A DNA stretch of 62,581 bases from Rickettsiales bacterium (GTDB lineage: Bacteria; Pseudomonadota; Alphaproteobacteria; Rs-D84; CACZYB01). The notes beneath the pieces were generated by a model, which did not search any database, had not been told where the DNA came from, and saw nothing but the letters and a program-made list of their open reading frames with translations. Made by a program: the position numbers and the translations under genes. Positions 1-62,581 of this stretch are shown here, in pieces. Each line of letters starts with the position of its first letter. Within the stretch, counting starts at the first letter, position 1. The DNA lies in assembly GCA_031263095.1 (NCBI GenBank), contig JAISGI010000036.1:1-62581 (forward strand), in the 5' to 3' direction.

Positions 1-990
1 TATGGAGGCCAAGCTTAAGGCCGAGTGTTCCATATTTGCGACCACGCCGGAAATCTTCTCGGCCGAAATGTTGGCTTTGATTATGAACTGCCCGGTCTTG
101 TCCTCGACCTTGGCAAGTATCTGCTCGGCACGGGTTTCGAGTGCCCCGGCCGCCGCCTGCACAACCGTCCCCGCCTGCGAAAGATTGTCCCTAGCCTCCG
201 CAGTACGGGCAAGTGCGGCCTCGACCGTCGCGTCAAGCTCGCCTTTCTTGGCCGAAACACCATCCAAAATCCTGCCCGTAGTCTCAAGCGTCTGGCCAAG
301 CGAGTACTCAAGCGCGCTCGTCTGCGCAAGTATCCCCTTCGCCGCCGCCGCAGCCTTTTCCTCGGTAATCGCAGAATTCGAAGCAAGCCGCGCCGCATTC
401 TCGCTTAAATTATCAAGCATGGCAGTCGCCTTGCCCTCCAAATCCGCACTCGCCCGCGCCAGCTCCGAGGTAAGGAGGCCAAGCTTGCCCTCATACCCGG
501 TCGCCGCGGCGATTGCGGCCTCCATTGAATCTTTCCCCTCGCGCGTAGTCTTCTCCATCTGGGAATATAAGGAAGACATCGAGGAGACGAGCGAGGCAAG
601 CGCCTCCGATTCGACGCTTATCTTCTGCTTGATTACGGCGATGATTGCGCCCTGGTCGCCGTGCGGGTCGACTATGCTCTGAATAAAGGGATATATGACC
701 TCTCGCTCGTAGTTCGAGTTCATGTTGCGGTCAACATACATTGCAATCATCCATATGAAGCCGACCGGCATTATGGTTCCGGCCAAAAACCCGCCAAACT
801 CGTGCGGAAGCATTTTAAGGAGGGAGGCCGAGGTATAAATGCTGTTCCTCGCGTAATAGATGATAAGCCCCGCCCACACAAGGGACAGCAGTCCGGCAAA
901 ACCATATAGATACGCCGGCCGTATGCGACGATAACCGTAAGTCCGGTTGAACTCGTCGTAGTTGTGTTTAAGCTCTTTGACCGCTGCCAT
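1..990 (-). CDS. hypothetical membrane / coiled-coil protein, C-terminus cut by the window edge; not in the supplied ORF track
   Basis: Hand translation of the reverse strand from ATG at 988-990 gives MAAVKELKHNYDEFNRTYGYRRIRPAYLYGFAGLLSLVWAGLIIYYARN... It contains two hydrophobic segments followed by an Ala/Leu/Glu-rich coiled-coil. I checked it as open over 661-990 and it appears open to position 1. The listed + ORF 2..682 is its Ala/Ser-rich antisense shadow. Confidence 0.5.
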   Translation of the reverse strand, partial: MAAVKELKHNYDEFNRTYGYRRIRPAYLYGFAGLLSLVWAGLIIYYARNSIYTSASLLKMLPHEFGGFLAGTIMPVGFIWMIAMYVDRNMNSNYEREVIYPFIQSIVDPHGDQGAIIAVIKQKISVESEALASLVSSMSSLYSQMEKTTREGKDSMEAAIAAATGYEGKLGLLTSELARASADLEGKATAMLDNLSENAARLASNSAITEEKAAAAAKGILAQTSALEYSLGQTLETTGRILDGVSAKKGELDATVEAALARTAEARDNLSQAGTVVQAAAGALETRAEQILAKVEDKTGQFIIKANISAEKISGVVANMEHSALSLASI

Positions 991-1053
991 TTTTTATTGC
1001 TTTCTTCGGTTATTATGATAGCATATGTTTGCTCTTAAAGCGAGGAAAAAGTT

Positions 1054-1617
1054 TTGTCGATAGCCTTATTGCTGCTGCTTCTGTTCTGCTCCGGCGTGCG
1101 CGCCCAGGGCGCTTTCGAGCAAAGGCACAGCCTTATGCAGACGAAAATCGAGGATTTGAAGGCGGACGAAACCGCCGCCGGCTTCGAGATTAAATCCGCC
1201 GCCGACATGCCCGAGGAGGAGCCACCAGCGCCCGTTCCCGAACCCAAACCCGAACCGGCTCAGCCGCCGCCTCTTCCCGTCTCCGACGGCCGTATAATCC
1301 TAAAGCCCTTGAAACTCGACGCCGCCGCAAGGCGCCGGTATTTCGAGGATGACAATGCGCCCGTACAAGTAGAAACCGCAGGCATCGCCATGGCCCACGT
1401 GGCTTCGTACCTTGACAAGGACGCAGCCCTTGGCGGATATAAAAACCTCTCCGCCAAATACCCGCAGGTCCTGCGCCTCGAACCGTCCATAGCGCACGAG
1501 GAGGTTCCCGGCCGCGGCCTTTTCTATAGGCTCTATTTGATAGGCGACAGGAACGCCTTGGCAAGCCTTTGCTCTGAAATGCATACCTTGAACGATTGGT
1601 GCCTGGTGGTGAAATGA
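1054..1617 (+). CDS. secreted SPOR-domain protein
   Basis: Signal-like N-terminus (SIALLLLLLFCSGVRAQG), a Pro/Glu-rich linker, and a C-terminal SPOR-like segment (GLFYRLYLIGDRNALASLC). Confidence 0.6.
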   Translation: MSIALLLLLLFCSGVRAQGAFEQRHSLMQTKIEDLKADETAAGFEIKSAADMPEEEPPAPVPEPKPEPAQPPPLPVSDGRIILKPLKLDAAARRRYFEDDNAPVQVETAGIAMAHVASYLDKDAALGGYKNLSAKYPQVLRLEPSIAHEEVPGRGLFYRLYLIGDRNALASLCSEMHTLNDWCLVVK

Positions 1618-2426
1618 GCTGTTTGGACGACATAAAAAACGATAGGCTCGAGGTAAGGCTTGCAAAAACGCCCGCGGAAATCCTCGCCGCGCAAAGGCTC
1701 CGCTATCACGTGTTCTTCGAGGAGGACGGCGTAACGAACACTACCCGCGCTGGCGATACCGCAATCCCCACCCACGGGGAAAAAATCGACATAGACGAGT
1801 TCGATGCCGTGTGCGACCACCTGATTGCCATAGACCTGACAACCAACCGCCCGGCCGAGCAAAGCATAGTCGGCACCTATCGGCTGATGCGCAAGGAGGG
1901 CCGCGCCAAAATCGGCAAATGGTACTCCGAAACCGAGTTTAACGTCGAAAAATTCAACACGCTCGAAGGCGAGATACTCGAGCTTGGACGCTCCTGCGTA
2001 GCCAAGTCGCACCGGAACCGCCTTACCATGCAGATGATGTGGAACGCGCTTGCCGCCTACATGTTCGACTATAAAATAGAGCTTATGTTCGGCTGCGGCA
2101 CGTTCCTGGGGACAAACCCGGACGAGTATGCCGACGCGCTCTCCTACCTATACTATAACCACGTCGAAACCGGCGCCATGAAAATATCTGCCAAGGGCGA
2201 AAACGCCCGCCCCATGAACCTGCTTCCCAAGGATGAAATCGACGAGGCCAAGGCCATGGCCCAAATGCCTACCATGATAAAAGGGTATATAAGGATTGGC
2301 GCCAGGATAAGCGATTCTTGCTGGATAGATTGGGGCTTCAACGGCTTCGACGTGTGCATAATATTCGAGACTAAAAACCTCCGCGCCGATTATCTGAAAC
2401 ATTACGAAAGGATGAAGAATGGCTAA
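1614..2426 (+). CDS. olsB: ornithine-lipid N-acyltransferase OlsB-like (GNAT / hemolysin-like family)
   Basis: The motifs LEVRLAKTPAEILAAQRLRYHVFFEE, DEFDAVCDHLIAID, VGTYRLM, ELGRSCVAKSHRN and MFGCGTF match the OlsB family as I recall it. The start was moved to ATG 1614. Confidence 0.75.
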   Translation: MSCLDDIKNDRLEVRLAKTPAEILAAQRLRYHVFFEEDGVTNTTRAGDTAIPTHGEKIDIDEFDAVCDHLIAIDLTTNRPAEQSIVGTYRLMRKEGRAKIGKWYSETEFNVEKFNTLEGEILELGRSCVAKSHRNRLTMQMMWNALAAYMFDYKIELMFGCGTFLGTNPDEYADALSYLYYNHVETGAMKISAKGENARPMNLLPKDEIDEAKAMAQMPTMIKGYIRIGARISDSCWIDWGFNGFDVCIIFETKNLRADYLKHYERMKNG

Positions 2427-3339
2427 GCTCCGCCTCGCCATCTTGGGCATGGGCCGCATAAGCGCCTATCATATCGAGGCTGCAAAGGCAAACGGCCGGT
2501 TCGAGGTCGTATCCACCTGCGACAATTCCAAGGTCGCCTGCGCCGACTATACCAACTTCGCCGAAATGCTTGACAAGGCAAAACCGAACGTCGTGGCGAT
2601 TTGCACCCCCAACGCCATGCACTACGAAAACGCGCTGATGGCATTGAAAGAGGGCGCAAGCGTCATAGTCGAAAAGCCCCTCGCGCTGAAGGTAAGCGAG
2701 GCCGAGCACCTGTTCGAAACCTCCCAAAAGCGCGGCCTGCACGTCTTCCCGGTATATCAGAACCGCTTCAATCCTACAATCGCCGCGGCCAAAACCGCGC
2801 TTGACGAGGGAAAATTCGGCCGCCTGCGCCTGATTTCGGCCAACATCCTGTGGCATAGGGACACCGGATATTATAACTCCTGGCGCGCAGACAAAAGCGG
2901 CGGAGTCGTGATAAATCAGGCCTCGCATTATATAGACTTGATACATTGGTTCGCAGCCGATAAACCGGCCAGTATAAGCACAGAGGACGACGGCCGCACC
3001 GCCGCCGCCGCGATAAGGTTCGAAAACGGCATAATCGCATCGCTGACCGCGACCACCGCCGCGCCAAGCGATTTCGAGGGCTCGCTGACGATAATAGGCG
3101 ACAAGGGACTCGTCAAAATCGCCGGCCCCGCCCTAAATAGCATTGCCGAATGGCAGTTCGCGGACAAGTCGGAAAACCCCGCCGTTTCCTACGATACCAA
3201 ATCCGTCTATGGCTTCGGGCACAAGGAGTTCTATAGGGCCGCAGCCGCTACGCTCGAGGGGCTCGCCCCGTTCCCGATTTCCCACGCTGACGCCCTGAAA
3301 TCTCTTGACCTTTTGCTAAAAATAGCGTATAATAAGTAG
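2419..3339 (+). CDS. Gfo/Idh/MocA family NAD(P)-dependent oxidoreductase
   Basis: N-terminal Rossmann motif [12 protein letters not shown], followed by [12 protein letters not shown], which is typical of this family. Confidence 0.8.
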
Positions 3340-3341
3340 TC

Positions 3342-4592
3342 ATGACAGACGAAAATACTATAAAATATTGCTCGTTTTGCGGCAAGTCTCAGCATGAGGC
3401 GAAAAAGCTTATCGCCGGGCCAAGCGTGTATATCTGCGACAACTGTATCGCGCTCTGCGCTAATATTATAAAGGAGGAGAATAAAAAGGCGCTCGAAACC
3501 GGCGCCAAGGACTCCCCCACGCCCCAGGCCATGTCCGAACACCTCGACGATTATGTGATAGGCCAGTTGCGCGCGAAAAAGACCCTCTCCGTCGCCGTCT
3601 ATAACCATTACAAACGGCTCTACAATACGGAAATCAAGAACGAGGTCGAAATAAGTAAAAGCAACATATTGCTTATCGGCCCCACCGGCTCCGGCAAGAC
3701 TTTGCTTGCAAGCACGCTTGCCAAAATCCTCGACGTTCCGTTCACTATTGCCGACGCCACCACGCTGACCGAGGCTGGATATGTCGGCGAAGATGTCGAG
3801 AATATCCTCGTCCGCCTGCTCCAGGCCACGAATTACGATGTGGCCAAGGCGCAAAAGGGCATAGTCTATATCGACGAGATAGACAAGATTTCAAGGAAGG
3901 GCGAAAATCCCTCGCTTACCCGCGATGTTTCCGGCGAAGGCGTCCAGCAGGCGCTCTTGAAGCTTATCGAGGGCACGACCGTCGCCGTCCCGCCACAGGG
4001 CGGCCGCAAACACCCGCAGCAGGAGTATATCCAGTTCGATACCTCCAACGTGCTCTTCATCTGCGGCGGCGCGTTCGCAGGCATCGACAAGGTGGTCGAG
4101 CAACGCACACGCGAAACCTCCATGGGCTTCGGCGCGAACGTCAAGGGCAAGGAGGACAGGAAAGTCTCCGAACTTCTCGTTATGATAGAGCCCGAGGATA
4201 TAGTCAAATACGGACTCATACCCGAGCTTGTCGGCCGCCTGCCGGTCATCGTCACGCTGGACGAGCTTGACGAGGAGGCACTGGTCAGCATTCTGACCGA
4301 GCCGAAAAACGCCCTCACCAAGCAGTATAAGGCATTGTTCGATATGGAGGGGGTCGAGCTTGAATTCACCGGCGACAGCCTGACCGAAATCGCGCGCCAG
4401 GCGATAAAAAGGAAAACCGGCGCACGCGGCCTGCGCTCGATTGTCGAGAATCTTCTCCTGGACATAATGTTCACCCTGCCCGATTCGAAATCCATCGCGA
4501 AAGTCGTCGTGAACAGGGAGGCTCTGCAGACAGGAGGAAAACCGATTCTCATATACGACAAGGACAAGGAATTGGAAAAGAAAATAGTTTGA
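3342..4592 (+). CDS. clpX: ATP-dependent Clp protease ATP-binding subunit ClpX
   Basis: N-terminal zinc finger CSFCGKS...CDNC, Walker A GPTGSGKT, and the characteristic ClpX motifs ([21 protein letters not shown]). Confidence 0.97.
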
Positions 4593-4599
4593 CGACCCG

Positions 4600-4624
4600 T
4601 CGCCCCGCAAGGGGCGATTTTTTT
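4600..4624 (+). terminator. rho-independent terminator after clpX
   Basis: Stem TCGCCCC, loop GCAA, stem GGGGCGA, followed by T7. Confidence 0.7.
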
Positions 4625-4643
4625 AACAAGAAAGGAGGTTTAT

Positions 4644-4811
4644 ATGCAACATCGCACGAACAAGGAAATCCACCACGAACGCGAACCTTGGTTCCAAATC
4701 GCCCAGTCGTCCATGACGGATACCGAACTGAACCGCCTCAAGGCCATGCTGGACAAGGAAAAGGCAACGGGCGAAATATCCTCTGGAGCAGGGTCAAGCT
4801 TATGGTCATAA
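4644..4811 (+). CDS. small hypothetical protein (55 aa), below the ORF-track size cut-off
   Basis: A strong SD (AAAGGAGG) lies 7 nt upstream of the ATG. Hand translation gives MQHRTNKEIHHEREPWFQIAQSSMTDTELNRLKAMLDKEKATGEISSGAGSSLWS. Confidence 0.35.
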   Translation: MQHRTNKEIHHEREPWFQIAQSSMTDTELNRLKAMLDKEKATGEISSGAGSSLWS

Positions 4812-4950
4812 ACGACGAGCTTCACTGGCGAAGCCGCATGCACAAACCGTCGGCCAATGCCGCTCCAAGCACCGTCGGAGTGGTGATAAATTTTCCATTG
4901 CACGAGCGTATAGCCTCTGCTAGGATTGCCGCCGGCGCCTGCAAAGAATA

Positions 4951-5664
4951 ATGAAACTTACTTATACGGAGAAAATGAAAGTGAACGAAAATATAGTGGC
5001 AATCGACGGACCCGCGGGCGTTGGAAAAGGCACGCTGACCAGGAATTTATGCAACAAGTACGGCTTCGTCGGCCTAGACACCGGAAGCCTTTATAGGGCG
5101 ATAACACTCTACCTTATGCGCCAAGGGTACGATATGGAGAAAATCGACCCGGCGCGTGCGGTCGAGGAGACAAAAAAGATTTCCGACAATCACGAGATAC
5201 TGAAATACGCCGCCGACCCGGAAATCCGCTCCGCCCTCAATTCGAAATATGTATATGTCGTGGCCGACAACGCACCGTTGAGGGAGGTTATAAAGGACTA
5301 CCAGGTCGACTTCGGCCGCAGCCCGCCGCCTCTTGCAAACGGTACACCCGCCAAGGGAGCCGTGGTCGAGGGCAGGGATATAGGAACGATAATCTTCCCC
5401 GACGCGCCCGTGAAAATATTTCTGACCGCCGCGCCGGAAATCAAGGCAAGCCGACGCTACGACGAATACGTGTCCAAGGGCATAGAGGCCGACTATAAAA
5501 GCATACTTGCCGAAATGGTCAAACGCGACGAGGCCGACCGCACACGGAAAGTCGGAACCCTTGTCCCGGCAAAGGACTCGCTTATACTCGACACCTCGGA
5601 CAAGTCGCGCGAAGAGGTGCTTGCCTGGGCCTCGAAAGTCGTCGAAGAACGCCTGAAACTATAA
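4951..5664 (+). CDS. cmk: cytidylate kinase (alternative start ATG 4975)
   Basis: P-loop IAIDGPAGVGKGT, LDTGSLYRA and GRDIGTIIFPDA match Cmk. Confidence 0.9.
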   Translation: MKLTYTEKMKVNENIVAIDGPAGVGKGTLTRNLCNKYGFVGLDTGSLYRAITLYLMRQGYDMEKIDPARAVEETKKISDNHEILKYAADPEIRSALNSKYVYVVADNAPLREVIKDYQVDFGRSPPPLANGTPAKGAVVEGRDIGTIIFPDAPVKIFLTAAPEIKASRRYDEYVSKGIEADYKSILAEMVKRDEADRTRKVGTLVPAKDSLILDTSDKSREEVLAWASKVVEERLKL

Positions 5665-5676
5665 AAATCAAAGCTG

Positions 5677-5754
5677 AAAAAAGGCCAGGGTTCCCCCGGC
5701 CTTTTTTCTCCTACTCCCAATTGAAAATATCGCGAAGCGAGATTTTCAATTGAG
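5677..5754. repeat. bipartite hairpin element, copy E1 (terminator hairpin plus CAATTGAAAA palindrome)
   Basis: The element consists of three parts. First is the hairpin A6-GGCCAGGG-ttc-CCCCGGCC-T6. Second is the linker CTCCTACTCC. Third is the hairpin CAATTGAAAAT-N13-ATTTTCAATTG. The right arm encodes the last codons and stop (CTC AAT TGA) of the minus-strand gene that ends at 5746. Confidence 0.75.
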
Positions 5755-6398
5755 CCTATATATCGAGTACGTAATCTGCTTCGCCGGGTCGTACATTACA
5801 TCCGTTTGAGCAACACCCGGAGTCGTGGTCTTGTCCCAAGTCCAAAATTTATAAACCGCATAGCCGGCAGAGGAGGTGCTAAGCACAATCTCGGCATTGC
5901 TCCCGGTGCCAGTCCATTCGAGGCCGTACGCTATGATAGAGCCGCTGCTTGTAAAAAAGTTGCTCCCGTCGCCTGTCCAGCCAAGCGAATATGCGAATTC
6001 CCGGTCGAAAATGGCCACGCGCGAAACCCTCTGGTTCTGCGCTCCAATCGCAAGGTCGAAACGATAGATTCCAAGGCCAAGCACGCCTCTGCCAAGCACG
6101 GTGCCAAAATTTCCGGCCGCACTGGCGACAAGCTGCCAGCGGCTGACGGCCGGCGTCCCGATACAGGACGAAACCTCGCCAGCTGAGATACTCGGACTGC
6201 CAAGCTTTGGTGCCAGGAATTGGCATGCCTCGGACACGGGCACGGTCGCCCCCTCAGGGCATAGCTCCGGCGTAAAACACGCCGAACAGGTATAATAGTT
6301 TGATGAGTTAGAGTTGTTGGCAGATAGTAGAAGAAGTGCGAATGCTAGGTATTTAGCCTTTTGCCCCCCCCCGTACACTTTTTGTTCATATATGTCAT
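5746..6398 (-). CDS. family-A small secreted Cys-containing protein, copy A1; phase-variable and out of frame with its ATG at the assembled G9
   Basis: ATG ACA TAT ATG AAC AAA AAG TGT ACG-G9 reads MTYMNKKCTGGGKRLNT-stop. The long ORF (..QKAKYLAFALLLLSANNSNSSNYYTCSAC.. to ..IYRLN) joins that ATG only at G10 or G7. A GTG at 6378 is in frame but sits far from the SD. Confidence 0.7.
6364..6372 (-). repeat. poly-G tract (G9 on the coding strand) in the 5' codons of A1
   Basis: C9 counted directly on the + strand. Confidence 0.95.
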
Positions 6399-6446
6399 TG
6401 TCGTCTTTCTCCTTTGGTTAGACTTAGACATGATACAACAAAAAGC

Positions 6447-7016
6447 TTACCTTTTCAAGTTCAACTTTGTGAAATAGAGGGTATCCACAAACCGCCCGTC
6501 CGGCTTGCTGTACCGGTCTTTGATGAAGTGTCCTTCAAGCTTGTACCCCGCACGCTTGGCCACCGCCGCGCTCTTTTTGTTCCGCTCGTCGCAGCGTATG
6601 GAGATTCGCGAAATCCCCGCCTTGAATAGTTCCGCTTCGACAAGCGCCAAGGCTTCGCCCATAAATCCATTGCCCTCCGCTCCCGCGTCAAGCATGTATC
6701 CGATTTCGCACGACCGGTCGCGCCCGCTGAACTTCTGGAAGTCTATCGCACCGACCATCTTGCCACCCGCGAATATGCCATAGTTCAGCATGCCCCACTC
6801 CTTGCGCTCCTTCTCCCAGCGCAAAAGAGCACGAAACTCGTCCTCGGCGCACTTGACCTCAAGCACCCAGTCAAGCCACGGAAGCAGATGCTCCCGGTTC
6901 GCCTGAACAAACGCGAACAACAGCTCCGCACTGGCGAAAGTAGTGGGCAGAGTCCTCAACACCACTCGCTCGCCGACAAGCCTCTTCCGCGCTTTTACAT
7001 ATTTCAAGTCCGTCAT
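6447..7016 (-). CDS. GNAT family N-acetyltransferase (RimJ/RimL-like)
   Basis: Shows the pattern typical of the RimJ/RimL-like acetyltransferase subfamily, including CEIGYMLDAGAEGNGFMGEALALV and KRAGYKLEGHF. Confidence 0.8.
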   Translation of the reverse strand: MTDLKYVKARKRLVGERVVLRTLPTTFASAELLFAFVQANREHLLPWLDWVLEVKCAEDEFRALLRWEKERKEWGMLNYGIFAGGKMVGAIDFQKFSGRDRSCEIGYMLDAGAEGNGFMGEALALVEAELFKAGISRISIRCDERNKKSAAVAKRAGYKLEGHFIKDRYSKPDGRFVDTLYFTKLNLKR

Positions 7017-8206
7017 TTTTCCACCTCATATAACTCTAAATCCGGATACCCGTCCGGATATATGTCCCGCCCGGACTTGTATTTCGTAATCCCGCGCACG
7101 ACAAGATTTTTCTGATATTCCTTCACCGCGCGAAGCGTAGCCCGGCCGAGGATTCCATCCACCGGCGCCCCGATTCGCTCCTGAAGCTCCTTGAGCTGCT
7201 CGATACTTAAAGGACGCACATCCACATCCGGCCGCCGGCTAAGCTCGTCGCCCTTGCCAACGATAGCGTCCGACAAAAGCCCGACCGAAAGCGCATACGA
7301 CACGCTCGCGTTCCACTTCATTATAAGCTTGAAATTCGGATAGACCAAAAACGCCGGCCCTGTGTCCCCCTGCGGCATGACAAGCGCGGCAGAAATGTCC
7401 GAACTCGGCAATTCGCTCCCGTCATACGCGCGAACACCCATCGCCGCCCACTCCGAAACCGTCTTGTACTCATAAAGGTTCACAGCCTCCCAAGCCTCGG
7501 CGTTCTCCTGCGCGAACCGCACCGCACGACCCCACTTCTCGCGCCCGTTCCATCCCATCTGCGAAAGATAGTTCGCGGCCGAGGAAAACGCGTCGGCCAA
7601 ATTGGAGAAAAGGTCGATTTTCTTGTCCCCGCTGCCGTCGATTGCATAGCGGACGAACGTAGAGGGCATGAATTGGAAATTCCCGAACGCCCCCGCCCAA
7701 GAACCTTTCGCCGACGCCGCCAAGTGCCCGTTTCCAACGATTCGCACGAACTCGACAAGCTCGCGCGTGAAGAACTCCGCCCGCCGCCCATCATACGCAA
7801 GCGTGGCAAGCGCACTGGCAAGCGCGAACCCGCCGAAATTCCGGCCATAGTTCGTCTCCATCCCCCAAAACGCGACAAGGATATGAGGCTGTACTTTGTA
7901 CTTGCGCGCGATTTGCTCGAGAAGCTTCGCATGCTTGCGCATCATCTCGCGGCCCGAGGCGATTCGCGCCGGGCTCATCGCCGCATCGTAATACTTCCAA
8001 AAGGATTTGATGAACTCCGGCTGCTTGCGGTCAAGCTCGACGATTTTCGGCTCATAAACAGCAATCGCAAGGACGGAATCGACGGGCGCCTGCGCAAGCT
8101 TGTGCTTTGCCGCCGCCTCGGCCTTGAACCGCCCCGCCCATTCCTCGAAAGTCTCGGCAAACGCCGGAGAGGATATTAGTAACGCGACTAAAAGGAGCGT
8201 CCTCAA
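7013..8206 (-). CDS. lytic murein transglycosylase (MltB/SLT_2-like) with a C-terminal peptidoglycan-binding domain
   Basis: Signal peptide, FWGMETNYG, GAFGNFQFMPSTF, and a C-terminal PG_binding_1-like segment (LQERIGAPVDGILGRATLRAVKEYQ). Confidence 0.85.
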   Translation of the reverse strand: MRTLLLVALLISSPAFAETFEEWAGRFKAEAAAKHKLAQAPVDSVLAIAVYEPKIVELDRKQPEFIKSFWKYYDAAMSPARIASGREMMRKHAKLLEQIARKYKVQPHILVAFWGMETNYGRNFGGFALASALATLAYDGRRAEFFTRELVEFVRIVGNGHLAASAKGSWAGAFGNFQFMPSTFVRYAIDGSGDKKIDLFSNLADAFSSAANYLSQMGWNGREKWGRAVRFAQENAEAWEAVNLYEYKTVSEWAAMGVRAYDGSELPSSDISAALVMPQGDTGPAFLVYPNFKLIMKWNASVSYALSVGLLSDAIVGKGDELSRRPDVDVRPLSIEQLKELQERIGAPVDGILGRATLRAVKEYQKNLVVRGITKYKSGRDIYPDGYPDLELYEVEK

Positions 8207-8730
8207 ATCTTGACCTCAAGCTCTTGGATCTTTTTATCCAGCTCATCTATAATCTCATCCGTGACATCAAGCGACTTGTTGATGATGACAATGGTCTGGG
8301 CATAGAGTATTACGTCGAAGCCATGCTGCTTCCCGACATTGCGCACGATGCCGTCAAGATAGTCCTCCTGAAGCTTTTTAAGCGTATCGACGAAAGCCTT
8401 CTTTATCTTCTGGTCGCGCTCGGCAATCTGCTTGTCGAAGTCGATGACCTCGCGCTGGAAAGCGCCGGCCTCTTTGGCGAAAGCCTCTTGCGACATGACA
8501 AGTTGCTTGGATTTCAGCTCGCTCTCCTTCTTCTCGAACTCCTTGCGCTTTTTCTCTATGTCGGCCTTCATGCCGTCAAGTGCCTTGTCCTTCTGCTTGT
8601 TTATTGAGCGCATGACCTTGGCCTTTTCGTTTATGCGCGAACCATCCATTATCCCGGCCTTGATTGGCGAAGCTTCCTGCGCCGACACCGCGCCAGCAAG
8701 GAACAATAGGGTAAGTAGCATTTTTTTCAT
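8203..8730 (-). CDS. OmpH/Skp family periplasmic chaperone
   Basis: Signal peptide followed by a Lys/Glu-rich coiled-coil of about 175 aa. It lies in an envelope-gene context. Confidence 0.75.
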   Translation of the reverse strand: MKKMLLTLLFLAGAVSAQEASPIKAGIMDGSRINEKAKVMRSINKQKDKALDGMKADIEKKRKEFEKKESELKSKQLVMSQEAFAKEAGAFQREVIDFDKQIAERDQKIKKAFVDTLKKLQEDYLDGIVRNVGKQHGFDVILYAQTIVIINKSLDVTDEIIDELDKKIQELEVKI

Positions 8731-8744
8731 TTTATTTTTCTCCT

Positions 8745-9164
8745 TTATTCATATTTAATTACATAATTCAAGGTTGCCGCCGGCTGCTTGTCCGCGAACG
8801 CGCCGCGCATGTCCGGAGTGCGCTCACCGACAATCGCACGAAGTGCGTTGTACCGCGCGTCCTTTGGAATCTCGGCCCCGTCGCACCAAAGATAGCCCGA
8901 GGGCAATCGCGATGCCGACCATACCGAAACCATACCGACCGGTAATGAGGAAGAGCTTCCCGCGGACATTGTACCGCCGCTTGCCGTACCGCTTGCGTCG
9001 GCCGATTGCTTCTTCGAGCTTGCCGCCCGCTTGGACTTCTTGGCCGCGCGCACGGATTTTTTCGAAGAGCTGGCCCGCGCCGACTTTTTCTTCGCCGCCA
9101 TAGCCTCGTCCGCATTGAACATCGTCAAAAGGGCGAGCACAAGAACCGTCGGAAATATCCTCAT
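8745..9164 (-). CDS. small secreted protein: Lys/Ala/Ser-rich basic spacer plus a phage tail-collar-like domain
   Basis: It starts with the signal peptide MRIFPTVLVLALL and a basic spacer (AKKKSARASSSKKSVRAAKKSKRAASSKK). The C-terminal segment VGMVSVWSASRLPSGYLWCDGAEIPKDARYNALRAIVGERTPDMRGAF fits the tail-collar pattern (W..P.GWL.CDG...Y..L...G...PD.RG). Confidence 0.55.
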   Translation of the reverse strand: MRIFPTVLVLALLTMFNADEAMAAKKKSARASSSKKSVRAAKKSKRAASSKKQSADASGTASGGTMSAGSSSSLPVGMVSVWSASRLPSGYLWCDGAEIPKDARYNALRAIVGERTPDMRGAFADKQPAATLNYVIKYE

Positions 9165-9232
9165 TTTTCCCATCCATAACCTTGGAGGCAATCATACCCT
9201 CGAACTTTCGCATTCGCAAGGAAAATATTTAA

Positions 9233-9259
9233 GAAAAAAGCCCCCTTGCGGAGGCTTTT
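9233..9259 (-). terminator. rho-independent terminator after gap
   Basis: On the minus strand: GCCTCC-gcaa-GGGGGC followed by a T-run. Confidence 0.65.
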
Positions 9260-9261
9260 GA

Positions 9262-10272
9262 CTATTTTATTGTGGCGGCAAGCGCAACAGCGGTGTCGCA
9301 CATGCGGTTGGAAAATCCCCACTCGTTGTCATACCACGATACGACGCGCACAAAATTCCCCTCGATGACCTTGGTCTCGTTTAGGTCGAAAGTGGACGAC
9401 GCCGGATTGTGGATATAGTCGGACGAGACCAGAGGCTTGTCGTTGACCTCGAGGATTCCCTTGAACCGCGGAGTTTTCGACGCCGCGACGATTGCCGCAT
9501 TGACCTCTTCTTCGGTCACGTTCTTTTTCGCCACGAACTTGAAATCGACAAGCGAGACATCCATGGTCGGCACGCGCGTGGACGCGCCGTCAAGCTTGCC
9601 TTTAAGCTCGGGTACAACCTCGCCGATGGCCTTCGCCGCACCGGTCGAGGTCGGAATAATGTTGCACGCCGCCGCACGCGCGCGGTACGGGTCTTTGTGG
9701 AAAGTGTCGACCGTGCGCTGGTCTCCGGTATAGGAGTGGATGGTCGTCATGTACCCATGCGAAATTCCGAACGCTTCGTTCAGCACATATACTACCGGCG
9801 CCAAGCAGTTGGTAGTGCACGACGCATTCGACACGACAAGGTGCTCGGACGTAAGCTTGGTGTGGTTCACGCCATAGACGACGGTCAGATCTGCACCCTT
9901 CGAAGGAGCCGACACAAGCACGCGCTTCGCCCCGGCGGTCAGATGGACAAGAGCTTTTTCCTTGTCGGTGAAAATGCCGGTACACTCGAAAACTATATCT
10001 ACGCCAAGGTCTTTCCAAGGCAAAGTGGTCGGATCCTTGATGGCAAGCATTTTGGGCGACTGCCCGCCGACGACAAGCTTGTCTCCCTCGATTTTGACCG
10101 GAAATGGAAGCTTGCGGTGCACGGTGTCGTACTCCAAAAGCATGGCGTTCGCCTCGGGCGTGGCAAGGTCGTTGATTGCCACGACCTCGATGTCCTTGCG
10201 CCCGGATTCGAGGAGCGCGCGGAAAGTAAGACGCCCGATTCGGCCAAAGCCGTTGATTGCTACTTTTACCAT
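9262..10272 (-). CDS. gap: type I glyceraldehyde-3-phosphate dehydrogenase
   Basis: VKVAINGFGRIGR, the active-site segment SNASCTTNCLAP, and WYDNEWGFS. Confidence 0.96.
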   Translation of the reverse strand: MVKVAINGFGRIGRLTFRALLESGRKDIEVVAINDLATPEANAMLLEYDTVHRKLPFPVKIEGDKLVVGGQSPKMLAIKDPTTLPWKDLGVDIVFECTGIFTDKEKALVHLTAGAKRVLVSAPSKGADLTVVYGVNHTKLTSEHLVVSNASCTTNCLAPVVYVLNEAFGISHGYMTTIHSYTGDQRTVDTFHKDPYRARAAACNIIPTSTGAAKAIGEVVPELKGKLDGASTRVPTMDVSLVDFKFVAKKNVTEEEVNAAIVAASKTPRFKGILEVNDKPLVSSDYIHNPASSTFDLNETKVIEGNFVRVVSWYDNEWGFSNRMCDTAVALAATIK

Positions 10273-10351
10273 GGTGATAATTCCTTTCGTTTGGTTCAGG
10301 TTCGCAAAGAATTATAGCCGACGGCCCGCCCCTTTTCAAGAAGAATTTATG

Positions 10352-11338
10352 TCAGAGGGAACGCCGCAAAAAGAGTATCGTCTCCTCCATATCCTTGGGC
10401 ATCGGCGCCTCGAACTCGAGAGCGACGCCACGCGTAGGATGGATAAAGGCAATGTTCTTGCTGTGCAGCATTTGCCGGCGCAACGAGCCGAGATAATGCT
10501 TTGCGTCCCGGTTCCCGGTCATGTTCATGTACTTGGCCGTGTCCCCGTACATCGCGTCGCCCAGAAGCGGAAAGCCGGAATATTTCATGTGCACGCGTAT
10601 CTGGTGCGTCCGCCCAGTCTCGAGGTTGCACTGGAGCATGGAAATCGGCGGCACCCTCTCACCTTTGAATACCTCGAGAGTCTTATAGCGCGTGATAGCT
10701 TCCTTGCCACCCTCGGTCACCACGCGCATTTCCTGATGAAAACGCGGACTGCGCGCGATATTTTTCTTGATTACGCCAGCCGCAGGCTTGGCCTCGCTCC
10801 ACGCAAGGGCTATATAGTCGCGTCGTACCGCATGAGTTTCGAATTGCCTATACATGGCTATATGCGCAGCATCGGTTTTGCACGCAAGCATGGCACCAGA
10901 AGTATCCTTGTCAAGCCGATGGACAATGCCCGGCCGACCCGCCTCCATGCCGATTGAGGAAAGCTTCCCGCCGGTATGATAAAGCAATGCGTTCACAAGC
11001 GTCCCGTCCTCGACACCCGCCCCACGATGCACGACCATCCCCGCAGCTTTATTCAGAACTATAATATCGTCATCCTCGTAAAGTATGTCAAGCGGCAGGT
11101 CTTGCGGCACCGGCGGCTTGTCCGAAGCGCGCGGAACAATAGTAAGGGTGAATGTATCGCCTGCGGCAATCTTCTTGCTGTTGTCGGCAACTACTTCCTC
11201 GTCCGCGTCAAGCAGATAACCCTCTTTCACAAGCTTTTGCAACCGCGAACGCGACACATTTGGAACAGCCGTCGCAAGCCATTTGTCAAGCCGCTCCCCC
11301 GCCGCTTCGACGGGCACTGTAAGGTTCAAGGTTTCCAT
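10352..11338 (-). CDS. rluD: 23S rRNA pseudouridine synthase, RluA family (RluD-like)
   Basis: N-terminal S4-like domain, the catalytic motif HRLDKDTSG, and TGRTHQIRVH. Confidence 0.85.
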   Translation of the reverse strand: METLNLTVPVEAAGERLDKWLATAVPNVSRSRLQKLVKEGYLLDADEEVVADNSKKIAAGDTFTLTIVPRASDKPPVPQDLPLDILYEDDDIIVLNKAAGMVVHRGAGVEDGTLVNALLYHTGGKLSSIGMEAGRPGIVHRLDKDTSGAMLACKTDAAHIAMYRQFETHAVRRDYIALAWSEAKPAAGVIKKNIARSPRFHQEMRVVTEGGKEAITRYKTLEVFKGERVPPISMLQCNLETGRTHQIRVHMKYSGFPLLGDAMYGDTAKYMNMTGNRDAKHYLGSLRRQMLHSKNIAFIHPTRGVALEFEAPMPKDMEETILFLRRSL

Positions 11339-11959
11339 CTACTTCATCGGCTCTACATAATCGACCACAGGCACTACCTCGGTTCCCGCCTGATTCTCAT
11401 ACTCAAGGACAACCGCGCCCGGAACTTTCGGCTCCTCCGCAACCGGCACAGCGGCGGGTTTCGCAGCCGGGGGATTGGGGGAAATCACATCCGAAACCGA
11501 GCTTCCCGCCTGGCTCGCACCCGTGCGCAAAACCGCCTTGTTCCCGGCGGCCGTTAGCTCCTTCTTCTTGCATTCCTGAATTACAACCTCAAGTTTAGGC
11601 ACGACCGAATTCGGCACCGCACCGGAAATCTTGACCGGACACATCATATAACCCTCAAGCACCGCATTCTTGGGCACGAACTCCCACCTCGGCCGCGTGA
11701 TATAGCCAAGCCGGATTTCCGTCGGCGGCTCAAGACAATAAAGGGTAAGTATATTCTTGCCCGTCTGGGTCTCGTAATACTCGTTCGAATTCTGGGAATA
11801 GCATGGGAAAGCGGTAAGGTAAAACCCGCGCGTGATGTTCTGCGCGTCGGTCGAGTTCACGAATACGCGGTAAGTCTGGTCCGACACACCGAACTGCTTG
11901 ACCCACAAGGCACGGGCGGGCAATGAGGCCAAAAGCAGTATAAATACGAACTTTTTCAT
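11339..11959 (-). CDS. secreted hypothetical protein
   Basis: Signal peptide MKKFVFILLLASLPARA. No domain that I can name. Confidence 0.6.
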   Translation of the reverse strand: MKKFVFILLLASLPARALWVKQFGVSDQTYRVFVNSTDAQNITRGFYLTAFPCYSQNSNEYYETQTGKNILTLYCLEPPTEIRLGYITRPRWEFVPKNAVLEGYMMCPVKISGAVPNSVVPKLEVVIQECKKKELTAAGNKAVLRTGASQAGSSVSDVISPNPPAAKPAAVPVAEEPKVPGAVVLEYENQAGTEVVPVVDYVEPMK

Positions 11960-12001
11960 AAATCCATTATGGAATAAACCCAGCTTGCTGTCAAGAAGTT
12001 G

Positions 12002-12030
12002 TTGACCCCGCCCCGGCTTCGTGGTATAAT
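12002..12030 (+). promoter_or_regulatory. sigma70-type promoter of A2 (-35 TTGACC, 17-nt spacer, extended -10 TGgTATAAT)
   Basis: TTGACC at 12002-12007 and TATAAT at 12025-12030. AGTCTAAC follows 5 nt later, as it does in the other cassette copies. Confidence 0.7.
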
Positions 12031-12057
12031 GCCAAAGTCTAACAAAAGGAGAAGACT

Positions 12058-12673
12058 ATGAACAAAAATCGTACGGGGGGGGGCAAATAAGTATTTAGCT
12101 ACTGCGCTTCTCCTGATTTCCGCCAACCACGCAAACTCCACCAATTATTATACATGTACAAGCTGCGGCGAGAACCGCCTGTTCACACTGGCCGAGGCGA
12201 CAAAATGCCTTGGCGCCGACACCTCCGGCAAATGGGAAAAGATTGTCGAGGCGGAGAACGACCTGGCAAACTCCGGCAAATACAACCGGACAGGAACTCT
12301 CCCGGCGGGAATTTACCGGCTCGAGTCATACAACCGACATTACGGCCTCGGCTCGGCCACGATACAGATTTCCGGCACGAAATACTATGGCATAAACAAC
12401 TCCATTCATCAGGATACGGCAAGGATAGACATAATGAATTCCGCGGTCGCAACCGGAAACGATAGACCGGAGCATAGCGCTTTCAACTGCTCGGTGGATA
12501 TTCCGGCATATTACACTGACGGCCATTGCAACGACGCAGGCATAGCCGAGGCCGACCTTGCCAAACACAATATAAACATAGATTGGAACACTTGGCGCCA
12601 AGTACCCGGCATAACTGCCGCCAATACCGAGACCTGCCTCGGCTGCGCCGCGATTTATAGGTGGAAAGAATAA
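12058..12673 (+). CDS. family-A small secreted Cys-containing protein, copy A2; phase-variable, OFF at G9
   Basis: ATG AAC AAA AAT CGT ACG-G9 reads MNKNRTGGGK-stop. At G8 or G11 it reads MNKNRTGGANKYLATALLLISANHANSTNYYTCTSC... through to ...CAAIYRWKE. The downstream frame is open from the tract to 12673, and track ORF 12434..12673 is its tail. Confidence 0.75.
12075..12083 (+). repeat. poly-G tract G9 in the 5' codons of A2
   Basis: Counted directly. Confidence 0.95.
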
Positions 12674-12681
12674 GGTTTGTC

Positions 12682-12718
12682 AGGGGGCGGAATTTTTCTC
12701 TTTCCCGCCCCCAATTTT
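12682..12718 (+). terminator. terminator after A2, immediately upstream of the A3 promoter
   Basis: GGGGGCGG-N14-CCGCCCCC followed by AATTTTT. The extended -10 TGaTATAAT follows at 12721-12729. Confidence 0.65.
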
Positions 12719-12760
12719 TGTGATATAATAGTATAGTCTAACCAAAGGAGAAAGACAATA

Positions 12761-13304
12761 ATGTTATATATGAACAAAAAGTGTACGGGGGGGGGCAAAT
12801 AAGTATCTGGCTTTAGCGCTTCTCCTAATATCGACTAACTCTCAATCTTCAAATTATTATACTTGTACCAATTGCCTAGTGCCCGAGCTGTGCGCCACAG
12901 GAGCTACGGCCGACTTCGCCAAGTATGATAAAGCGCTGAGCAGGGACGAAGCCGCCGCCGCATTCGGCACTCCGGCCAAGACGCGCTGGCAACTCGTCGC
13001 AAGCGGCAACGTCGATTCCCAACCCTATTCTATATCCTCATCCGGGGTGTATAGGATAACTGAGCGATGGTCCACCGGATTCCAGCCAAACGAATATCGC
13101 GATTCGTTCGCTTTCGCGCTCTCTTCCTCCGACGGTCAAGTAAAAATGGAGGGATGCCCACAAGTGAATCAAGGCAACGCACTTATTAGCCTCTGCAACG
13201 GCCAAGGCTCGCAAGTGCCGGGGATTTCAGACCAAGACATCGACGCCGAACTCCCACCATTTTCAGGAAGCGGATACAAATGGCAGCTATACAGGTTGCA
13301 ATAA
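12761..13304 (+). CDS. family-A small secreted Cys-containing protein, copy A3; phase-variable, OFF at G9
   Basis: ATG TTA TAT ATG AAC AAA AAG TGT ACG-G9 reads ...CTGGGK-stop. At G8 it reads ..TGGANKYLALALLLISTNSQSSNYYTCTNCLVPELCATG... through to YKWQLYRLQ, which is track ORF 12879..13304. Confidence 0.75.
12787..12795 (+). repeat. poly-G tract G9 in the 5' codons of A3
   Basis: Counted directly. Confidence 0.95.
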
Positions 13305-13313
13305 AAGACAGTG

Positions 13314-13360
13314 TGCCCGGCTGCACCGCAGTTTATAGGTGGAAAAGCCAAGGTTTCACC
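13314..13360 (+). pseudogene. orphan 3'-end remnant of an A2-like gene
   Basis: TGCCCGGCTGCACCGCAGTTTATAGGTGGAAAAGCCAAGGTTTCACC aligns with the A2 3' end at 12635-12682 (TGCCTCGGCTGCGCCGCGATTTATAGGTGGAAAGAATAAGGTTTGTCA), with a 1-nt indel. Confidence 0.6.
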
Positions 13361-13373
13361 TATATAAAAACCG

Positions 13374-13456
13374 AAAAACTCCGACGGCATGTACGGCGGA
13401 GTTTTTCTCATTCTTCCAATTGAAAAAGACGGACTACGCGAAGTATTTTTTAGTTG
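13374..13456. repeat. bipartite hairpin element, copy E2 (second hairpin degenerate)
   Basis: The first hairpin is AAAAACTCCG..CGGAGTTTTT and the linker is CTCATTCTTC. The second hairpin is CAATTGAAAAA-N17-ATTTTTTAGTTG. It overlaps the stop codon of the NUDIX gene. Confidence 0.6.
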
Positions 13457-13857
13457 CCCAGCACTCCATAGAAAGCCGCCTCTCCGATATCCGCCCAAGT
13501 GGCGTACTGACCCGAAAACACGCTCTCTATCATAGGTATTTCATCCATATCGTAAAAGGATTTATCTATAAATTCCGCCTCGAACATGAAGACTATCTCG
13601 TGCCCTTGCTTTCCCTCGAAAATGAACAGGCTCTCTTGCGCGCCAAGCTGCCTTCCGATGGTTATCTCCGCCCCGATTTCCTCCTTGAATTCGCGCGCAA
13701 GGGCGGCCCGCATAGGCTCCCCGAACTCGATTCCGCCGCCAAGCATACGGAAATATCGGCTGTTCTTTACCTTGTCTTCCCATATGTTGACAAGATACTT
13801 CCCATCCGCGCGTCTGATAGCCGCAACGACAATGGGTCGGATTGCATTTTCTATCAC
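13450..13857 (-). CDS. NUDIX hydrolase
   Basis: Nudix box GGGIEFGEPMRAALAREFKEEIG. Confidence 0.88.
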   Translation of the reverse strand: MIENAIRPIVVAAIRRADGKYLVNIWEDKVKNSRYFRMLGGGIEFGEPMRAALAREFKEEIGAEITIGRQLGAQESLFIFEGKQGHEIVFMFEAEFIDKSFYDMDEIPMIESVFSGQYATWADIGEAAFYGVLGN

Positions 13858-14495
13858 TATATCTTCTCGTCCGCCAAATCGACCGATAATTTTTCGATTT
13901 TATCCGAGAATTTGAGAATCTTGAACCGGAAGTACGCATCTTCACCGGGGCCAAGCACCTTGGTGTCGATTTCGCGCTCCTGCTCCTGCATGGGTCGCCG
14001 GTCGCGGTTGAGTAGCCGCACGATTATCTTCGGCACCGGCATCGCCTTCTCGGTAGGGTTGATGACTGAGCCGGTCACCATAATATAGTTGTTCATCCCC
14101 TCCTTGAAGAGCTCGGGATTCTTGTTCACCTCTACGTAAAGACGGGTGGTGTCGACTTTCTCCTCCTGCTTGCTGAATACGCCACGACTGGCTGCACCGC
14201 CGCCAGCAAGCTTGTCCACCGCAAGCGTGGCAAGCGCCACGAACGCAGACCCGATTAGGAAAAAGCCGAGGTTTTTAAGACTGAAAATCTTCGCTCCCGC
14301 ACGCGGCTCGGACGCTACGGCAAGACCAAGTCCACGAAGCAACTTGCTCCGCTCCATCTCTGCGGGCTTGTGGGAAACTGCCTCCTCGCGCGACCATACG
14401 AACTCGCACTCCGAACATTGGAAATCCTTGGAATCGTCAAGTAGCAGAGGATCAACGTCGAACTCGGCCTTGCACTTCGGACAGATGATTATCAT
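13857..14495 (-). CDS. MJ0042-type zinc-ribbon membrane protein (DUF3426-like)
   Basis: IIICPKCKAEFDVD...FQCSECEFVW, then a transmembrane segment and a C-terminal beta-rich domain. Confidence 0.75.
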   Translation of the reverse strand: MIIICPKCKAEFDVDPLLLDDSKDFQCSECEFVWSREEAVSHKPAEMERSKLLRGLGLAVASEPRAGAKIFSLKNLGFFLIGSAFVALATLAVDKLAGGGAASRGVFSKQEEKVDTTRLYVEVNKNPELFKEGMNNYIMVTGSVINPTEKAMPVPKIIVRLLNRDRRPMQEQEREIDTKVLGPGEDAYFRFKILKFSDKIEKLSVDLADEKI

Positions 14496-14519
14496 TCCGA
14501 TTCTCCAAGGCCGCTACGG

Positions 14520-15683
14520 CTATTTTTCAAATACCCTGACTTCGTACGCGGGCACGTCGAGCGTGGTCGAAGTAAGCGCTACGCGCGAGGCAGGCAGGCC
14601 CATGTCGGCAAGAGCCTTGGTCACGCCTTTGACATGTTTCTGCGATTCGGCGGCAGACTTGCCACGCGGAGTCACACCAGAAACTTCGAACGTCGCGGAC
14701 GGATTGCGCTCAAGCGCGCGGGAAAGAGCCTGGTAAAGCGGCTCCTCGAATTCCACATCCGGCCTGTCGAACTTGATTGAAACAATGGGACGCGCCGAAC
14801 CGACAGAAGCCGCGCCAGCCGCAGGAGTCAAGGAAACGGGTCCACCCGCAGGACGCCGAAGTCCGACCGGGGAATCGCGCCGCGAAACCGGGGTCGAGGG
14901 CGCCGCCGAGGGATTATAGTCCCGCGCCGCATCCTCTACGAAAGCACCGTACGACTCGTCGCTCGAGAACATCGAGCCGCCGTCGGCGAAGAAGTCGCGG
15001 CTCGACCCGGCGCCGTAAAGCTTGCCGTTCTTGATGTTGAGGGCAAGGTCGTTGAGATTGGACTTTTCCCCGTCGACATAAGCCATCTGCCGCTCGGCTT
15101 CCTTGTCTGCCTGACGCGCGAAAGTGGCGATTTCCCCGCCAAGGGACTTGGCCTCTTCTTCAAGCGCGCGAAGCTGCTTGTGGTCGTCCTCGGTCGCGCC
15201 GCGGATTTTGTAGGACGCTTGGATTGAGCCGACCATGTAATCGACCATAGAGGTGTCCGATTCGATGTCTGCGACCAAACGCTTGATGTCGAAAGCAATC
15301 TCGTTTATGCGCTCAAGCTTGGAACGCGCGGAACGCCACTGATCCATAAGCTCGGGATTGCCGGGCGTCGTGCCCATCTGAAGCTTCGCGCTGATTTGCG
15401 CGACAGTGGTGCGATAGTCGGAAACCGCAGTGTTCGTCTCGGCCCGCATGGATTGCAAAGTCGAGCGCCGCCCTTCGATTACCGAGCGCATCTGCCCCTG
15501 CTCGGCCTTGAAGTTGGCGATTTTGTTCTTGACGAAAGTGCCGCCGAAAGCGCCCTCGCTCGCAGCCGGAGCGCTGGCCGCCGGCTTCGATGAAGCCTCG
15601 CTTCCGAACAAGGTGTCCGAAGTGCTCGAGCACGCGGCAAGTGCGAACGCCGCAATAAACATCGCTATTTTTTTCATTTTCAT
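14520..15683 (-). CDS. coiled-coil lipoprotein with a degenerate OmpA-like C-terminal domain
   Basis: Lipobox FALAAC, a long helical middle region, and the C-terminal segment FEVSGVTPRGKSAAESQKHVKGVTKALADMGLPASRV. Confidence 0.55.
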   Translation of the reverse strand: MKMKKIAMFIAAFALAACSSTSDTLFGSEASSKPAASAPAASEGAFGGTFVKNKIANFKAEQGQMRSVIEGRRSTLQSMRAETNTAVSDYRTTVAQISAKLQMGTTPGNPELMDQWRSARSKLERINEIAFDIKRLVADIESDTSMVDYMVGSIQASYKIRGATEDDHKQLRALEEEAKSLGGEIATFARQADKEAERQMAYVDGEKSNLNDLALNIKNGKLYGAGSSRDFFADGGSMFSSDESYGAFVEDAARDYNPSAAPSTPVSRRDSPVGLRRPAGGPVSLTPAAGAASVGSARPIVSIKFDRPDVEFEEPLYQALSRALERNPSATFEVSGVTPRGKSAAESQKHVKGVTKALADMGLPASRVALTSTTLDVPAYEVRVFEK

Positions 15684-15819
15684 TTGATAGCCCCTAATCT
15701 ATTGTTGCCCTGTAAATTTACAGATGTAGGCACTTTAGCACTTGTTTTGAATAATTTCAATAGAAAAATAAAAGGGAGGCGCGATTTGCACCTCCCTGCA
15801 CTAACGCGGCTTCCGAACT

Positions 15820-16443
15820 TTAGAATGCATAGCGCAAGCCGACCTCCGCTACGCTCTTCCTGATCTTCATGTCGTCGGCGCCGGACTGCGAGGCGCTTCC
15901 CTTGGTGTCGAGGAATTTGTATGCTATATCGACGTTCAAGTTCTCAGATACGTCGAAGGCAAGCCCGGCCATTACGCTCCACGCGAACTTGGCTCCGTGA
16001 GCCACTTCGTCGCTGGCTTCAAACACTACGTTCCCGCTCGCATCATCGGTTTCCGTGACGTCGAGCTTCATATATGTGTCGACCAAGCCAAGCCCTATGC
16101 CTATGAACGGAGTGAAATTGAGCCCTGTCGGAATGTCCCAGTACCCGTTCACCATATAGGACAGATAGTGTGCCTTGAACTTGTCCTGCTCGTTCGTCGT
16201 CCCGTCGTCGTACGAGTAGGTATTGCTGGTGGTGAAGCCGTACCCAAACTCGAACTCGCTCCTGAACTCGCCCGTCTTGACGCCATAGGCAATGCTTATG
16301 CCAAGGTCATCAAGCCTGATGGGCTGGTCGCCATACCTGGCCCAATTATAAGGCAGGCGCGCGCCGACATACTGTTTCACTTCGGCCGAAACCGCAGTGG
16401 AAAAGAACGCCGCCGCAAACGCTATAAGGGATAGTTTCTTCAT
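15820..16443 (-). CDS. outer-membrane beta-barrel protein (OmpA-barrel / opacity-like family)
   Basis: Signal peptide MKKLSLIAFAAAFFSTAVSA, alternating beta-strand pattern, C-terminal ..GLRYAF. Confidence 0.75.
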   Translation of the reverse strand: MKKLSLIAFAAAFFSTAVSAEVKQYVGARLPYNWARYGDQPIRLDDLGISIAYGVKTGEFRSEFEFGYGFTTSNTYSYDDGTTNEQDKFKAHYLSYMVNGYWDIPTGLNFTPFIGIGLGLVDTYMKLDVTETDDASGNVVFEASDEVAHGAKFAWSVMAGLAFDVSENLNVDIAYKFLDTKGSASQSGADDMKIRKSVAEVGLRYAF

Positions 16444-16564
16444 CTTCCTTCCTTTCTTTTTTGTGTCCAAACGCCGTCGGCGCCGGAATAAATTGTAGCG
16501 TTTCAAGGCCGCATTGCCAAGTAGAACATAAGCCTAGGACGCACCGCCTACCACAAAAATCAAA

Positions 16565-16644
16565 GCGAAGAAATCCCGCGGTCTCCGTGGGATTTCTTCT
16601 CACTATTCCAATTGAAAAAGCCGCTTGCGGATTTTTCAATTGAG
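16565..16644. repeat. bipartite hairpin element, copy E3
   Basis: The first hairpin is GAAGAAATCCCGCGG-tct-CCGTGGGATTTCTTC and the linker is TCACTATTC. The second hairpin is CAATTGAAAAA-gccgcttgcgg-ATTTTTCAATTG. Its right arm carries the A4 codons CTC AAT TGA. It is roughly 80 percent identical by eye to E4, in direct orientation. Confidence 0.8.
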
Positions 16645-17212
16645 TTTATACAGTGCTCCATACGCCGCATTCCCAACCTGAAAGTCCGCCTTGCTTATAT
16701 TGGGAACGTTGATTATATCGGAAGTTGCACGCGCCTGCACGAGCATGTTATAGCCTCCTTTGCCCGTTTCGTATATCCAGGAATTGTATCCATAACCAGT
16801 AGAATCTTGGAAATAGTGCAATATGAGAGAATTGACCGGATTTTCAAGCACGACTCCCTCTATATGGAAATTGGAACCGTCTATTGTCGAGACAAGCATG
16901 TATATCCCGGGCGCGATGTCCGGAATGTCCATTCTGCCAAGCGCGCCTATATCCTTTTTATTCTCGCGAACTTTCGTCCATCTGGAAAAGGCCGGACTGC
17001 CAAGACAATCCGTGAACTCCTCAATGCTAAGCACGGCATTGAGCTTGCAGTCCGCGCTGCGTCCAGCATTGACACAAGCCCCCGGCACGGCGCAAGCTGT
17101 GCAGGTATAATAATTAGATGATTGAGAGTTGTTGGCAGATAGTAGGAGAAGCGTTGCGAGTACTATTACTCTATTTGCCCCCCCCCGTACGCTTTTTGTT
17201 CATATATGTCAT
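16636..17212 (-). CDS. family-A small secreted Cys-containing protein, copy A4; phase-variable, OFF at G9
   Basis: ATG ACA TAT ATG AAC AAA AAG CGT ACG-G9 reads ..RTGGGK-stop. At G8 it reads ..TGGANRVIVLATLLLLSANNSQSSNYYTCTACAVPGAC... through to GALYKLN, which is track ORF 16636..17088. Confidence 0.75.
17178..17186 (-). repeat. poly-G tract (G9 on the coding strand) in the 5' codons of A4
   Basis: C9 counted on the + strand. Confidence 0.95.
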
Positions 17213-17308
17213 TATTGTCTTTCTCCTTTGGTTAGACTTATATATTATACCGCATTATAAAGATAAAAGAAAGTAAAAATTCAGATTTTGCCCAGCCAAA
17301 CATAAAAA

Positions 17309-17387
17309 GCGAAAAAATCCCGCGGTCTCCGTGGGATTTTTTCACATATTTCCAATCGAAAAAGAGCTTAGCGACTTTTCGATTGAG
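17309..17387. repeat. bipartite hairpin element, copy E4
   Basis: The first hairpin is GAAAAAATCCCGCGG-tct-CCGTGGGATTTTTTC and the linker is ACATATTTC. The second hairpin is CAATCGAAAAAG-N9-CTTTTCGATTG. It starts directly after the rlpA stop codon. Confidence 0.8.
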
Positions 17388-18584
17388 CTAGTTCACATTC
17401 CACTTGAGCTCGTTGCCATCCTTTAGGATAACACGCGAACCATCTATACCCTTGGCACCGATTGCTTTCTGGACACGCTCGGCCTCGGTCTTGGACGGAA
17501 ATTCGCCAAGCCGGACTTTGTAGAGCGTGTTGCCGTTCTGCACCGCCTTGAATATCTTGACCGGCGCCACACCGACAAGCTTGTTCTTCATCGCCTCGGC
17601 CTTTTCATAGCTGGAGTACGCCGCAACCTGCACGAAATATTCCCCCTCCTCCGGCGAACGCCGAGCAGCGGATGCAGGAGCCACAACGGCCGCAACCTCC
17701 TCTATTACAGGTGTCGGAGCTGGCACTGGAGCGACCGGAGTCGCGGTAAAGTTGTCATGCCCGACATGGCTCTCGCGTGTATAGTTCGGCTGCATCTCGA
17801 CCACGCCGCCATCGGACGCAGGCAGAGGTCTGACCTCCGCAGCAGCTGGGTCGGGCACCGCGCTCTCGGTTCTGGCAAGCGTTATGTCCGGCGAGTATAT
17901 GTCGGTGTTGCCACCCGCAAGGGCAAGCTCTTTCAGGTTCCGGCTCTGCTCGGGCAGTATCTCGACCTTCACGCGCGCCGAGCCCTTCTGCTTGACGCCG
18001 AGCACATCCGCCGCAGCGGACGACAGGTCGATGATTCGGTCGCGCGCAAACGGCCCGCGGTCGTTGATTTTGATAGTAAGCGAAGCACCGTTCTCAAGGT
18101 TCGTCACACGCACAAGCGAGGGCAAGGGAAGCGTCCTGTGCGCAGCAGTGTATTTTGTGGTATCGAAGACTTCGCCATTGCTGGTTGACTTGCCGTGGAA
18201 GTCCGGCCCGTACCACGAGGCGATTCCAACCTCGCTGTACTCGTAGTTCTCATGCGGATAATAGGGAACTCCGTCGATAAGGTAAGGATTACCGATTTTA
18301 TAAGTCCCGCCCGAGGCAAGCGGAGCCGCAGGAGCCGCGGGTGCTGCAGGAACGGGTGCCTGGGTCGGCGCAGATTCTACTGGCTCGGCCGCCTGTGGAA
18401 CCGAGCTGAACTCATCCTCGGTCGGCTGGGCGAAGTTGTCGTCATAGCTCTGCATATCGTTGTAAGAGGGCTCGGCCGCAGCGGGCGCGGGTTTGGTCGC
18501 CGAACGTATCGGCACTTCGCTTCCACGGTATTCGGCGCACGCGGCAAGGACGAACAAAGCTATAAACCAAAGATTCTTTTTCAT
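17388..18584 (-). CDS. rlpA: septal ring lytic transglycosylase RlpA (DPBB plus SPOR domains)
   Basis: Lipobox-like signal MKKNLWFIALFVLAAC, DPBB segment GIASWYGPDFHGKSTSNGEVFD..AAHRTLPLPS..V.NL.NG, and a C-terminal SPOR domain (YFVQVAAYSSYEKAEAMKNKL). Confidence 0.88.
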   Translation of the reverse strand: MKKNLWFIALFVLAACAEYRGSEVPIRSATKPAPAAAEPSYNDMQSYDDNFAQPTEDEFSSVPQAAEPVESAPTQAPVPAAPAAPAAPLASGGTYKIGNPYLIDGVPYYPHENYEYSEVGIASWYGPDFHGKSTSNGEVFDTTKYTAAHRTLPLPSLVRVTNLENGASLTIKINDRGPFARDRIIDLSSAAADVLGVKQKGSARVKVEILPEQSRNLKELALAGGNTDIYSPDITLARTESAVPDPAAAEVRPLPASDGGVVEMQPNYTRESHVGHDNFTATPVAPVPAPTPVIEEVAAVVAPASAARRSPEEGEYFVQVAAYSSYEKAEAMKNKLVGVAPVKIFKAVQNGNTLYKVRLGEFPSKTEAERVQKAIGAKGIDGSRVILKDGNELKWNVN

Positions 18585-18735
18585 CTCTATCTCCTTATTA
18601 CCATATAGAATAGCACAGCCAAGGCACAGTGTCAAGACGCAACTTGGCAAAGACTAAATGCCTTTGACTATATACTTACTTACAAATGGCTTGCAATGTG
18701 GTATGATTCGCTGGTCTAACGATAAGGAGGTACGA

Positions 18736-19053
18736 ATGGACATCAAGGAGCTGACAAAGTTTGTCGAAGAAGACTACAAGGCTTGGAACGACATGTTCAA
18801 GCATCAGGAAAAAAGCACCGAGGCGTTCGTAATCCTCGGCAAGCTCGGCAAAAAGCTGGGCGACCTGGACAAGGAGGTGGCCAAGGAGTTTGGCTTCTGC
18901 CACAAGGAGGCTTTGAAGGAGCCGATGTGCGCCGACCGCAAGCTTGCGGGCCTCGTGATAAATTCTCTGCTCTTGGCGAAAGTCTTGGACATAGATATGG
19001 AGAAGGCTATGAAAGACAAGATGGAGAGAATGCGGGAACACGGAAAAAAATAG
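18736..19053 (+). CDS. hypothetical all-helical cytoplasmic protein
   Basis: SD AAGGAGG lies upstream of ATG 18736. No signal peptide. Any resemblance to MazG-like folds is only vague. Confidence 0.5.
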   Translation: MDIKELTKFVEEDYKAWNDMFKHQEKSTEAFVILGKLGKKLGDLDKEVAKEFGFCHKEALKEPMCADRKLAGLVINSLLLAKVLDIDMEKAMKDKMERMREHGKK

Positions 19054-19126
19054 GACTCTTCAAAACCGTCCCGCAAGCGTTCGGCCAACCGTTGCAAAGA
19101 TTGCCCCGATCGCTTGACACCAAAGG

Positions 19127-19158
19127 GAAAATCCCCCGGGAAACCGGGGGATTTTTTT
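19127..19158 (+). terminator. rho-independent terminator
   Basis: AAAATCCCCCGG-gaaa-CCGGGGGATTTT followed by a T-run. Confidence 0.75.
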
Positions 19159-19163
19159 ATCCC

Positions 19164-19189
19164 TTGACAAATCATGGGGGGGGTAGAAT
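19164..19189 (+). promoter_or_regulatory. candidate promoter with a G8 tract inside the spacer
   Basis: TTGACA (19164-19169), then aatcat-G8 (a 14-nt spacer), then TAGAAT (19184-19189). It lies about 55 nt upstream of the SD and ATG of the gene starting at 19243. Confidence 0.45.
19176..19183 (+). repeat. poly-G tract G8, intergenic, inside the promoter spacer
   Basis: Counted directly. Confidence 0.95.
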
Positions 19190-19242
19190 GCGGTTTGTCC
19201 AGAAAAATTGGATGCAATGTATAACAAAACGAAAGGAAAGAA

Positions 19243-19671
19243 ATGTATAATAAGATAATGCTTGCGGCGGTTGCTGCCATAGCGGTTTCAAGCGGAGCAT
19301 GGGCGGTAAATAAATCAGGCAGGCCGACTAATGCGCCAGCCAAAACCGTAACCGTCAAGTACGGTATAGTAGTAAGCAAGGAATTCGACTTCGGTGCGAA
19401 AGGTTCATGCAATAATGCCACATTCGGCGACCCGGCCAGAGGCGTAAATAAGGAATGCTACAGCGGCCTGGGTGAAAAAATAGCCAGCGAGGGCAAAGGT
19501 TTCACTCGCCCGGACTGCTGCACGGCAGTATTATATGGCAAGCTGACGTCGAAATCCGTACCGATGGGAAGTGCCTGCAACAACGCGACCTTCGGCGACC
19601 CAGCCAAAGGATATAAGAAAGCTTGCTACATTGACGGCCGCAAAGTCGCCGATGAAGGTGGCGAAATCTAG
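19243..19671 (+). CDS. small secreted Cys-rich protein with an internal duplication
   Basis: Signal peptide MLAAVAAIAVSSGAWA. The motif [KG]GSxCNNATFGDPA[RK]G..K.CY occurs twice. Confidence 0.65.
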   Translation: MYNKIMLAAVAAIAVSSGAWAVNKSGRPTNAPAKTVTVKYGIVVSKEFDFGAKGSCNNATFGDPARGVNKECYSGLGEKIASEGKGFTRPDCCTAVLYGKLTSKSVPMGSACNNATFGDPAKGYKKACYIDGRKVADEGGEI

Positions 19672-19684
19672 TAATATACAGACC

Positions 19685-19765
19685 AAAAAAATCCCGGGAT
19701 TTCCCCGGGATTTTTTACACATATTCCACCAATCAAAAGTACCCCAAAGGGGCAACTTTTGATTG
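19685..19765. repeat. bipartite hairpin element, copy E6
   Basis: The first hairpin is AAAAAAATCCCGGG-attt-CCCCGGGATTTTTT and the linker is ACACATATTCCAC. The second hairpin is CAATCAAAAGT-N14-ACTTTTGATTG. Confidence 0.75.
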
Positions 19766-19771
19766 AATTTT

Positions 19772-20473
19772 CTAGAACTGCACTCCGTATTTAACGCCGA
19801 ACACATCGTCGTTATCATCGTTCCCGATGTCGGTCTTGTAATAGACGCTCGCGGCCGAGTTCGCGCTGATTACGAGGTTGCCCTGCACCACGAACCAGAA
19901 GCTGTCGTCAATTCCCTTCTGCGTGTGCTGCTCGTCGTCAAGGGCAAGATAGCCCGAAAACTTGGGCGTGAATTGGTACAGGCCCTCAAGCACGAAATGG
20001 ATTATCGAATCATGATACCCCGACGCTGACAAGCGGTCGAACGTAATCTTTCCGTCATAGGTGTACTTGTCTTTCACCTTGCCGCCACGTACGCCGATTC
20101 CCCAGACGCTCGTATCTCCGGTAGCCGAAACGTCGTCGCTTATGGCGCCGCCTACATGGGCAAGTACATCGAGAAGTTGCCCGCCGCGGTTCAAGGCACT
20201 ATAGTTCGCGCCCAAGTCCCAGTTGCCTACTCCGTCGTCGCGACCCGAGTTCTTGCTCCAGCGGTCGAGGTCGAATCCGAACGACATCGCAAACTTGTTG
20301 GAGAATCCGTATCCGAATGTCTCGAGCGCCTGCAGCCTGTCGTCCGATTTGTTCAGATCCGTTATGGAATAGAACTTGCCTTCCGACGGACGGTAGAACG
20401 GATTTTCGATTCCTACGCCCGCATTGGCGGAAACGGAAGCCAGCAAAAGCCCCGCTGTAAGAAGTTTATTCAT
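19772..20473 (-). CDS. outer-membrane beta-barrel protein
   Basis: Signal peptide MNKLLTAGLLLASVSANA, beta-strand periodicity, C-terminal ..VKYGVQF. Confidence 0.7.
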   Translation of the reverse strand: MNKLLTAGLLLASVSANAGVGIENPFYRPSEGKFYSITDLNKSDDRLQALETFGYGFSNKFAMSFGFDLDRWSKNSGRDDGVGNWDLGANYSALNRGGQLLDVLAHVGGAISDDVSATGDTSVWGIGVRGGKVKDKYTYDGKITFDRLSASGYHDSIIHFVLEGLYQFTPKFSGYLALDDEQHTQKGIDDSFWFVVQGNLVISANSAASVYYKTDIGNDDNDDVFGVKYGVQF

Positions 20474-20534
20474 ATTTTTTTCCTTTCTGGTTTGGTTAAA
20501 CCAAAGGAAATTTTAGCTTGGGAAAAAAGCCTAG

Positions 20535-20849
20535 TCAACCGATTTCTTTTGCCGCGCCTATCCTGCCCTTTACAGCCTCTTGCACTTGAAGCGTCCTGGT
20601 GCGCTTGGCAAGCTCGTCCCGCCCTTTTCTAAACATGCTGTCGCGCCGGGCGGTGTTGACGGCCCTGGCAATCTTGGCCCTCGGCTCGTCCGGAGGCGGC
20701 TCGACCGAGGTTTCAAGAGCCTCCACGTTCGCATCTTCCTTGGGAAAGGGATAGGTGGCGTTCTCATCCCCCTTACCGTCGAAATCCTTTTCTATGGACT
20801 TCTCGGTCGCGAACCCCGGGTTGAAGTTGAAGTCTTTCGGCAAATCCAT
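20535..20849 (-). CDS. hypothetical protein
   Basis: ORF with ordinary composition and no recognisable motif. Confidence 0.4.
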   Translation of the reverse strand: MDLPKDFNFNPGFATEKSIEKDFDGKGDENATYPFPKEDANVEALETSVEPPPDEPRAKIARAVNTARRDSMFRKGRDELAKRTRTLQVQEAVKGRIGAAKEIG

Positions 20850-20913
20850 CTTTTTCTCCTTCTATACGATAATATATAGCATAGAATTAAAAGGAAACAA
20901 GAATAAAAGCTTC

Positions 20914-22173
20914 TTAGGAAAAGATTGCCCGCACGCCCGCTTCGTCCGGCATGCCCTTTGCACGGCCCAAAAGGGTTATGCTCATCCGTCCGGAAAAAAT
21001 CCGTGCCGACGCCTGCGCTATGTCGCCCGGACCGATTGAGTCGATAAGGGAAACGGTCTCGGCCGCCGGCACGACCCGCTTGAAAAGCTGCATGCACCGC
21101 GCGATATGCTTTGCCCGAGCCGACGAATTCTCAAGCGACATTAGAAGCGAGGATTTGTACGTAGCCTTGGCCCGCGCTATTTCCTTGTCGCTCACGCCAA
21201 GCAGGAACCGTCGCATCTCCTCCGCCGTGCGCATAATTACTGTGGCAAGCTTGCCGGGCTCGGTCGAAGCATAGATGTATGCCGCGCCCGCATCCGCATA
21301 TACGTCGGCATACGCGCCTATGTTATAGACAAGGTTGTCCCTCTCGCGTATCGACTGGAAAAGCCGGCTCGACATCCCGCCGCCAAGTATGGCAAGCGCG
21401 ACCGCCTCGGCCATGGCCTCGCGCCGCATAAGCGCGTTCGAGGTCGGAAAGCCAAGCATTATGTTCGTCTGCTCAAGGTCTTTGTGGACGATTCGCGCGC
21501 CTCCGGTATATGAGGAGGAGGGCATCGACGAGAACCCCTGCTCCGCCCGCGCAAAGTATTTCTCGGCCAAGCGGAAAACCTCCTCTGGCCTGACATTGCC
21601 AGATACTACAAGACACATATTCTCCGCCTTGTACTTGTCTAGCATATATGCGCGAAGCGAAGCGCCAGTAGTTGCGCGTATGGTCTCCGGCCGTCCTATT
21701 ACCGGGCGACCAAGCGGAGAGTCCCCGAACGCCGCCTCGTAAAACAGCTCGCCGGTCAAATCGTCCGGATCGTCCTGCGCGGCCAGGTATTCCTGAAGTA
21801 TCACCTCGCACTCCTTGGCCGCCTCCTCTTCGGAAAAAACCGAATTGAAGATTATATCGGACAAAAGCTCGAGGTCGAACTCGAAATGCTCCTTCAGGCT
21901 GCGGATATAATAGAATGTACGGTCTTTGGCGGTATAAGCATTGAGCTCCGCTCCCCTGTCCTCGACCTGCTCGGCTATGTCAAGATAGGTGCGCTCGGAA
22001 GTACCCTTAAACGCCATATGCTCAAGAAAGTGGGAAATTCCGGCCTGCTTGGGCGATTCGCTGGCCGACCCTGCCGAGACCCATACGCCCGCGAACGCCG
22101 ACAGGGCCGAGGGTATATAGTCCGCCGCAACCGCAAGACCGTTTGAAAGGGTATGAACTTCTACGTTTTCCAT
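20914..22173 (-). CDS. M16 family (pitrilysin-like) zinc peptidase
   Basis: Inverted zinc motif HFLEHMAFKGT. Confidence 0.9.
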   Translation of the reverse strand: MENVEVHTLSNGLAVAADYIPSALSAFAGVWVSAGSASESPKQAGISHFLEHMAFKGTSERTYLDIAEQVEDRGAELNAYTAKDRTFYYIRSLKEHFEFDLELLSDIIFNSVFSEEEAAKECEVILQEYLAAQDDPDDLTGELFYEAAFGDSPLGRPVIGRPETIRATTGASLRAYMLDKYKAENMCLVVSGNVRPEEVFRLAEKYFARAEQGFSSMPSSSYTGGARIVHKDLEQTNIMLGFPTSNALMRREAMAEAVALAILGGGMSSRLFQSIRERDNLVYNIGAYADVYADAGAAYIYASTEPGKLATVIMRTAEEMRRFLLGVSDKEIARAKATYKSSLLMSLENSSARAKHIARCMQLFKRVVPAAETVSLIDSIGPGDIAQASARIFSGRMSITLLGRAKGMPDEAGVRAIFS

Positions 22174-22186
22174 TTTTATCCAAAAA

Positions 22187-22206
22187 GGCCGGGGTTGGCC
22201 CCGGCC
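22187..22206 (-). terminator. terminator of the OMP gene that ends at 22231
   Basis: GGCCGGGG-ttgg-CCCCGGCC, with a T-run on the minus strand. Confidence 0.6.
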
Positions 22207-22230
22207 TCTCCATTGAATCGTCTCGATTCG

Positions 22231-22746
22231 TTAAAAATATACGCGGCCCTTGACAAGGAACGAATGTATTTTTATGTCCAGGTCGCCCTCGAACGAGGCG
22301 GGGATATAACGGTACTCGACTCCACCGGCAAGCGGCATCATGGGAATGTCCAGATCAAGCCCGATCATGTATTGCATGCTCGTGTTCGACTCTACACCCG
22401 AGGGTTTCAGGTTGGTCGCACCCAAGCCTAGATAGGGCTTTACGACCGGTATAAGCGGAAGTCCGACATAGGCGTTCACGCCGAACCCGGTAATCTTGTC
22501 CGCGTCCTTGAACCCGTATTGTATGTACTCGACCTCGGCCCGTACGGGGAATAGGGGCACGGGAAGCGCGAAGCCGCCGTATATCGACCAAGCCGCGCCG
22601 GTGTCGAGATCTGAGCTGGGCAGGCCGGACGGATCGACTTTTCCGCTCGACGAGCCGACGCTGAATCCCATATAGCTCATTCCCGCCGACGCTCCGGTCG
22701 AGGCGAGCACAGCCATCACGGCAAGCGTTGCGAATTTCTTGTTCAT
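22231..22746 (-). CDS. small outer-membrane beta-barrel protein
   Basis: Signal peptide MNKKFATLAVMAVLASTGASA, C-terminal ..VKGRVYF. Confidence 0.7.
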   Translation of the reverse strand: MNKKFATLAVMAVLASTGASAGMSYMGFSVGSSSGKVDPSGLPSSDLDTGAAWSIYGGFALPVPLFPVRAEVEYIQYGFKDADKITGFGVNAYVGLPLIPVVKPYLGLGATNLKPSGVESNTSMQYMIGLDLDIPMMPLAGGVEYRYIPASFEGDLDIKIHSFLVKGRVYF

Positions 22747-22825
22747 AGCTTTTCTCCTTGTTTGTTGTTAAAGCCTTGGGTGGGAGTTTATCCTCCGACG
22801 GGCAATCAGTCAAGCGGTAATTCTT

Positions 22826-22979
22826 TTTTGTCCACAAAAAGACGGACAAACGACCGAAATCGCGCGGATATGCTTTACTTCCCACGGCTCAAGATGTTGT
22901 ATTTTCACAACTAAATTTTTTTTATAAAAAAGTGGAAAATTTTTGTGGAAATATTGCAAAAAGGCCTATATGCTTGCAA
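22826..22979. promoter_or_regulatory. AT-rich divergent control region with operator-like repeats
   Basis: The inverted repeats are TTTTGTccACAAAA (22826-22839) and GTTGTattttcACAAC (22896-22911). GTGGAAA is directly repeated at 22932 and 22945. TTGCAAA is directly repeated at 22955 and 22973. Confidence 0.45.
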
Positions 22980-23001
22980 ACGGATAAATAAGGAGCGTCA
23001 G

Positions 23002-24000
23002 ATGGAAGAAATCATTTTTCCGAACAAGATAAGGATTTTGCGTAAGATGTCCGGCAAGTCGATGCAGGACTTGGCCGACCGTCTGGACGTCTCCCTCTCC
23101 GCCATATCCAAGATAGAAAAGGGATATAGAAAGATAAACCAGGAGCAGATGATGACGGTCGCGGACTTCTTGGGCTGCGCCATGACCGACATATTCATAT
23201 CCGAAGACCAGGACGACGAGGCGATACTGGGCATATGGAAGAAAGAGATAGAGCGCCGCGTCAACCAGAACCAGAACAAGGGCCTCAAGATTTTCGGTGC
23301 CGGCCTTCGCTTCCTGCGCTCGAGCAAGGATCTGACCCTTATGGACGTCGCCGACGCCGCGGGCCTCACGCTCTCGGTCTATCACAGGATAGAGATTGGT
23401 CAAAGGGAGATTTACGAGCCCGAGCTTGATTCCATCGCTCGCTCGCTCGGCATGACCTCTCGCGATGTGCTGTCCAAGATATACGAGCTCAAGGAGGACG
23501 GCTCCTTGGACAGGTTCATGAACAGCGTGGCAAGCCCGATAGAGTCGATTGCCAAGATGAGCGATATACTGAAAACGACGGAATCCGTCTATACGCCCGG
23601 TGGCGTGGTCAAGTTCCATAAGGTTCTTATGTACTCCAAGACGCTCGAGAACGGCGACGTCCTAGTGGAAAAGAGCCGCCGCGACTATGCGACCTATCCT
23701 GTCTCTGACAAAAAGGTTGACGGAATATACGCTATCGAGCTATCGAGCCGTCGGCTTGGCAACATCCTGCCCATGCGCTCGATTCTGTTCCTCGACCCGA
23801 ACCAGGCGGTAAGGAGCGGGGACATCGCCGCCCAGGTAATAAGCGATTCCGATGACAGGGCGGTGCTTAGGCTTATAAGCGTGCGCGAGGATATAGACGG
23901 CAAGTTTTATGGCGTTTCCTATAACCCTGACGACAAGAAGCCACTCTCTGGCGCCGAGCTTGCCGGCCTCCACCGCGTCGTGCTTGTCTCTATGAACTAA
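23002..24000 (+). CDS. transcriptional regulator with two XRE-type HTH domains and a C-terminal S24/LexA-like domain
   Basis: The first HTH is IRILRKMSGKSMQDLADRLDVSLSAISKIEKG and the second is LRFLRSSKDLTLMDVADAAGLTLSVYHRIEIG. The C-terminal beta-rich part resembles an S24-like fold, but I cannot point to a clear Ser/Lys dyad. Confidence 0.75.
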   Translation: MEEIIFPNKIRILRKMSGKSMQDLADRLDVSLSAISKIEKGYRKINQEQMMTVADFLGCAMTDIFISEDQDDEAILGIWKKEIERRVNQNQNKGLKIFGAGLRFLRSSKDLTLMDVADAAGLTLSVYHRIEIGQREIYEPELDSIARSLGMTSRDVLSKIYELKEDGSLDRFMNSVASPIESIAKMSDILKTTESVYTPGGVVKFHKVLMYSKTLENGDVLVEKSRRDYATYPVSDKKVDGIYAIELSSRRLGNILPMRSILFLDPNQAVRSGDIAAQVISDSDDRAVLRLISVREDIDGKFYGVSYNPDDKKPLSGAELAGLHRVVLVSMN

Positions 24001-24026
24001 ACGCCGTGCGCTGAGGGGAGGAAAAA

Positions 24027-24770
24027 ATGGCTGAAGAAAAAAAAGACGGGCTTAGCTTCGCTGATTATCAGATTCGGGAAAAGAACCGCATCATAGCCAA
24101 GACTTACCTGAATATATTTCGGCAACTTCACGTGATAGACGCCGGACTGCCGACTCTAAACTCCGAATTCGTGACACTCCCGAACGAGGTGATCGACCTC
24201 CTGCCCGAGGTCTCCGGCGGCCAAAAGCTATGGCAGCATATAAAGAATTTGAAAGACGGCAGCACGCCTATGGACAAAATCGACGCCATGCTGCTTCCGT
24301 TCGGAGGAGAGGTATTCACGGACAAGAAAAAGCTCGCCCTCTATACCGAATACACGCACGCCGCGGACAAGGCTGAAACGGCGCCCGCGTTCATCGTCTC
24401 CGCGCCCGATTCGGCCAAGGGGGACAAGGATGTTCTGGACGCCCTGCGCTCATACAAAAACACGCCCGAGGGGCTCGAGGCGTTCAAGCAGAAAATGTCG
24501 AAATTCGGTGCGAACTGGCGCCAAGGTATAGATGATGTCCTTGCCGTTTCGACTGCAAAGGACAAGGATGAGCTTGTAAAGACATTCGATGGCCTGAAAA
24601 CATTCGACACCGCTCTCTCCCTGTGGCAGGAGGCCGCATCCGTGGTCAAGACTCCGACCGCCCCCGGCCTGGCCAAGGCTGGCGCCAATATGGTCGAGTA
24701 TGAGAAGTATCTGCCCATGTTCGGCCCCGCCGGAACCGAACTGCTGAACAAGCTGAAAGGCCTTAAATGA
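24027..24770 (+). CDS. hypothetical cytoplasmic protein, paralogous module shared with the next gene
   Basis: No signal peptide. The C-terminal MVEYEKYLPMFGPAGTELLNKLKG matches MKEFGEYLPKFGLEGSRLLEKLHA in the next ORF. Confidence 0.6.
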   Translation: MAEEKKDGLSFADYQIREKNRIIAKTYLNIFRQLHVIDAGLPTLNSEFVTLPNEVIDLLPEVSGGQKLWQHIKNLKDGSTPMDKIDAMLLPFGGEVFTDKKKLALYTEYTHAADKAETAPAFIVSAPDSAKGDKDVLDALRSYKNTPEGLEAFKQKMSKFGANWRQGIDDVLAVSTAKDKDELVKTFDGLKTFDTALSLWQEAASVVKTPTAPGLAKAGANMVEYEKYLPMFGPAGTELLNKLKGLK

Positions 24771-25603
24771 ATTTGAAAGGGCTATTTGGCAGGCTGTTTG
24801 ACAAAAAGGCACAAGACCCCGACGTTGGCACGGCGCTCTTGGCGTTCAAGGGCAACATGGAAAGCTTGAACACTCTGAAGTCCGCCGCAACCGCACTTTT
24901 CGGCTCAAGCTGGCAGTCCCACCTAAAGACGTATATATTGACGCTTCCAGACACGGACAGGACGGCGTTACTTGCCAAGCTGGACGAGGCGGCCGAGTAT
25001 GACCGGGCGGTCGGCCTCTGGCGCTCGGCCGAGCGGCTGCTCCGTGGCATCGACCTGCCCGTAGCTATGGACGCCAAGATGAAAGAGTTCGGGGAGTATC
25101 TGCCCAAGTTCGGACTCGAGGGCTCCCGCCTCCTAGAAAAGCTGCACGCGAAATTCAAGCCGGAACCGCAATCCGAGCCCGAGCAGGAATCAGAGCCTAT
25201 GCCCGAACCCGAGCCGATTCTCCACAAGGTCGAGCTGAAACCCACACCCGAACAAAAACCGGTAAATTCGCCAATCATCAAATCCGTCAATCAGGAAATC
25301 TCCGATTGGGACATAGAGAATTTCATCAGATTGAAAAATTTTGTGGAGTCCTCACGCGAAATCATGCCCGCGATAGTACTCTCCTCCGGCGCCAAGTCGC
25401 TCGAGGAATATCAAAGCTACGGCTTTGTGCTGGACGCCTACGCTGCCGCCATAGCCAAAGCGCGCGAAATCCTGGCAAAGCCCGCCCAAACGCTCGCCCG
25501 CTACTTCCCCGGTGGCAAGGAGGAGCTCGGCGGGATAATAGCAGGGCTCGAAGCCGAAATGAAAGGCGAGATTTCTGTTGCGCCCAAGGAAAATGACGTA
25601 TAG
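24767..25603 (+). CDS. hypothetical cytoplasmic protein with a Pro/Glu-rich linker
   Basis: ATGA overlap with the upstream gene. It shares the module described above and has the linker PEPQSEPEQESEPMPEPEP. Confidence 0.6.
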   Translation: MNLKGLFGRLFDKKAQDPDVGTALLAFKGNMESLNTLKSAATALFGSSWQSHLKTYILTLPDTDRTALLAKLDEAAEYDRAVGLWRSAERLLRGIDLPVAMDAKMKEFGEYLPKFGLEGSRLLEKLHAKFKPEPQSEPEQESEPMPEPEPILHKVELKPTPEQKPVNSPIIKSVNQEISDWDIENFIRLKNFVESSREIMPAIVLSSGAKSLEEYQSYGFVLDAYAAAIAKAREILAKPAQTLARYFPGGKEELGGIIAGLEAEMKGEISVAPKENDV

Positions 25604-25615
25604 GATGATGGTGAA

Positions 25616-26902
25616 ATGAAAGCTCTCAAATTCCTGCTGTTGCTTACCTTTTTCTCCTCCTGCGAGGACACGGGCGAATACGTGGTCGAATATACGCAGA
25701 TACAGCCGGGGAGTCCCGCCGCGCCCGCCCAGCGCCCCGTGCCCAAGGTGCCTGTCGTCCCGATATACGAGCGTAAAATCCCGCGCACGTTCGAGAATGT
25801 TGAGAAGTTCAATCTGGAAATCGAGGCGCGCTGCCGCGTTGATTGGGCAAGCCAGCACCTGATCTCGTCCGAGCCGTTCTCACGCGATAGCTTCAAGCTC
25901 GAGCGTACGGACAAGGGCGATCCCCTGCCCACGCTGAATGTGGAAAACCTGTCGTTCAAGGACAAGACCGCGTCCGAGGTAATGGGTATGCTTCTCAAGA
26001 ATACCGGTATCCGCCTGAACGCAACCGATATATTTACCAAAAGGCTTGAGGCAACGGGCATCGGAGGCAACCTGGCCCAAGTCCTCGACCTCGTAGCCTC
26101 AATGGGCAGCGTATATTATACATACGACAGTCGCACGAAAAGCCTCGAACTGAAGCGCCACGCGTCTTTCAATCTTCAGGTGCCCCTTTCGGACGAGGCT
26201 GTCTTGGCGGTCGAAGACGCACTCCGCGGCGCCGACATCGACGGTATAGTTGTGGACTGGGAGGATAGGACGCTGATATTTAACGGCGATTCGGTGGTCG
26301 AGGATAGGGCAAGGAACACCATAGCCAAACTCTCGCTAGAGAATTATCTGATAGCCTACGACGTCAACGTCTTCCGCGCCTATCCCAAAACCGGCGGGTC
26401 GATAGAGTGGCAGCATATCCTGAAAGCGTTCGATAAAGGCTCGGTCAAGCTCTCGCAAAAGGGGGTCATCGGCCGCGCGCTGGTCGTGGGGCCTAACTTC
26501 AACGCAAGCTCGCTGGCCGAGTTTTTGTACCCTAGGGCCGACACAGCGCTAATCTCCGCCGGAACGTTCGTTATGCCAGAACGGTGGCAGGGCCGCTTCG
26601 ACATAGGGCGCTGCACGCGCGATGTCGAGTACGAGACCGACTTGGGCGTACTGGCCGAGGCTCGCTTTACCGCAGACAAGGATACGGTCGGACGCATAGA
26701 CGCGACAGTGGTGCTAAGGACTGCCGCCGGAGACATAGCCAAATATTCCACCCCCGTGCGCCTCGGCAACAACATACTGATAATCGGAATCCCGACCCAG
26801 TACTTCGCGTCCGGCACTACAACCGAGCTTCCCCCGACGACCGAACTTATAGTCCTGATAAGCCCGCGCATAATCCGCATAGTAAAGCCGGAGGCTAAAT
26901 GA
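25616..26902 (+). CDS. secretin-family-like outer-membrane lipoprotein
   Basis: Lipobox LTFFSSC. An N0-like segment (NLSFKDKTASEVMGMLLKNTGIRLNATD) is followed by an N1-like segment (LQVPLSDEAVLAVEDALRG..IVVDWEDRTLIFNGD). The C-terminal tail TELIVLISPRIIRIV is typical of secretins. Confidence 0.55.
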   Translation: MKALKFLLLLTFFSSCEDTGEYVVEYTQIQPGSPAAPAQRPVPKVPVVPIYERKIPRTFENVEKFNLEIEARCRVDWASQHLISSEPFSRDSFKLERTDKGDPLPTLNVENLSFKDKTASEVMGMLLKNTGIRLNATDIFTKRLEATGIGGNLAQVLDLVASMGSVYYTYDSRTKSLELKRHASFNLQVPLSDEAVLAVEDALRGADIDGIVVDWEDRTLIFNGDSVVEDRARNTIAKLSLENYLIAYDVNVFRAYPKTGGSIEWQHILKAFDKGSVKLSQKGVIGRALVVGPNFNASSLAEFLYPRADTALISAGTFVMPERWQGRFDIGRCTRDVEYETDLGVLAEARFTADKDTVGRIDATVVLRTAAGDIAKYSTPVRLGNNILIIGIPTQYFASGTTTELPPTTELIVLISPRIIRIVKPEAK

Positions 26903-28146
26903 GCTTCGAATCCCTAGTCGCTTTCAAGTACCTCAAATCCAAACGCAAGGACGGGTTTATCTCGATAATAACCTGGCTCTCGCTTATAGGCATAATGCTT
27001 GGCGTCGCGACATTGGTGATAGTGATGTCCGTAATGAACGGCTTCCGCGAGGAGATGATGGCCAAGATAATGGGCATGAACGGCCACGTGATTGTCATGC
27101 CAAAGTACGGCAAGGTCTCCATGCCGGAGTATAAGGAAATCAAGGCAAAAATAGAAAGTCTGCTGCCCTCCCACATCTCCCAACCTCCGGTTCCTATGGT
27201 CGAGGCGCAGGTAATGGTAAGCAGCGCTAACGCCTCCGGCGGCGCGATTATGCGCGGCATTGCGCTTGACGATATGGCCTCCATAAAACCCTTGGCCAAG
27301 GGACTGCTCGAAACCAACATTTCCCAAATCACCGCGGACGAGGTGCTGATAGGCTACCAGCTCGGCAACAAGCTTGGCCTCCTCGCCGGTGACAACATAA
27401 CCATAACCTCGCCAAGGGGGAACCAGACCGCGTTCGGCACCATCCCGCGCATGAAAGCCTTCGCCATAGGAGCAACGTTCAAAAGCGGCATGTCCATATA
27501 CGACAGCACATTCGTCTTCGCACCATTGGCGCTTATGCAGAACTTCCTCGACATGGAGGGCAAGGTCTCCCATATCGAGGTGTTCCTGAAGAACCCCGAC
27601 GCCTCACGCACCGCCGCACAAGCGTTGGCAGCTAACCTCCCCGGCTATCGGCTCTATACCTGGCAGGAGCAAAACTCAAGCTTTGTAAGCGCCCTGAACG
27701 TCGAGCGCAACGTCATGTTCATAATTCTGACGCTTATAATCTTGGTCGCAAGCTTCAATATAATCTCAAGCCTTGTCATGCTGGTCAAGGACAAGTCAAG
27801 GGACATAGCCGTCTTCCGCACTCTCGGCGCCACGCGCGGCTCGGTAATGCGGATATTCATAATCGCAGGCGGAGCCATAGGCGTTGCGGGCACAATCCTA
27901 GGCCTCTCCTTGGGCCTTGTGGTAAGCTATAATATAGAGTGGGTACGCCAGCTTTTCCAAACCCTGACCGGCACGAAATTGTTCCCCGACGACGTGTACT
28001 TCCTCTCCGAACTGCCAAGCCGCGTCGACTACGCCGAGGTCATGGGCGTCGGCGCCATGTCACTCTTGATTTCGTTCTTGGCCACAATCTACCCATCCCG
28101 CAAAGCCGCGAAACTCCTGCCCGTGGAGGTGCTTAGATATGAGTAG
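26899..28146 (+). CDS. lolE: lipoprotein-releasing ABC transporter permease (LolC/LolE family)
   Basis: N-terminus FESLVAFKYLKSKRK.GFISIITWLSLIGIMLGVA, a periplasmic MacB-like domain, and a C-terminal FtsX-type transmembrane bundle. ATGA overlap with the upstream gene. Confidence 0.9.
   Translation: MSFESLVAFKYLKSKRKDGFISIITWLSLIGIMLGVATLVIVMSVMNGFREEMMAKIMGMNGHVIVMPKYGKVSMPEYKEIKAKIESLLPSHISQPPVPMVEAQVMVSSANASGGAIMRGIALDDMASIKPLAKGLLETNISQITADEVLIGYQLGNKLGLLAGDNITITSPRGNQTAFGTIPRMKAFAIGATFKSGMSIYDSTFVFAPLALMQNFLDMEGKVSHIEVFLKNPDASRTAAQALAANLPGYRLYTWQEQNSSFVSALNVERNVMFIILTLIILVASFNIISSLVMLVKDKSRDIAVFRTLGATRGSVMRIFIIAGGAIGVAGTILGLSLGLVVSYNIEWVRQLFQTLTGTKLFPDDVYFLSELPSRVDYAEVMGVGAMSLLISFLATIYPSRKAAKLLPVEVLRYE
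28123..28145 (+). repeat. 23-bp direct repeat, copy 1 (lolE 3' end)
   Basis: GTGGAGGTGCTTAGATATGAGTA is identical to 28265-28287. Confidence 0.95.
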
Positions 28147-28173
28147 CTCCAAGCAAACCATACAAAACAAGCC

Positions 28174-28258
28174 GTGCGAAACCTGCGGCGTGTACGTAGG
28201 TTTCGCACACCTATTCCCCACTCGAAAAAGCGAGCACAGCGCTGATTTTTCGATTGAG
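28174..28258. repeat. bipartite hairpin element, copy E7, inserted between lolE and lolD
   Basis: The first hairpin is GTGCGAAACCT-N13-AGGTTTCGCAC, with no flanking T-run. The linker is ACCTATTCCCCAC. The second hairpin is TCGAAAAA-N16-TTTTTCGA, followed by TTGAG. Confidence 0.75.
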
Positions 28259-28264
28259 TATTCA

Positions 28265-28287
28265 GTGGAGGTGCTTAGATATGAGTA
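28265..28287 (+). repeat. 23-bp direct repeat, copy 2 (lolD start region)
   Basis: GTGGAGGTGCTTAGATATGAGTA. It contains the lolD ATG at 28281. Confidence 0.95.
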
Positions 28288-28964
28288 ATATATTGGAGCT
28301 CCGCGGTATCCACAAATCCTTCGGCAAAGGCGAGTCCAAGGCGACAATCCTCGACAACGCCTCGCTCGAGCTGAAACAGGGTGAAGCCGTGGCGCTTACG
28401 GGCCCAAGCGGCTCCGGCAAGTCGACGCTCCTCTACATAGCAGGCCTGCTCGACAACGCGGACAAGGGCGACATTATAATAGACGGCGCCGACTGCGCCA
28501 AGCTTGACGATACCGCCCGCACGCTCCTAAGGCGCGAGAAGCTGGGCTTCGTGTACCAACAGCATAACCTTTTCGCGGATTTCACCGCGCTCGAGAATGT
28601 GGCCATCCCGCTGATGATAGCCGGACGCCCGCACGAGGAGGCGCGCGCCACAGCCGCCAAATACCTTAAAAAACTTGGGCTCTCCCACCGCGAGAATGGC
28701 CGCGCTACCGAGCTTTCCGGCGGCGAAGCGCAAAGGGTGGCCATAGCCCGCGCGCTTGTCTTGAAACCCAAAATTCTGCTTGCGGACGAGCCGACGGGAA
28801 ACCTCGACCCCAAGAACTCCGAACACGTCTTCGAAATGCTCATATCCCTTGCAAACGAGGAGGGAATGGCAGCGCTTGTGGCGACCCATAACCCCACGCT
28901 TGCAAAGCGCCTCGCCCGCCAGGTCTCGGTCATAAACGGCAGACTAAGCGCCGCCAAACAATAA
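28281..28964 (+). CDS. lolD: lipoprotein-releasing ABC transporter ATP-binding protein
   Basis: Walker A GPSGSGKST, ABC signature LSGGEAQRVAIARAL, Walker B ILLADEPTGNLD. Confidence 0.92.
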   Translation: MSNILELRGIHKSFGKGESKATILDNASLELKQGEAVALTGPSGSGKSTLLYIAGLLDNADKGDIIIDGADCAKLDDTARTLLRREKLGFVYQQHNLFADFTALENVAIPLMIAGRPHEEARATAAKYLKKLGLSHRENGRATELSGGEAQRVAIARALVLKPKILLADEPTGNLDPKNSEHVFEMLISLANEEGMAALVATHNPTLAKRLARQVSVINGRLSAAKQ

Positions 28965-29043
28965 TTTCAATTGAGTTATTATGCTTGATTTTCAAGCGAT
29001 AAATGGATACAATACCCAAAAATCCTACTAATGAGGTGCCAAA

Positions 29044-29616
29044 GTGTCCAAGGAAAACGCGAACCTGATAAGGCCCGGCTGGGTAATCCGCAACAACGGC
29101 AAGCAATATACCGTCATGAACATACAGATAGTCCAGCCCGGCAAGGGCGGGGCGTTCATACAGGTCGAAATGCGAGACCTTGAAACCGGCCTTAAAACCT
29201 CCGAACGCTGGCGCACCGCCGACACGGTCGAGAAGCTCCTGGCCGAGGACAAGGACTTCCAGTTCCTATATAACGAGGGCGCGGGCGCCGTCTTCATGGA
29301 CTCCGAAACGTTCGAGCAGATAACAGTCGCAACCGACATCATCGGCGACGACCGGGCCAAGCTCTTGAGCGACGGAATGATAGTCGTCATAAGCTTTGTC
29401 GAGGGCCGCCCCGTCTCGGTCAAACTGCCCAAGAACGCAACCGTCAAAGTGGCCGAAACCGAACCGGTCGTCAAGGGCCAGACAGCCACGGGAAGCTTCA
29501 AGCCCGCCATGACCGAGAACGGCATCCGCGTCATGGTGCCGCAGTTCATCGACGCCGGAGACGAGCTTGTCATCTCCACCGACGATTTGAGCTACATCGA
29601 ACGCGCGAAAAAATAG
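29044..29616 (+). CDS. efp: elongation factor P (GTG start)
   Basis: IRPGWVIRNNGKQYTV.N.Q.VQPGKGGAFIQVEMRDL.TG matches EF-P. Confidence 0.95.
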   Translation: MSKENANLIRPGWVIRNNGKQYTVMNIQIVQPGKGGAFIQVEMRDLETGLKTSERWRTADTVEKLLAEDKDFQFLYNEGAGAVFMDSETFEQITVATDIIGDDRAKLLSDGMIVVISFVEGRPVSVKLPKNATVKVAETEPVVKGQTATGSFKPAMTENGIRVMVPQFIDAGDELVISTDDLSYIERAKK

Positions 29617-29647
29617 GTTTTTGTTTTTCATTTTTTTCTCCATTTCA

Positions 29648-30021
29648 GTACCCACGCTTGAGGCAAAGGGTAGATAAGTGCTACCAGAGGGAATCCTGGA
29701 ACGGGTAATTGGTTCCGGGAAAGCCAAAGGCGCCAGCCGCGGAAATTCTTTCGGGAAGAAGTCCGCGTAAAGGTTTAGTCCACAAGGACAAGGGTAAGCA
29801 TGCGCAAACCCTAACCAAGTCGCCCCTTGGGAGGTGACGAAGCCGCCCTTCGGCCAAAAGAATGCGAGTCGCATCCAGCTGGAGCCTCCGCCTGGCGACT
29901 CTCTACCGAGAGCCACTATTTTACGGTCTGGGAGGCGTAAAACCCTCTTATTCAAGGAGGGAGTAGAAAGACAGCAATAGCACTGTAGTATAAACCTTTT
30001 CGCCTGAAGCAGTGTGGGTAC
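29648..30021. ncRNA. candidate large structured RNA (~375 nt) of unknown class; strand unresolved
   Basis: The ends can pair: GTACCCACGCTTGAGGC (29648-29664) with GCCTGAAGCaGTGTGGGTAC (30002-30021). At least 10 compact internal hairpins are enclosed, for example GGTAG/CTACC, CGCGGA/TCCGCG, CTCTC-tacc-GAGAG, TTTTACG/CGTAAAA and CCCTC/GAGGG. The track ORF 29266..29955(-) has no credible protein features. Confidence 0.4.
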
Positions 30022-30087
30022 ACTTTCCTTCGCTTTTCTAAAGCTGACATACTATATAGCACAAACATAGAACAATGTCAAGAGAAA

Positions 30088-30259
30088 AATAAATCCTCTG
30101 TCATCCCTGCACTCACCTTGTCATCCCCGCACGCACTTTTGTCATTCCCGCACCTCCTCTTGTCATCCCCGCGCAGGCGGAAATCCGGTTGCCAACAGTG
30201 CCTGAATATTTAGAATAAGCAATCGGATTTCCGCCTCCGCGGAAATGACAATAAATCCT
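30088..30259. mobile_element. MITE-like element with 10-bp target-site duplication, TGTCAT...ATGACA termini and a reiterated left end
   Basis: The element is flanked by AATAAATCCT at 30088-30097 and again at 30250-30259. The inverted repeat is GTCATCCCCGCGCAGGCGGAAATCCG (30162-30187) against CGGATTTCCGCCTCCGCGGAAATGAC (30224-30249), 23 of 26 matching. The left end is repeated four times (TGTCATCCCYGCRC at 30099, 30119, 30140 and 30161). Confidence 0.6.
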
Positions 30260-30299
30260 TAAATGCCCTGGCTTTTTTTGTTGCCAATATTCCCAACCC

Positions 30300-30461
30300 C
30301 TGCTATTATATCCCCGTGGCGAAGAGATTCGCCGCTGAGGATATCAACCTCTTAGCTAAAGACTCCAGCCTAGGCTGGAGGGTGGGAAATATATTGAATA
30401 CCCGCGCTATTCTAGCTAATAGTTTGATACCTCCAGCCGTTTCAGTAAGAGCGGCTTTTTT
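30300..30461 (+). ncRNA. candidate structured cis-regulatory element or sRNA ending in a terminator
   Basis: GAGGATATCAA (30337-30347) pairs with TTGATACCTC (30424-30433). An inner hairpin is CTCCAGCC-tag-GCTGGAG. The terminator is AGCCG-N12-CGGCT followed by T5 (30435-30461). Confidence 0.3.
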
Positions 30462-30573
30462 GGTTGGAGAGCGGAGGAATACCCAATACTCCGCAGGCCG
30501 CCCACAATCGGCTCAAAAAAACCTCCAACCCTCTATGGGTCGGCATCCCTGTAAAATGCCGACCCTTTATTTT
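30462..30573 (+). ncRNA. candidate small RNA with a strong terminator
   Basis: GGTTGGAG (30462-30469) pairs with CTCCAACC (30523-30530) and encloses the hairpin GCGGAG-N12-CTCCGC. The terminator is GGGTCGGCAT-N9-ATGCCGACCC followed by TTTATTTT (30537-30573). Confidence 0.35.
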
Positions 30574-30603
30574 AGACAATTTCCCATTTTCCGCAAATAA
30601 CTA

Positions 30604-30632
30604 TTGACAAAATCGTTGCCGTACCCTATATT
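30604..30632 (+). promoter_or_regulatory. sigma70-type promoter of the gene starting at 30655
   Basis: TTGACA, 17-nt spacer, TATATT. Confidence 0.6.
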
Positions 30633-30654
30633 TTGTCTAAACAAGAGGGGTAAA

Positions 30655-31188
30655 ATGAAAAAACTGGTATTCGTCATAGCCTTGTGCCTGTTCCCGACTG
30701 CCCTGCAAGCCGAACCGCCGGCCACCCAGCCGGTCTCTTTCGGGTGGGAGCTCTCGCCAAGCTACTATAGCCTCAAGCAGACCGGGGTCAAGAACGTGGG
30801 CGACCTCGAAACCGTGTATTTGTCCGAACACGTGAACACTTTCGGCGCTTTCATCGGCCTCGACGTCAAGTTTTACGGCATGTTCAGGATTTTCACAAGT
30901 ATCGAAACGTTCGAGGACTACGGCGGCGGCGGCTTCATGCCGTACGAGGGAATCTACGCTTTCGGAGCCGAGTTCAAATGGCGAAATATCGTCCTCGGCG
31001 CCGCGCACGACTGCACCCACCCGATAATAAGTGCGGCCCAAGGCAACGGCCGCAACTTCACGAACAGCCGGCAAAGCATAAGCGCGCAAACCTCGACTTT
31101 CGCGGGCGCCTCCTCGGATGACGCATTGTACAAGGAGGGCGCCAACACCCGCATCTACGTCCGCATCCGCGGCGGATTTGGGTGGTAG
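30655..31188 (+). CDS. secreted / outer-membrane hypothetical protein
   Basis: Signal peptide MKKLVFVIALCLFPTALQA, beta-rich sequence, aromatic C-terminus ..IRGGFGW. Confidence 0.6.
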   Translation: MKKLVFVIALCLFPTALQAEPPATQPVSFGWELSPSYYSLKQTGVKNVGDLETVYLSEHVNTFGAFIGLDVKFYGMFRIFTSIETFEDYGGGGFMPYEGIYAFGAEFKWRNIVLGAAHDCTHPIISAAQGNGRNFTNSRQSISAQTSTFAGASSDDALYKEGANTRIYVRIRGGFGW

Positions 31189-31200
31189 CGCCCCGTATGG

Positions 31201-32329
31201 CTATTGTATCGCCCTGACGGCATTTACGCACTCGTCGATTTCCTTGAAAAGCTTGTCCACCTCAAGCATGCCGACAACGCCCGCCGCGCCCGAGGCAAGT
31301 CCGCCGACCGCCGCCACGCCCGAGGTTATCATTCCCCCGACGCCCGAGCCAAGCTTGCCTATGCCCTTTGCTTCCTGATGGGCGAGCTTGCTCTTGACCT
31401 CGGCATCGGCCAAGGCATAGTTCTTGCCGCGATTATAATCCGCGTCTTGCAGATACTTCGCATACGCGTCATCGTCCCAAGTCCACGAAGCCATGTCCAC
31501 CGCCAGTCTCGAGTTGTCGTTGTAAGTAGCTATCAGGTTGCCCAAGGTCGAGCCATAAAGCACCGGCTTGTCGCTCGTGCAGGTGGTGGAAGCAATGGGC
31601 GCGAACTTGACGGAGGTCTCGGTAAAGGTTATGTCATCGGACGAGCAGCCCTCTATGCTGTCGTGCGCGTCGAGTATCTGGGCGGCAAGCTCGACTTGGT
31701 CGTCAAGAAGACTGTCCATATCCCTGTCTATGTCCGCTTTACTTTTGTAGTTGGCCATTACCGCGCCCTTCATTGTTTCGGGAAGCGAACCGAGCGCCGC
31801 GCCCATATCGGCGTTGTTGCCCTCTTTTATGAAAGCGTCCTCTCTGGCAATCGAGGCTTTCGCATGCTCCTCTTTCGCCTTTTTAAGATCGCTCGAGTTT
31901 TTAATCTGCCCGGCAAGGTTCAGGCCGCCGCCGATAAGGGACGCCGCACCGCCGCCTATTGAAAAGCCAAGCGCAACCTGAAGCGTCTGCTTGTCGCGTA
32001 TTTTCCCGCACGCGGTTTTCGCTTTGTTGATAAGGGCCCAAGTCTCCGCGCCCGCACCCACGCTTGCAACGGCTATTCCGACATCCCCGGCCGGAGCTTC
32101 GTAGGTCGAAGCCACAGGCTCCGCCGCAACGCTTTCCGCCGTGGGAACAGCCGCAGGATTGTTGTGTATAGCGCCGCCGCCGGCTGCAACCGCGCCACTG
32201 GAGCGCCTGGAAACAGGAGCCTTTGGCCGGTTGTCCCGCCTCTGCGCTCCGGCTTCACCGCCGATTGCCGAGATTAAAACTAAAAGGGAAAGACTATACG
32301 CCCCCCCCCGTGCACAGTTTGTTCGTCAT
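31201..32329 (-). CDS. family-B secreted glycine-zipper / coiled-coil protein, copy B1; phase-variable, OFF at G9
   Basis: ATG ACG AAC AAA CTG TGC ACG-G9 reads MTNKLCTGGGV-stop. At G8 it reads MTNKLCTGGAYSLSLLVLISAIGGEAGAQRR... and joins track ORF 31201..32115. It is paralogous to the gene at 39461..40588: both have the ACGKI motif, Gly-zipper segments, and a C-terminal ..EIDEC..A.. tail. Confidence 0.7.
32301..32309 (-). repeat. poly-G tract (G9 on the coding strand) in the 5' codons of B1
   Basis: C9 counted on the + strand. Confidence 0.95.
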
Positions 32330-32382
32330 CGTCTTCTCCTTTTCATTAGACTAGGATATTATACCACAAAAACGTCCGTGAG

Positions 32383-34749
32383 TCAAGAACGAAGTTCGCC
32401 GCCAAGTTTTACGCCCGCCGCAACGGCCGCATTGAACACCGCCGCAATCTCCGCATCATCAAGGGTCTTCTCCGTCGAACCAATGACAAGCCGAACTCCT
32501 ATCGCCCGCCGCTCGCCAAGCTCCGCACCGGTATAGACATCGAATATCGACACCCCGCGGACAAGCGGGTTCTTGAGTGCAACTATTGAGGCCTTGACTT
32601 CGCCCGCGCCGACCGTTGGCCCGAAAAGCATGGAAAACTCGCGCGTGCTTGCGGGAAATTCCGAAATCTGGGCGGGCTTCTTCGCCGTCCCTTTCGCTTC
32701 TTTGACCGGCAACGCACCAAGGTCAAGCTCGAAAAACACCGCCTTGCCGCGAAGATCGAATTTCTTGGCCGCAATGGGGTGGACTTCGCCGAAAATCCCG
32801 ACCTGCACAGGGCCAAGTAGCACCCGCGCCGAGGCATGCGGGTTCGCCCATTCGGGCACCCCCTCGCGCGCAAGCTTGAGCCTCTCGAACGAAAGACCGT
32901 ACAGGGCAAGAACCGCCGCCATATCCGCCTTCATGTCGTAAATCGAGAATTCGCGCGCGCCGACCTCCCACGCACCCTCCGCGACCGGCCCAAAACGCAC
33001 CGCGCTCGCATAGGTCTTCTGCTCGCCCGGATTGGCGCCATGAAACACCGGCCCGATTTCGAAGAGAGAGACCGACCGCACTCCGCGCGCATTGTTCGCC
33101 GCCACCGCGTCAAGCAAATTCGGTAAAATAGAAGTACGCATTTCGTCAAGCTCGGAGGTTATAGGATTCGCAACCCGCACACCCGCGCCCCCAAACTGCT
33201 TCAAGGAATTGGTGAAGCTCCAGGTGTACGCTTCGACAAGGCCGCGCATGGCCAACTCCCGCCTCGCCCGCGCAAGCCGCGATTGAGAGGCCGCAAGCAC
33301 CGGCGCGGGAGCCCCCTCCGCAACGACCGACACCGCAGGCAACTTGTCATACCCATACACGCGGATAAGCTCCTCGGTTATGTCTTCTTTTATGGCAATG
33401 TCCGCCCGCCACGACGGAGGAGTGATGAGGAGCGCGGCGCCCTTTTCCTTCACCTCGCACCCAAGCCGCTTCAAAATCGAGGCCATCTCCGGAACAGGCA
33501 TGTCAAGCCCGATTCGCTGCGCGAAATGCGCCACCGGAAACTCGACCACATAGGGCTTGTAAGGATTGGCACCAGTCCGTATGACCTCGCTCGCCTCCCC
33601 GCCCGCAACGGACAAAACAAGCGCACTCGCCGCCTCCATGCCCCAGTCGGTGGAAGACGGGTCGATACCCCGCTCGAACCGGTATTTCGACTCGGACGAA
33701 AGGCCAAGCCGCCGCGCCGTCGCACGTATCGCCACCGGCTCGAAATACGCCGACTCGAGGAGGATGTTGCGCGTGTCGAGGCCGCACGCCGACGCCGCTC
33801 CACCCATTACACCGGCAAGCGATTGCACACCAACGTCATCCCGTATCACAACGTCGCCCGCCGCCAAAGTATATTCGTTCCCGTCCAAGGCAAGGAACTT
33901 CTCGCCACCCTTGGCATGCGCAACCACCAACGAGCCTTTTATCTTGTCCGCATCAAACACATGCACAGGCCGACACCATTCGTTCAGAGCATAATTCGTT
34001 ATATCGACAAGCGCCGAAATGCTGCGATTCCCGATTGCCGCCAAGTATGCGGCAAGCCATTCAGGAGAAGCACCATTCGCAACGCCGCGTATGTGCCGGA
34101 TATTGAATTCCTTGGCAACATCAAGCGCCTCATTGCGCACTTTTATAGGCGAAACAAACGCACCCGCAACCGGCTTGACATCCAAGGGAATGAACTCCCC
34201 ATACCCGCCGGCGGCCAAGTCGCGCGCAATCCCGATTACGCCCAAATAGTCCGGCCGATTGGACGTCACCTCCGCATCATAAATCACATCCGCAGGCAGA
34301 TATTTTGCCACCGCCTCGCCAGCCTTCGCCGACGGCGCAAGCTCCAAAATCCCGTCATGCTCATCCCCAAGCCCAAGCTCGCGTATCGAGCACATCATGC
34401 CTTGCGATTCCACCCCGCGAATCTTCCCGGCCTTGAGCCGCTCGCCAGTCGAGGGAATAATGTCCCCCGGCCGCGACAAAACACCTTTAAGGCCGACGCG
34501 CACGTTCGGCGCACCGCATACGATTTGCAGCTCAGCCGTGCCCGTCGAAACTTTCAAAAGGTGCAGATGATCCGAATCCGGATGCATCTCGCACGAAACA
34601 ATCTCGCCAACTATAAACGGGGCAAGCGGCGCGGCCTTATCCTCCATTTCCTCGATTTCAAGGCCGAGGAGCGTAAGCCCGTCGCGAATTTCCGCCGCGC
34701 TCGCCTCCGTCCGCAAATATTTTTTAAGCGCGCTAAGTGTGAATTTCAT
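32383..34749 (-). CDS. pheT: phenylalanine--tRNA ligase beta subunit
   Basis: 788 aa, with the tRNA-binding, B3/4, B5 and FDX-ACB domain order. It lies immediately downstream of pheS. Confidence 0.97.
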   Translation of the reverse strand: MKFTLSALKKYLRTEASAAEIRDGLTLLGLEIEEMEDKAAPLAPFIVGEIVSCEMHPDSDHLHLLKVSTGTAELQIVCGAPNVRVGLKGVLSRPGDIIPSTGERLKAGKIRGVESQGMMCSIRELGLGDEHDGILELAPSAKAGEAVAKYLPADVIYDAEVTSNRPDYLGVIGIARDLAAGGYGEFIPLDVKPVAGAFVSPIKVRNEALDVAKEFNIRHIRGVANGASPEWLAAYLAAIGNRSISALVDITNYALNEWCRPVHVFDADKIKGSLVVAHAKGGEKFLALDGNEYTLAAGDVVIRDDVGVQSLAGVMGGAASACGLDTRNILLESAYFEPVAIRATARRLGLSSESKYRFERGIDPSSTDWGMEAASALVLSVAGGEASEVIRTGANPYKPYVVEFPVAHFAQRIGLDMPVPEMASILKRLGCEVKEKGAALLITPPSWRADIAIKEDITEELIRVYGYDKLPAVSVVAEGAPAPVLAASQSRLARARRELAMRGLVEAYTWSFTNSLKQFGGAGVRVANPITSELDEMRTSILPNLLDAVAANNARGVRSVSLFEIGPVFHGANPGEQKTYASAVRFGPVAEGAWEVGAREFSIYDMKADMAAVLALYGLSFERLKLAREGVPEWANPHASARVLLGPVQVGIFGEVHPIAAKKFDLRGKAVFFELDLGALPVKEAKGTAKKPAQISEFPASTREFSMLFGPTVGAGEVKASIVALKNPLVRGVSIFDVYTGAELGERRAIGVRLVIGSTEKTLDDAEIAAVFNAAVAAGVKLGGELRS

Positions 34750-34752
34750 GTC

Positions 34753-35808
34753 TTATCTCCTGCTCAAACCGGCTGCCATAGTCGGCACATCGCCGGGCTC
34801 GAATCCATAGTGGGCAAGCCAGCGCACATCGTTCTCGAAGAACCGCCGCATGTCGTTTATGCCGTACTTGAGCATGGCGATTCGCTCTATCCCCGTGCCG
34901 AACGCGAAACCCTGGTACACCTCCGGGTCAACCCCCACCGCGCGAAGGACGTTAGGGTGCACCATCCCGCAGCCGAGAATCTCGAGCCACCGCTTGCCCT
35001 CGCGCCCGATTTTAAGCTCGCCGTTCTCGAAAGTGCAGCGTATGTCCATCTCGGCCGACGGCTCGGTAAAGGGGAAAAAGTGCGGCCTGAACTGCACCGG
35101 CACATCGTCCGTCTCGAAAAACGCCTTGAGGAAGTCGATAAGACAACCCTTCAGGTGCGACATGTTCACTCCGCGGTCGATGTATAGTCCCTCGATTTGC
35201 TGGAACATAGGGGAATGCGTGGCGTCCCAGTCGCGCCGATACACCCGCCCCATGGTGATGATTTTGATAGGCGCGCCATGCTCCTCCATCGCGCGGATTT
35301 GCACGTCCGAAGTCTGCGTGCGCAAGAGGTTCCCACCCTCGATAAAGAACGTATCCTGCGTGTCCCGCGCCGGATGCTCGGGCGGAAAGTTTAGCGCGGC
35401 GAAATTGTGGAAATCGTCCTCGATGTCCGGCCCGTCCGCCATCTTGAATCCCATTGCGCCGAAGATTTGAACAATCTCGTCCCTGACCTGCGAAAGCGGA
35501 TGAATCCGCCCGCCCGCAGTGTTCTCGTATGAAAGCGAAACGTCCATAGGCGAGGCCGCAAGCCGAGCGTTTATTTCGACGGCCTCAAGCTCCTCGCGCC
35601 GGGATTCAAGCGCCGAGGTTATTTCCTCGCGAGCAAGGTTTAAGGTCGCACCAGCGGCCTTGCGCTCCTCCTCCGGCAACCCGCCAAGAGTCTTGAGTTC
35701 AAGCGTCAACGCGCCCGACTTCCCAAGCACTCCGACACGCAAATCCTCGACTTCGCGCACAGTTTTCGCAAGCGCAACTTCGGAAAGTATTTTATCTTTG
35801 TCAAACAT
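34753..35808 (-). CDS. pheS: phenylalanine--tRNA ligase alpha subunit (a duplicated upstream in-frame start exists at 35856)
   Basis: Class II aaRS motifs (HPARDTQDTFF, MGRVYRRD, GFAFGTGIERIAM). Confidence 0.95.
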   Translation of the reverse strand: MFDKDKILSEVALAKTVREVEDLRVGVLGKSGALTLELKTLGGLPEEERKAAGATLNLAREEITSALESRREELEAVEINARLAASPMDVSLSYENTAGGRIHPLSQVRDEIVQIFGAMGFKMADGPDIEDDFHNFAALNFPPEHPARDTQDTFFIEGGNLLRTQTSDVQIRAMEEHGAPIKIITMGRVYRRDWDATHSPMFQQIEGLYIDRGVNMSHLKGCLIDFLKAFFETDDVPVQFRPHFFPFTEPSAEMDIRCTFENGELKIGREGKRWLEILGCGMVHPNVLRAVGVDPEVYQGFAFGTGIERIAMLKYGINDMRRFFENDVRWLAHYGFEPGDVPTMAAGLSRR

Positions 35809-35876
35809 GTTCTTCCTCCAATAAAAATCGGAAAGTATTTTATCTTTGTCAAACATGTTCTTCCTCCAATAAAAAA
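35781..35876. repeat. 2 x 48-bp tandem duplication covering the pheS SD, ATG and first 9 codons
   Basis: Units 35781-35828 and 35829-35876 are identical at 47 of 48 positions. Confidence 0.95.
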
Positions 35877-35927
35877 GGGAGCGTGCGCCCCCTTTATTAT
35901 AATATAAATCTGCATCAGGCGCAAGTG

Positions 35928-36293
35928 TTATGCTTTCCTGATTATAAATCGCTTCACATTCTCGACCACCGCGTCGAACGCCGAGGGTTCGGAAACTGCC
36001 ATGTCGGCAAGCACCTTGCGGTCAAGCTCGACCTTCGCCGCCGCAAGCGCATGCATGAAGTCGGAATAGACAAGCCCGCGCTCGCGCACAGCCGCGTTGA
36101 TTCGCGCAATCCAAAGCGAGCGGAAATTCGACTTTTTCTTCTTGCGGTCGCGATAGGCATACTGCAGGCCCTTTTCGACCCGCTCGTGCGCAATGCGATA
36201 GCAAGACGAAGCCCGGCCGCGGTACCCCTTGGCAAGCTCCAGAACTTTTTTGTGGCGGGCTTTTTTGGTCAGCCCTCTTTTTACACGTGCCAT
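35928..36293 (-). CDS. rplT: 50S ribosomal protein L20
   Basis: [27 protein letters not shown]. Confidence 0.97.
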
Positions 36294-36303
36294 TTTCCGC
36301 CTC

Positions 36304-36507
36304 CTATTTCAGCCCGTAGGGCATAAGCATTCCGACAAGCTTCGCATCGCCTTTGGAAAGGTATTGCGGGTGGACTGCTTCGGTTAGAGAGCGGTGCGAC
36401 TTGCGCCGCATAAAGTGGTTGTGCCCGGCGCGCGAGGCTTTTATCTTGCCCTTGGCGGTAAGGCGGAAGCGCAGCTTTAAGGCACTTTTTGTCTTCAGTT
36501 TTGGCAT
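36304..36507 (-). CDS. rpmI: 50S ribosomal protein L35
   Basis: [29 protein letters not shown]. Confidence 0.9.
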
Positions 36508-36574
36508 TTTCATCTCCGATCATAATGGCGGCAAGGCAGCCAATTTAAGCCCGACGCGCCGTTCAAGTCTCCAA

Positions 36575-36602
36575 ATCTTACCACAAAGCCCCTATTTGTC
36601 AA
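36575..36602 (-). promoter_or_regulatory. candidate promoter of the rpmI-rplT-pheST operon
   Basis: On the minus strand: TTGACA, 16-nt spacer, TAAGAT. Confidence 0.5.
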
Positions 36603-36620
36603 GAAAAATAAGTTTTATCC

Positions 36621-36649
36621 TTGACCTCTCTCCGTTCGCACCGTATAAT
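36621..36649 (+). promoter_or_regulatory. near-consensus promoter of fabI
   Basis: TTGACC (36621-36626), 17-nt spacer, TATAAT (36644-36649). Confidence 0.7.
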
Positions 36650-36680
36650 TCTAAAAGTTTAACTAACAGGAGTTTCTATT

Positions 36681-37526
36681 ATGAACGGGTTTATGCAAGG
36701 GAAAAAAGGCATAATCTTCGGTATAGCCAACAATATGTCGATGGCTTGGGGCATTGCCCAGGCCGTGCACGAGCAGGGCGCGACCGTCGCTGTCAACTAC
36801 ATGGGCGAGATTATGGAAAAGCGCGTGCGCCCGCTTGCCGAGTCTATCGACGCGCCGATAATCCTGCCTGCCAACGTCCAGGACGACAAGAGCCTTGACG
36901 AGTTTTTCGCAGAGGTTCAAAAGAAGTTCGGCAAAATCGACTTCCTCCTCCACGCGATTGCCTTTTCCGACAAGGCCGAGCTTTCCGGACTGTATGTCGA
37001 GAATACCACGCGCGAGAATTTCAAGAATACTATGGATATTTCCGTCTATTCCTTCACCGACCTTGCAAGGCGCGCAAGCCGCATTATGAACGAGGGCGGA
37101 TCTATCTTGACGCTGACCTATCTGGGCGGCGAAACCTATATCCCGAACTATAACGTCATGGGCGTTGCCAAGGCCGCGCTCGACTGCTCGGTCAAATATC
37201 TGGCAAGCGACTTGGGCGCCAAGGGCATCCGCGTGAACGCCATTTCCGCCGGGCCAATCAAGACGCTGGCAAGCTCGGGCATAGACGACTTCAAGCTCAT
37301 GATGAAATGGAACGAGTATAATTCCTTCCTCGGCCGCAACATGACTATGGAGGATGTAAGCAAGGCCGGCATGTTCATGCTCTCCGACCTGTCCTCCGGC
37401 ATTACGGGCGAAGTCCTGCACGTCGATTGCGGCTATCACGCCCAAGGCATGGTCAACCTGAACCACGTCAAGGAATCCGGCGACTTGCTGCTAGAGTACG
37501 CGGGAAGACTGGATAAAAAGGAATAG
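36681..37526 (+). CDS. fabI: enoyl-ACP reductase FabI
   Basis: GKKGIIFGIANNMSMAWGIA, and a Tyr/Lys catalytic region (YNVMGVAKAALD). Confidence 0.93.
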   Translation: MNGFMQGKKGIIFGIANNMSMAWGIAQAVHEQGATVAVNYMGEIMEKRVRPLAESIDAPIILPANVQDDKSLDEFFAEVQKKFGKIDFLLHAIAFSDKAELSGLYVENTTRENFKNTMDISVYSFTDLARRASRIMNEGGSILTLTYLGGETYIPNYNVMGVAKAALDCSVKYLASDLGAKGIRVNAISAGPIKTLASSGIDDFKLMMKWNEYNSFLGRNMTMEDVSKAGMFMLSDLSSGITGEVLHVDCGYHAQGMVNLNHVKESGDLLLEYAGRLDKKE

Positions 37527-37531
37527 CAGGG

Positions 37532-39112
37532 GTGGCGGAGGAAAAGTACAAGGTTCTGGCGCGCAAATATCGGCCGTCCTCCCTGCCCGAGCTTATCGGG
37601 CAGGAGGTTCTGGTAAGGACGCTTACCAACGCCATAGCCCAAAACCGCCTCCACCACGCCTATATTTTCACAGGGATAAGGGGAGTAGGTAAAACCTCGA
37701 CCGCCCGCATTCTGGCCAAGTCCCTCAACTGCTCCGCCCAGGACGGGCCAAGCGTCGAACCCTGCGGCAAGTGCGAGAATTGCCAGGCGATTAAAGAAGA
37801 CCGCCACATGGACGTAATCGAAATGGACGCCGCCTCCCATACCTCGGTCGACGACATACGCGAGATTATCGACGGAGCGCAGTACAAGCCCACCATGGCC
37901 CGCTATAAGGTGTACATTATAGACGAAGTGCACATGCTCTCGAAATCCGCTTTCAACGCTATACTGAAAACGCTCGAGGAGCCGCCGCCCTACGTCAAGT
38001 TCATATTCGCCACGACCGAAATTCGCAAGGTTCCGCCGACCGTGCTATCAAGGTGCCAGCGGTTCGATTTGGCCGCGGTCGAGCCGGAGACGCTCTCCGC
38101 CCACTTCAAGAAAATCGCCAGCTTGGAGGGGATAAGCATAGACGACGACGCACTCTCGATTGTCGCCAAGGTCGCCGACGGCTCGGTCAGGGACGGGCTC
38201 TCTTTCCTCGATCAAATCATCGCCAATTCTATCGAGGATGACAAGGCCATAACCGCCGCCGACGTCGCCAAAATCCTGGGCCTCTCGGCACGCGGAGCAA
38301 CGCTCGACCTGTTCGACGCAATCGCCGCCGCCGATACCAAGGGCGCTCTCGTGATACTTGAAAACGCGCAGAAAGCAGGCGCCGACCCGGTAATGCTGCT
38401 TGGCGACTTGCTCGAGGTTGTGCATTTTCTGACCAGGACCAAGGTCCAGCCCGACTCCCTCTCCTCGCTTCCCATGACCGGGGCCGAGCAGGAACGCCTC
38501 CGCGAAATGGCGGCCAAGCTCTCGATAGCCACGCTCGCCCGCACATGGCAGATGTTGATAAAAGCCTTCGACGAAATGGCCATAGCTCCCTCGCCCGCCG
38601 CCGCGCTTGAAATGGCGGTGATAAGGATAGCGCACATCGGCACCCTGCCCTCTCCCGCCGAGGTCATAGCAAAAATCGAATCCGGCGCTTCCTCGGCTGA
38701 GGAACAAAAAAAAAAATTAGCTCTGTCGCAGGATGACGCCGCACCCACTCCGCTCTCGCTCGAAACATCCGAAGCCCTCTCCGCGCTTTTGAAATCCAAG
38801 CGCAGCTTCCTCCTTTCCCAAGACGTCGAAAAGTACGCAAGGTTTGTAGGATTTGACGGCGGCGCCCTGCGCCTGAATTTCGCGCCCTCCGCGCCCCGAG
38901 AGATTGTCTCGAACCTCAACGCCTTCTTCGCCGAAAACCATATGAACATAAAGGTGGAAAAGTCGGACGAGCCGGGCGCTCCCACGGTTGCCGAGGCCGC
39001 CGAAACCCTGTTCAACACACAGGTGGCCGAGTTTGCGTCAAACCCGATACTCAAGGAGATTCTGGAAATTTTCCCCAATTCTTATGTTGCAAAAATAGAA
39101 ACCGCGGTCTAG
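37532..39112 (+). CDS. dnaX: DNA polymerase III subunit tau (and possibly gamma through recoding)
   Basis: ARKYRP..L.ELIGQE, Walker A GIRGVGKTS, zinc module C..C..C..C, DEVHMLS, and SRC motif LSRCQRF. Confidence 0.95.
   Translation: MAEEKYKVLARKYRPSSLPELIGQEVLVRTLTNAIAQNRLHHAYIFTGIRGVGKTSTARILAKSLNCSAQDGPSVEPCGKCENCQAIKEDRHMDVIEMDAASHTSVDDIREIIDGAQYKPTMARYKVYIIDEVHMLSKSAFNAILKTLEEPPPYVKFIFATTEIRKVPPTVLSRCQRFDLAAVEPETLSAHFKKIASLEGISIDDDALSIVAKVADGSVRDGLSFLDQIIANSIEDDKAITAADVAKILGLSARGATLDLFDAIAAADTKGALVILENAQKAGADPVMLLGDLLEVVHFLTRTKVQPDSLSSLPMTGAEQERLREMAAKLSIATLARTWQMLIKAFDEMAIAPSPAAALEMAVIRIAHIGTLPSPAEVIAKIESGASSAEEQKKKLALSQDDAAPTPLSLETSEALSALLKSKRSFLLSQDVEKYARFVGFDGGALRLNFAPSAPREIVSNLNAFFAENHMNIKVEKSDEPGAPTVAEAAETLFNTQVAEFASNPILKEILEIFPNSYVAKIETAV
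38706..38716 (+). promoter_or_regulatory. A11 slippery run inside dnaX, a candidate recoding site
   Basis: The zero frame reads CAA AAA AAA AAA TTA. The +1 frame reads TAG at 38718-38720. The -1 frame reads ATT AGC TCT GTC GCA GGA TGA, ending at 38736. Confidence 0.5.
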
Positions 39113-39136
39113 AATACCGAAAAAAGGAGATTCCAC

Positions 39137-39457
39137 ATGGTAAATTTGAACGAGCTGGTCGAGCAGGCGCGCGCGATGCAGGAAAAGGTGCGCTTGGCGC
39201 AGGAGGAGCTGGAAAAGATAGACGTCGAGGGCGTCGCTGTCGGCCCCGCCACCGCCTTGGTCAAGGTCACGATGAGCTGCCTCAAGGTTGCCAAGCGCGT
39301 ATCCATAGACCCGTCCCTCATTGCTGTCGAGCAAAAGGAAAACCTCGAGGATCTTTTGGTCGCCGCGTTCAACAACGCCAAGGAAAAGGCCGAGGAAATC
39401 TCGACCGCCACCATGGAAGAGGCCACCGGCGGCCTCCAGCTTCCCGCCGGGGTATAA
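39137..39457 (+). CDS. ybaB: nucleoid-associated protein YbaB/EbfC
   Basis: 106 aa, directly after dnaX, with the family-typical N-terminus (LVEQARAMQEKVRLAQEEL). Confidence 0.9.
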   Translation: MVNLNELVEQARAMQEKVRLAQEELEKIDVEGVAVGPATALVKVTMSCLKVAKRVSIDPSLIAVEQKENLEDLLVAAFNNAKEKAEEISTATMEEATGGLQLPAGV

Positions 39458-39460
39458 TGG

Positions 39461-40588
39461 CTATAGGGCCTTCGCCGCTTTCTGACACTCTTCTATCTCT
39501 TTCTCAAGCTGCGAGAATTGGGCAATGCCTATGCCTCCGGTGATGGCCGATGCCAACCCGCCAGCAGTCGCAAGGCCAGCGGTTATAATGCCGCCCGTCC
39601 CGGTCGCAAGCTTGCCAAGACCCTTTGGCTCTGGCCTGCCGCCGGCCTTTATTATGCCGTCTTTTTTGGCCAGCTCGGACAGTCTTTCGACAACACCCTG
39701 TTTTAATGTATCGAACTGTACTTTGCTTTCGACGATATCATCCTCCTTGAAATTTTGGAAGAAACCTTCGGGTAGCGTACCCGTAAGCTCAGAATTCGAA
39801 CTATTGTACACGCATGAGGCGGAGTACTTGACCCGTATCGAAGCTGTTACAAGTATGCCATATGTTAAAGTCTCGTCATAACTATCCAAAGCTTCTCTTA
39901 GTGATTTATAAACTTTACCGCAATCCATCTCATTACCAACAATTCCTCTGATCTTATTGGCTTCCTCATTGACATCCATTCTAATATCGCGGACAGAGGC
40001 AAGACACTCATCGATAGTAATCTCCTCGCAATTATTGGCTATGTAGTAGGAGAAAAATCTGATGTCGTAGTAATCATAATCACTATCATCATAGAAATAC
40101 CTATTTATATAGTATGCCAAGTATTCGGCGTCAAATCCAAGCCCCTCGGCGTCGCCTCCCTCCTCCTCGGCCTTCTTCTCGTCAAACCTGTTCTTCACCT
40201 GCCCGACGAAGTTGAGGCCGCCCGCAAGGGTCGAAACGCCGCCGCCCGCGACCCCGCCAATCATAAGGCCTTTAATTTGCCTAAGGTCGATTTTGCCGCA
40301 CGCGGATTTTGCCTCTCCGGAAGATTGCTGAGCTTGGGCAAGCTTGGCCTCCGAGTCCGACAGGCTTCGCCTTAGCCGGGCGATTTCGGCGTCCCTGTCT
40401 ATCGCCTGCTGCTGAAGCCTTAGGATTTCGCCGGAGTCGGCCGAGGGCTGGACTATTGGTTGGCTTGCGCCGGAGCTCCCGGGCGACCCGCGCGCGCGTT
40501 GCGCTCTTCCGGCCGACGCGCCTGCGGATACAAGGGTGAAGATAGCCAGAAAGACCAGGCTATCCGCCAATCTTCCACCCCCCCCCAT
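39461..40588 (-). CDS. family-B secreted glycine-zipper / coiled-coil protein, copy B2; the poly-G tract includes the start codon and is in frame at G9
   Basis: AT-G9-T reads ATG GGG GGG GGT GGA.., giving MGGGGRLADSLVFLAIFTLVSAGASA (a signal peptide). A weak SD (AGGA) lies 4 nt upstream. The upstream ATG at 40605 would join only at G10. Confidence 0.7.
   Translation of the reverse strand: MGGGGRLADSLVFLAIFTLVSAGASAGRAQRARGSPGSSGASQPIVQPSADSGEILRLQQQAIDRDAEIARLRRSLSDSEAKLAQAQQSSGEAKSACGKIDLRQIKGLMIGGVAGGGVSTLAGGLNFVGQVKNRFDEKKAEEEGGDAEGLGFDAEYLAYYINRYFYDDSDYDYYDIRFFSYYIANNCEEITIDECLASVRDIRMDVNEEANKIRGIVGNEMDCGKVYKSLREALDSYDETLTYGILVTASIRVKYSASCVYNSSNSELTGTLPEGFFQNFKEDDIVESKVQFDTLKQGVVERLSELAKKDGIIKAGGRPEPKGLGKLATGTGGIITAGLATAGGLASAITGGIGIAQFSQLEKEIEECQKAAKAL
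40578..40586 (-). repeat. poly-G tract (G9 on the coding strand) overlapping the B2 start codon
   Basis: C9 counted on the + strand. Confidence 0.95.
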
Positions 40589-40642
40589 ATATTCCTGATA
40601 TTCATAAAAGTACTATACCACCAAAACGCCGCCCGTACAACC

Positions 40643-41239
40643 CTAAATATTCTTGCGCCCCCTAAGAGCCTCTTCGATTGTGCCCGAGTCGAGATAGTCA
40701 AGCTCCCCGCCGATGGGCACCCCGTGCGCAAGCTCGGTAATCTTCACGCCCGTATCCTGCACAAGTTGGGCAATGTAATGTGCGGTAATCTTGGCGTCAA
40801 TAGTGGCGGGCAGGGCAAGCACGACCTCTTCGATTCCCTCGCCCGCGATTCGCTCCGCAAGACCCGAAAGGTTCAAGTCCTTGGGCTCCACCCCGCTTAT
40901 GGCGGACAAAACGCCGCCGATAACGTGATAGCGCCCCTTGAAGAACCCACCTCTCTCGAACGCCCAAAGCGAGGTTATGTCCGCAACCACGCACAAAATC
41001 CGACTGTCCCGGCTCGCGTCCCGGCATATCGAGCATGGCGAGCAGGTGTCGAAGTTCCCGCACACCGGACACTTCGTTATGTCCGCCGCAACCTTGGCAA
41101 GCGCCTCGATAAGAGGCAAAAGCTTGTCTTCGCGGTGGGAGATAAGACTGATTGTGGCCCGCGTCGCCCCGCGCGCGCCGAACCCCTGGATTTTCGAGAG
41201 TACGGAAATAAGCTCCTGTATCGGCCCGTTCTTATCCAT
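40643..41239 (-). CDS. recR: recombination protein RecR
   Basis: Zinc finger CPVCGNFDTCSPCSIC and a Toprim-like region (ILCVVADITSLWAFER). The start was moved to MDKNGPIQELI. Confidence 0.93.
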   Translation of the reverse strand: MDKNGPIQELISVLSKIQGFGARGATRATISLISHREDKLLPLIEALAKVAADITKCPVCGNFDTCSPCSICRDASRDSRILCVVADITSLWAFERGGFFKGRYHVIGGVLSAISGVEPKDLNLSGLAERIAGEGIEEVVLALPATIDAKITAHYIAQLVQDTGVKITELAHGVPIGGELDYLDSGTIEEALRGRKNI

Positions 41240-42104
41240 CGGCAAGCTTCCGCGCAACCGCCCTGTTCTTCTCGCGGTACGGCGATTCGGAAAGCAGCAT
41301 GTAGATAAGCGCCTCCTCGTAGCCTTGAAGGGTGCCGCAGTCAAGGTACGTTTCCTCCCGCCCGATTGGGAAAGTCCGTATCGCCATGGCGGAGTCTTCA
41401 CGCACAATGGAGTTGAGCGAGTCCGCGAAATGCAGCTCGCCGGCAAAGGGCTTGTCCATGGCAAGCGCCAACGCCTCGCCCACCCGCGCATCAAGTATGG
41501 CAAGCGAATGGTACGCCTCGCGCGAAGTTGAGCTCTCGGGCTTCTCGCGGAACACGCCGTTTTCGATTATGCCCCAGCGCCGCGGGTCTTCGACTTCGCG
41601 CGTAATGATAAGGTTGCCGCCCCGCCCGTCGGAAATATATTTCTCAAGAGCACGGGTAATCGCAGGCTTGCCCTTCGAAAGCACCATGTCGTCCGGAAGC
41701 CGCACCGCCAGGTGCCGCCCAGGCGAGGACTTCGCCACCAACCCGATTGCGTGGCCAATGCCAAGCGGCGCCGACTGGATGACATAGCGCACCTCGACGT
41801 CCGCGGGCAGGTAAAGGCTCTGGAGAAGCTCAAGCCCGATAATGTTCCCCGACCGCTCGAACTTGTCCTCGATGTCCTTTTCCCGCGCAAAGCAGGTTTC
41901 AAAAGACTCCTTCGCACGCTCGTCCGACACCACGATTGTTATGTGTTTAAGGCCCGCCGCAATCGGCTCCTTGATGATATAGTCGATAACCTTGCGCGAG
42001 CCGAACGGGACAAGGGATTTATGAGGAATCCCCTTGGAATGAGGGTAATTGCGCGTCGATTTCCCCGCGGCCAAGATTACGAATTCTATATCCGACGGGC
42101 TCAT
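41232..42104 (-). CDS. sugar-phosphate nucleotidyltransferase (GalU-like fold)
   Basis: FVILAAGKSTRNYPHSKGIPHKSLVPF resembles the G-x-G-T-R nucleotidyltransferase loop. It is paralogous to the next gene. Confidence 0.7.
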   Translation of the reverse strand: MSPSDIEFVILAAGKSTRNYPHSKGIPHKSLVPFGSRKVIDYIIKEPIAAGLKHITIVVSDERAKESFETCFAREKDIEDKFERSGNIIGLELLQSLYLPADVEVRYVIQSAPLGIGHAIGLVAKSSPGRHLAVRLPDDMVLSKGKPAITRALEKYISDGRGGNLIITREVEDPRRWGIIENGVFREKPESSTSREAYHSLAILDARVGEALALAMDKPFAGELHFADSLNSIVREDSAMAIRTFPIGREETYLDCGTLQGYEEALIYMLLSESPYREKNRAVARKLADG

Positions 42105-43186
42105 TTCGCGCCCTCCTCGCGCCGGATGTTGTTCTCCACGCGCGGCAGGATAAGCTTGATGAACTTGAAGTTGTCCCGCGCGAACCTGCTCTCGGCAAGC
42201 AGGGTATAGATAAGCGCCTTCTCGTACCCTTCGATTGAGCCGCAGTCAAGATATATGTCCGAATCTTTCATCTGCACCGTGCGCACTTTCATCTTGCGCG
42301 GATTCTTCTCGATTATACGGTTGAGCGCGGGTATGAAAGTATGCTCGCCGCCGATAAGCCCCTCGATTTTCTCGCCCGCCTCGGCCCGCTTCGCCTCGGA
42401 AAGAAGCTCCTCGCACACCTCCTTGTCGAAGATGAAGAAACCGTTCACCGCCTCGTGCGATACCATGTCGACGGGCTTTTCCACATAATAGCCCTTGCTT
42501 ATTACGCCCCACCGCGACGGATCTTTCACGTACCGGGTGATGGCCATGTTGCCCCTGCCTCCCTCAAGCACGTACCTGGCCACCGCACGCCGATACATCG
42601 GCACCCTGTCCTCCGGATACTTGGCAAAGCGGTCTGCAACGAATATGTCGTCCGGCCAGATCATGACGACGTTCCTGCCACTCTCGCGTATCGGCTCATA
42701 GGCGACCGCAGTCGCATGCCCGGTGCCAAGCGGCTGACGCTGCACCACGTACTTTATTTCGACGTCTTCCGGTATGTATAGGCTTTGTAGAAGCTCGAGG
42801 CGCGTGGTGTCGCCCTTTCTCATGAACTTGTTCTCGATTTCCGGCTCGCGCTTGAAGCACGCCTCGAACGCGGTGATAACGCTGTCGTCCGAAACTACGA
42901 TTGTGATGTGCTTGCCGCCCGCGACGATAATCTGACGCATAACCTCGTCTATGACCTTGCGCGAACCAAAGGGGACAAGCGACTTGTGCGGCAACCCCTT
43001 GGAATGCGGATAGTTGCGCGTCGATTTCCCGGCGGCAAGTATCACGAACTCGAGGTTCGAGGCGTCAATCTTCCGGTTGTATATGTTCTCGGGGTTGATT
43101 ATCCTGCGCTTTATGGAATACCAAATGCGAGATATAAGACCTTTAAGGCCATGGCCCTTGATGGGCCCAGCGAAAATTTCGTCCAT
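42101..43186 (-). CDS. sugar-phosphate nucleotidyltransferase paralog with an N-terminal extension
   Basis: FVILAAGKSTRNYPHSKGLPHKSLVPF. ATGA-type overlap with the downstream paralog. Confidence 0.65.
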   Translation of the reverse strand: MDEIFAGPIKGHGLKGLISRIWYSIKRRIINPENIYNRKIDASNLEFVILAAGKSTRNYPHSKGLPHKSLVPFGSRKVIDEVMRQIIVAGGKHITIVVSDDSVITAFEACFKREPEIENKFMRKGDTTRLELLQSLYIPEDVEIKYVVQRQPLGTGHATAVAYEPIRESGRNVVMIWPDDIFVADRFAKYPEDRVPMYRRAVARYVLEGGRGNMAITRYVKDPSRWGVISKGYYVEKPVDMVSHEAVNGFFIFDKEVCEELLSEAKRAEAGEKIEGLIGGEHTFIPALNRIIEKNPRKMKVRTVQMKDSDIYLDCGSIEGYEKALIYTLLAESRFARDNFKFIKLILPRVENNIRREEGAK

Positions 43187-43325
43187 TCGGACCTCTTTTT
43201 ATTTTCAAACGAGGGAAATTATAGTTTGTTTTGAGGGTATGGTCAAGGATTTTATCATAACGGCTCTCCGCATGGCCACGCACCCGTCATCCTGGCGCGG
43301 CTCGCTTGCCCGCCGTTTTCCAAGA

Positions 43326-43514
43326 CTAACGCGAGCCTATTCCAGACTGTATCGCCTCGGCAAGACGTATGAATTTCTGCAGGTTGGGATAGTGCTTGCA
43401 CTTGGTTTCCTTGCAAGCGAGAGTATCTTCGGCGACCGGCTTGCAAGGGGCGCAATATTCTTTGAACCGATTGGCGCAATTCGTCGCATTATCCAAGACT
43501 TCTTTAACTGTCAT
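43326..43514 (-). CDS. small Cys-rich hypothetical protein (62 aa)
   Basis: SD AGGTGA lies upstream of the ATG. The protein begins MTVKEVLDNATNCANRFKEYCAPCKPVAEDTLACKETKCKH.. and has 6 Cys. Confidence 0.35.
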   Translation of the reverse strand: MTVKEVLDNATNCANRFKEYCAPCKPVAEDTLACKETKCKHYPNLQKFIRLAEAIQSGIGSR

Positions 43515-43619
43515 GATTTCACCTGTTTTGTATAATCTCGACATTATAGCCGAACTCTGGAAAATATCAAATAAAAAAACCGGAAAAATACGCTCTTTGA
43601 ATTCCAGTTTTTTTATTTC

Positions 43620-43648
43620 TTGACATTTTATATTCATTTGTCTAAAAT
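43620..43648 (+). promoter_or_regulatory. promoter placing the ATG at the predicted transcription start (leaderless candidate)
   Basis: TTGACA, 17-nt spacer, TAAAAT, then 7 nt to ATG 43656. Confidence 0.5.
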
Positions 43649-43655
43649 ATAGGAC

Positions 43656-43895
43656 ATGATGAAGAAATTCATGATACTTTTGGTTTTTCTCGCCCTGACC
43701 GCGCCGCTCGAGGCCAGGCGCCACCCAAAGCCGCACGGCAAGCCGACCAAGCGGCCCGAGGCTCGCCGCGACACCCGGCCGCGCAGGACGAAAACCATTC
43801 TGGCCAAACGCGGCCAGATGCCGAATTACAAGAAAGGCAAGAACCCGTTCCGCACGCGCCCCAATCCGCGGACGAAAGTCAACATGTACCGCTGA
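43656..43895 (+). CDS. small, highly basic secreted protein
   Basis: Signal peptide MMKKFMILLVFLALTAPLEA followed by an Arg/Lys/Pro-rich 58-aa tail. Confidence 0.5.
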   Translation: MMKKFMILLVFLALTAPLEARRHPKPHGKPTKRPEARRDTRPRRTKTILAKRGQMPNYKKGKNPFRTRPNPRTKVNMYR

Positions 43896-44072
43896 AATCT
43901 CCTAAACAAGTTGAATAAACTCCGTAGGGAAGACGCGGCGAGCCAAAGGCGAGTAAGCGTCCGGGCCCCTGCGGGGTTTATTTGCAAATTGCCCTGCGGG
44001 GTAAAATAAGCCATATACATTTAAGTCCCGAACAGCCCCCGGCTGTTCGGGCAGGCCGAAATGCGCGATTTT

Positions 44073-45173
44073 TTAGTTTAGTATCCCATGCAAAATTTCC
44101 GCCGCCCGCGCCGACGGCGAAAGCCCGCCTTTCGGTGCAATAGCTTGCCGCAGGGCCAAGACGTCCCGCCTGTACTCCGCCATCTTCTTCGGCGACCTGA
44201 TAAGGTCAAGCAGCGCACCCGCAAGCTTATCGCCCATAGCATCGCCTTGGATAAGCTCCGCAACCATCCGCCGGCCAAGTATTATGTTCGGCAAAGTCAC
44301 ATCCCGTATTTTCACAAGCCTTTTCGCAATGAAGTACGTAAGCGGCGAGGTTTTATAAGTCGCCACGCACGGCACTCCCAAGGCCGCAAGCTCCAAGACG
44401 GCAGTGCCCGAAATCGAAATCGCGCCCGCACACTCGGCAAATGCCTTGATACGCGCCTCACGCCCAGCGACAATCTTGGGTTTCACACACCACCGCGCCG
44501 TCTCCGAACGTACGAATTTCTCGGACGTAGCGACCACAGGCATGACGATTCGCACGCCCGGCCGCGCCGCTTGGATAATCTCCGCCGCGCGCTCGAAAAC
44601 AGGCAGCAGGCGCCGCGCCATAGCCGCGCGCGAACCCGGCAGCATGACGATAGAGCTCCCCGCCGCACGCTTCACGGCAAGCTCGGCTATAGGGTGCCCG
44701 ACCGCAAAAGTCCTAAGCCCGTGGCGCGTAAAATACTTCCGCTCGAACGGGAAAAAGCAAAGCAGATAGTTAAAAATCCGCGCGAATTTCCGCGCCCGCT
44801 TGGGCTTCCACGCCCACACCTGCGGCGCCACATAGTGCACGCACACCAACCCGGGCATAACCCGCTTCACGCGCTTGACAACCGCAGTGCAAAACCCCGG
44901 CGAGTCGACGCTCAGGAGCATATCAGGCTTCTCCGCGACAACGGCGGCCACAGTCTGCCTTACCCGCCGCCAAATGGTAAAGAACCGCGCAAGCACTTCG
45001 AACAATCCCATGACCGCGATGTCGCGTATGTTGAAAAGGGACTTGAAACCGCGAAACCGCGACATCTCCTCGCCGCCGACGCCGACGAACCGCACGCCGT
45101 CCATGTTGGCCATAATCCCGGCACCCAAAATATCGCCCGAGGCCTCCCCGGCTATGATGAAGATTTTCTTCAT
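44073..45173 (-). CDS. lpxB: lipid-A-disaccharide synthase
   Basis: MKKIFIIAGEASGD.LGA, with LpxB family length and pattern. Confidence 0.9.
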   Translation of the reverse strand: MKKIFIIAGEASGDILGAGIMANMDGVRFVGVGGEEMSRFRGFKSLFNIRDIAVMGLFEVLARFFTIWRRVRQTVAAVVAEKPDMLLSVDSPGFCTAVVKRVKRVMPGLVCVHYVAPQVWAWKPKRARKFARIFNYLLCFFPFERKYFTRHGLRTFAVGHPIAELAVKRAAGSSIVMLPGSRAAMARRLLPVFERAAEIIQAARPGVRIVMPVVATSEKFVRSETARWCVKPKIVAGREARIKAFAECAGAISISGTAVLELAALGVPCVATYKTSPLTYFIAKRLVKIRDVTLPNIILGRRMVAELIQGDAMGDKLAGALLDLIRSPKKMAEYRRDVLALRQAIAPKGGLSPSARAAEILHGILN

Positions 45174-46183
45174 TCGGCTATTTTAGCATTTTTCCGAAGC
45201 GATTGCAACTTCATGATTTGCTCCCACGCAGCGGCAAGCGCAAAGGACAATAGCACGCAGTACACGGCGTAATGCCGCTTGCCAATCGTGAAATGGCCGA
45301 GTATGGCAAACGCCGCCGCTTGGAACACATACGCGCCATAGCAGTATTTCGATACATGCCCAACCCACGAAAATCTGTTCAGCCATGAAAATATCGCCCC
45401 CGCCGACGTCGCCATGCCAAGCAAAAGAATGGAGAATACGGCGACAAGCTGTATGTCCAAACTGCCTGCGCTTTTCGAGAAAATCAACGCGTTGAAGATA
45501 AAGCCAAGACCAAGGACGCTCGCCGCTGTCCATACCCAATATCCGCCCCGCGCGGGTTTGATGTGCACCGCTATTTCGCGCAGGATTATGCCAAGTCCCA
45601 TGCCGGCGACGGCGCGCGCAATCGACCTGGGAAAGGCATTGAACATCACGCCGGCATGCACGCCCAAGCTGCCGAAATTCGCTTCTAACGCCGTATAGCA
45701 AAGCCAAGCAACAACGGCCGTAAGGAACAGAAGTTTCCTCCGTTCGAAATGCAAAAGCGCGAAATAGAACAGCATACTTGTCCAGAAATACGCACACACA
45801 AACCACGCGAAGAAATTCACGCTACGGCCAGGCAGTCCTACGTTCACAAGCATAAGCAGGCTCGATATGATGTCTTTGTTCCAATCCTGGCCAAGCGCCA
45901 GCAAAAGGATTATGCTTGCCGCATAGGCTGGCCACAGCCGCCAGAACCGCCGCAACGCGAACTCCTTGAACGTAAGCGGCCGCCGGATAAACCCGTCGTA
46001 CAGCAGGTATCCGCCTATTATAAAGAAAAAATCTACTATTATATCGGTCGGGCGCAGGTATCGGGCTTCCCACCACCTGTCGAATACCCCGTGCCTAAGT
46101 ATTATAAGTATTGTGAACAGGATCCGGAGGAATTCTATAGACCATATTGCCCCCCCCTTATGTTTATCCTGTAATTTCAACAT
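45170..46183 (-). CDS. acyltransferase family 3 (OafA/YrhL-like) membrane protein; G8 tract in codons 9-12, in frame as assembled
   Basis: It starts MLKLQDKHKGGAIWSIEFLRILFTILIILRHG and has many transmembrane segments. The tract reads AAG GGG GGG GCA. Confidence 0.8.
   Translation of the reverse strand: MLKLQDKHKGGAIWSIEFLRILFTILIILRHGVFDRWWEARYLRPTDIIVDFFFIIGGYLLYDGFIRRPLTFKEFALRRFWRLWPAYAASIILLLALGQDWNKDIISSLLMLVNVGLPGRSVNFFAWFVCAYFWTSMLFYFALLHFERRKLLFLTAVVAWLCYTALEANFGSLGVHAGVMFNAFPRSIARAVAGMGLGIILREIAVHIKPARGGYWVWTAASVLGLGFIFNALIFSKSAGSLDIQLVAVFSILLLGMATSAGAIFSWLNRFSWVGHVSKYCYGAYVFQAAAFAILGHFTIGKRHYAVYCVLLSFALAAAWEQIMKLQSLRKNAKIAE
46150..46157 (-). repeat. poly-G tract (G8 on the coding strand) in the acyltransferase 5' codons
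   Basis: C8 counted on the + strand. Confidence 0.95.
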
Positions 46184-46184
46184 A

Positions 46185-47813
46185 TTACTTGCCCGCGCGC
46201 GACGCCTCGATAAGCTGGGAGTATGCCCCCTCCTCAGTAAGGATTGACGCCGCCGCATCAAGCGCAAGCTCGCTCACCCGCGCGAACGGATAAGAGGCCG
46301 GACAGGCCGCCCGCACCCGCTCTACATCCGGCGCCACGGGCGATTTTATGCGAGGACGGTTGTCCTGAAACTTGCCAAGCTTCACGCTGTCGAGAAAGCT
46401 TGTAATGTCGTCGGCCGAGACCATATAGTAAAGGCATACAAGCGGCGACAACCCGACTTTGGATAACGGATAGCCGTCCATGGAGTATATGGACTTGACC
46501 GCGAAGCTCGCCTTGCGCCCGTCGGAAATATCGAAAGTCTGCTCTATGTTGCCGTTGCCGAAGGTCGGACTGCCCACGCTGACCGCACGCTTTTTGTTGT
46601 CGAGGATGAAAGCGAAAGCCTCGGCCGCGCCGCGCGTGGTGTTGTTGGCGATTACGACTATGGGCTTGCCGTTCGCGGCGTCGCCGGATTTCGCGGTATA
46701 GGCCTGGCTCGGCTTGCCGTCAGCACCTACCGTAAGCATGATGTCCCCGCCGTCGATGAAGAGGTTCGCGGCCTCCACAGCCTCCTCGCCCTCGCCGTTC
46801 ACTACCGCGCGCACGTCGATGATAATGCCCTTGTCGGACGAAACGTTCACAAGCGCGTTCGAGATTTCCTTGGCCGAGCCCTTCTTGAAGTTGTGTACGA
46901 CGACGACCGGAATCCCGTTCTTTTTTAAGACCGAGACCGAACGGAACTCCGCCTTGTTCTTGCGCACGAAAGTCTCGCCCGGCCTGCCCGAGATGTAGGA
47001 TACATAGTTGAGTCCGGTAATCGCCTCGCCTCCGCCGCCTATCGCCGCCTCGAACTCCTCGTCCGTCATGTCGGAAACAGGCATGGTATCGACATGGGTT
47101 ATGGCGTCCCCCTCTGCTATTTGAGACATCGAGATTGGCGAACCGGCAAGGATGCTAAGCACTTGTGCCCCGAACGGCAGCCGCCGCCACGTAATGCCAA
47201 GCGTGGTCGCACCCGTTGCTCCGTCGTCTTCAAGCACGCCGCGCTCGCTGTACTTCGCGTTGGAATCAAGCGATTTGAGCATGTATAAGGCGCTTATGTG
47301 ATAGAGCCGCTCCGGCGACATCTCGGCAAGCTCGCGGTTGCTGTCGCGCAAAGTAGCGATTATATTGACAATTGCGTTCGCCCACTCGGTCGGGCTGTTC
47401 GCCGCCGGCCGCGCGAAATTACCCAGAAGCTTGAGCTTCTTCGTATGTAAAAGTATGCGCGTGTCCGTGGTCGTAAGCTGCACCTCGCTGGTGAATGGAT
47501 CAAGCGATTCTATAATCCGCCCGGCCATGTCCTCGTACTTTACCGGCACCACGAAATTGTCGTGCACGACTTCGAAAAGCTTCTCATAGAACGCGCGCGA
47601 GGCTTCGATTGGAAACCCGCCAAGCTTGTCCGAGCCCTTTGTCCAGTACTCGCCCTCTTTGTATGTGTGTTTGTCAAGCTCGGCGCGAGGCAGGGGCTTG
47701 ACCCTGACTTCGCCCTCGGAATCTATGCTGTTGATTATCACGTTCTGCTGCGCCGCCGAAAGTGGCAGACAGGCAAGCACCGCAACCGCGATAAGGCCAA
47801 GGACTCTCCTCAT
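46185..47813 (-). CDS. S41 (C-terminal processing peptidase) family homolog with a PDZ domain; the catalytic dyad appears substituted
   Basis: Signal peptide MRRVLGLIAVAVLACLPLSA and S41-like architecture. The region that normally reads ..GSASASE.. is NNTTRGAAE. The ..TFGKG.. lysine motif is TFGNG. Confidence 0.75.
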   Translation of the reverse strand: MRRVLGLIAVAVLACLPLSAAQQNVIINSIDSEGEVRVKPLPRAELDKHTYKEGEYWTKGSDKLGGFPIEASRAFYEKLFEVVHDNFVVPVKYEDMAGRIIESLDPFTSEVQLTTTDTRILLHTKKLKLLGNFARPAANSPTEWANAIVNIIATLRDSNRELAEMSPERLYHISALYMLKSLDSNAKYSERGVLEDDGATGATTLGITWRRLPFGAQVLSILAGSPISMSQIAEGDAITHVDTMPVSDMTDEEFEAAIGGGGEAITGLNYVSYISGRPGETFVRKNKAEFRSVSVLKKNGIPVVVVHNFKKGSAKEISNALVNVSSDKGIIIDVRAVVNGEGEEAVEAANLFIDGGDIMLTVGADGKPSQAYTAKSGDAANGKPIVVIANNTTRGAAEAFAFILDNKKRAVSVGSPTFGNGNIEQTFDISDGRKASFAVKSIYSMDGYPLSKVGLSPLVCLYYMVSADDITSFLDSVKLGKFQDNRPRIKSPVAPDVERVRAACPASYPFARVSELALDAAASILTEEGAYSQLIEASRAGK

Positions 47814-47830
47814 TTTCCCTCCCCCTCTTC

Positions 47831-48721
47831 TCATTCCTTCAGCTTCTTGAACATCAAAAGCGTCGAGGTCGATATGAATACGCTCGACCACGTGCCGACA
47901 ATTACGCCGAAAATCATTATGGCCGAAAATCCGCGGAGCACTTCTCCGCCGAACATGTATATCGCGACAAGCGCCAAAAGCGTCGTAAGCCCGGTCAGAA
48001 CCGTGCGGCTGAACGTCTCGTTTATCGACATGTCGATGACCTCGGCAATCGGCATCGCCCTGTGCTTTTTAAGATTCTCGCGTATCCGGTCGTATATGAC
48101 CACCGTGTCGTTGATTGAATATCCCGCAAGGGTGAGAAGCGCGGCAAGCGTCGTAAGCTCGAACCCTATGCGCATAATGCTCATAAGCGCAAGCGCCAAA
48201 AGAACGTCATGCGCTATGGACAGCAGAGAGCCGACCGCGAACGGCAACTCGAACCTCATGCCTATATAAAGGGAAATGACAAGGATAGAGAGGATGACCG
48301 CGATAATCCCGTCGCGTATAAGATCCGCACCCACCTTTGGCCCGACAATCTGCGTATTGCGGTACTCCACACTGTCCCCGAGAATGGATTTGAGCTGGTT
48401 CAGCTCGCCAAGCATAAGCCCTTCGTCCTTGTCCCCTTTGGCAAGGTAAATCGACACAAGGTCGCCTGTATTCCCAAGCGCCTGTATCCGCGGGGCAAGC
48501 TCGGCCAACTGCTTGCGCATTTCTTCGACATCCGCCGGCCCGCGGGTTTTTGCTTCCACAAGAACGCCGCCGGAAAAGTCTATGCCATACGCGAACGATT
48601 TGGTGAAGATTATCGCGCACGCCGCAATGCACATCGCGGCCGTAATGGCCAGGAAAAACCGGGTATGCTTCATAATCTTGAAGTGCGTCTCTATGGGGAT
48701 AAGGTTGACAAGCTTGAACAT
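47831..48721 (-). CDS. secF: protein translocase subunit SecF
   Basis: GIDFSGG, six transmembrane segments, YSINDTVVIYDRIREN. Confidence 0.9.
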   Translation of the reverse strand: MFKLVNLIPIETHFKIMKHTRFFLAITAAMCIAACAIIFTKSFAYGIDFSGGVLVEAKTRGPADVEEMRKQLAELAPRIQALGNTGDLVSIYLAKGDKDEGLMLGELNQLKSILGDSVEYRNTQIVGPKVGADLIRDGIIAVILSILVISLYIGMRFELPFAVGSLLSIAHDVLLALALMSIMRIGFELTTLAALLTLAGYSINDTVVIYDRIRENLKKHRAMPIAEVIDMSINETFSRTVLTGLTTLLALVAIYMFGGEVLRGFSAIMIFGVIVGTWSSVFISTSTLLMFKKLKE

Positions 48722-48723
48722 CG

Positions 48724-49023
48724 CTATTCCCCCTCGATTATCTTTGGTACAGTGAAGAATTCGTGGGACGGGTCGGGCGCCGGCGCATTGGCAAGGATTT
48801 CCGAGGCAATGTCCCCGTCGTTTATCACGTCCGCACGCCGCGGCAGGGGAAATTCCGCCGTGGTCGATATAGGCTCGACGCCGGAAACATCCACTTCGTC
48901 AAGCACTTTTATCCATTCGAGGACGCTCTCAAGCTCGGGAATCATCCTCTCGGCAAGCGTATCCGGCATGCCTATGCGAACCATTTTGGCGTTGGCCTTG
49001 ACTTTTTCCTTGTTGAAATACAT
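48724..49023 (-). CDS. gatC: Asp/Glu-tRNA amidotransferase subunit C
   Basis: 99 aa, with the GatC pattern (..PELESVLEWIKVLDEVDVSGVEP). Confidence 0.88.
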   Translation of the reverse strand: MYFNKEKVKANAKMVRIGMPDTLAERMIPELESVLEWIKVLDEVDVSGVEPISTTAEFPLPRRADVINDGDIASEILANAPAPDPSHEFFTVPKIIEGE

Positions 49024-49113
49024 GTCGTGCTCATTTTAACCCGCGACCGCGCCAAAGTCAATACAATATCGACGCTTGACAGACGCTTCGGCTTTGGTGT
49101 AATATTGCAAATT

Positions 49114-49539
49114 ATGAGCAAAACTCTTTACATAGAAGACATCAAGAGGATTCTTCCCCACCGCTATCCGTTCCTGCTTGTGGACAGGGTGATAGACGTC
49201 GAGGACGGCGTGCGCGGCACCGGAATAAAGAACGTGACCGTGAACGAGGAATTCTTCAACGGCCATTTTCCAACCAAACCGGTCATGCCGGGCGTTTTGA
49301 TGCTCGAGGCCATAGCCCAGACCGCGGTGCTTGTCGGCTCCTACGGACAGGAGGGGCGCATGGTGTACCTGACTGGCATAGACGAGGCAAGGTTCAAGGC
49401 CCAGGTCGTCCCCGGCGACCAGCTTCATATCAAGGTCGAAAAAACCGCCGCCCGCAGCACGTTCGAGAAGTGGAAGGCCGAAATCTACGTCGACGGCAAG
49501 CTCTGCGTCTCCGCCTCCCTCTCCGCAATGAAAAGTTAA
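49114..49539 (+). CDS. fabZ: 3-hydroxyacyl-ACP dehydratase FabZ
   Basis: LPHRYPFLLVDRV, FFNGHFP..PVMPGVL..EA.AQ. Confidence 0.95.
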   Translation: MSKTLYIEDIKRILPHRYPFLLVDRVIDVEDGVRGTGIKNVTVNEEFFNGHFPTKPVMPGVLMLEAIAQTAVLVGSYGQEGRMVYLTGIDEARFKAQVVPGDQLHIKVEKTAARSTFEKWKAEIYVDGKLCVSASLSAMKS

Positions 49540-49607
49540 ATTACAAAAAGTCTGACCTGACCCAGCCCGGCGAACTTCGGAGTTTGGTGCAGGTGCTAGG
49601 CGCTTTC

Positions 49608-49656
49608 ATAAAAATTACGCCGCAAGCGTACTTGAGCTACGTGCGGACGTAATTTT
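49608..49656. terminator. bidirectional terminator between fabZ and rubrerythrin
   Basis: AAAAATTACGCCGCA-N17-TGCGGACGTAATTTTTT. Confidence 0.6.
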
Positions 49657-49697
49657 TTGAAAAGCCGACGCAGATGCGCCGAAATACGAAGTTCCTA

Positions 49698-50273
49698 CTA
49701 GACCCACGAACGGTTGGGAGCAAAATACGCCTGCGGATGCGCACACGCCGGACACGCCGCCGGCGCCTCTTTCCCGACATGCAGATAGCCGCAGTTCAGA
49801 CACTCCCAAACGATTTCCTCGGGCTTGCTGAACATGGTGCCGGTCTTGATTTCGTTCAAGAGCTCAAGATAGCGCTGCTCGTGGTGCTTTTCCGCGATTG
49901 CTATGTGCCGCATGGCGGACGCGACCGCGGCGAAGCCCTCTTGCTCGGCAACATCGGCGAACGAGGGATACATGTGCGAGTATTCTTCGCGCTCGCCGTT
50001 GGCCGCCTCGACCAGGTTCTCGATTGTCGAGCCGATTACGCCCGCGGGATAGGAGGCCTTTATCTCGACCGCCCCGCCCTCAAGGAACTTGAACAGACGC
50101 TCGGCATGCTCTTTCTCCTGGCTTGCGGTTTCTTCGAACAGGTGCTGTACTTGGACATATCCGTCCTTTTTGGCCTGCGAAGCGAAGAATGTATAACGGT
50201 TCCTCGCCTGCGCCTCGCCCGCGAAAGCGGTAAGTATATTTACTTCAGTCTTAGTGCCTTTTATCGACGCCAT
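49698..50273 (-). CDS. rubrerythrin
   Basis: Ferritin-like di-iron EE..H motifs plus a C-terminal rubredoxin-like C..C...C..C (CLNCGY..CPACAHP). Confidence 0.93.
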   Translation of the reverse strand: MASIKGTKTEVNILTAFAGEAQARNRYTFFASQAKKDGYVQVQHLFEETASQEKEHAERLFKFLEGGAVEIKASYPAGVIGSTIENLVEAANGEREEYSHMYPSFADVAEQEGFAAVASAMRHIAIAEKHHEQRYLELLNEIKTGTMFSKPEEIVWECLNCGYLHVGKEAPAACPACAHPQAYFAPNRSWV

Positions 50274-50329
50274 ATTTTTCTCCTTTTTTGTTATTTATAG
50301 GAATGTTTATAACACGGGGCAAAACCAGA

Positions 50330-50358
50330 TTGCAAGAATAAATTTAATGTGCTATACT
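50330..50358 (+). promoter_or_regulatory. promoter placing the ATG at the predicted transcription start (leaderless candidate)
   Basis: TTGCAA, 17-nt spacer, TATACT, then 7 nt to ATG 50366. No SD is present. Confidence 0.5.
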
Positions 50359-50365
50359 ATTGGGC

Positions 50366-51424
50366 ATGAGGAAACTTCTGCTATTGCTGCTTGCGCTTTC
50401 GTTCGCGCTCTCTGCCGCCCCGCCTGAGAAAAGGCCCAAGGCCAAGCGCGCCGCCGGTGGTGCGAAAAAGACACCCGCAAGGACGGCAAGCCGCGCCGCA
50501 AGGGTCGAGGGAGACGCCCAAGCCGAAAGCGCACCCGTCATGCCCGCCGCAAATTCCGCGGACTTCTCCGCCTGCATGGATAACTGGTGCAAGTCCGAGA
50601 TGTTCCCGGACAAGGGCCGCTGCCGCTGCAGCTCGCAGCTGCCCAAAATCGAAAAAGTCCTGCGTGACATCGAGCGCGCGCAGAACGAGGCGGACGAAAT
50701 GGGCCGCAAATTGGCCGTAAGGATGAACGTCGAGAATACAGCGGCGGTCGAGGGTGCTATGGGCTCAATCGCCGACAATATCGCAGGGATAGAGAACAAG
50801 GCCAAGACCATGGCCGCCGCGCGTATCGACGCCAGGTCGAACGTGGCCGAGGGCGCCGCGCTTTATAATTATGCCGAGGATAAATGCACGCCCTCGCTCG
50901 CCTCCGCTTCCGAGGACGAACAGGAAGGGCGCAAAAAGGAATACATGACCGCGGTCGAAAAGGACTGCGGCGCCTACACCACGATTCTCAAGGAAAAGGC
51001 CGACGCCGTGTCCGACCTCTTGGCCCAGGCGCAAAAGAATCAGGAAATGTTCAACGAGCAGGAGCATAAGAAACGAAACATGCTCGATCTCGGCACCTGC
51101 CGCATAGAATACGAAAGCTGCCTCAAAATGGAATGCGGCCTCAACTTCCATAATTGCCGCCAGGACCACCTCGAGGATATGGCCATAAAGAAATGCGACG
51201 CCCTCAACGCCGGCAAGTGCGAGGATACCAAGGCCGTCATAATGCTCGAGATGAAAAACTACGTCAAACGCGAAGTGCGAAAGGACGACCTCGCCATGAA
51301 CTGCACGGTCGAGGGCGCCTCGATAATCGAGGGTAAATGCATGAAGGACAACAAGCCCTACGCGGCCAAGGGCTGGCGTATCGACGGCTATCCGACCGCA
51401 ACGGATCTAAGGGGAGCGTTCTGA
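50366..51424 (+). CDS. family-C secreted protein C1: signal peptide, Lys/Ala-rich basic spacer, Cys-rich coiled-coil domain
   Basis: MRKLLLLLLALSFALSA, then KRPKAKRAAGGAKKTPARTASRAAR, then ADFSACMDNWC, and 14 Cys in total. Confidence 0.7.
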   Translation: MRKLLLLLLALSFALSAAPPEKRPKAKRAAGGAKKTPARTASRAARVEGDAQAESAPVMPAANSADFSACMDNWCKSEMFPDKGRCRCSSQLPKIEKVLRDIERAQNEADEMGRKLAVRMNVENTAAVEGAMGSIADNIAGIENKAKTMAAARIDARSNVAEGAALYNYAEDKCTPSLASASEDEQEGRKKEYMTAVEKDCGAYTTILKEKADAVSDLLAQAQKNQEMFNEQEHKKRNMLDLGTCRIEYESCLKMECGLNFHNCRQDHLEDMAIKKCDALNAGKCEDTKAVIMLEMKNYVKREVRKDDLAMNCTVEGASIIEGKCMKDNKPYAAKGWRIDGYPTATDLRGAF

Positions 51425-52599
51425 TGAGAAAAGCTCTTGCCATACTGCTGACCCTCCTGCTCGCCCTGCCAGCAAGCGCGGCGAAAAAGGGCGAAAAGGG
51501 CGCCAAACGCGCGGCAAGCGGCGGCAAGTCCGGCGCTAAATCCTCGGCCAAAGGGGGCGGAGGCGGCAAAAAGGGCGGCTCCTCCAAGGGCGCCGCGTCC
51601 ATGGGCAAGGGTGCGCCCAAACCAGACGCAAGCAAGAAAAACAAAAAATCTTCCTCATCATCTTCCGTCGAGGCGCCCGACCCGGCCATAGCCTGCCTGC
51701 AAACCGGCCTGCCCGAACTTGCGACCGGCCCCTGCGAATTCCTTGTGCCCGAGGATTTGCAGAAAAGCCTGAAAGAGCCGTTCCTCTGCGTCTATAACTC
51801 AAGCTCCTCCACCAATGCCGAAAGCGTGTACGAATACTATACCCAGCAGAATTACGGAGTGTCCGAGTCCCGCGTCAAGGCCGACAGCTCTGTCGTCGAC
51901 CTCAAGTACAAGAACAAGGGGCTATATAAATACTACGAATACCTGCTTGACGAGATTAAAAAGGGCGACCTCAAGGAAAACAAGATATTCGACGAAATCA
52001 CCGAAACCGTGACCGAGCACATGGACGCGCCCCTTGACGCGACGAAATACATCGACGCCAAGAATATCGAATCCGTCCAAATCTCGCTCGACATTGCAAG
52101 GGGCGATATTACAAGGTGCCAGGAGGCCGCGGACAAGATTGCCGAGGACTGCGGCGCCAACACCTCGCAGGAGGCCCATGCAAAAATAGACTCCTCATGC
52201 CTTGCCTACGAGGCCGCCTTGGCCAAACGCGCAGGCGATAAAAAGGTCGAGGCCCTGCGCCACGAAAAGGAAATCTACGACGCTCTGCTCCAACGCGTCG
52301 GCGCGAATAACAATGCCGAGGAGATAATACTGAAGGCCAAGCAAAAGGCGCTCGAGAACAAGGCCTTAAAGGAAAGTATCGAGAAAAAGGCCGAGGCCGC
52401 AAACGACGATAGTATCGCCGCCGCCAAAGCCAAGGCCGCGGAAACCCAGGCAAAATTGGATGCCGCGACAAAGGAGACCGAACGCCCCGAAGTTCCCGCC
52501 GCCACTACAGACGCGCAAGACGGAGAAAATCCTGAGGGGACAGCTGCTCAGCCCGCAACTCCGGCCGAAGACCAGCCGACAGAAGAGCCTGCTCAGTAA
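51424..52599 (+). CDS. family-C-like secreted protein C2: signal peptide, Lys/Gly/Ser-rich basic spacer, coiled-coil, acidic tail
   Basis: The TGATG junction gives a 1-nt overlap with C1. It starts MRKALAILLTLLLALPASA, followed by AKKGEKGAKRAASGGKSGAKSSAKGGGGGKKGG. Confidence 0.65.
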   Translation: MRKALAILLTLLLALPASAAKKGEKGAKRAASGGKSGAKSSAKGGGGGKKGGSSKGAASMGKGAPKPDASKKNKKSSSSSSVEAPDPAIACLQTGLPELATGPCEFLVPEDLQKSLKEPFLCVYNSSSSTNAESVYEYYTQQNYGVSESRVKADSSVVDLKYKNKGLYKYYEYLLDEIKKGDLKENKIFDEITETVTEHMDAPLDATKYIDAKNIESVQISLDIARGDITRCQEAADKIAEDCGANTSQEAHAKIDSSCLAYEAALAKRAGDKKVEALRHEKEIYDALLQRVGANNNAEEIILKAKQKALENKALKESIEKKAEAANDDSIAAAKAKAAETQAKLDAATKETERPEVPAATTDAQDGENPEGTAAQPATPAEDQPTEEPAQ

Positions 52600-53314
52600 A
52601 AATACCTTTAAGCGACTGCCTAAGCATTTTGCGCCGCTGCCCGAACGCGGCCTTTGCAATCTCTTCGACCCTCGCGAGTTCCGCAACACTCGGCCTCTCG
52701 GCCAAACGCGTAAATCCCACCACGGACGAGACCACTTTCGGCGCCGGCACAAAACACCTTGGCGCTACGTCGAACAAAACGCGGCATGAATAGGCAAGCT
52801 GCGCCAGAACCGAAATCCGGCCATAGTCCCTGCTGTGCGGCCGCGCGCAAATCCGCCGCGCCACCTCTTTCTGGAACATAAGGGTCATCGACGGCACGCG
52901 CTCGGCCATAAAAACCCACCGCACAAGCAACGGCACACTTATGTTGTACGGCAGATTGGCGCAAATCCGCACCTCCTCTCCAAAGGCAGAAAAGTCCACC
53001 TCCATCGCGTCCGCCTGTATGATTTCAAGCCGCTCACCATAAACACCGCGAATCTCCTCCAAAATGCCAATCGCGCGAGCGTCAAGCTCGATTGCCACTA
53101 CTTTCGCCGCACCATTGGCAAGCAAAGAACGCGTAAGCCCCGCCGGCCCCGGCCCGACCTCGACCACCACGGAACCGGCCAAACCCGGCACCGCCCGCGC
53201 GATTCGGTCGGTAATATTGAGGTCGCAGATGAAATTCTGCCCCATGGTTTTCAAAGCCCTGAGCCCGTACCGCTCTATAAAGTCCGCAACCTGCGGCAAC
53301 CCGTCGTAATCCAT
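52505..53314 (-). CDS. rsmA: 16S rRNA (adenine1518/1519-N6)-dimethyltransferase
   Basis: LGQNFICD, SAM motif VVEVGPGPAGLT, NLPYNIS. Confidence 0.9.
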   Translation of the reverse strand: MDYDGLPQVADFIERYGLRALKTMGQNFICDLNITDRIARAVPGLAGSVVVEVGPGPAGLTRSLLANGAAKVVAIELDARAIGILEEIRGVYGERLEIIQADAMEVDFSAFGEEVRICANLPYNISVPLLVRWVFMAERVPSMTLMFQKEVARRICARPHSRDYGRISVLAQLAYSCRVLFDVAPRCFVPAPKVVSSVVGFTRLAERPSVAELARVEEIAKAAFGQRRKMLRQSLKGIFTEQALLSAGLRPELRAEQLSPQDFLRLARL

Positions 53315-53372
53315 ACGGGCAAGGATACCCCAACCCTTGCAACATTGCAATATTTATGATATAATCAGGCCC

Positions 53373-53945
53373 ATGACAAGAAAAGACATACGCGGCGCCA
53401 GCATGGTCGAGCTTTTGCTCTACATCGGCATAATAATCACCGTGACGCTCGCCGGCGTCAAGTTCCAAAGCCAGGCCATAGAAAAGACACGCCAGGCCGA
53501 GCTCCAGATGACCCTTTCCGACGCCGAGAAAAAGATAAACGAGCTCTACCTCGGCCGCCCCTGGGGTACGATGACCGAGGGGGAGCGGGCAAAGTACCTG
53601 CTCGAGCGCGGCGTAAGCCTCACCTCGCCGTGGAAATCCGGCATGCAGGACTATGGCACGGGCGCGAACGGCAGGAAGCTCCTCGGCAACATGACCGTCT
53701 CGACAAGCGACGGGATAAGCAGCAATAGCGCGATTCGCATGCCCCACTTCGCCGTGCACGTCAAGAACCTGCCACGGCCAAGCTGCATCTGGGTCGCCAC
53801 TTCGCAATCCTCCGTCGCCGCCTGCGTTTCGGTCAACAACGCGGTAGCGGTGTCCGAAACCGACTGCATAAGGGAAATCGGCACCGCCACTTCCCGCTGC
53901 GACAGGGACAATAACGAGGTTATAGTGTTCTTCAGGAAAGAGTGA
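53373..53945 (+). CDS. type IV pilin-like (class III signal peptide) protein
   Basis: MTRKDIRG|ASMVELLLYIGIIITVTLAGV has Gly at -1, Glu at +5 and a hydrophobic helix. Two Cys pairs are present in the C-terminal domain. Confidence 0.65.
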   Translation: MTRKDIRGASMVELLLYIGIIITVTLAGVKFQSQAIEKTRQAELQMTLSDAEKKINELYLGRPWGTMTEGERAKYLLERGVSLTSPWKSGMQDYGTGANGRKLLGNMTVSTSDGISSNSAIRMPHFAVHVKNLPRPSCIWVATSQSSVAACVSVNNAVAVSETDCIREIGTATSRCDRDNNEVIVFFRKE

Positions 53946-53946
53946 T

Positions 53947-54574
53947 ATGCGAACTTCAAAACTACCCCCCCCCATTCGTCGCCGCGATTCTCTGCCTGAT
54001 CTCCTTGGTCGCCCGCGCAAGCGTCAAGCCGCAGGCGACGTTTTCCCCGGCCGAGCTTGCTAGGTCGATAACCGGCTCGCGCGCCCAGGAAGTAAAGATT
54101 GACGAACAGCTGAAAGCCCAGGTCGCGGCCGTCAGACAGGCCTCCGAGAATTTCAAGGCCGCCCAACTCGCCTACGCCGAAAAACTTAAATCCATAAAGA
54201 ATTCCATAGCCGAGCTGAAAAACAAGAAACGGGGTATCGGCAAGGATAGGAAAAAACTGAACCGCGAGCTTTCAAGAACAGGCCAGAACATCAAACGCAG
54301 ATACGGCGCCCTGAACCGCACGGGCGGGAAATCTTCGGCGGAATATACAGCCGTCAAGGCCGAGGTCGAACGCTACAACCAGGCGGTAAAACAGATAAAC
54401 GAGCAAAAACGCAACATCGCGGCCCTCAAGTCCGCCGAGCAGCGTATCAAGCTCTTCGACAAGGCCGCCGCAAGACAATCCTCGCACTCCGACCGCTCCG
54501 CCGACAAAATGGCCGACCGGCTCGCCACTGTCCAAGACGCGGTCGATGGCCTTCGCGGCGATATAGGAATATGA
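53947..54574 (+). CDS. secreted basic coiled-coil protein; phase-variable, with C9 out of frame with the SD-linked ATG
   Basis: SD AGGAAAGAG lies upstream of ATG 53947. At C9 it reads MRTSKLPPPIRRRDS... and stops after 38 codons. At C8 it reads MRTSKLPPPFVAAILCLISLVARA, a signal peptide joined to the 200-aa ORF. The track start GTG 53942 overlaps the pilin stop codon. Confidence 0.6.
53965..53973 (+). repeat. poly-C tract C9 in the 5' codons
   Basis: Counted directly. Confidence 0.95.
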
Positions 54575-54593
54575 AGCGGACAAATAAGGTTTC

Positions 54594-55565
54594 CTACCAC
54601 TCCAAGCTAACGGTACCGCCCTCGTTCACGAACTCTCCATCCGGATAATAGCATTTTCCATACACGGGCGAGCCGCGCACCTCGTACGAGCTTGCCATAA
54701 GCCCGATTCCGCCGGCAAGCCCGTCCGAGGCGGCTCCCACGAACGCTCCGCCGATTTTTTGGCCTGTGGTGGAGCCCGACGCCGCTCCGAAAAATCCGCC
54801 AAGCGCGCCGATTGCCGCACCGCCAAGCGTGCTCGCAAGATTTGTCTTGAAATTGTTCTTGGCAGCCGCCGCTTCGCCGTCCCTGTCCTCCATGCAGTCT
54901 TCTTTGCCAAAGACCGAGGCAAGACAGACAAAGCCCCGCTCGCCAAGGTACAGGGTCTTCGATTCGTTGTCCTCGCACCCGACGTTCGCGGCGATTTTGA
55001 CGCCGCTGCCTCCGCTCGGCCTGTCCGCATACCGCTTGAAAGTGATTTTGATTGCGCACGCCGCCCGCGCAGTGTCCCAAAGCCCGCCTTTCTTGTTGCA
55101 CCAATCCTTCTGCTCGGCGAAAAGGAAATCGCCGCTGAAATAGGCCGAATACTCTTTTGCGCGCGATTCGTCGGCGATATGAACCTTGCACTCGGCGAAG
55201 GCTTTGTTGGCCAATGCTTCGTCGTAATAGCATAGAACGTTCGGAGGTCGCCCGCGCCCGTCGCCGCAAAAGCCTGACATGCAGACCTTGAAATCGGCAA
55301 AGTCCTCGGTTTCCACCACGGGCAGCATCGGAGGCGGACGGGCGACAACGGCGGGCTCTTCTTCCGCAGGCGCAAAGGCCGAGGCAGCAGAAGCTTCCGC
55401 CGCGCGCTTGGCAAGGGCAAGCTTGCCCGCGGCCTTTTTCTGAAGCTTGACCTTCGCGTTCCCGCCGTTTCCCTTTTTCTTGCCCGCCCGCATGGCGTCC
55501 TGGGAAAATAATGTGGAGGCGCCAAACATGACGAAAAAGTTTGTTATAAGGAAAATTCTCAACAC
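54594..55565 (-). CDS. family-C secreted protein C3: signal peptide, Lys/Ala-rich basic spacer, Cys-rich domain, C-terminal glycine zipper
   Basis: GTG start with SD GGAGGAG. It has the spacer KKKGNGGNAKVKLQKKAAGKLALAKRAAEA, then FADFKVCMSGFC, then GGAAIGALGGFFGAASGS..GGAFVGAASDGLAGGIG. Confidence 0.7.
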   Translation of the reverse strand: MLRIFLITNFFVMFGASTLFSQDAMRAGKKKGNGGNAKVKLQKKAAGKLALAKRAAEASAASAFAPAEEEPAVVARPPPMLPVVETEDFADFKVCMSGFCGDGRGRPPNVLCYYDEALANKAFAECKVHIADESRAKEYSAYFSGDFLFAEQKDWCNKKGGLWDTARAACAIKITFKRYADRPSGGSGVKIAANVGCEDNESKTLYLGERGFVCLASVFGKEDCMEDRDGEAAAAKNNFKTNLASTLGGAAIGALGGFFGAASGSTTGQKIGGAFVGAASDGLAGGIGLMASSYEVRGSPVYGKCYYPDGEFVNEGGTVSLEW

Positions 55566-55597
55566 CCAAGCTCCTCCACAAAAGCCGCATCATTTAC

Positions 55598-55703
55598 GGC
55601 TGGAGCTCAGCACTGTAACACAACTTATACAGCATTAGGTATTTGGATATTTCCCAATTCTCCAGCCAAAGCTGGAAGTTGTGTTAGAAATAGGGTGCTG
55701 AGC
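55598..55703 (-). promoter_or_regulatory. structured 5' leader of C3 with mutually exclusive pairings
   Basis: GGCTGGAG (55598-55605) and GCTGG (55671-55675) both complement CTCCAGCC (55660-55667). GCTCAGCAC (55605-55613) pairs with GTGCTGAGC (55695-55703). AACACAACTT (55617-55626) pairs with AAGTTGTGTT (55676-55685). Confidence 0.4.
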
Positions 55704-55764
55704 CCTGCGTCGTATCTCTACGCCACGTTTTTCATGATAACAGCTATTGGGATGATAATCAACC

Positions 55765-55797
55765 AAAAAAATCCCGGGTTCTTCCCGGGATTTTTTT
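55765..55797. terminator. bidirectional terminator overlapping the LysM gene stop codon
   Basis: AAAAAAATCCCGGG-ttct-TCCCGGGATTTTTTT. Confidence 0.75.
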
Positions 55798-56905
55798 ATT
55801 TCTTCTTCGACTCTTTGACGGCCTTCGCGCCCGCGCGCCCGTTCTTCTTCAAATCGCCGTACTTCGCGCTGGATTTGGAGGGCAGAGTGAACGCCTGCCG
55901 TTCATAGATTTTATCCGGGTCGGCAATCTGCGACCGGTTCGCCTCGAATATTACCACATAGTCGGCGCCGCGCCCGTATTCCTTGAGCGCGATGTTCCAC
56001 AGGTTGTCCCCGCGCTTGATTACGACCGCGGTGTTCTTCTCGTCTATGAAAGCCGGCGCAAACTTGTACACTACGCGCTTCGCAACCTTGCCGTTCGCGC
56101 CAAGCATGTCCGCACGCACGGAATATTTCTTCCCTGCCTCAAGCTTGTACTCCTTGTCGACCGACCAAGCGCCGGTTTCGTCGGAGTCGGCCGAGGCCAA
56201 CAACACGCCCTCTATATAAAGGTTGACCTTCGAGTTTTTAAGCACGAAACCCGAAGCTTTGAAAGCGCCGTCCTCGGCATAGTCGATTTTCTCGACCCGA
56301 AGCGCGCCGATGTTCTGGCCCTTGGGGGCTTTGATAACGCGCGAAGCATTCTTGCCGCCCATCACTACGCCAACCTCTTCGCCCGGTTTTTTGGAAACGT
56401 GTAGGAGCGCGCTCTGCTTGCTGCGGATTTTTGTGCCGTCCGCCGCGATTACGAAAAGCGAAAGTTTGCGGTCGCCTACCGGCAGGGCTTTCTTTGGCAG
56501 GAACACCCATTGCCCGTTCTCGTCCGCAGTTTCGGTACCAATCTCGCGCTCGTTATCAAGGATGTGAACCACGTCCTTCGGCGCCGCGCGGCCCGAGACT
56601 ACGATTTCGCCGTTCTCCATGCGCACGACGTCGAACGACGGCGCAATTGTGTCGGGAACCGCCTTGACGGAAGAATCCGCGACATTCACTTCGTTCGGCT
56701 TGTCATTTTTAAGGATTGAGGAAACAAGAAAGCAAAGACCCGCGATTACGATAATCGCGCCAAGGGCGATTGCCACGCTCTTCTTGTCCTTGCAGAAACG
56801 GCCGAAACGGTCGCGCTTTATCGCCTCCGGAAGGCGGTTCGGCTGCGTCGCTTGTGCACGGTTAGGCTCGGTCGCGGGCGAAAGCGTGGGCTCTTTTTTT
56901 TCCAT
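55796..56905 (-). CDS. LysM-domain peptidoglycan-binding membrane protein
   Basis: SD AAAGGAG, a single transmembrane segment (VAIALGAIIVIAGLCFLV), Ig-like repeats, and a C-terminal LysM domain (IKRGDNLWNIALKEYG...IADPDKIY..Q.FTLP). Confidence 0.8.
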   Translation of the reverse strand: MEKKEPTLSPATEPNRAQATQPNRLPEAIKRDRFGRFCKDKKSVAIALGAIIVIAGLCFLVSSILKNDKPNEVNVADSSVKAVPDTIAPSFDVVRMENGEIVVSGRAAPKDVVHILDNEREIGTETADENGQWVFLPKKALPVGDRKLSLFVIAADGTKIRSKQSALLHVSKKPGEEVGVVMGGKNASRVIKAPKGQNIGALRVEKIDYAEDGAFKASGFVLKNSKVNLYIEGVLLASADSDETGAWSVDKEYKLEAGKKYSVRADMLGANGKVAKRVVYKFAPAFIDEKNTAVVIKRGDNLWNIALKEYGRGADYVVIFEANRSQIADPDKIYERQAFTLPSKSSAKYGDLKKNGRAGAKAVKESKKK

Positions 56906-56988
56906 ATCAGGACTCCTTTTAAGTTCTTTGATAGCCAAAAATATCCATTTTTTATACAAATGTCAATATATTTTTGTCGAAAATAGAG

Positions 56989-58005
56989 CTAGATGTTTTC
57001 CCCGTCCTGACTTAAAAGAATTGCCACCTTTTTGGTACTCGGAATATTATATAGCACGATAAGCGCGATTATCATGATTGGCACGCACAGGAACATGCCC
57101 GCGAATCCCCAAATCCATCCCCATATTACGAGAGAGAATATTAGGGCCAAGGGGCTTATCCCGACCGACGCGCCCAGTATGCGCGGCTCCAAAAAGTTGC
57201 CAAGCCCGACCTGAATTGCGGTTATCCCGCCAGCGACAATTGCAATCGGCGCAATCTGCCCGTCGAACTGCAACACGGCAAGCACGATGGGCGGAATGGA
57301 CGCGACGGCAGAGCCTATGGTGGGCATATAGTTGAACGCGAACATAAGCATTGCCCAAAACAGCGCGAAGTCGAGCCCTACATGCTTCATCACCGCATAC
57401 GCAAGCACCGCGGTCAAAATGCCCGAGCCGGTCTTTATGAACAGATACGTGCGTATTTTAGAGAGTATCTTCTCGACCATCGCCTTGTCGAATGCCTTCT
57501 TCCCCTTGAATACCAGCGGGAGTTTTTTATACATCGACTTTTCTTCAAGCAAAAGGAACGCAAGGTATATGATGACCATGACTATGCCGCGGATAAGCCC
57601 CGCCCCCTCGGCAAGCACCGAGTTGGCAAGTTTTTTCAGATCTACTTCGCCAAGGATTTTATCTATGTTAAAGCTTGTCCCGGCCCAAGCATTAAACCGC
57701 GCGACTATGCTCTCAAGATTCGGCTGATACTTGGCAAAGCTGTGCGACGCCTCGGCAAGGTTCGAAACTATTACGGCCATAACCGCCCACGCAATCCCGC
57801 CGATAAAGAGGATTGAAAGCGGACGCGCGATAAGGCCAAGTGCCGCCGGCGCCTTCGTCCGCGCTACAAGCCCCTTGAACGAGCTCTCGAGAAGCCATAT
57901 AAGTACCCACAGGAACAGAGCCATCACGAACGGCAAAAATATCGCCTTGCCCACATGCAATACATATATGAGCGCAAGGAACAGAAGTACGTTGGTGGAT
58001 TTCAT
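56989..58005 (-). CDS. AI-2E family transporter (PerM/UPF0118)
   Basis: Multiple transmembrane segments and the family-typical C-terminal block (LALIFSLVIWGWIWGFAGMFLCVP). Confidence 0.85.
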   Translation of the reverse strand: MKSTNVLLFLALIYVLHVGKAIFLPFVMALFLWVLIWLLESSFKGLVARTKAPAALGLIARPLSILFIGGIAWAVMAVIVSNLAEASHSFAKYQPNLESIVARFNAWAGTSFNIDKILGEVDLKKLANSVLAEGAGLIRGIVMVIIYLAFLLLEEKSMYKKLPLVFKGKKAFDKAMVEKILSKIRTYLFIKTGSGILTAVLAYAVMKHVGLDFALFWAMLMFAFNYMPTIGSAVASIPPIVLAVLQFDGQIAPIAIVAGGITAIQVGLGNFLEPRILGASVGISPLALIFSLVIWGWIWGFAGMFLCVPIMIIALIVLYNIPSTKKVAILLSQDGENI

Positions 58006-58015
58006 TTTCCTCTCC

Positions 58016-58123
58016 TTAGTTTGCAGGGTAAGTCCGCGGATAGCGCGCCTCGGCAGGCTTGTCAAGCTGCCCCTTTACCCCGCATGCGCCCAAGACCAGC
58101 AAAAGTATCAGCACCCGTCTCAT
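58016..58123 (-). CDS. small lipoprotein (35 aa), LptM/YifL-like; not in the ORF track
   Basis: ATGA overlap with the msbA stop codon. Hand translation gives MRRVLILLLVLGACGVKGQLDKPAEARYPRTYPAN, with lipobox LGAC followed by G.KG.L..P. Confidence 0.5.
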   Translation of the reverse strand: MRRVLILLLVLGACGVKGQLDKPAEARYPRTYPAN

Positions 58124-59883
58124 TTGCCCCCCTTGAACTGCATGTTGTATAGTTTCGCATACTCGCCCTTTTTGGCAAGCAGGGTTTTGTGAGTGCCCGA
58201 TTCGACCACCTTTCCGCGCGCGATGACATAGATTTTGTCCGCGTTCACGATTGTCGAAAGCCTGTGCGCAATCACAAGCGTGGTGCGGTTCTTCATAAGG
58301 TTGTCAAGGGCCGCCTGCACCGCCGCCTCCGATTCGGTGTCAAGGGCCGACGTCGCCTCGTCCAGGAGGAGTATCGGAGCGTCCTTGATTATCGCCCGCG
58401 CAATGGAAATCCGCTGCTTCTGCCCGCCGGACAGGAGCACGCCCCGCTCGCCTATCTTGGTGTCGTATCCCTGCGGCGCCTCCATGATAAAGCCGTCCGC
58501 GTTCGCCATCTTGGCCGCCCGCACTATTTCAGCCTGGCTTACCTCTTTCTTCGCGTTCTCGCCCCGGCCGTAAAGGATGTTGTTGCGTATCGTGTCGTCG
58601 AAAAGTATCACGTCCTGGCTGACAAGCGATATCGCCGCGCGAAGCGACTTCTGCTTGATTTTCCGGATGTCCATGCCGTCGAGCGTTATCGAGCCGGCCG
58701 ATATGTCGAAGAACCGCGGGATAAGGCTTGCGATAGTGCTCTTCCCGCCGCCCGACGCACCGACCAGCGCGACCGTCTTTCCAGCAGGGATTGAGAGGTT
58801 TATGTCCTTTAGCACAGACTTGCCCGCCTCGTACGCAAAGCTCACGTCCTTGAACTCTATGTTCCCCTTGGGCTTTTTAAGCTCCACGGCCTTGGGCGCG
58901 TCGGCAATCTCCGGCTTGGTATCCAAAAGCTCGTACACACGTACGGCCGCGACCATGGCCATCTGGAACTGCACGCGAAAGTTCACAAGGGATTTCAAGG
59001 GCTTATATACGCTTACCCACGCGCCGAGGAATGTCACGAACCCGCCGGTGGTAAGCGTGCCCTGGGTCACCTGCCACCCGCCGAATATGATTATGCCCGA
59101 AATCACTATGCCGGAAAGCCCCTCGATTATCGGGTTCATCGAGGATTGCACCTTGGTTATGCCTATCCCCGTGTCGAACATGGTCTTGAGCGTCCCTTTA
59201 AGATACTCCGCCTCGTAATGCTCCATGCCATAGGATTTTATGATTTTGATGTTCTGGAACGACTCCGATATTTTGGACATGAAGTCCGCGCTCTGCTGGG
59301 TGTTGGCGGTCATTACGGACTTTATCTTGCGGCTCGCCCGCTTGATGAGTAGCGCACCGATTGGGAATATTACGACCACGAACAAGAACGTCCGCCATGA
59401 GTAAAATATCATTATCCCGAACATGGCGATTGTGGTGATGAAGTCCTTGAATACGGTCGTGATGAAAGTGATTGCGATTTGGGAAATCGAGTTCGTCTCA
59501 TTCACTACCTTGGATAACATCTGCCCCGACGAATTCTTGTTGAAGAAAGCCATGTCCAAGGTCAAAAGGTGCGAGAACACCTGCGACCGTATGGACATGA
59601 TTGTCTTCTGCGTAATATAGGACATGATAAGCGTCTGGGCATAGTAAAGCCCGCCTTTAAGGAAATACACGCCCGTTATCTGCGCGCACAGGAAACGCAG
59701 CATTTTCGAGTTCTGATCCGCAAACCCCTTGTCAAATATCGGTTGGAGGAGCGACACCGCATACGCCTCCGACATCGCGATAAGCGAGGTAAGCACGATT
59801 GCCGCGACAAGCTGGGGAATATACTTCCGCGTGTGTTCGCGCCATATCCGGCGCAGTATCTTTGGATTCTTGGCTTTTTCCAT
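58120..59883 (-). CDS. msbA: lipid A export ABC transporter, fused permease/ATPase (MsbA-like)
   Basis: Six N-terminal transmembrane helices, Walker A GASGGGKST, signature LSGGQKQRISIARA, Walker B ILLLDEATSALD. Confidence 0.88.
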   Translation of the reverse strand: MEKAKNPKILRRIWREHTRKYIPQLVAAIVLTSLIAMSEAYAVSLLQPIFDKGFADQNSKMLRFLCAQITGVYFLKGGLYYAQTLIMSYITQKTIMSIRSQVFSHLLTLDMAFFNKNSSGQMLSKVVNETNSISQIAITFITTVFKDFITTIAMFGIMIFYSWRTFLFVVVIFPIGALLIKRASRKIKSVMTANTQQSADFMSKISESFQNIKIIKSYGMEHYEAEYLKGTLKTMFDTGIGITKVQSSMNPIIEGLSGIVISGIIIFGGWQVTQGTLTTGGFVTFLGAWVSVYKPLKSLVNFRVQFQMAMVAAVRVYELLDTKPEIADAPKAVELKKPKGNIEFKDVSFAYEAGKSVLKDINLSIPAGKTVALVGASGGGKSTIASLIPRFFDISAGSITLDGMDIRKIKQKSLRAAISLVSQDVILFDDTIRNNILYGRGENAKKEVSQAEIVRAAKMANADGFIMEAPQGYDTKIGERGVLLSGGQKQRISIARAIIKDAPILLLDEATSALDTESEAAVQAALDNLMKNRTTLVIAHRLSTIVNADKIYVIARGKVVESGTHKTLLAKKGEYAKLYNMQFKGGK

Positions 59884-59885
59884 GT

Positions 59886-61757
59886 CTATATGCCCGCAAG
59901 CGTCGGCTCGAAGGTCGAGGTTCTCTCGATAGCCTTTTTCTTCTTCGCCGAGTCCTTTTTGATAGCAACCTTTTTCCCGCCGATTATGGCCTTTACCTCC
60001 TCGCCGGTCAAGGTCTCGTATTCCAAAAGCGCGGACGCAAGCTTCTCAAGCGAGGCCTTGTTCTTGATAATGGTGTCGTGTGCAAGCTTGTACCCTGTCT
60101 CGACCATGGCCTTGACCTCCGCGTCGATAAGCCGCGCCGTCTCGTCCGAAATGTTCGCGCGCGATTCGATTCCCTCGAACGACGGCGACATTTCCCCATA
60201 AAATACATGGCCAAGCTTGTCCGATAGCCCCCAACGGGTAATGGAATTGCGCGCCAAATTGGTCGCATTGTAGATGTCCGACTCGGCGCCCGTAGTAATC
60301 TTGCCCACACCGAAGAATATCTCCTCCGCCGCGCGCCCGGCCATGGATACCGCGATGTCCGAACGGATAGCGGTAATGTTCCGGCTTACCTTGTCCCGCT
60401 CCGGCAGGTTCTGCACCATGCCCAAGGCCGCCCCGCGCGGCACGATTGTGACCTTGTGGATTGGGTCGACCTCCGGGAGCAGAGCCGAGCATATCGCATG
60501 CCCCGCCTCGTGGTACGCGGTCATCTTTATCTCTTCTTTGGTTTGGGTAAGGGACGAACGCTCCATTCCCATAAGAATCTTGTCCCGCGCATACTCGAAA
60601 TCCTCCTGCGTGACAGTCTTGCGCGAGAATCGGGCAGCCGCAAGCGCCGCCTCGTTCACAAGGTTGGCAAGCTCCGCGCCCGAAAACCCCGGCGTCCCGC
60701 GCGCCACCGCCCCCGCATCGACCGAGGAGGCGATTTTAATCTCGCTTATGTACTTTTTAAGTATGGCCTCGCGCCCCTTTATGTCCGGCAGGCTGATATA
60801 AACTTGCCGGTCGAACCGCCCTGGACGCAAAAGCGCTTCGTCAAGCACATCCGCCCGATTCGTCGCCGCGACCAGGATTATGCCTTCGTTCGTCTCGAAC
60901 CCGTCCATTTCGACAAGAAGTTGGTTCAGCGTCTGCTCACGCTCGTCGTTCCCGCCGCCATATCCCGAACCGCGGTGCCGCCCAACCGCGTCGATTTCGT
61001 CGATGAAGATAAGGCACGGCGCCCGCTTCTTGGCCGATTCGAACAGCGAACGTACACGCGAAGCGCCCACACCCACGAACATTTCCACAAAATCCGACCC
61101 GCTCATGGACAGGAACGGCACTCCGGCCTCACCCGCAATCGCCCGCGCAAGCAACGTTTTTCCAGTACCAGGAGGGCCGACAAGCAACACGCCCTTTGGA
61201 ATGCGCGCCCCGATTCGCGAGTATTTTTCAGGATCCGAGAGAAAGTCCACAACCTCCTCGACCTCCTTTTTCGCTTCGTCAATGCCAAGCACATCCTTGA
61301 ACGTAACGCGACCGTAATTCGGCTCAAGGATTCGCGCCTGATTCTTGAAGAACTGGAACCCGCCACCGCCAGCACCGCCGCCGCGAACGCTCTTGAATAT
61401 CATGACAAGCACCGCTATCCATAATAGGGTGCCCAAAAGGTCTATCACGCGCCCGAATGTCATTCCCCCGTCGGCAAGCTTGACCTCGGTCTTCGCGCCC
61501 GATTCCTCGAGAAGCTCGAACATCCGGTTCGTGGGGATTATGCGGGCCGAAAATGGTTTTCCGTCCTTGAGTTTCCCCTCCACATACTCGCCGCGGATGA
61601 CTATTTCCGATATTTCCTTCGCGCGGGCTTTCGAAAGGAGGTCGGAATAGGCTATTTCCTCCTCCGCCTTGGGCTTTGGGGTTGAATCCGCGCGGAAAAT
61701 CCCGATTGCAAGGGCCAGCGCAATTGCGATGATATAGAAGTTGCGAAAATTTCTCAT
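59886..61757 (-). CDS. ftsH: ATP-dependent zinc metalloprotease FtsH
   Basis: Walker [36 protein letters not shown] zinc motif. The start was moved to [10 protein letters not shown], because the 200-codon upstream extension in the track is Arg/Ser-rich junk that overlaps tilS. Confidence 0.97.
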
Positions 61758-61776
61758 ACGGTTTAGTCTATACTTT

Positions 61777-62581
61777 ATGCAGGCAAAGTTCAATACAAAA
61801 ATGGATATTCTGGCGGACGGGCATAGGTTCGCGATAGCGCTTTCCGGCGGCTCCGATTCGATGGCCTTGGCACTTCTTGCCGCGAATTGGGCGAAAACGC
61901 GCGACGTCGAGGTTATTACGCTCACCGTTGACCACCGCCTACGCGCGGAAAGCGCACACGAGGCAAAATGGGTCGGCACGCAGATGTCCGCCCGCGGCAT
62001 ACGGCACGAAATCCTTACATATAAAGGCCGCCTGCCCACGAAAAATATAGAGGCCGCCGCAAGGGAATATAGATACAAACTCCTCTGCGACTGGTGCAGG
62101 GCGAACGCCGTGGACGCACTTCTTGTCGCGCATAACTCGGACGAGCAGGCCGAGACGTTTTTAATGAACCTTTCGCGCGGCAGCGGTGTTTCCGGCCTCG
62201 CCGCCATGTCCGAACGCGCAGGAATAGGCGGCATTCCCGTCCTGCGCCCGCTTTTGGAGTTCAAGAAAGCCGACCTGCAACGCTTCCTCCGCACCAAGCA
62301 CCAGGAATGGATAGAAGACCCGATGAACCGGGACGAAAGGTTCAAGCGCGTGCGCATGCGCGGCCTCCTGAAACGGCTCGAACTCTCACCCGAGCGTATC
62401 GCCCTGACGGTCGAGAATATGGCCCGCGCAAAGGAGGCATTGGAATTCTACGCGGACGAGCTGCTGGCCGCACCGCTGACTGTCGAACGCCTGAAATCCG
62501 CACCCGAAGACACGGCCTTGCGCGCGCTCGCCAAGGTTCTGATCGGCAAATACCACCCGCGCCTCTCCTCGCTCAAGACGC
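61777..62581 (+). CDS. tilS: tRNA(Ile)-lysidine synthase, 3'-truncated by the window edge; not in the ORF track (alternative start 61801)
   Basis: Hand translation gives MQAKFNTKMDILADGHRFAIALSGGSDSMALALLAANWAK..., containing the PP-loop SGGxDS, followed by VAHNSDEQAETFLMNLSRGSG. Confidence 0.85.
   Translation, partial: MQAKFNTKMDILADGHRFAIALSGGSDSMALALLAANWAKTRDVEVITLTVDHRLRAESAHEAKWVGTQMSARGIRHEILTYKGRLPTKNIEAAAREYRYKLLCDWCRANAVDALLVAHNSDEQAETFLMNLSRGSGVSGLAAMSERAGIGGIPVLRPLLEFKKADLQRFLRTKHQEWIEDPMNRDERFKRVRMRGLLKRLELSPERIALTVENMARAKEALEFYADELLAAPLTVERLKSAPEDTALRALAKVLIGKYHPRLSSLKT

Follow-up and report, generated by a model that had tools for sequence, protein, structure and literature searches.

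A two-hairpin repeat dispersed among gene ends in an uncultured alphaproteobacterial lineage

The window that we analyzed, by which we mean the whole stretch of DNA under study, is a contig of 62,581 bp with a G+C content of 55% and a negative GC skew in 29 of its 31 2-kb segments. By Pfam assignment, its genes include housekeeping functions of a Gram-negative bacterium, among them clpX, cmk, gap, rluD, skp, pheST, rplT, fabI, dnaX, ybaB, recR and lpxB as well as secF, ksgA, ftsH, lolE/lolD and efp. In a search of 5.8 billion proteins, the best identity for the M16 peptidase of the window was at most 52%, with the best named match coming from a metagenome-assembled genome (MAG) labeled 'Rickettsiales bacterium' and the next from other Alphaproteobacteria; the nearest relatives of the organism stand at ~50% protein identity. 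The only other trace of it in the collections searched consists of two near-identical short Logan contigs (2.0 and 2.7 kb) from SRR14710921. The tetranucleotide GATC is strongly depleted in the window (37 sites in 62.6 kb) and GGATCC occurs only three times, while AAGCTT is abundant (62 sites). At 35810-35905, a 48-bp tandem duplication spans the ribosome-binding site and first codons of pheS (TTTTTATTGGAGGAAGAACATGTTTGACAAAGATAAAATACTTTCCGA twice), such that MFDKDKILS is repeated at the N terminus. We also observed a small secreted protein with a match to a phage tail-collar domain (8745-9191, minus strand).

By its sequence, a module of ~80-95 bases that is carried by six intergenic sites in this window is a real lineage-specific dispersed repeat (Table 1). 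The copy count is six per 62.6 kb, the window being the sole portion of the genome present in the collections searched. Each copy, numbered c1 to c6, contains two hairpins, H1 and H2, and all six share a single orientation, as a sequence-only reading of this DNA had proposed. Along the minus strand, the order is (stop)-ACT-CAATYGAAAA-variable GC-rich tip-TTTTCRATTG-GGAAUAKGWG-GAAAAAA, continuing in the 3' direction with a variable GC stem-loop, TTTTTTC and GCTTTGATTTTT. In five of the copies, this corresponds to a stop codon, H2, a purine-rich linker (GGAAUAGUGAG), an intrinsic terminator and a U-run. H2 is built on the basal stem CAATYGAAAA/TTTTCRATTG and carries a variable GC-rich tip, with a total stem length of 10-17 bp; H1 is a hairpin with an A-run, a GC stem and a T-run, and 8-13 nt of linker connect the two. 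The linker motif CA[CT]ATT[CT]C given by the sequence-only reading fits exactly only in c4 and c5, and the consensus is better written loosely as ~yTAyTyCC on the plus strand or GGAAUAKGWG on the minus strand.

The position of the module relative to stop codons is a consistent feature of five copies. As had been claimed, the stop codon of the adjoining minus-strand gene lies at H2: three copies (c1, c2 and c3) have it within the arm, and in c4 and c5 it precedes the arm by 2 and 6 nt, respectively. In c1 and c3, the stop is contained in the 5' arm of H2 as CTC AAT TGA, and in c2 it appears as AAC TAA in the decayed arm; the overlap between element and open reading frame extends over at most the last two codons plus the stop (c1-c3). 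The sixth copy is an exception to this rule, since it adjoins no minus-strand gene and lies between lolE and lolD. The neighboring genes are convergent at c1, c2 and c5 and are tandem minus-strand genes at c3 and c4, and c6 sits inside an operon. We considered whether the TAG stops found beside several copies represent an enrichment and rejected the idea because TAG is the commonest stop in the window, ending 19 of 52 genes compared with 18 for TAA and 15 for TGA.

Table 1. Copies of the two-hairpin repeat, their relatives and look-alikes, and other features named in the text. Positions are in the window unless a contig is named; fold z refers to the minus-strand RNA and bits to covariance model R1.
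Feature	Position	Strand	H1	Linker	H2	Context	Fold z	Bits
c1	5676-5754	-	5676-5708 (GAAAAAAGGCCAGGG/CCCCGGCCTTTTTTC)	5709-5717	5718-5752 + AG	para1 TGA stop 5746-5748 inside H2 arm; convergent cmk ends 5664	-6.8	50.5
c2	13373-13456	-	13373-13407	13408-13416	13417-13456	NUDIX gene TAA stop 13450-13452 inside decayed arm; convergent para2 ends 13304	-0.9	41
c3	16567-16644	-	16567-16599	16600-16608	16609-16642 + AG	para3 TGA stop 16636-16638 inside H2 arm; downstream, U-run and then promoter of OMP gene 15820..16506	-4.9	59.5
c4	17311-17387	-	17311-17343	17344-17352	17353-17385 (CAATCG/CGATTG) + AG	rlpA-like gene TAG stop 17388-17390; para3 promoter comes next	-4.9	48.1
c5	19685-19765	-	19685-19716	19717-19729	19730-19765 (CAATCAAAAG/CTTTTGATTG)	OMP-like gene TAG stop 19772-19774; convergent gene 19243..19671 ends 13 nt before H1	-6.3	46.7
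c6	28174-28258		28174-28208		28219-28256	lolE-lolD operon (+); lolE ends 28146; H2 ends 22 nt before lolD ATG (28281)	-4.2	44.4
Possible relic	28965-28975	+				right-arm 11-mer TTTCAATTGAG directly after lolD stop		
H1-only relative	55765-55797	-	bidirectional terminator, 31/35 identical to c5 H1			directly after stop of 55796..56959		
Look-alike, not a sequence member	22182-22229	-	terminator 22182-22206	AATGGAGA	different small hairpin 22215-22229 (GAATCGTCTCGATTC)	after stop of OMP gene 22231..22746	-5.8	
para1-4	5746-6440 (-), 12050-12673 (+), 12761-13304 (+), 16636-17250 (-)					four small paralogous genes		
G/C tracts	6364-6372, 12075-12083, 12787-12795, 17178-17186, 19176-19183, 32301-32309, 40578-40586, 46150-46157, 53965-53973							
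Clostridia repeat (Ga0123355)	L156 9900-9990, L156 11097-11200, L121 4760-4862, L131 1100-1213							

In predicted minus-strand RNA, five of the six copies (c1, c3, c4, c5 and c6) fold into two clean hairpins with a short single-stranded linker between them, with z scores from -4.2 to -6.8. The remaining copy, c2, had been read as intact, but its H2 is degenerate, with the right arm TTTTTTAGTTG and an unpaired tip. The H2 of c5 is a doubly compensated variant, and this copy is identical in Logan contig L119. In c6, the left arm of H2 has one mismatch (CACTCGAAAA), and H1 has a GC-extended stem with no T-run on the plus strand, on which the lol genes lie, and a weak T-run on the minus strand. 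Because GC pairs have replaced the A- and T-runs of this H1, the lol transcript would not be expected to terminate there. A further half copy had been proposed at 28967-28980. The 11-mer on which it is based is present, directly after the lolD stop codon, but the covariance model described below does not detect it and it may have arisen by chance.

The family stands out clearly from the background of the window. The exact arm CAATYGAAAA occurs eight times on the two strands, compared with 0.58 ± 0.79 expected from dinucleotide-preserving shuffles (n = 100), none of which reached eight. A scan with a covariance model had been suggested alongside the sequence-only reading, and we built one, R1, from H2 plus 7-9 nt of flank and ran it over the whole window with filters off. 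With R1, the six copies score 41-59.5 bits and all lie on the minus strand; on the opposite strand, the same palindromes give weaker scores (9-27 bits). Beyond these, the whole window yields a single match, at 8.8 bits with E = 9.3.

In agreement with the sequence-only reading, the copies of H2 have a basal stem sequence in common but unrelated tips, and the same pattern of conserved bases and unrelated tips is seen in both hairpins. This arrangement fits either sequence-specific recognition or hypermutable hairpin tips. The further claim that the stem sequence is conserved rather than just the pairing holds in part: the base is indeed conserved, but it is not strictly fixed, as compensatory changes keep the pairing in four of the six copies. 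The stem variants in the window are CAATTG/CAATTG in c1 and c3, CAATCG/CGATTG in c4 and c6, and the c5 pair listed in Table 1. In a ten-copy alignment that combines the six window copies with four from a Clostridia look-alike family, the 11-bp basal stem is 97.3% paired, and in five of the 11 pairs both partners have changed; in slid controls, where the partner column is shifted by 1-3 positions, pairing falls to 27-56%. H1 behaves similarly between c3 and c4, which are identical at 31 of 33 positions and differ by a single compensated pair. Caution is needed in reading such evidence, given that templated repair in DNA palindromes can produce paired changes without selection. The asymmetry of G-U pairs between the two strands gave no consistent answer as to which strand folds.

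The compensated arms bear directly on one alternative, in which CAATTGAAAA is a DNA uptake sequence co-opted as inverted pairs in terminator stems, as in Neisseria and Pasteurellaceae. Here, as in DUS/USS terminators (PMC1852404), a conserved 10-mer forms an inverted pair around a variable loop, and the window has other traits reminiscent of Neisseria and Haemophilus, including many poly-G tracts, an Opa-like OMP and a PilS-like pilin match. Yet all eight exact arms in 62.6 kb lie inside hairpins. Single copies, whether within genes or outside them, are not above chance, with 21 matches at one mismatch or fewer against ~12 expected and the excess accounted for by the arms of the element. Arm density is at least several-fold lower than that of DUS/USS, for which about one copy per kb would be looked for, and the variant arms in four of six copies are compensated on the partner arm, which indicates that the pairing has been kept and not the word. 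We consider an uptake sequence very improbable. The PilS-like match itself (53337-53945, plus strand) adjoins ksgA and is followed by a C9 tract.

The six units are best understood as homologous copies of one dispersed repeat rather than as six unrelated terminators, which upholds their original grouping as a family. Their conserved blocks appear in the same order (ACT-CAATYGAAAA, TTTTCRATTG-GAAUAG, GAAAAAA...TTTTTTC and GCTTTGATTTTT) beside genes that are mutually unrelated, namely para1, a NUDIX gene, para3, an rlpA-like gene (rlpA/SPOR), an OMP-like gene and lolD. Since these blocks take in positions that do not pair, including the ACT foot, the linker and the GCTTTGATTTTT tail, homology is indicated and convergence is unlikely. 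All six copies are clustered within 5.7-28.3 kb of the window, and local duplication or gene conversion alone would be enough to explain this clustering.

A stronger version of that idea holds that the copies are ordinary tandem bidirectional terminators made alike by local duplication of the para genes and by gene conversion within a 23-kb region, with templated quasi-palindrome mutation mimicking compensation. Beyond the clustering itself, it draws on the observations that c1 and c3 follow paralogous genes and share the extra flank GCTTTGATTTTT, that both H1 and H2 have the A-run, GC-stem and T-run layout of a terminator, and that similar sequence families exist among other terminators of the window. 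It accounts poorly for c2, c4, c5 and c6, which adjoin unrelated genes and yet keep ~30 ordered positions including the non-pairing linker and the ACT/AG flank, and for the several window terminators that have no H2 at all. Bidirectional intrinsic terminators do share with our element the GC stem of H1 with its A-run and T-run sides, and three copies lie between convergent genes; such terminators, however, need no conserved second hairpin, linker or flank, and the other three copies are not between convergent genes. On this evidence, we regard local homogenization of ordinary terminators as unlikely.

We also observed that the two hairpins are modular. A terminator of the c5 H1 type occurs on its own at 55765-55797 with no H2, which indicates that H1 and H2 are separable modules. 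Other window terminators without H2 include those at 4599, 15773, 19125 and 35874. In a look-alike behind an OMP gene, a terminator related to the H1 of c1 is preceded by a different small hairpin; this unit folds well and gives no covariance-model match. By comparison with known repeats, separable hairpins of this kind amount to BIME-like mosaic logic and not to a single rigid element.

By sequence criteria, the H1 of c1-c5 qualifies as an intrinsic terminator on the minus strand, with stems of 11-15 pairs and tails of the TTTTTTC or TTTGATTTTT type. In all five of these copies, H1 is surrounded by both an A-run and a T-run, and because the former precedes the stem and the latter follows it, H1 reads as a terminator on both strands. 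H2 is itself terminator-like, with an A-run, GC-tip and T-run layout. The statement in the sequence-only reading that the element is not a plain terminator was therefore too strong, H1 being by sequence a textbook bidirectional intrinsic terminator.

Taking these observations together, we give about an even chance to a reading in which the element is a lineage-specific, low-copy, dispersed gene-end repeat whose H1 serves as a bidirectional terminator and whose H2 provides stop-proximal backup and 3' protection. The mRNA would run from the stop codon into H2, then through the purine-rich single-stranded linker and into the GC-rich H1 and its U-run. Flanked as it is by an A-run and a T-run, H1 would end transcription in both directions, a requirement of the three pairs of convergent genes. 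H2, placed close to the stop codon, would serve as a second structure that backs up termination and blocks 3'-to-5' exonucleases after trimming of the U-tail. It could perhaps also modulate translation termination, because a terminating ribosome would have to melt it. The copies probably arose by module duplication and recombination into several gene ends. Two of them appear to be decaying already, in the H2 of c2 and in the terminator function of c6, which would fit a repeat that is not essential at every site.

Among known systems, the closest likeness is to the REP and BIME elements of Enterobacteriaceae and the REPINs of Pseudomonas, which are likewise short extragenic palindromes found after stop codons and between convergent genes and which form mosaics of hairpins and linkers. 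On this comparison, a REP/BIME-like mosaic repeat of two separable hairpin modules is the most likely description of the element. In E. coli, REPs have been described as combined terminators and stabilizers in 3'UTRs, and higher expression of convergent genes has been associated with them (bioRxiv 10.64898/2026.03.23.713779). The likeness has clear limits, since the window element lacks the GTAG/GTGG head, is accompanied by no RAYT gene among the window proteins scanned with Pfam and is known from only six copies in 62.6 kb. REPs do not have a canonical intrinsic terminator with a U-run such as its H1. Its two hairpins are also unrelated in sequence instead of being a single unit repeated in inverted orientation, such that only the idea of a hairpin-linker-hairpin mosaic is held in common with BIMEs. 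With respect to the position of H2, Liang and Deutscher reportedly found that REPs within ~15 nt of a stop codon lower translation via ribosome stalling and tmRNA. Another palindromic family, the Rickettsia palindromic elements (RPE), consists of palindromic units of 100-150 bp that lie in frame inside open reading frames and have a family-specific consensus.

The stop-proximal position also invites a regulatory interpretation, in which the H2 base and the GGAAUAG linker form an RNA-level module in 3'UTRs and two 5' leaders that co-regulates envelope and surface-protein genes. From its placement, the module would certainly be transcribed within five mRNAs, where it would present a single-stranded, purine-rich linker with a GGA motif between two hairpins; its stem covaries, and its neighbors are mostly secreted or outer-membrane proteins. 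However, it matches no Rfam family, c6 is in the opposite sense to its genes, the H2 of c2 is destroyed while its gene is intact, and we identified no protein as a candidate for binding it. In addition, the module is absent from ~96 kb of relatives, which argues against an ancient regulon signal. We think co-regulation through such a module doubtful, and the candidate roles for it, namely a site for a ProQ/FinO-, Hfq- or CsrA-like protein, an RNase III site or a shared sRNA target, are jointly just as doubtful. Two other functional assignments were tried and rejected: H2 as a promoter with TTGAAA as its -35 element, because the spacing to a -10 varies from 16 to more than 20 nt, and a SECIS or read-through signal formed by the UGA and its hairpin, because the reading frames downstream lack conservation.

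Several copies adjoin members of a family of four small paralogous genes, which we term para1-4. None has a Pfam match, and para1, the member that we searched, has no homologue among 5.8 billion proteins. The four have in common a near-identical promoter, leader and start (AGTCTAACCAAAGGAGAAAGAC..ATGACATATATGAACAAAAAGTGTACG-G9), a signal peptide and an NYYTC motif, with a highly diverged middle and a C terminus reading Y[RK]L[NQ]. With the tract at G9, the ATG of para1, para2 and para3 is out of frame with the long open reading frame, which would require G10 in para1 and G8 in para2 and para3; para4 looks fragmented. Together with its promoter, para3 is bracketed by direct repeats in a cassette-like arrangement at 16567-17387, with c4 upstream and c3 downstream.

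The G9 tracts of these genes are part of a larger set. In the 62.6 kb, G or C runs of 8-9 nt occur nine times, or about once per 7 kb. The seven inspected, from 6364 to 40578, lie either at the start of genes for predicted surface or secreted proteins, within ~10 codons (M.NK.C[T]GGG...), or in the spacer of a promoter (TTGACAAATCAT-G8-TAGAAT before 19243..19671). Most being in gene starts, the tracts suggest from their positions a dense set of candidate phase-variable genes. Only two such tracts occur in ~96 kb of relatives. This density of poly-G/C at gene starts is unusual for an alphaproteobacterium of 55% G+C and is more striking than the hairpin element.

Such surroundings raise the question of whether the repeat is a recombination site, with H2 as the hairpin recognized by a DNA enzyme such as an integron-like integrase, a tyrosine recombinase or a RAYT/Y1-HUH transposase, which would move gene-end modules or small-gene cassettes, and with H1 as merely a resident terminator. 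A conserved H2 base with a varying tip is the layout of attC sites and REPs. The six copies and the relic lie on one absolute strand of a contig with a predominantly negative GC skew, a bias expected for replication-tied single-strand mechanisms. The direct repeats that bracket the para3 cassette have a common H1 and different H2s, and five of the six copies abut candidate phase-variable genes. Against this stands the lack of any transposase, RAYT, integrase or recombinase among the ~60 window proteins scanned with Pfam, in which recR is the sole recombination gene. The copies also lack GTAG, RYYYAAC/GTTRRRY boxes, extrahelical bases, terminal inverted repeats and target duplications, and the strand bias derives from n = 6 with p ~0.03. 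We judge a recombination site of this type rather unlikely.

The individual signatures of mobility show no defining feature of the REP/RAYT or MITE identity that the sequence-only reading had entertained. The feet of the palindrome read ACT|CAAT and ATTG|GAA, with no GTAG/GTGG head, and the GTAG in the linker of c1 is an accidental occurrence. The two ends of the element (ACTCAATTG... and ...GCTTTGATTTTT) are not mutual inverted copies. No consistent flanking direct repeats were found, and those that might be taken as such, TATAG at c1 and CTAGA at c5, are the stop codons of neighboring genes. Empty sites were likewise not found. Integron attC sites and CALINs resemble the element in having a folded site after the cassette open reading frame, a conserved base, a variable terminal structure and one orientation, as well as in the bracketing of para3; they differ in that the stem foot CAA/TTG of our element is perfectly paired, no R''/R' boxes or extrahelical bases are present in the copies, no integrase is found, gene orientation is mixed and the neighbors are housekeeping genes. 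With the PATE elements derived from IS200/IS605, the only agreeing feature is the single-strand orientation (6/6), whereas here the two hairpins do not resemble each other, H1 differs from copy to copy and TnpA is not encoded in the window.

Outside the window, we found no further copy in ~96 kb of the nearest relatives or in plasmid, phage and viral-contig collections, and Rfam returned no window match at the gathering threshold. A scan of 185,579 species genomes for the bare palindrome gave, among the matches listed, single hits in unrelated phyla, so the palindrome alone is not diagnostic. A stricter pattern returned 33 metagenome loci. In gammaproteobacterial MAG L050, one hit has the same style of H2 and a GAGTAGTGG linker, but it was set aside as a singleton in an unrelated contig. 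L155 has ATTGGAAT, a terminator and TTTGAT at the syntenic OMP-M16 spacer; this was rejected as a family member because the match is too short to count. In this nearest relative (M16 52% identical), the OMP-to-M16 spacer (914-985; window counterpart 22174-22233) has the sequence ..GATTGGAAT..terminator..TTTGAT. It recalls both the tail of the element and the junction between H2 foot and linker and, judged by these short stretches, may be an old relic. A literature search with the sequence words of the element returned primers only.

Among these metagenome loci, one group has the same arrangement; it comes from a termite-gut-type Clostridia bin, Ga0123355 (contigs L121, L131 and L156), and combines a GC hairpin with a linker of 13-15 nt and CCAATYGAAAAC-NNN-GTTTTCRATTGAG. 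This two-hairpin repeat is present in four copies in ~28 kb. Copies lie 5 nt after the TAG stops of hisH and recA, a copy in the inverse orientation precedes the start of recA by 16 nt, such that recA is flanked by an inverted pair, and one copy follows the groEL stop at a distance of ~120 nt. The stem also exists as a compensated variant, CACTTG/CAAGTG. The copy upstream of recA is absent in a relative with an 81% identical RecA, and Rfam gave nothing for these elements at E values up to 1. In contrast to the window element, the Clostridia repeat lacks a GC tip on H2 and keeps the sequence of its H1, and its host is from another phylum. The repeat was found by searching for the H2 words themselves, and in the remaining positions its linker resembles the window copies no more than 301 unrelated pattern-matched loci do; we accordingly do not take it as an established cross-phylum homologue. 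From these comparisons, the Clostridia repeat is best regarded as an analogue and not a proven relative. A bolder form of the recombination idea would have H2 as a folded-strand site for an HUH/Y1 or tyrosine recombinase encoded elsewhere, which moves gene-end modules or whole phase-variable surface-protein cassettes with orientation fixed relative to the replication strand, and would have a related element shared with the co-resident Clostridia. We find this distinctly unlikely; if it were true, the shared element would represent cross-phylum spread of a non-autonomous hairpin element.

Two features are left unexplained by the reading as a gene-end terminator and stabilizer. The H2 base is conserved beyond the need of a purely structural role, and all six copies lie on one absolute strand, including c6, which is among plus-strand genes, something that a role at gene ends alone would not account for. 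It is these two features that leave some probability to the alternatives.

The repeat adds a clearly defined, interspersed palindromic gene-end element for a deep, uncultured alphaproteobacterial lineage that is otherwise uncharacterized, and R1 can be used to annotate the rest of the genome. Its anatomy, with a stop codon buried in a sequence-conserved hairpin followed by a purine-rich linker and a bidirectional terminator, makes it a convenient natural system in which to ask how structures near the stop codon and terminators in tandem influence the expression of convergent genes. If the H2 base proves to be a protein recognition site, the element would also bear on the shuffling of small surface-protein genes in this organism.

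Follow-up and report, generated by a model that had tools for sequence, protein, structure and literature searches.

Genes at the lolE-lolD locus

The locus studied here lies within a window of 62,581 nt, by which we mean the whole stretch of DNA that was analysed, and contains two essential lipoprotein-export genes, lolE and lolD. The lolE gene, a single lolC/E-type permease gene, is a + strand ORF of 415 aa at 26899..28146, whose product scored 412 bits against the lolCE family TIGR02212 and exceeded its cutoff of 362. The C-terminus of LolE reads ...LLPVEVLRYE, and the gene ends with a TAG stop codon at 28144-28146. The lolD gene, encoding an ABC ATPase, follows on the same strand at 28281..28964 (227 aa, MSNILELRG...), and its start codon, the ATG at 28281, was chosen by N-terminal alignment with relatives. 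The best family for the lolD product was TIGR02211 LolD with 253.9 bits, a score under the curated cutoff of 307.75; the name lolD is supported by the position of the gene and by its alignment to the neighbours of lolE in relatives. Downstream of lolD lies efp (29044-29616). The spacer between the lolE stop and the lolD start is presently 134 nt long.

A perfect 23-bp duplication at the ends of lolE and the start of lolD

When the window was scanned for GTGGAGGTGCTTAGATATGAGTA, two exact + strand copies were found, at 28123-28145 and 28265-28287, both with 0 mismatches. A third match was absent from the window at up to 3 mismatches, and the sequence was absent from all 100 of 100 dinucleotide-preserving shuffles, so that none is expected by chance. 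The repeat is exactly 23 bp long, as the bases that precede the two copies (C versus A) and those that follow them (G versus A) differ.

The first copy (28123..28145, + strand) comprises the last seven codons of lolE, VEVLRYE, together with the TA of its stop codon, which is finished by the first base of the inserted DNA, the G at 28146. This copy also bears a GGAGG (28125-28129) and an ATG (28139) that are now orphaned. The second copy (28265..28287, + strand) carries the functional signals of lolD, namely the GGAGG at 28267-28271, a 9-nt spacer, and the ATG at 28281, and it retains a relic of the lolE end, with a TAA at 28286-28288. The 23-mer extends from 2 nt upstream of GGAGG through the second base of the stop codon. 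The minimum duplication that would leave both lolE and lolD complete is about 22 nt, and the observed repeat is nearly that minimum. A preliminary description of this DNA had placed the two copies at these positions, had assigned the first to the end of lolE and the second to the lolD ATG, and had proposed that the unusually long duplication preserves both genes; all four points agree with the exact count of two perfect copies, with the N-terminal alignment, and with the span of the repeat over GGAGG, ATG, and the last seven lolE codons plus TA.

Perfect local repeats that are explained neither by paralogy nor by copies of an element are limited to two in the window. Besides the 23-mer, there is a perfect 48-bp tandem duplication at 35780-35875, which covers the GGAGG, the ATG, and 10 codons of a gene on the - strand.

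The lolE-lolD junction in related bacteria

Deletion of positions 28146-28287 in silico gives ...GAGTAATATATTGG, i.e. ATGAGTAA, in which lolE and lolD overlap by 8 nt. For comparison, 80 alphaproteobacterial loci from species-representative genomes were collected, with the gene ends taken by script. According to these automated gene ends, the lolE-lolD spacing was between -8 and +5 nt in 72 of the 80 loci, with 21 loci at -8, 10 at -4, and 27 at -1. The eight outliers likewise have an ATG that overlaps the lolE stop codon, and their apparently long spacers were due to crude start-codon choice or to an extra ORF. In total, an ATG overlapping the lolE stop was observed in 83/83 related loci examined.

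The closest relatives overall, the metagenome loci L081 (72% LolE identity) and L082 (68%), exhibited a 4-nt overlap. Among the species-representative genomes of the collection, the two nearest, L007 (65% LolE identity) and L001 (63%), showed an 8-nt overlap, with the junctions ATGAATAA and ATGAGTAG, respectively. VLRYE* ends LolE in all seven of the closest relatives that were aligned; the ending is (V/I)(E/D)VLRYE* in six of these seven and AKVLRYE* in L007. In the relative L059, the junction 24-mer is almost identical to that of the window.

Exact look-up found no other contig encoding the LolE of the window, and among 5.8 billion proteins there was no LolE with more than 72% identity. The organism is represented in the collections by one 62.6-kb contig, and no conspecific genome that could display the empty site was present in the databases searched. 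The long spacer of the window can be regarded as derived because removal of a single repeat copy with the DNA between the copies restores an overlap and because the relatives overlap. Judged from the junction sequences, the lolE-lolD state of the window is derived and, so far, unique. The restored junction is thus typical, as had been proposed, and the comparison with related genomes that had been suggested as a check returned overlapping junctions. The insertion had also been called recent; this is shown only relative to the known relatives, and the perfect 23-mer limits the neutral divergence since the event only loosely, to less than ~0.17 substitutions per site at 95%, a bound that rests on about 18 weakly constrained positions across both copies (our own count).

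A family of two-hairpin repeats in the window

The DNA between the two 23-mers belongs to a repeat family with a unit length of 103-119 bp. Six copies, here called A to F, were found in the 62.6-kb window, all on the + strand. Copy A (5654..5760, 99.7 bits with the covariance model) lies between cmk (+ strand) and an unknown gene on the - strand, which are convergent. Copy B (13351..13463, 78.1 bits) adjoins the 3' end of a NUDIX gene on the - strand, and copy C (16545..16650, 104.9 bits) is located between two - strand genes, with the stop codon of the ORF at 16636-17088 contained in the 3' arm of its second hairpin. Copy D (17289..17393, 94.6 bits) directly follows the stop codon of an RlpA-like gene on the - strand, and copy E (19663..19773, 86.3 bits) is found between convergent ORFs. 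Copy F is the lolE-lolD insert. The covariance model was built from the six window copies plus a copy on a metagenome contig, L179, hence the scores of 78-105 bits are matches by construction.

In terms of placement, copies A, E, and probably B are situated between convergent ORFs, and copies C and D right after the stops of - strand genes. The genes whose 3' ends they adjoin are unrelated (cmk, NUDIX, RlpA-like, and unknown ORFs). Co-duplication with one paralogous gene family was considered and could apply at most to copies A and C, whose - strand neighbours end in ...Y(R/K)LN*, since the other copies abut unrelated genes.

Each unit is ordered as a leader (about YAYAAAAAYCAAAGCG), hairpin 1, the linker CNCNTATTCC, hairpin 2, and a tail (GAG...TTCA). 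In copies A-E and in L179, hairpin 1 consists of a GC-rich stem between an A-run and a T-run, and it looks like a putative two-way intrinsic terminator. Hairpin 2 starts with CAATYGAAAAAG, continues with a variable inner stem, and ends with CTTTTTCRATTG. The identity between copies is only 46-75%, and their fold z-scores range from -5 to -7. Compensatory changes were observed at 12 of the 25 predicted pairs, distributed over both hairpins, which argues that both hairpins are kept.

Terminal inverted repeats were absent: when the first 20 nt of each of the six copies were compared with the reverse complement of the last 20, only 5-8 of 20 positions were identical. At copies A-E, no exact flanking repeat and no degraded one above chance was detected, a search with low power at 46-75% identity. 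Rfam gave no match at gathering score anywhere in the window, and a scan of ten flanking ORFs revealed no transposase. As judged from these sequences, the two-hairpin family is a previously undescribed small interspersed repeat of an already known kind.

Copy F is a complete unit without the U-tract of hairpin 1

Copy F (28146..28264, + strand, 119 bp) contains the leader, hairpin 1, the linker, hairpin 2, and a tail ending in ...GAGTATTCA. Compared with the family, it scored 86.1 bits with the covariance model (E about 4e-22) and had an nhmmer E of 1.2e-18, in agreement with the earlier reading of the intervening DNA as a copy of a bipartite element. Homology between F and D spans 28149-28264 and both end in TTCA, so the insert represents the whole unit and not a fragment. 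Its identity to the other window copies is only 46-58%, and the donor of copy F is unseen. Within 28100-28320, no inverted repeats other than the two internal hairpins were found.

Hairpin 1 of copy F (28174..28208, + strand) has 14-nt arms that form an inverted repeat with 93% complementarity, an RNA free energy of -25.8 kcal/mol, and a z-score of -6.1. The A/T runs GAAAAAATCC...GGATTTTTTC of the other copies correspond to GTGCGAAACC...GGTTTCGCAC in F, so that paired TGCG/CGCA stands instead of AAAA/TTTT; with these four paired changes the stem is kept and the U-tract is gone. Among the seven copies compared, F alone is devoid of the A/T runs of hairpin 1, and its hairpin is followed by CACCUAUU, not by a U-run. 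The U-less state of hairpin 1 probably existed already in the donor and did not arise after insertion, because eight coordinated changes are unlikely to have occurred after a duplication that is still perfect.

Hairpin 2 of copy F (28219..28256, + strand; CACTCGAAAAAG...GATTTTTCGATTG) is weak and is followed by GAUUUUUCG, where partial termination could occur. In the spacer, a crude consensus scan detected neither a terminator nor a promoter on the + strand; this simple scan is insensitive to hairpin 1 elsewhere, which it detected only partly and only on the - strand. We infer that RNA polymerase reads through into lolD. The preliminary description was correct about the missing T-runs, which all six other copies have, and its second statement, that the hairpin would not terminate transcription, is retained here as a prediction.

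Two further similarities around the junction were set aside. An alignment of lolE 28103-28120 with element positions 28169-28186 (13/18 identical) is at chance level, with ~1 such match expected in 221 nt by our own estimate, and an 8-nt inverted pair, AGCTCCAA/TTGGAGCT, near the junction was likewise treated as chance-level.

Copies of the repeat outside the window

A full copy was found at L179, on an unrelated metagenome contig of 2.2 kb whose GC content differs from that of the window, where it adjoins tRNA-Val and sits between this tRNA gene and a convergent ORF. Its covariance model score is 86.6 bits, L179 being among the sequences from which the model was built; it is likewise recovered at full length by an HMM made only from the six window copies, with an E of 5.9e-16. 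Hairpin 2 of L179 and that of copy F share 93% identity over 44 nt. When exact repeats were tested in the flanks of L179, none exceeded chance. In L082, one of the two closest relatives, two diverged copies occur between two tRNA-Leu genes, downstream of lolD, and no copies of the family were found in the flanks of more distant relatives.

A strict pattern for hairpin 2 had no match in the metagenome contigs, a collection that does not include the window itself, and with a looser pattern L179 was the sole genuine copy among the at least 120 metagenome loci listed. Two scans of viral contigs returned chance matches or none, and BLAST of copy F and the junction flanks against plasmids and phages gave no match.

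A 49-codon ORF across the insert

An ORF of 49 codons (28139..28288, + strand) runs from the duplicated lolD ATG through the insert to the duplicated lolE stop, the TAA at 28286-28288. It has its own GGAGG, and its stop codon overlaps the true lolD ATG at 28281, so that the ancestral stop/start overlap is repeated at each of its ends. This ORF could relay translational coupling from lolE to lolD. Its being open was rejected as a sign of selection, since shuffled inserts leave it open about 15% of the time.

Possible origin of the insertion and the duplication

We lean towards a duplicative insertion in one step, tolerated through the duplication and the U-less hairpin, as the explanation for the present arrangement. 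In the ancestor, lolE and lolD would have overlapped by 8 nt (ATGAGTAA), with the Shine-Dalgarno site of lolD within the last lolE codons. This junction would then have received, in a single event, a discrete non-autonomous repeat of ~119 bp, with a staggered break ~23 nt wide filled in on either side of the incoming DNA. The left copy would have saved the C-terminus of LolE, with the stop codon gaining its third base from the start of the insert, and the right copy would have saved the ribosome-binding site and start codon of lolD. That so unusual a product is seen may be attributed to selection, because both essential genes are spared only if the duplicated segment measures at least ~22 nt and has this register.

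Transcription and translation would have been maintained as well. The surviving copy is U-less after hairpin 1, which would let RNA polymerase continue to lolD, and selection would allow only such a copy to stay in an essential operon. Ribosomes leaving lolE may restart on the 49-codon ORF and so reach the lolD start, melting the hairpins on their way and keeping the two genes coupled. Read in this manner, the case would illustrate the selective filter on repeats that insert into essential operons with translational coupling: the product that is seen duplicates just enough, from the ribosome-binding site through the stop codon, for both gene ends to be restored, and the hairpin that it carries has lost its terminator tail.

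Several observations sit less comfortably with a single step. No other copy of the family has a flanking repeat, a comparison of little power at 46-75% identity. The family lacks terminal inverted repeats, and a classical DDE transposase is not indicated; moreover, we know of no bacterial element without such repeats that produces so long a duplication. Copy F is also only 46-58% identical to the window copies, with its donor unseen.

A sequence of two steps is a reasonable second choice, less probable than the one-step insertion. Here, replication slippage would have generated a 23-bp tandem duplication, and the repeat would have inserted later without a duplication of its own. The intermediate would have been harmless, with lolE stopping at TA+G and lolD keeping its own ribosome-binding site, and the tandem would have made the only spot in the operon that tolerates extra DNA. 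The perfect 48-bp tandem duplication at 35780-35875 on the same contig shows that such events occur and persist, and the lack of a target duplication at every other copy of the element fits this order of events. In a 23+23 tandem, the lolE stop and the second GGAGG survive only if the insertion falls within 1-2 nt of the joint, therefore selection would explain the exact placement, and the insert can equally be read as starting directly after TAG. However, two rare events would be required at a single site, and the tandem would have had to be of nearly exactly the minimum useful length, compared with 48 bp in the other example. No intermediate was seen, nor could one be, as no close relative is present in the databases.

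A rather improbable alternative is a strand switch during replication or break repair, in which ~119 nt of a terminator-bearing intergenic region were copied before the polymerizing strand returned 23 nt upstream of where it had left. The length of the duplication would then be arbitrary, and the shortest viable one would have survived, which accounts for a duplication that is just long enough without a dedicated enzyme and for the absence of terminal inverted repeats. The tail of F, ...TATTCAGTG, resembles that of C, ...TATACAGTG, and the resemblance extends 3 nt (GTG) into the right 23-mer, a possible microhomology. Against this, the limits of the insert match those of the family homology to D (28149-28264), which is unexpected for an arbitrary segment; the donor is unseen, and the GTG match spans only 3 nt. 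One-step insertion is the most parsimonious of these three readings, followed by the two steps and then by the strand switch, without strong separation.

The remaining two explanations fare far worse. An assembly artefact or chimera, in which the assembler joined the element and a second 23-mer that are absent from the real chromosome, is very unlikely: nothing specific speaks for it beyond the metagenomic source of the contig, whereas a 23-bp repeat should be too short to collapse an assembly graph, the path would require real X-R-Y and Y-R-Z junction sequences, and both genes are perfectly intact, an outcome that a random misjoin does not favour. The final k-mers of current metagenome assemblers are longer than 23 bp. 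Least credible of all is an ancestral long spacer that the relatives lost, or a site-specific integration that left the 23-mers as its cores after deletion of its cargo. Integrases are known to leave direct repeats by which the end of the target gene is restored; however, an ATG overlaps the lolE stop in 83/83 related loci, and what lies between the repeats is an entire unit of the family and not a chance leftover.

The family might be viewed, quite speculatively and with little probability, as a mobile "terminator cassette" moved by an enzyme whose two cuts are offset by about two helical turns, like those of Cas1-type integrases or casposases, with F as the only young insertion in view and the host dependent on the relay through the 49-codon ORF.

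Overall, every checkable statement of the preliminary description held, and the qualifications made here concern the word recent, the origin of the duplication, and read-through.

Comparison with known repeats

The two-hairpin family resembles SPRITE of pneumococcus, a repeat of ~105 bp with a long stem and a U-rich tail, which is strongly enriched near gene 3' ends and between convergent genes and has neither convincing terminal inverted repeats nor an established target duplication (2011, PMC3049150). The two have size, placement, and a terminator-like appearance in common: a stem with a U-rich tract is present in copies A-E and L179, with F as the exception, and the copies occupy gene 3' ends and convergent positions. 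In contrast to SPRITE, the family described here possesses a second conserved hairpin (CAATYGAAAAAG...CTTTTTCRATTG), and one of its copies sits in an operon with a 23-bp duplication and a U-less hairpin 1. The hosts belong to different phyla, and a sequence relation is not expected.

Chunjie of Geobacter uraniireducens is described as a MITE located in an operon, with terminal inverted repeats of 21 bp and direct repeats of 9 bp (PMC3184786). Like Chunjie, the lolE-lolD insert is a small, non-autonomous, foldable repeat that spares the operon and is accompanied by a direct repeat of the target; unlike Chunjie, it has no terminal inverted repeats, and the sole duplication is 23 bp long. With regard to classical MITEs in general, the family is likewise small (<300 bp), multi-copy, and foldable, and it differs from them in having neither terminal inverted repeats nor a fixed short target duplication at each copy, the only duplication seen being that at F.

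REP/BIME and REPIN elements of gamma-proteobacteria are extragenic hairpin repeats at gene 3' ends and between operon genes, and they show compensatory change. The window family shares the hairpins at gene 3' ends and a structure kept by compensatory change, but the conserved GTAG-type head was not found: GTAG/CTAC is missing from three copies and occurs at non-conserved positions in the remaining ones. REP insertion is not known to duplicate its target. Across the six copies and the ten flanking ORFs scanned, nothing ties the window family to REP/RAYT elements. The Caulobacter/alpha-proteobacterial intergenic repeat CIR, which is about 110 bp long and has CcrM methylation sites, was also considered and rejected, as none of the six copies contains a GANTC site, against 2.7 per kb in the window. 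Duplications of ~20 bp or more can accompany bacterial transposition, as shown by insertion sequences with long or variable target duplications such as IS1630 (IS30 family) and the IS1634 group; those elements are autonomous, with transposase genes and terminal inverted repeats, and nothing links them to the family.

The lolE-lolD insert is best described as a tidy case, found in nature, of an already known type of event and not as a new kind of system. The analysis defines a previously undescribed, terminator-like two-hairpin family in a poorly sampled group of uncultured Alphaproteobacteria; most of the nearest public genomes of this group were assembled from metagenomes.

The 49-codon ORF, in turn, recalls MIRU, short repeats located between operon genes at start codons, in which the end of the ORF is coupled to the downstream gene, an arrangement proposed to limit harm to expression (Supply et al. 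1997, via PMC12548453). The MIRU ORF is borne by the element; here, the duplicated host junction supplies both start and stop, no tandem array is present at the window locus, and the translation of the ORF is only predicted. The likeness is one of layout, which is the same at either end: the stop of the ORF at 28139-28288 overlaps the lolD ATG, as a MIRU ORF ends on the gene that follows it.

Orientation and position of the two-hairpin repeat

The two-hairpin repeat has six copies in the window (5654-28264), and every one of them is oriented along the + strand, whichever way the neighboring genes run. Across the entire window the GC skew is negative, suggesting that it belongs to a single replichore; a set of six same-oriented copies is too small for a claim of strand bias. 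The paralogous genes next to copies A and C end within the second conserved stem: their final two codons and the stop, read as CTC AAT TGA on the - strand, fall in the 3' arm of hairpin 2 (5746-5754 and 16636-16644, respectively). The element therefore provides the end of the genes next to these two copies. Putative two-way terminators resembling hairpin 1, the GC-rich stem with an A-run and a T-run, were also found without hairpin 2, at 19114-19157 and 55748-55816 (AAAATCCCCCGGG...CCCGGGGGATTTTTT type). Given these stand-alone occurrences, hairpin 1 may represent a terminator type that this genome uses generically.

Relatives of the repeat outside the window

Two diverged copies with the same layout as the window repeat were present in L082, a relative with 68% LolE identity, at 11030-11134 (- strand) and 11164-11282 (+ strand). 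These oppositely oriented copies are located just 3' of lolD and are flanked by two tRNA-Leu genes. The arm sequences of their hairpin 2 differ from those of the window copies, which argues that the two-hairpin layout is older than the sequence. In the 2.2-kb metagenome contig L179, a short hairpin, AAACCGAAAAAAGTCGGCGACTTTTCGATTG, is located at about 790-860 on the - strand, between tRNA-Val (867-943) and a full repeat copy (677-789). It bears the leader of the repeat and its CGATTG end, and resembles a second copy that has undergone an internal deletion and lies in tandem with the full copy.

Other repeats in the window

Besides the 23-mer at the lolE/lolD junction, this contig holds one more recent duplication of a region where translation starts, a tandem duplication of 48 bp (2.0 copies, 100% identical) at 35780-35875. 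It spans the GGAGG, the ATG, and 10 initial codons (MFDKDKILS...) of the - strand gene 34753-35856 and, being in frame, either extends the N-terminus of the product by 16 residues or provides the gene with an additional start.

In the gap after efp, downstream of lolD, a tandem repeat with a 21-bp unit (TGTCATCCCCGCACCCACTCT, 3.6 copies, 30099-30172) is followed by an inverted repeat of 33 nt with 88% complementarity and a loop of 26 nt (30160-30251).

Small paralogous ORFs (ATGAACAAAAANNGTACGGGGGGGGGCAAATA...) carry a run of nine G (or C) a few codons past the ATG, as part of a conserved 5' stretch that is 60-85 nt long, on the + strand at 12057-12089 and 12772-12801 and on the - strand at 6360-6390, 17172-17204, and 32295-32324. 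These runs have the appearance of slipped-strand phase variation in a surface-protein family; at least one of the copies is led by its run into an immediate stop.

Follow-up and report, generated by a model that had tools for sequence, protein, structure and literature searches.

The dnaX gene in the window, i.e. in the whole stretch of 62,581 nucleotides that was analysed, carries an uninterrupted run of eleven adenines (A11) behind the part encoding the clamp-loader core, and this run is very probably a functional tau/gamma recoding site that is conserved throughout the clade. Judging from the comparison of orthologous loci, it is also probable that this is a conserved programmed site at which one dnaX gene gives rise to two clamp-loader subunits, mainly by transcriptional slippage. 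Three points are inferred: the occurrence of slippage, its mainly transcriptional nature, and a use for either product.

Position of the A11 run in dnaX

In the zero frame, dnaX is one unbroken open reading frame that encodes full-length tau with 526 amino acids and 57.0 kDa (Table 1). The product matches the Pfam families PF13177, PF22608, PF12169, and PF12362, and PDB chains of E. coli gamma/tau match it with E-values of about 1e-85 over residues 5-375/418. An earlier note on this DNA had placed an A11 run at codons 392-395 of the 526-codon gene, just after the clamp-loader core. The location is exact to the base (38706-38716), and the domain assignment bears out the second part, as the match to PF12169 ends at residue 381 and that to PF12362 starts at residue 412. 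The run is located in the linker, about 11 codons past domain III and ahead of the tau-specific C-terminal domain. Alignments with the crystallised E. coli gamma constructs (PDB chains) stop at residues 367-375 of the query.

Table 1. Features of dnaX and of the putative recoding site in the window
Feature	Position	Strand	Remarks
dnaX (DNA polymerase III tau/gamma)	37532..39112	+	GTG start, 526 codons; from ORF list and Pfam
Domain III (collar) of the clamp-loader core	38249..38674	+	residues 240-381; PF12169, E = 1.2e-39
Candidate nascent-RNA hairpin TTCCTC-GGCT-GAGGAA	38689..38704	+	ends 1 nt short of the run; dG -7.2 kcal/mol
A11 slippery run, probable recoding site	38706..38716	+	codons 392-395, C|AA AAA AAA AAA
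TAG stop	38718..38720	+	would be reached by A10 (or A13) transcripts or a +1 shift
TGA stop	38734..38736	+	would be reached by A12 (or A9) transcripts or a -1 shift
Tau-specific C-terminal domain PF12362/DUF3646	38765..39097	+	residues 412-522; Pfam, E = 6.8e-16

From the start of codon 392 at position 38705, the sequence reads CAA AAA AAA AAA TTA GCT CTG TCG CAG GAT GAC. As had been claimed before, both alternative frames stop early, one with TAG after a single codon and the other with TGA after six codons. A transcript with A10 or a +1 shift would be read as CAA AAA AAA AAT TAG, and the predicted product, which ends with ...EEQKKN, has 395 amino acids and 42.8 kDa. A transcript with A12 or a -1 shift would be read as ...AAA ATT AGC TCT GTC GCA GGA TGA, and the predicted product, which ends with ...QKKKISSVAG, has 401 amino acids and 43.3 kDa. 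Both computed masses agree with the size of about 43 kDa that had been estimated for a gamma-like product. According to the domain boundaries, a product ending at residues 395-401 would keep the whole clamp-loader core, with domain III as the last domain retained, and would lose the tau-specific part alone, so that the alphaproteobacterial tau C-terminal domain PF12362 is missing from the predicted short product. The tau junction peptide predicted for the window is ...QKKKLALSQDDAAPTPLSLETSEALSALLK.

The A11 run is the longest homopolymer of the 62.6-kb window, which has a GC content of 55%, and the next-longest A/T run comprises 8 nucleotides. The rarity of the run was considered as an argument in its own right and was dropped, because the observed count of 2 A10 matches was reached in 21 of 100 dinucleotide-preserving shuffles of the window, with a mean of 0.85 matches. 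The bare occurrence of the run is within chance, and it is its position and its conservation that carry the case. The codon choice at the run is unusual: in the genes of the window, AAA makes up 39% of the Lys codons, CAA 34% of the Gln codons, and TTA 2.8% of the Leu codons, and the probability of a QKKK stretch written entirely with A-only Lys codons and CAA is about 0.02. It is the rare Leu codon TTA after the run that produces the AAT TAG stop.

Frame states of the run in the clade

The DNA of 15 distinct clade loci, including the window, was read; the poorest in GC has 28% and the richest 64%. Loci were sampled by 12 exact-protein look-ups, which are biased to the chosen clusters, and by a scan of metagenome contigs with an alignment of the tau C-terminal domain, which gave 2 loci. 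In their source records, the clade members are named "Alphaproteobacteria bacterium" or "Rickettsiales bacterium". Some of the A10/A11 differences among metagenome assemblies may be homopolymer errors.

Conservation of the A-run in relatives had been named beforehand as a check, and an unbroken run of A9-A11 is found at the homologous codon in all 15 loci, including 10 with a GC content of 53-64%. Mixed AAA and AAG codons for the lysines, which had been named as speaking against recoding, do not occur at this site in any of the relatives, the 10 GC-rich genomes included. In these 10 loci, AAG accounts for 58% and AAA for 42% of the dnaX Lys codons outside the run, and the A-run is in each case the sole A/T run of at least 8 nucleotides. 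In the AT-rich relatives, AAA makes up 73-91% of the Lys codons and further A/T runs of 9-10 nucleotides lie close by; conservation of the run in these genomes appears less telling as evidence, AAA being the default Lys codon.

The 44 nearest clusters in a protein search have 58-69% identity, and about 41 of them were called as proteins of 387-400 amino acids without PF12362. In all of these short clusters, the stop directly follows the homologous sequence ...E(V/A)QKK(N/K)x, and among the nearest DnaX proteins, full length is reached only by P0002, P0003, and the protein of the window. At the DNA level, tau is in frame in three of the 15 loci, i.e. in the window with A11 and in L088 and L089 with A10 each. 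Nine loci, all of them with A10, reach tau via -1/+2 nt, and their zero frame ends with QKKN(N/S) or similar, while the other three reach it via +1/-2 nt (L090 and L098 with A11, L093 with A9). In 12 of the 15 loci, the frame encoded by the DNA ends as gamma 0-5 codons (0-15 nt) past the run. The open gamma and tau frames of these two-ORF loci often overlap by just 14-50 nt, and the run is always inside the overlap.

Recurrence of the flanking stops in relatives had likewise been named beforehand as a check. A zero-frame gamma stop is present near the run in these 12 loci, but the picture is different in L089, which belongs to the in-frame sub-clade and has no nearby stop in the insertion frame, so that a rule of stops in both alternative frames would not be universal. 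A triplet of the type ...A-TAG(C) after the run is also present in L002, L088, L090, and L097. Run length alone can differ between close relatives, as in L097 (A10) and L090 (A11), which have 82% protein identity and identical flanks, and likewise in L001 (A10) and L098 (A11). In a NJ tree of the N-terminal domains, the three in-frame loci form one sub-clade, which is that of the window and represents the minority. The '+1' states are nested separately among the '-1' states, so that the frame encoded by the DNA has changed three times or more, with the run persisting throughout.

In the 12 loci with the tau C-terminal domain out of frame, PF12362 is present and pairwise dN/dS values of this region range from 0.05 to 0.47. 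The out-of-frame tau region is genuine coding sequence under purifying selection. A split gene with a separately translated C-terminal ORF was considered and rejected, because a conserved start codon or RBS for the out-of-frame tau domain was not found in the two-ORF loci of the clade. In L006, there is no ATG, GTG, or TTG within the first 60 codons of the tau ORF, and the first start candidates are located within the conserved domain at codon 58 in L095 and at codons 38-43 in L087, L091, and L096. As the tau domain is coding and has no start of its own, it must be translated as an extension of the N-terminal 390 residues. For the two-ORF locus L002, the predicted fusion peptide is QKK(K)IASHIISGSLFEEVE.... 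It is in the form of tau that DnaX is essential (bioRxiv 10.1101/2022.11.10.516041), and the run is the only place at which the frame can be changed; thus, recoding would be obligatory in most of the clade.

Mechanism of recoding and rival explanations

According to the proposed mechanism, faithful A11 transcripts as well as those with A11 +/-3, i.e. A8 or A14, would be translated into full-length tau, in which a short linker connects domains I-III to the C-terminal domain. The run forms 11 rA:dT pairs, more than the 9-10 bp of the RNA:DNA hybrid; RNA polymerase would slip here, and this would lead to a mixed mRNA population with one or more As gained or with As lost. Translation of A10/A13 transcripts would end at the TAG and translation of A12/A9 transcripts at the TGA listed in Table 1, giving a gamma-like protein of about 43 kDa in either case. 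A small nascent-RNA hairpin upstream of the run may boost slippage, and sliding of ribosomes on A11 may raise the yield of short product.

Bacterial RNA polymerase slips efficiently on A/T runs of at least 9 nucleotides, and the A9 run in dnaX of Thermus leads to about 50% gamma (PMC1088944, PMC5009743). Mixed shift directions at one orthologous site have been used as a criterion for transcriptional realignment as opposed to PRF (Antonov et al. 2013, PMC3711429). Accordingly, the mixed signs of the shifts in the clade, together with the lack of E. coli-type stimulators, favour slippage of RNA polymerase over directional ribosomal frameshifting, and the preference of the earlier note for a Thermus-type geometry and mechanism is supported on the same grounds. 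Slippage in Thermus chiefly adds As (PMC5009743). The commonest type of locus in the clade, which has A10 and would obtain tau from A9 or A12, would need a +2 insertion, presumably the rarer event, or a deletion to produce the essential tau, which is awkward if tau has to be abundant. This would call for highly efficient slippage in both directions in this clade, unless another process contributes.

A stem-loop of the nascent RNA that abuts the slip motif is a documented stimulator of slippage (Penno et al. 2015, as reviewed in PMC5009743). Within dnaX of the window, a hairpin as good as the candidate in Table 1 and ending 0-3 nt upstream is found for just 2.6% of the positions. Of 12 clade loci examined for hairpins at the same place, seven have one and five have none under the same rule; the outgroup Marinicaulis has one too, and the sequences that form these hairpins differ. 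In a fixed register, covariation is weak, with 64% of the cells pairing and 30 of 500 shuffles being equally good, and RNAalifold did not find a consensus structure upstream of the run in the clade. The upstream hairpin is recurrent and may be a stimulator of slippage; this is suggestive only, and conservation is not claimed. An intrinsic-terminator-like site was not found close to the run, and no Rfam family matched anywhere in the 62.6-kb window.

Recoding could also be mainly translational, with ribosomes shifting or sliding on faithful A11 mRNA by tRNA-Lys slippage on A_AAA_AAA, and this explanation is considered unlikely, although it has precedents. E. coli dnaX uses -1 PRF on A_AAA_AAG (PMC3711429, PMC5009743), and on A11, pronounced sliding of E. 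coli ribosomes has been demonstrated, with the product cut short where a stop is met out of frame (Koutmou 2015, PMC4363877). The run of the window is exactly A11, and an SD-like GAGGA is located 2-3 nt upstream of it, inside the hairpin. An in-phase A_AAA_AAA heptamer is present in the window; its final nucleotide is A and not G, and in E. coli, shifting on A_AAA_AAA is reported to be much weaker than on A_AAA_AAG (Atkins et al., PMC5009743). However, most relatives have A10 or A9, on which there is little sliding in the E. coli system (PMC4363877), and yet their tau depends on a shift. The required direction also varies among the orthologues (0, +1, or -1/+2). A downstream stem-loop of the E. 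coli type that is consistent across 13 loci was not found, and the 45 nt downstream of the run in the window fold weakly, with a dG of -4.9 that ranks at the 91st percentile within dnaX. No more than three of the 13 loci have an SD-like motif, with the wrong spacing for -1 PRF, and none is conserved at about 10 nt. The transcriptional and the translational route are compatible with each other, and a ribosomal part is plausible in the window and less so in the A10 relatives.

It is very unlikely that the run of the window is a relic or an incidental KKK linker, in which case tau alone would be needed and slipped products would be tolerated noise. This would agree with the single intact ORF of the window, with the shuffles, in which occurrence of the run is not improbable, and with L089, where a member of the same sub-clade has no nearby stop in one alternative frame. 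It is difficult to reconcile with the fact that A10-A11 has been kept in all three in-frame lineages despite saturation of the synonymous sites between them (dS of at least 1) and despite a preference for AAG in two of the three, AAA making up 40-42% of the Lys codons in the window and L089 and 79% in L088. Furthermore, the window and L088 have in common the rare TTA-G context with a stop one codon past the run, and selection generally acts against long A-runs in coding regions (PMC1088944, PMC4363877).

Differences in run length at the DNA level, caused by sequencing or assembly errors or by slipped-strand phase variation, which would turn the two-ORF genes into artefacts or variants, are highly improbable as an explanation: errors are common in homopolymers, the loci come from metagenome assemblies, and the genome of the window does switch homopolymers at the DNA level elsewhere (poly-G contingency loci), but the out-of-frame A10 protein P0022 was found identical on 23 contigs from independent samples, clusters P0008, P0005, and P0110 each have several members of equal length, about 41 independent clusters terminate at the motif, neither A10 nor A11 gives tau in the majority flank type, so that a single-base error cannot restore the A10 loci, and an essential gene in a gamma-only DNA state would be inviable without recoding.

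If slippage of RNA polymerase is highly efficient in this clade, a further-reaching and more tentative reading, which we regard as conceivable rather than probable, is that run length (A9, A10, or A11) is a freely evolving dial for the ratio of tau to gamma, and that most of the species obtain tau only from non-templated transcripts, including ones with +2 insertions or -1 deletions, assisted by the hairpin. If this were true, the clade would provide a natural and phylogenetically replicated series on the tuning of RNA-polymerase slippage, and gamma would be made by a third, independent route in one and the same bacterial class.

Comparison with known routes to gamma

Programmed transcriptional slippage in dnaX has been described for Thermus thermophilus (Larsen et al. 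2000, as summarised in PMC1088944 and PMC5009743). The window resembles this system in encoding tau in a single ORF, in having a sense-strand A-run of at least 9 nucleotides past the clamp-loader core with stops near in both other frames, and in the expectation that gamma arises from transcripts in which the number of As is other than the templated length +/-3n. It differs from it in the length of the run (A11 versus A9), in its position three-quarters through the gene, in the unrelated tau C-terminal domain (PF12362), in belonging to an uncultured mesophilic alphaproteobacterium, and in having orthologues in its clade that hold the run out of frame with tau. The window has all sequence-level features that define a Thermus-type layout, slippage itself being predicted.

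In Chlorobi, Bacteroidetes, and Verrucomicrobia, two-ORF dnaX genes with A10 have been reported, in which tau is produced by recoding (Antonov et al. 2013, PMC3711429). The 12 two-ORF loci of the clade are similar to these genes, with a zero-frame gamma stop right after A9-A11 and the tau part in another frame, whereas the window itself has a single ORF of 526 codons. In every case of Antonov et al., the DNA-level frameshift is -1 and tau needs +1 nt, while nine of the 12 two-ORF loci of the clade are in the +1 frame and three in the -1 frame. With the -1 PRF of E. coli dnaX, the window has in common the gene, the outcome of tau and gamma, and a slippery sequence of Lys codons. In contrast to E. 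coli, there is neither a conserved downstream stem-loop nor an SD at about 10 nt, the heptamer ends with A instead of G, the clade orthologues need shifts in differing directions, and the site is about 11 codons past Pfam domain III, compared with about 60 residues past domain III in E. coli.

The sole characterised alphaproteobacterial route to gamma is partial proteolysis of tau by ClpXP in Caulobacter crescentus (Vass & Chien). This organism belongs to the same class and also has a tau of the PF12362 type; unlike the proposed route in the window, its ClpXP route is post-translational and does not require a slippery run. Proteolysis of the ClpXP type is possible in the window, but it cannot account for the synthesis of tau in the two-ORF relatives. 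In the AT-rich genomes of the insect endosymbionts Buchnera and Blochmannia, polymerase slippage at A-runs rescues out-of-frame genes, according to work cited in PMC5009743. In contrast to these scattered and non-conserved degenerative lesions, the dnaX run is one site at a domain boundary that is conserved across the clade, including genomes with a GC content of 53-64%. At an efficiency of about 50%, a change of one nucleotide can swap which product is 'templated' (Atkins et al., PMC5009743), and the clade illustrates such a swap within one lineage, as the frame states differ between relatives.

In a scan of genome contigs with the clade alignment, for which the matches listed are distant alphaproteobacteria with at most 55% identity that served as an outgroup only, an A-run of at least 9 nucleotides at the equivalent position was found, among these matches, in one of 80 distant alphaproteobacterial dnaX loci, that of Marinicaulis, which has A9 and a stop in the -1 frame two codons on. 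A case of dnaX slippage in an alphaproteobacterium was not found in the literature searched. The portion of the survey by Antonov et al. (2013, PMC3711429) that comprises the nine A10 genes of Figure S3 and three species with shorter runs, i.e. 12 of its 17 genes, includes no alphaproteobacterium. Slippery sites at which both tau and gamma arise have been described in Thermus and in some other phyla, and with respect to the literature searched, the alphaproteobacterial case is new.

The question why bacteria keep two forms of DnaX has been open for 30 years. That the two forms matter is argued mainly from the independent origins of gamma, to which the clade would add an uncultured alphaproteobacterial instance. 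The presence of the same slippery site in all three frame states provides a comparative series in which slippage efficiency can be related to run length and context, and in which the tuning of homopolymer slippage by a hairpin upstream can be put to the test. In public databases, about 40 protein clusters are annotated as a truncated "gamma/tau" plus an orphan DUF3646 ORF, and the annotation of each of these pairs should be that of one recoded gene.

Probable recoded dnaX genes in the databases and in the clade

About 40 public protein clusters (P0004-P0038, P0057, P0065, P0110), found in searches with DnaX of the window, are annotated as "DNA polymerase III subunit gamma/tau" with lengths of 387-400 aa, and in each case a separate ORF for the tau C-terminal domain DUF3646, of 95-140 aa and with a variable predicted start codon, comes next. 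Most likely, these pairs are single recoded genes that have been wrongly annotated as two. In the clade locus L089 (cluster P0003), tau is encoded in frame across an A10 run. After insertion of one A, no stop lies close by, and the predicted protein would have 554 aa and end in an out-of-frame tail. A gamma-like product (KKNPA*) is obtained from the deletion frame only.

Compared with the window, the clade loci (L001-L006, L087-L098) have DnaX cores of 58-69% identity, a genomic GC content from 28% to 64%, and a variable gene order around dnaX. The upstream order PBP5-tmk-holB-tatD is shared by a number of relatives, with members of both GC groups among them (L001, L002, L006, L090), and fabI is located upstream in the window. 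Almost all of these loci, the window included, have ybaB downstream. Source labels are limited to "Alphaproteobacteria bacterium" or "Rickettsiales bacterium".

An A9 run in an outgroup dnaX

The dnaX gene of a Marinicaulis sp. MAG (L054, JAJFGE010000134.1), an outgroup alphaproteobacterium with 56% GC, contains an in-frame A9 run at about codon 384, which is immediately adjoined by a 7-bp hairpin (AAGGCCT-TGA-AGGCCTT, -9.4 kcal/mol). With A10 instead of A9, the gene would encode KKKP*. The A9 site was not found in other Maricaulales loci of the set. It is possibly an independent Thermus-type site.

C/G tracts in the window

C/G homopolymers in the window have a bimodal length distribution, with tracts of 6-7 nt almost absent and nine of 8-9 nt.

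Homopolymer runs and tracts
Feature	Locus	Position	Remark
A10	L089	1131-1140	dnaX
A9	L054	4152-4160	dnaX; TTA AAA AAA AAC CGT GA
C/G tracts, main list	window	6364-6372	
	window	12075-12083	
	window	12787-12795	
	window	17178-17186	
	window	32301-32309	
	window	40578-40586	
	window	46150-46157	C8
C/G tracts, further	window	19176-19183	
	window	53965-53973	

Seven of the nine follow an RBS and ATG by 5-8 codons. The G9 genes are OFF in the assembly (10-50 aa), and G8 or G10 would open ORFs of 177-381 aa; the C8 gene is ON (337 aa). Four tract genes form a paralogous family with the N-terminus MNKK(C/R)TGGG, encoding Cys-rich, signal-peptide-like products of 177-214 aa. By these sequence features, the tract genes have the appearance of phase-variable contingency loci; this suggests that the bacterium lives in association with a host. 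Rfam searches of both strands of the whole 62.6 kb gave no family at gathering score, so that tRNAs, rRNAs, riboswitches and all other known RNAs are absent by this criterion. One tract gene (39461-40588, minus strand) adjoins ybaB shortly downstream of dnaX.
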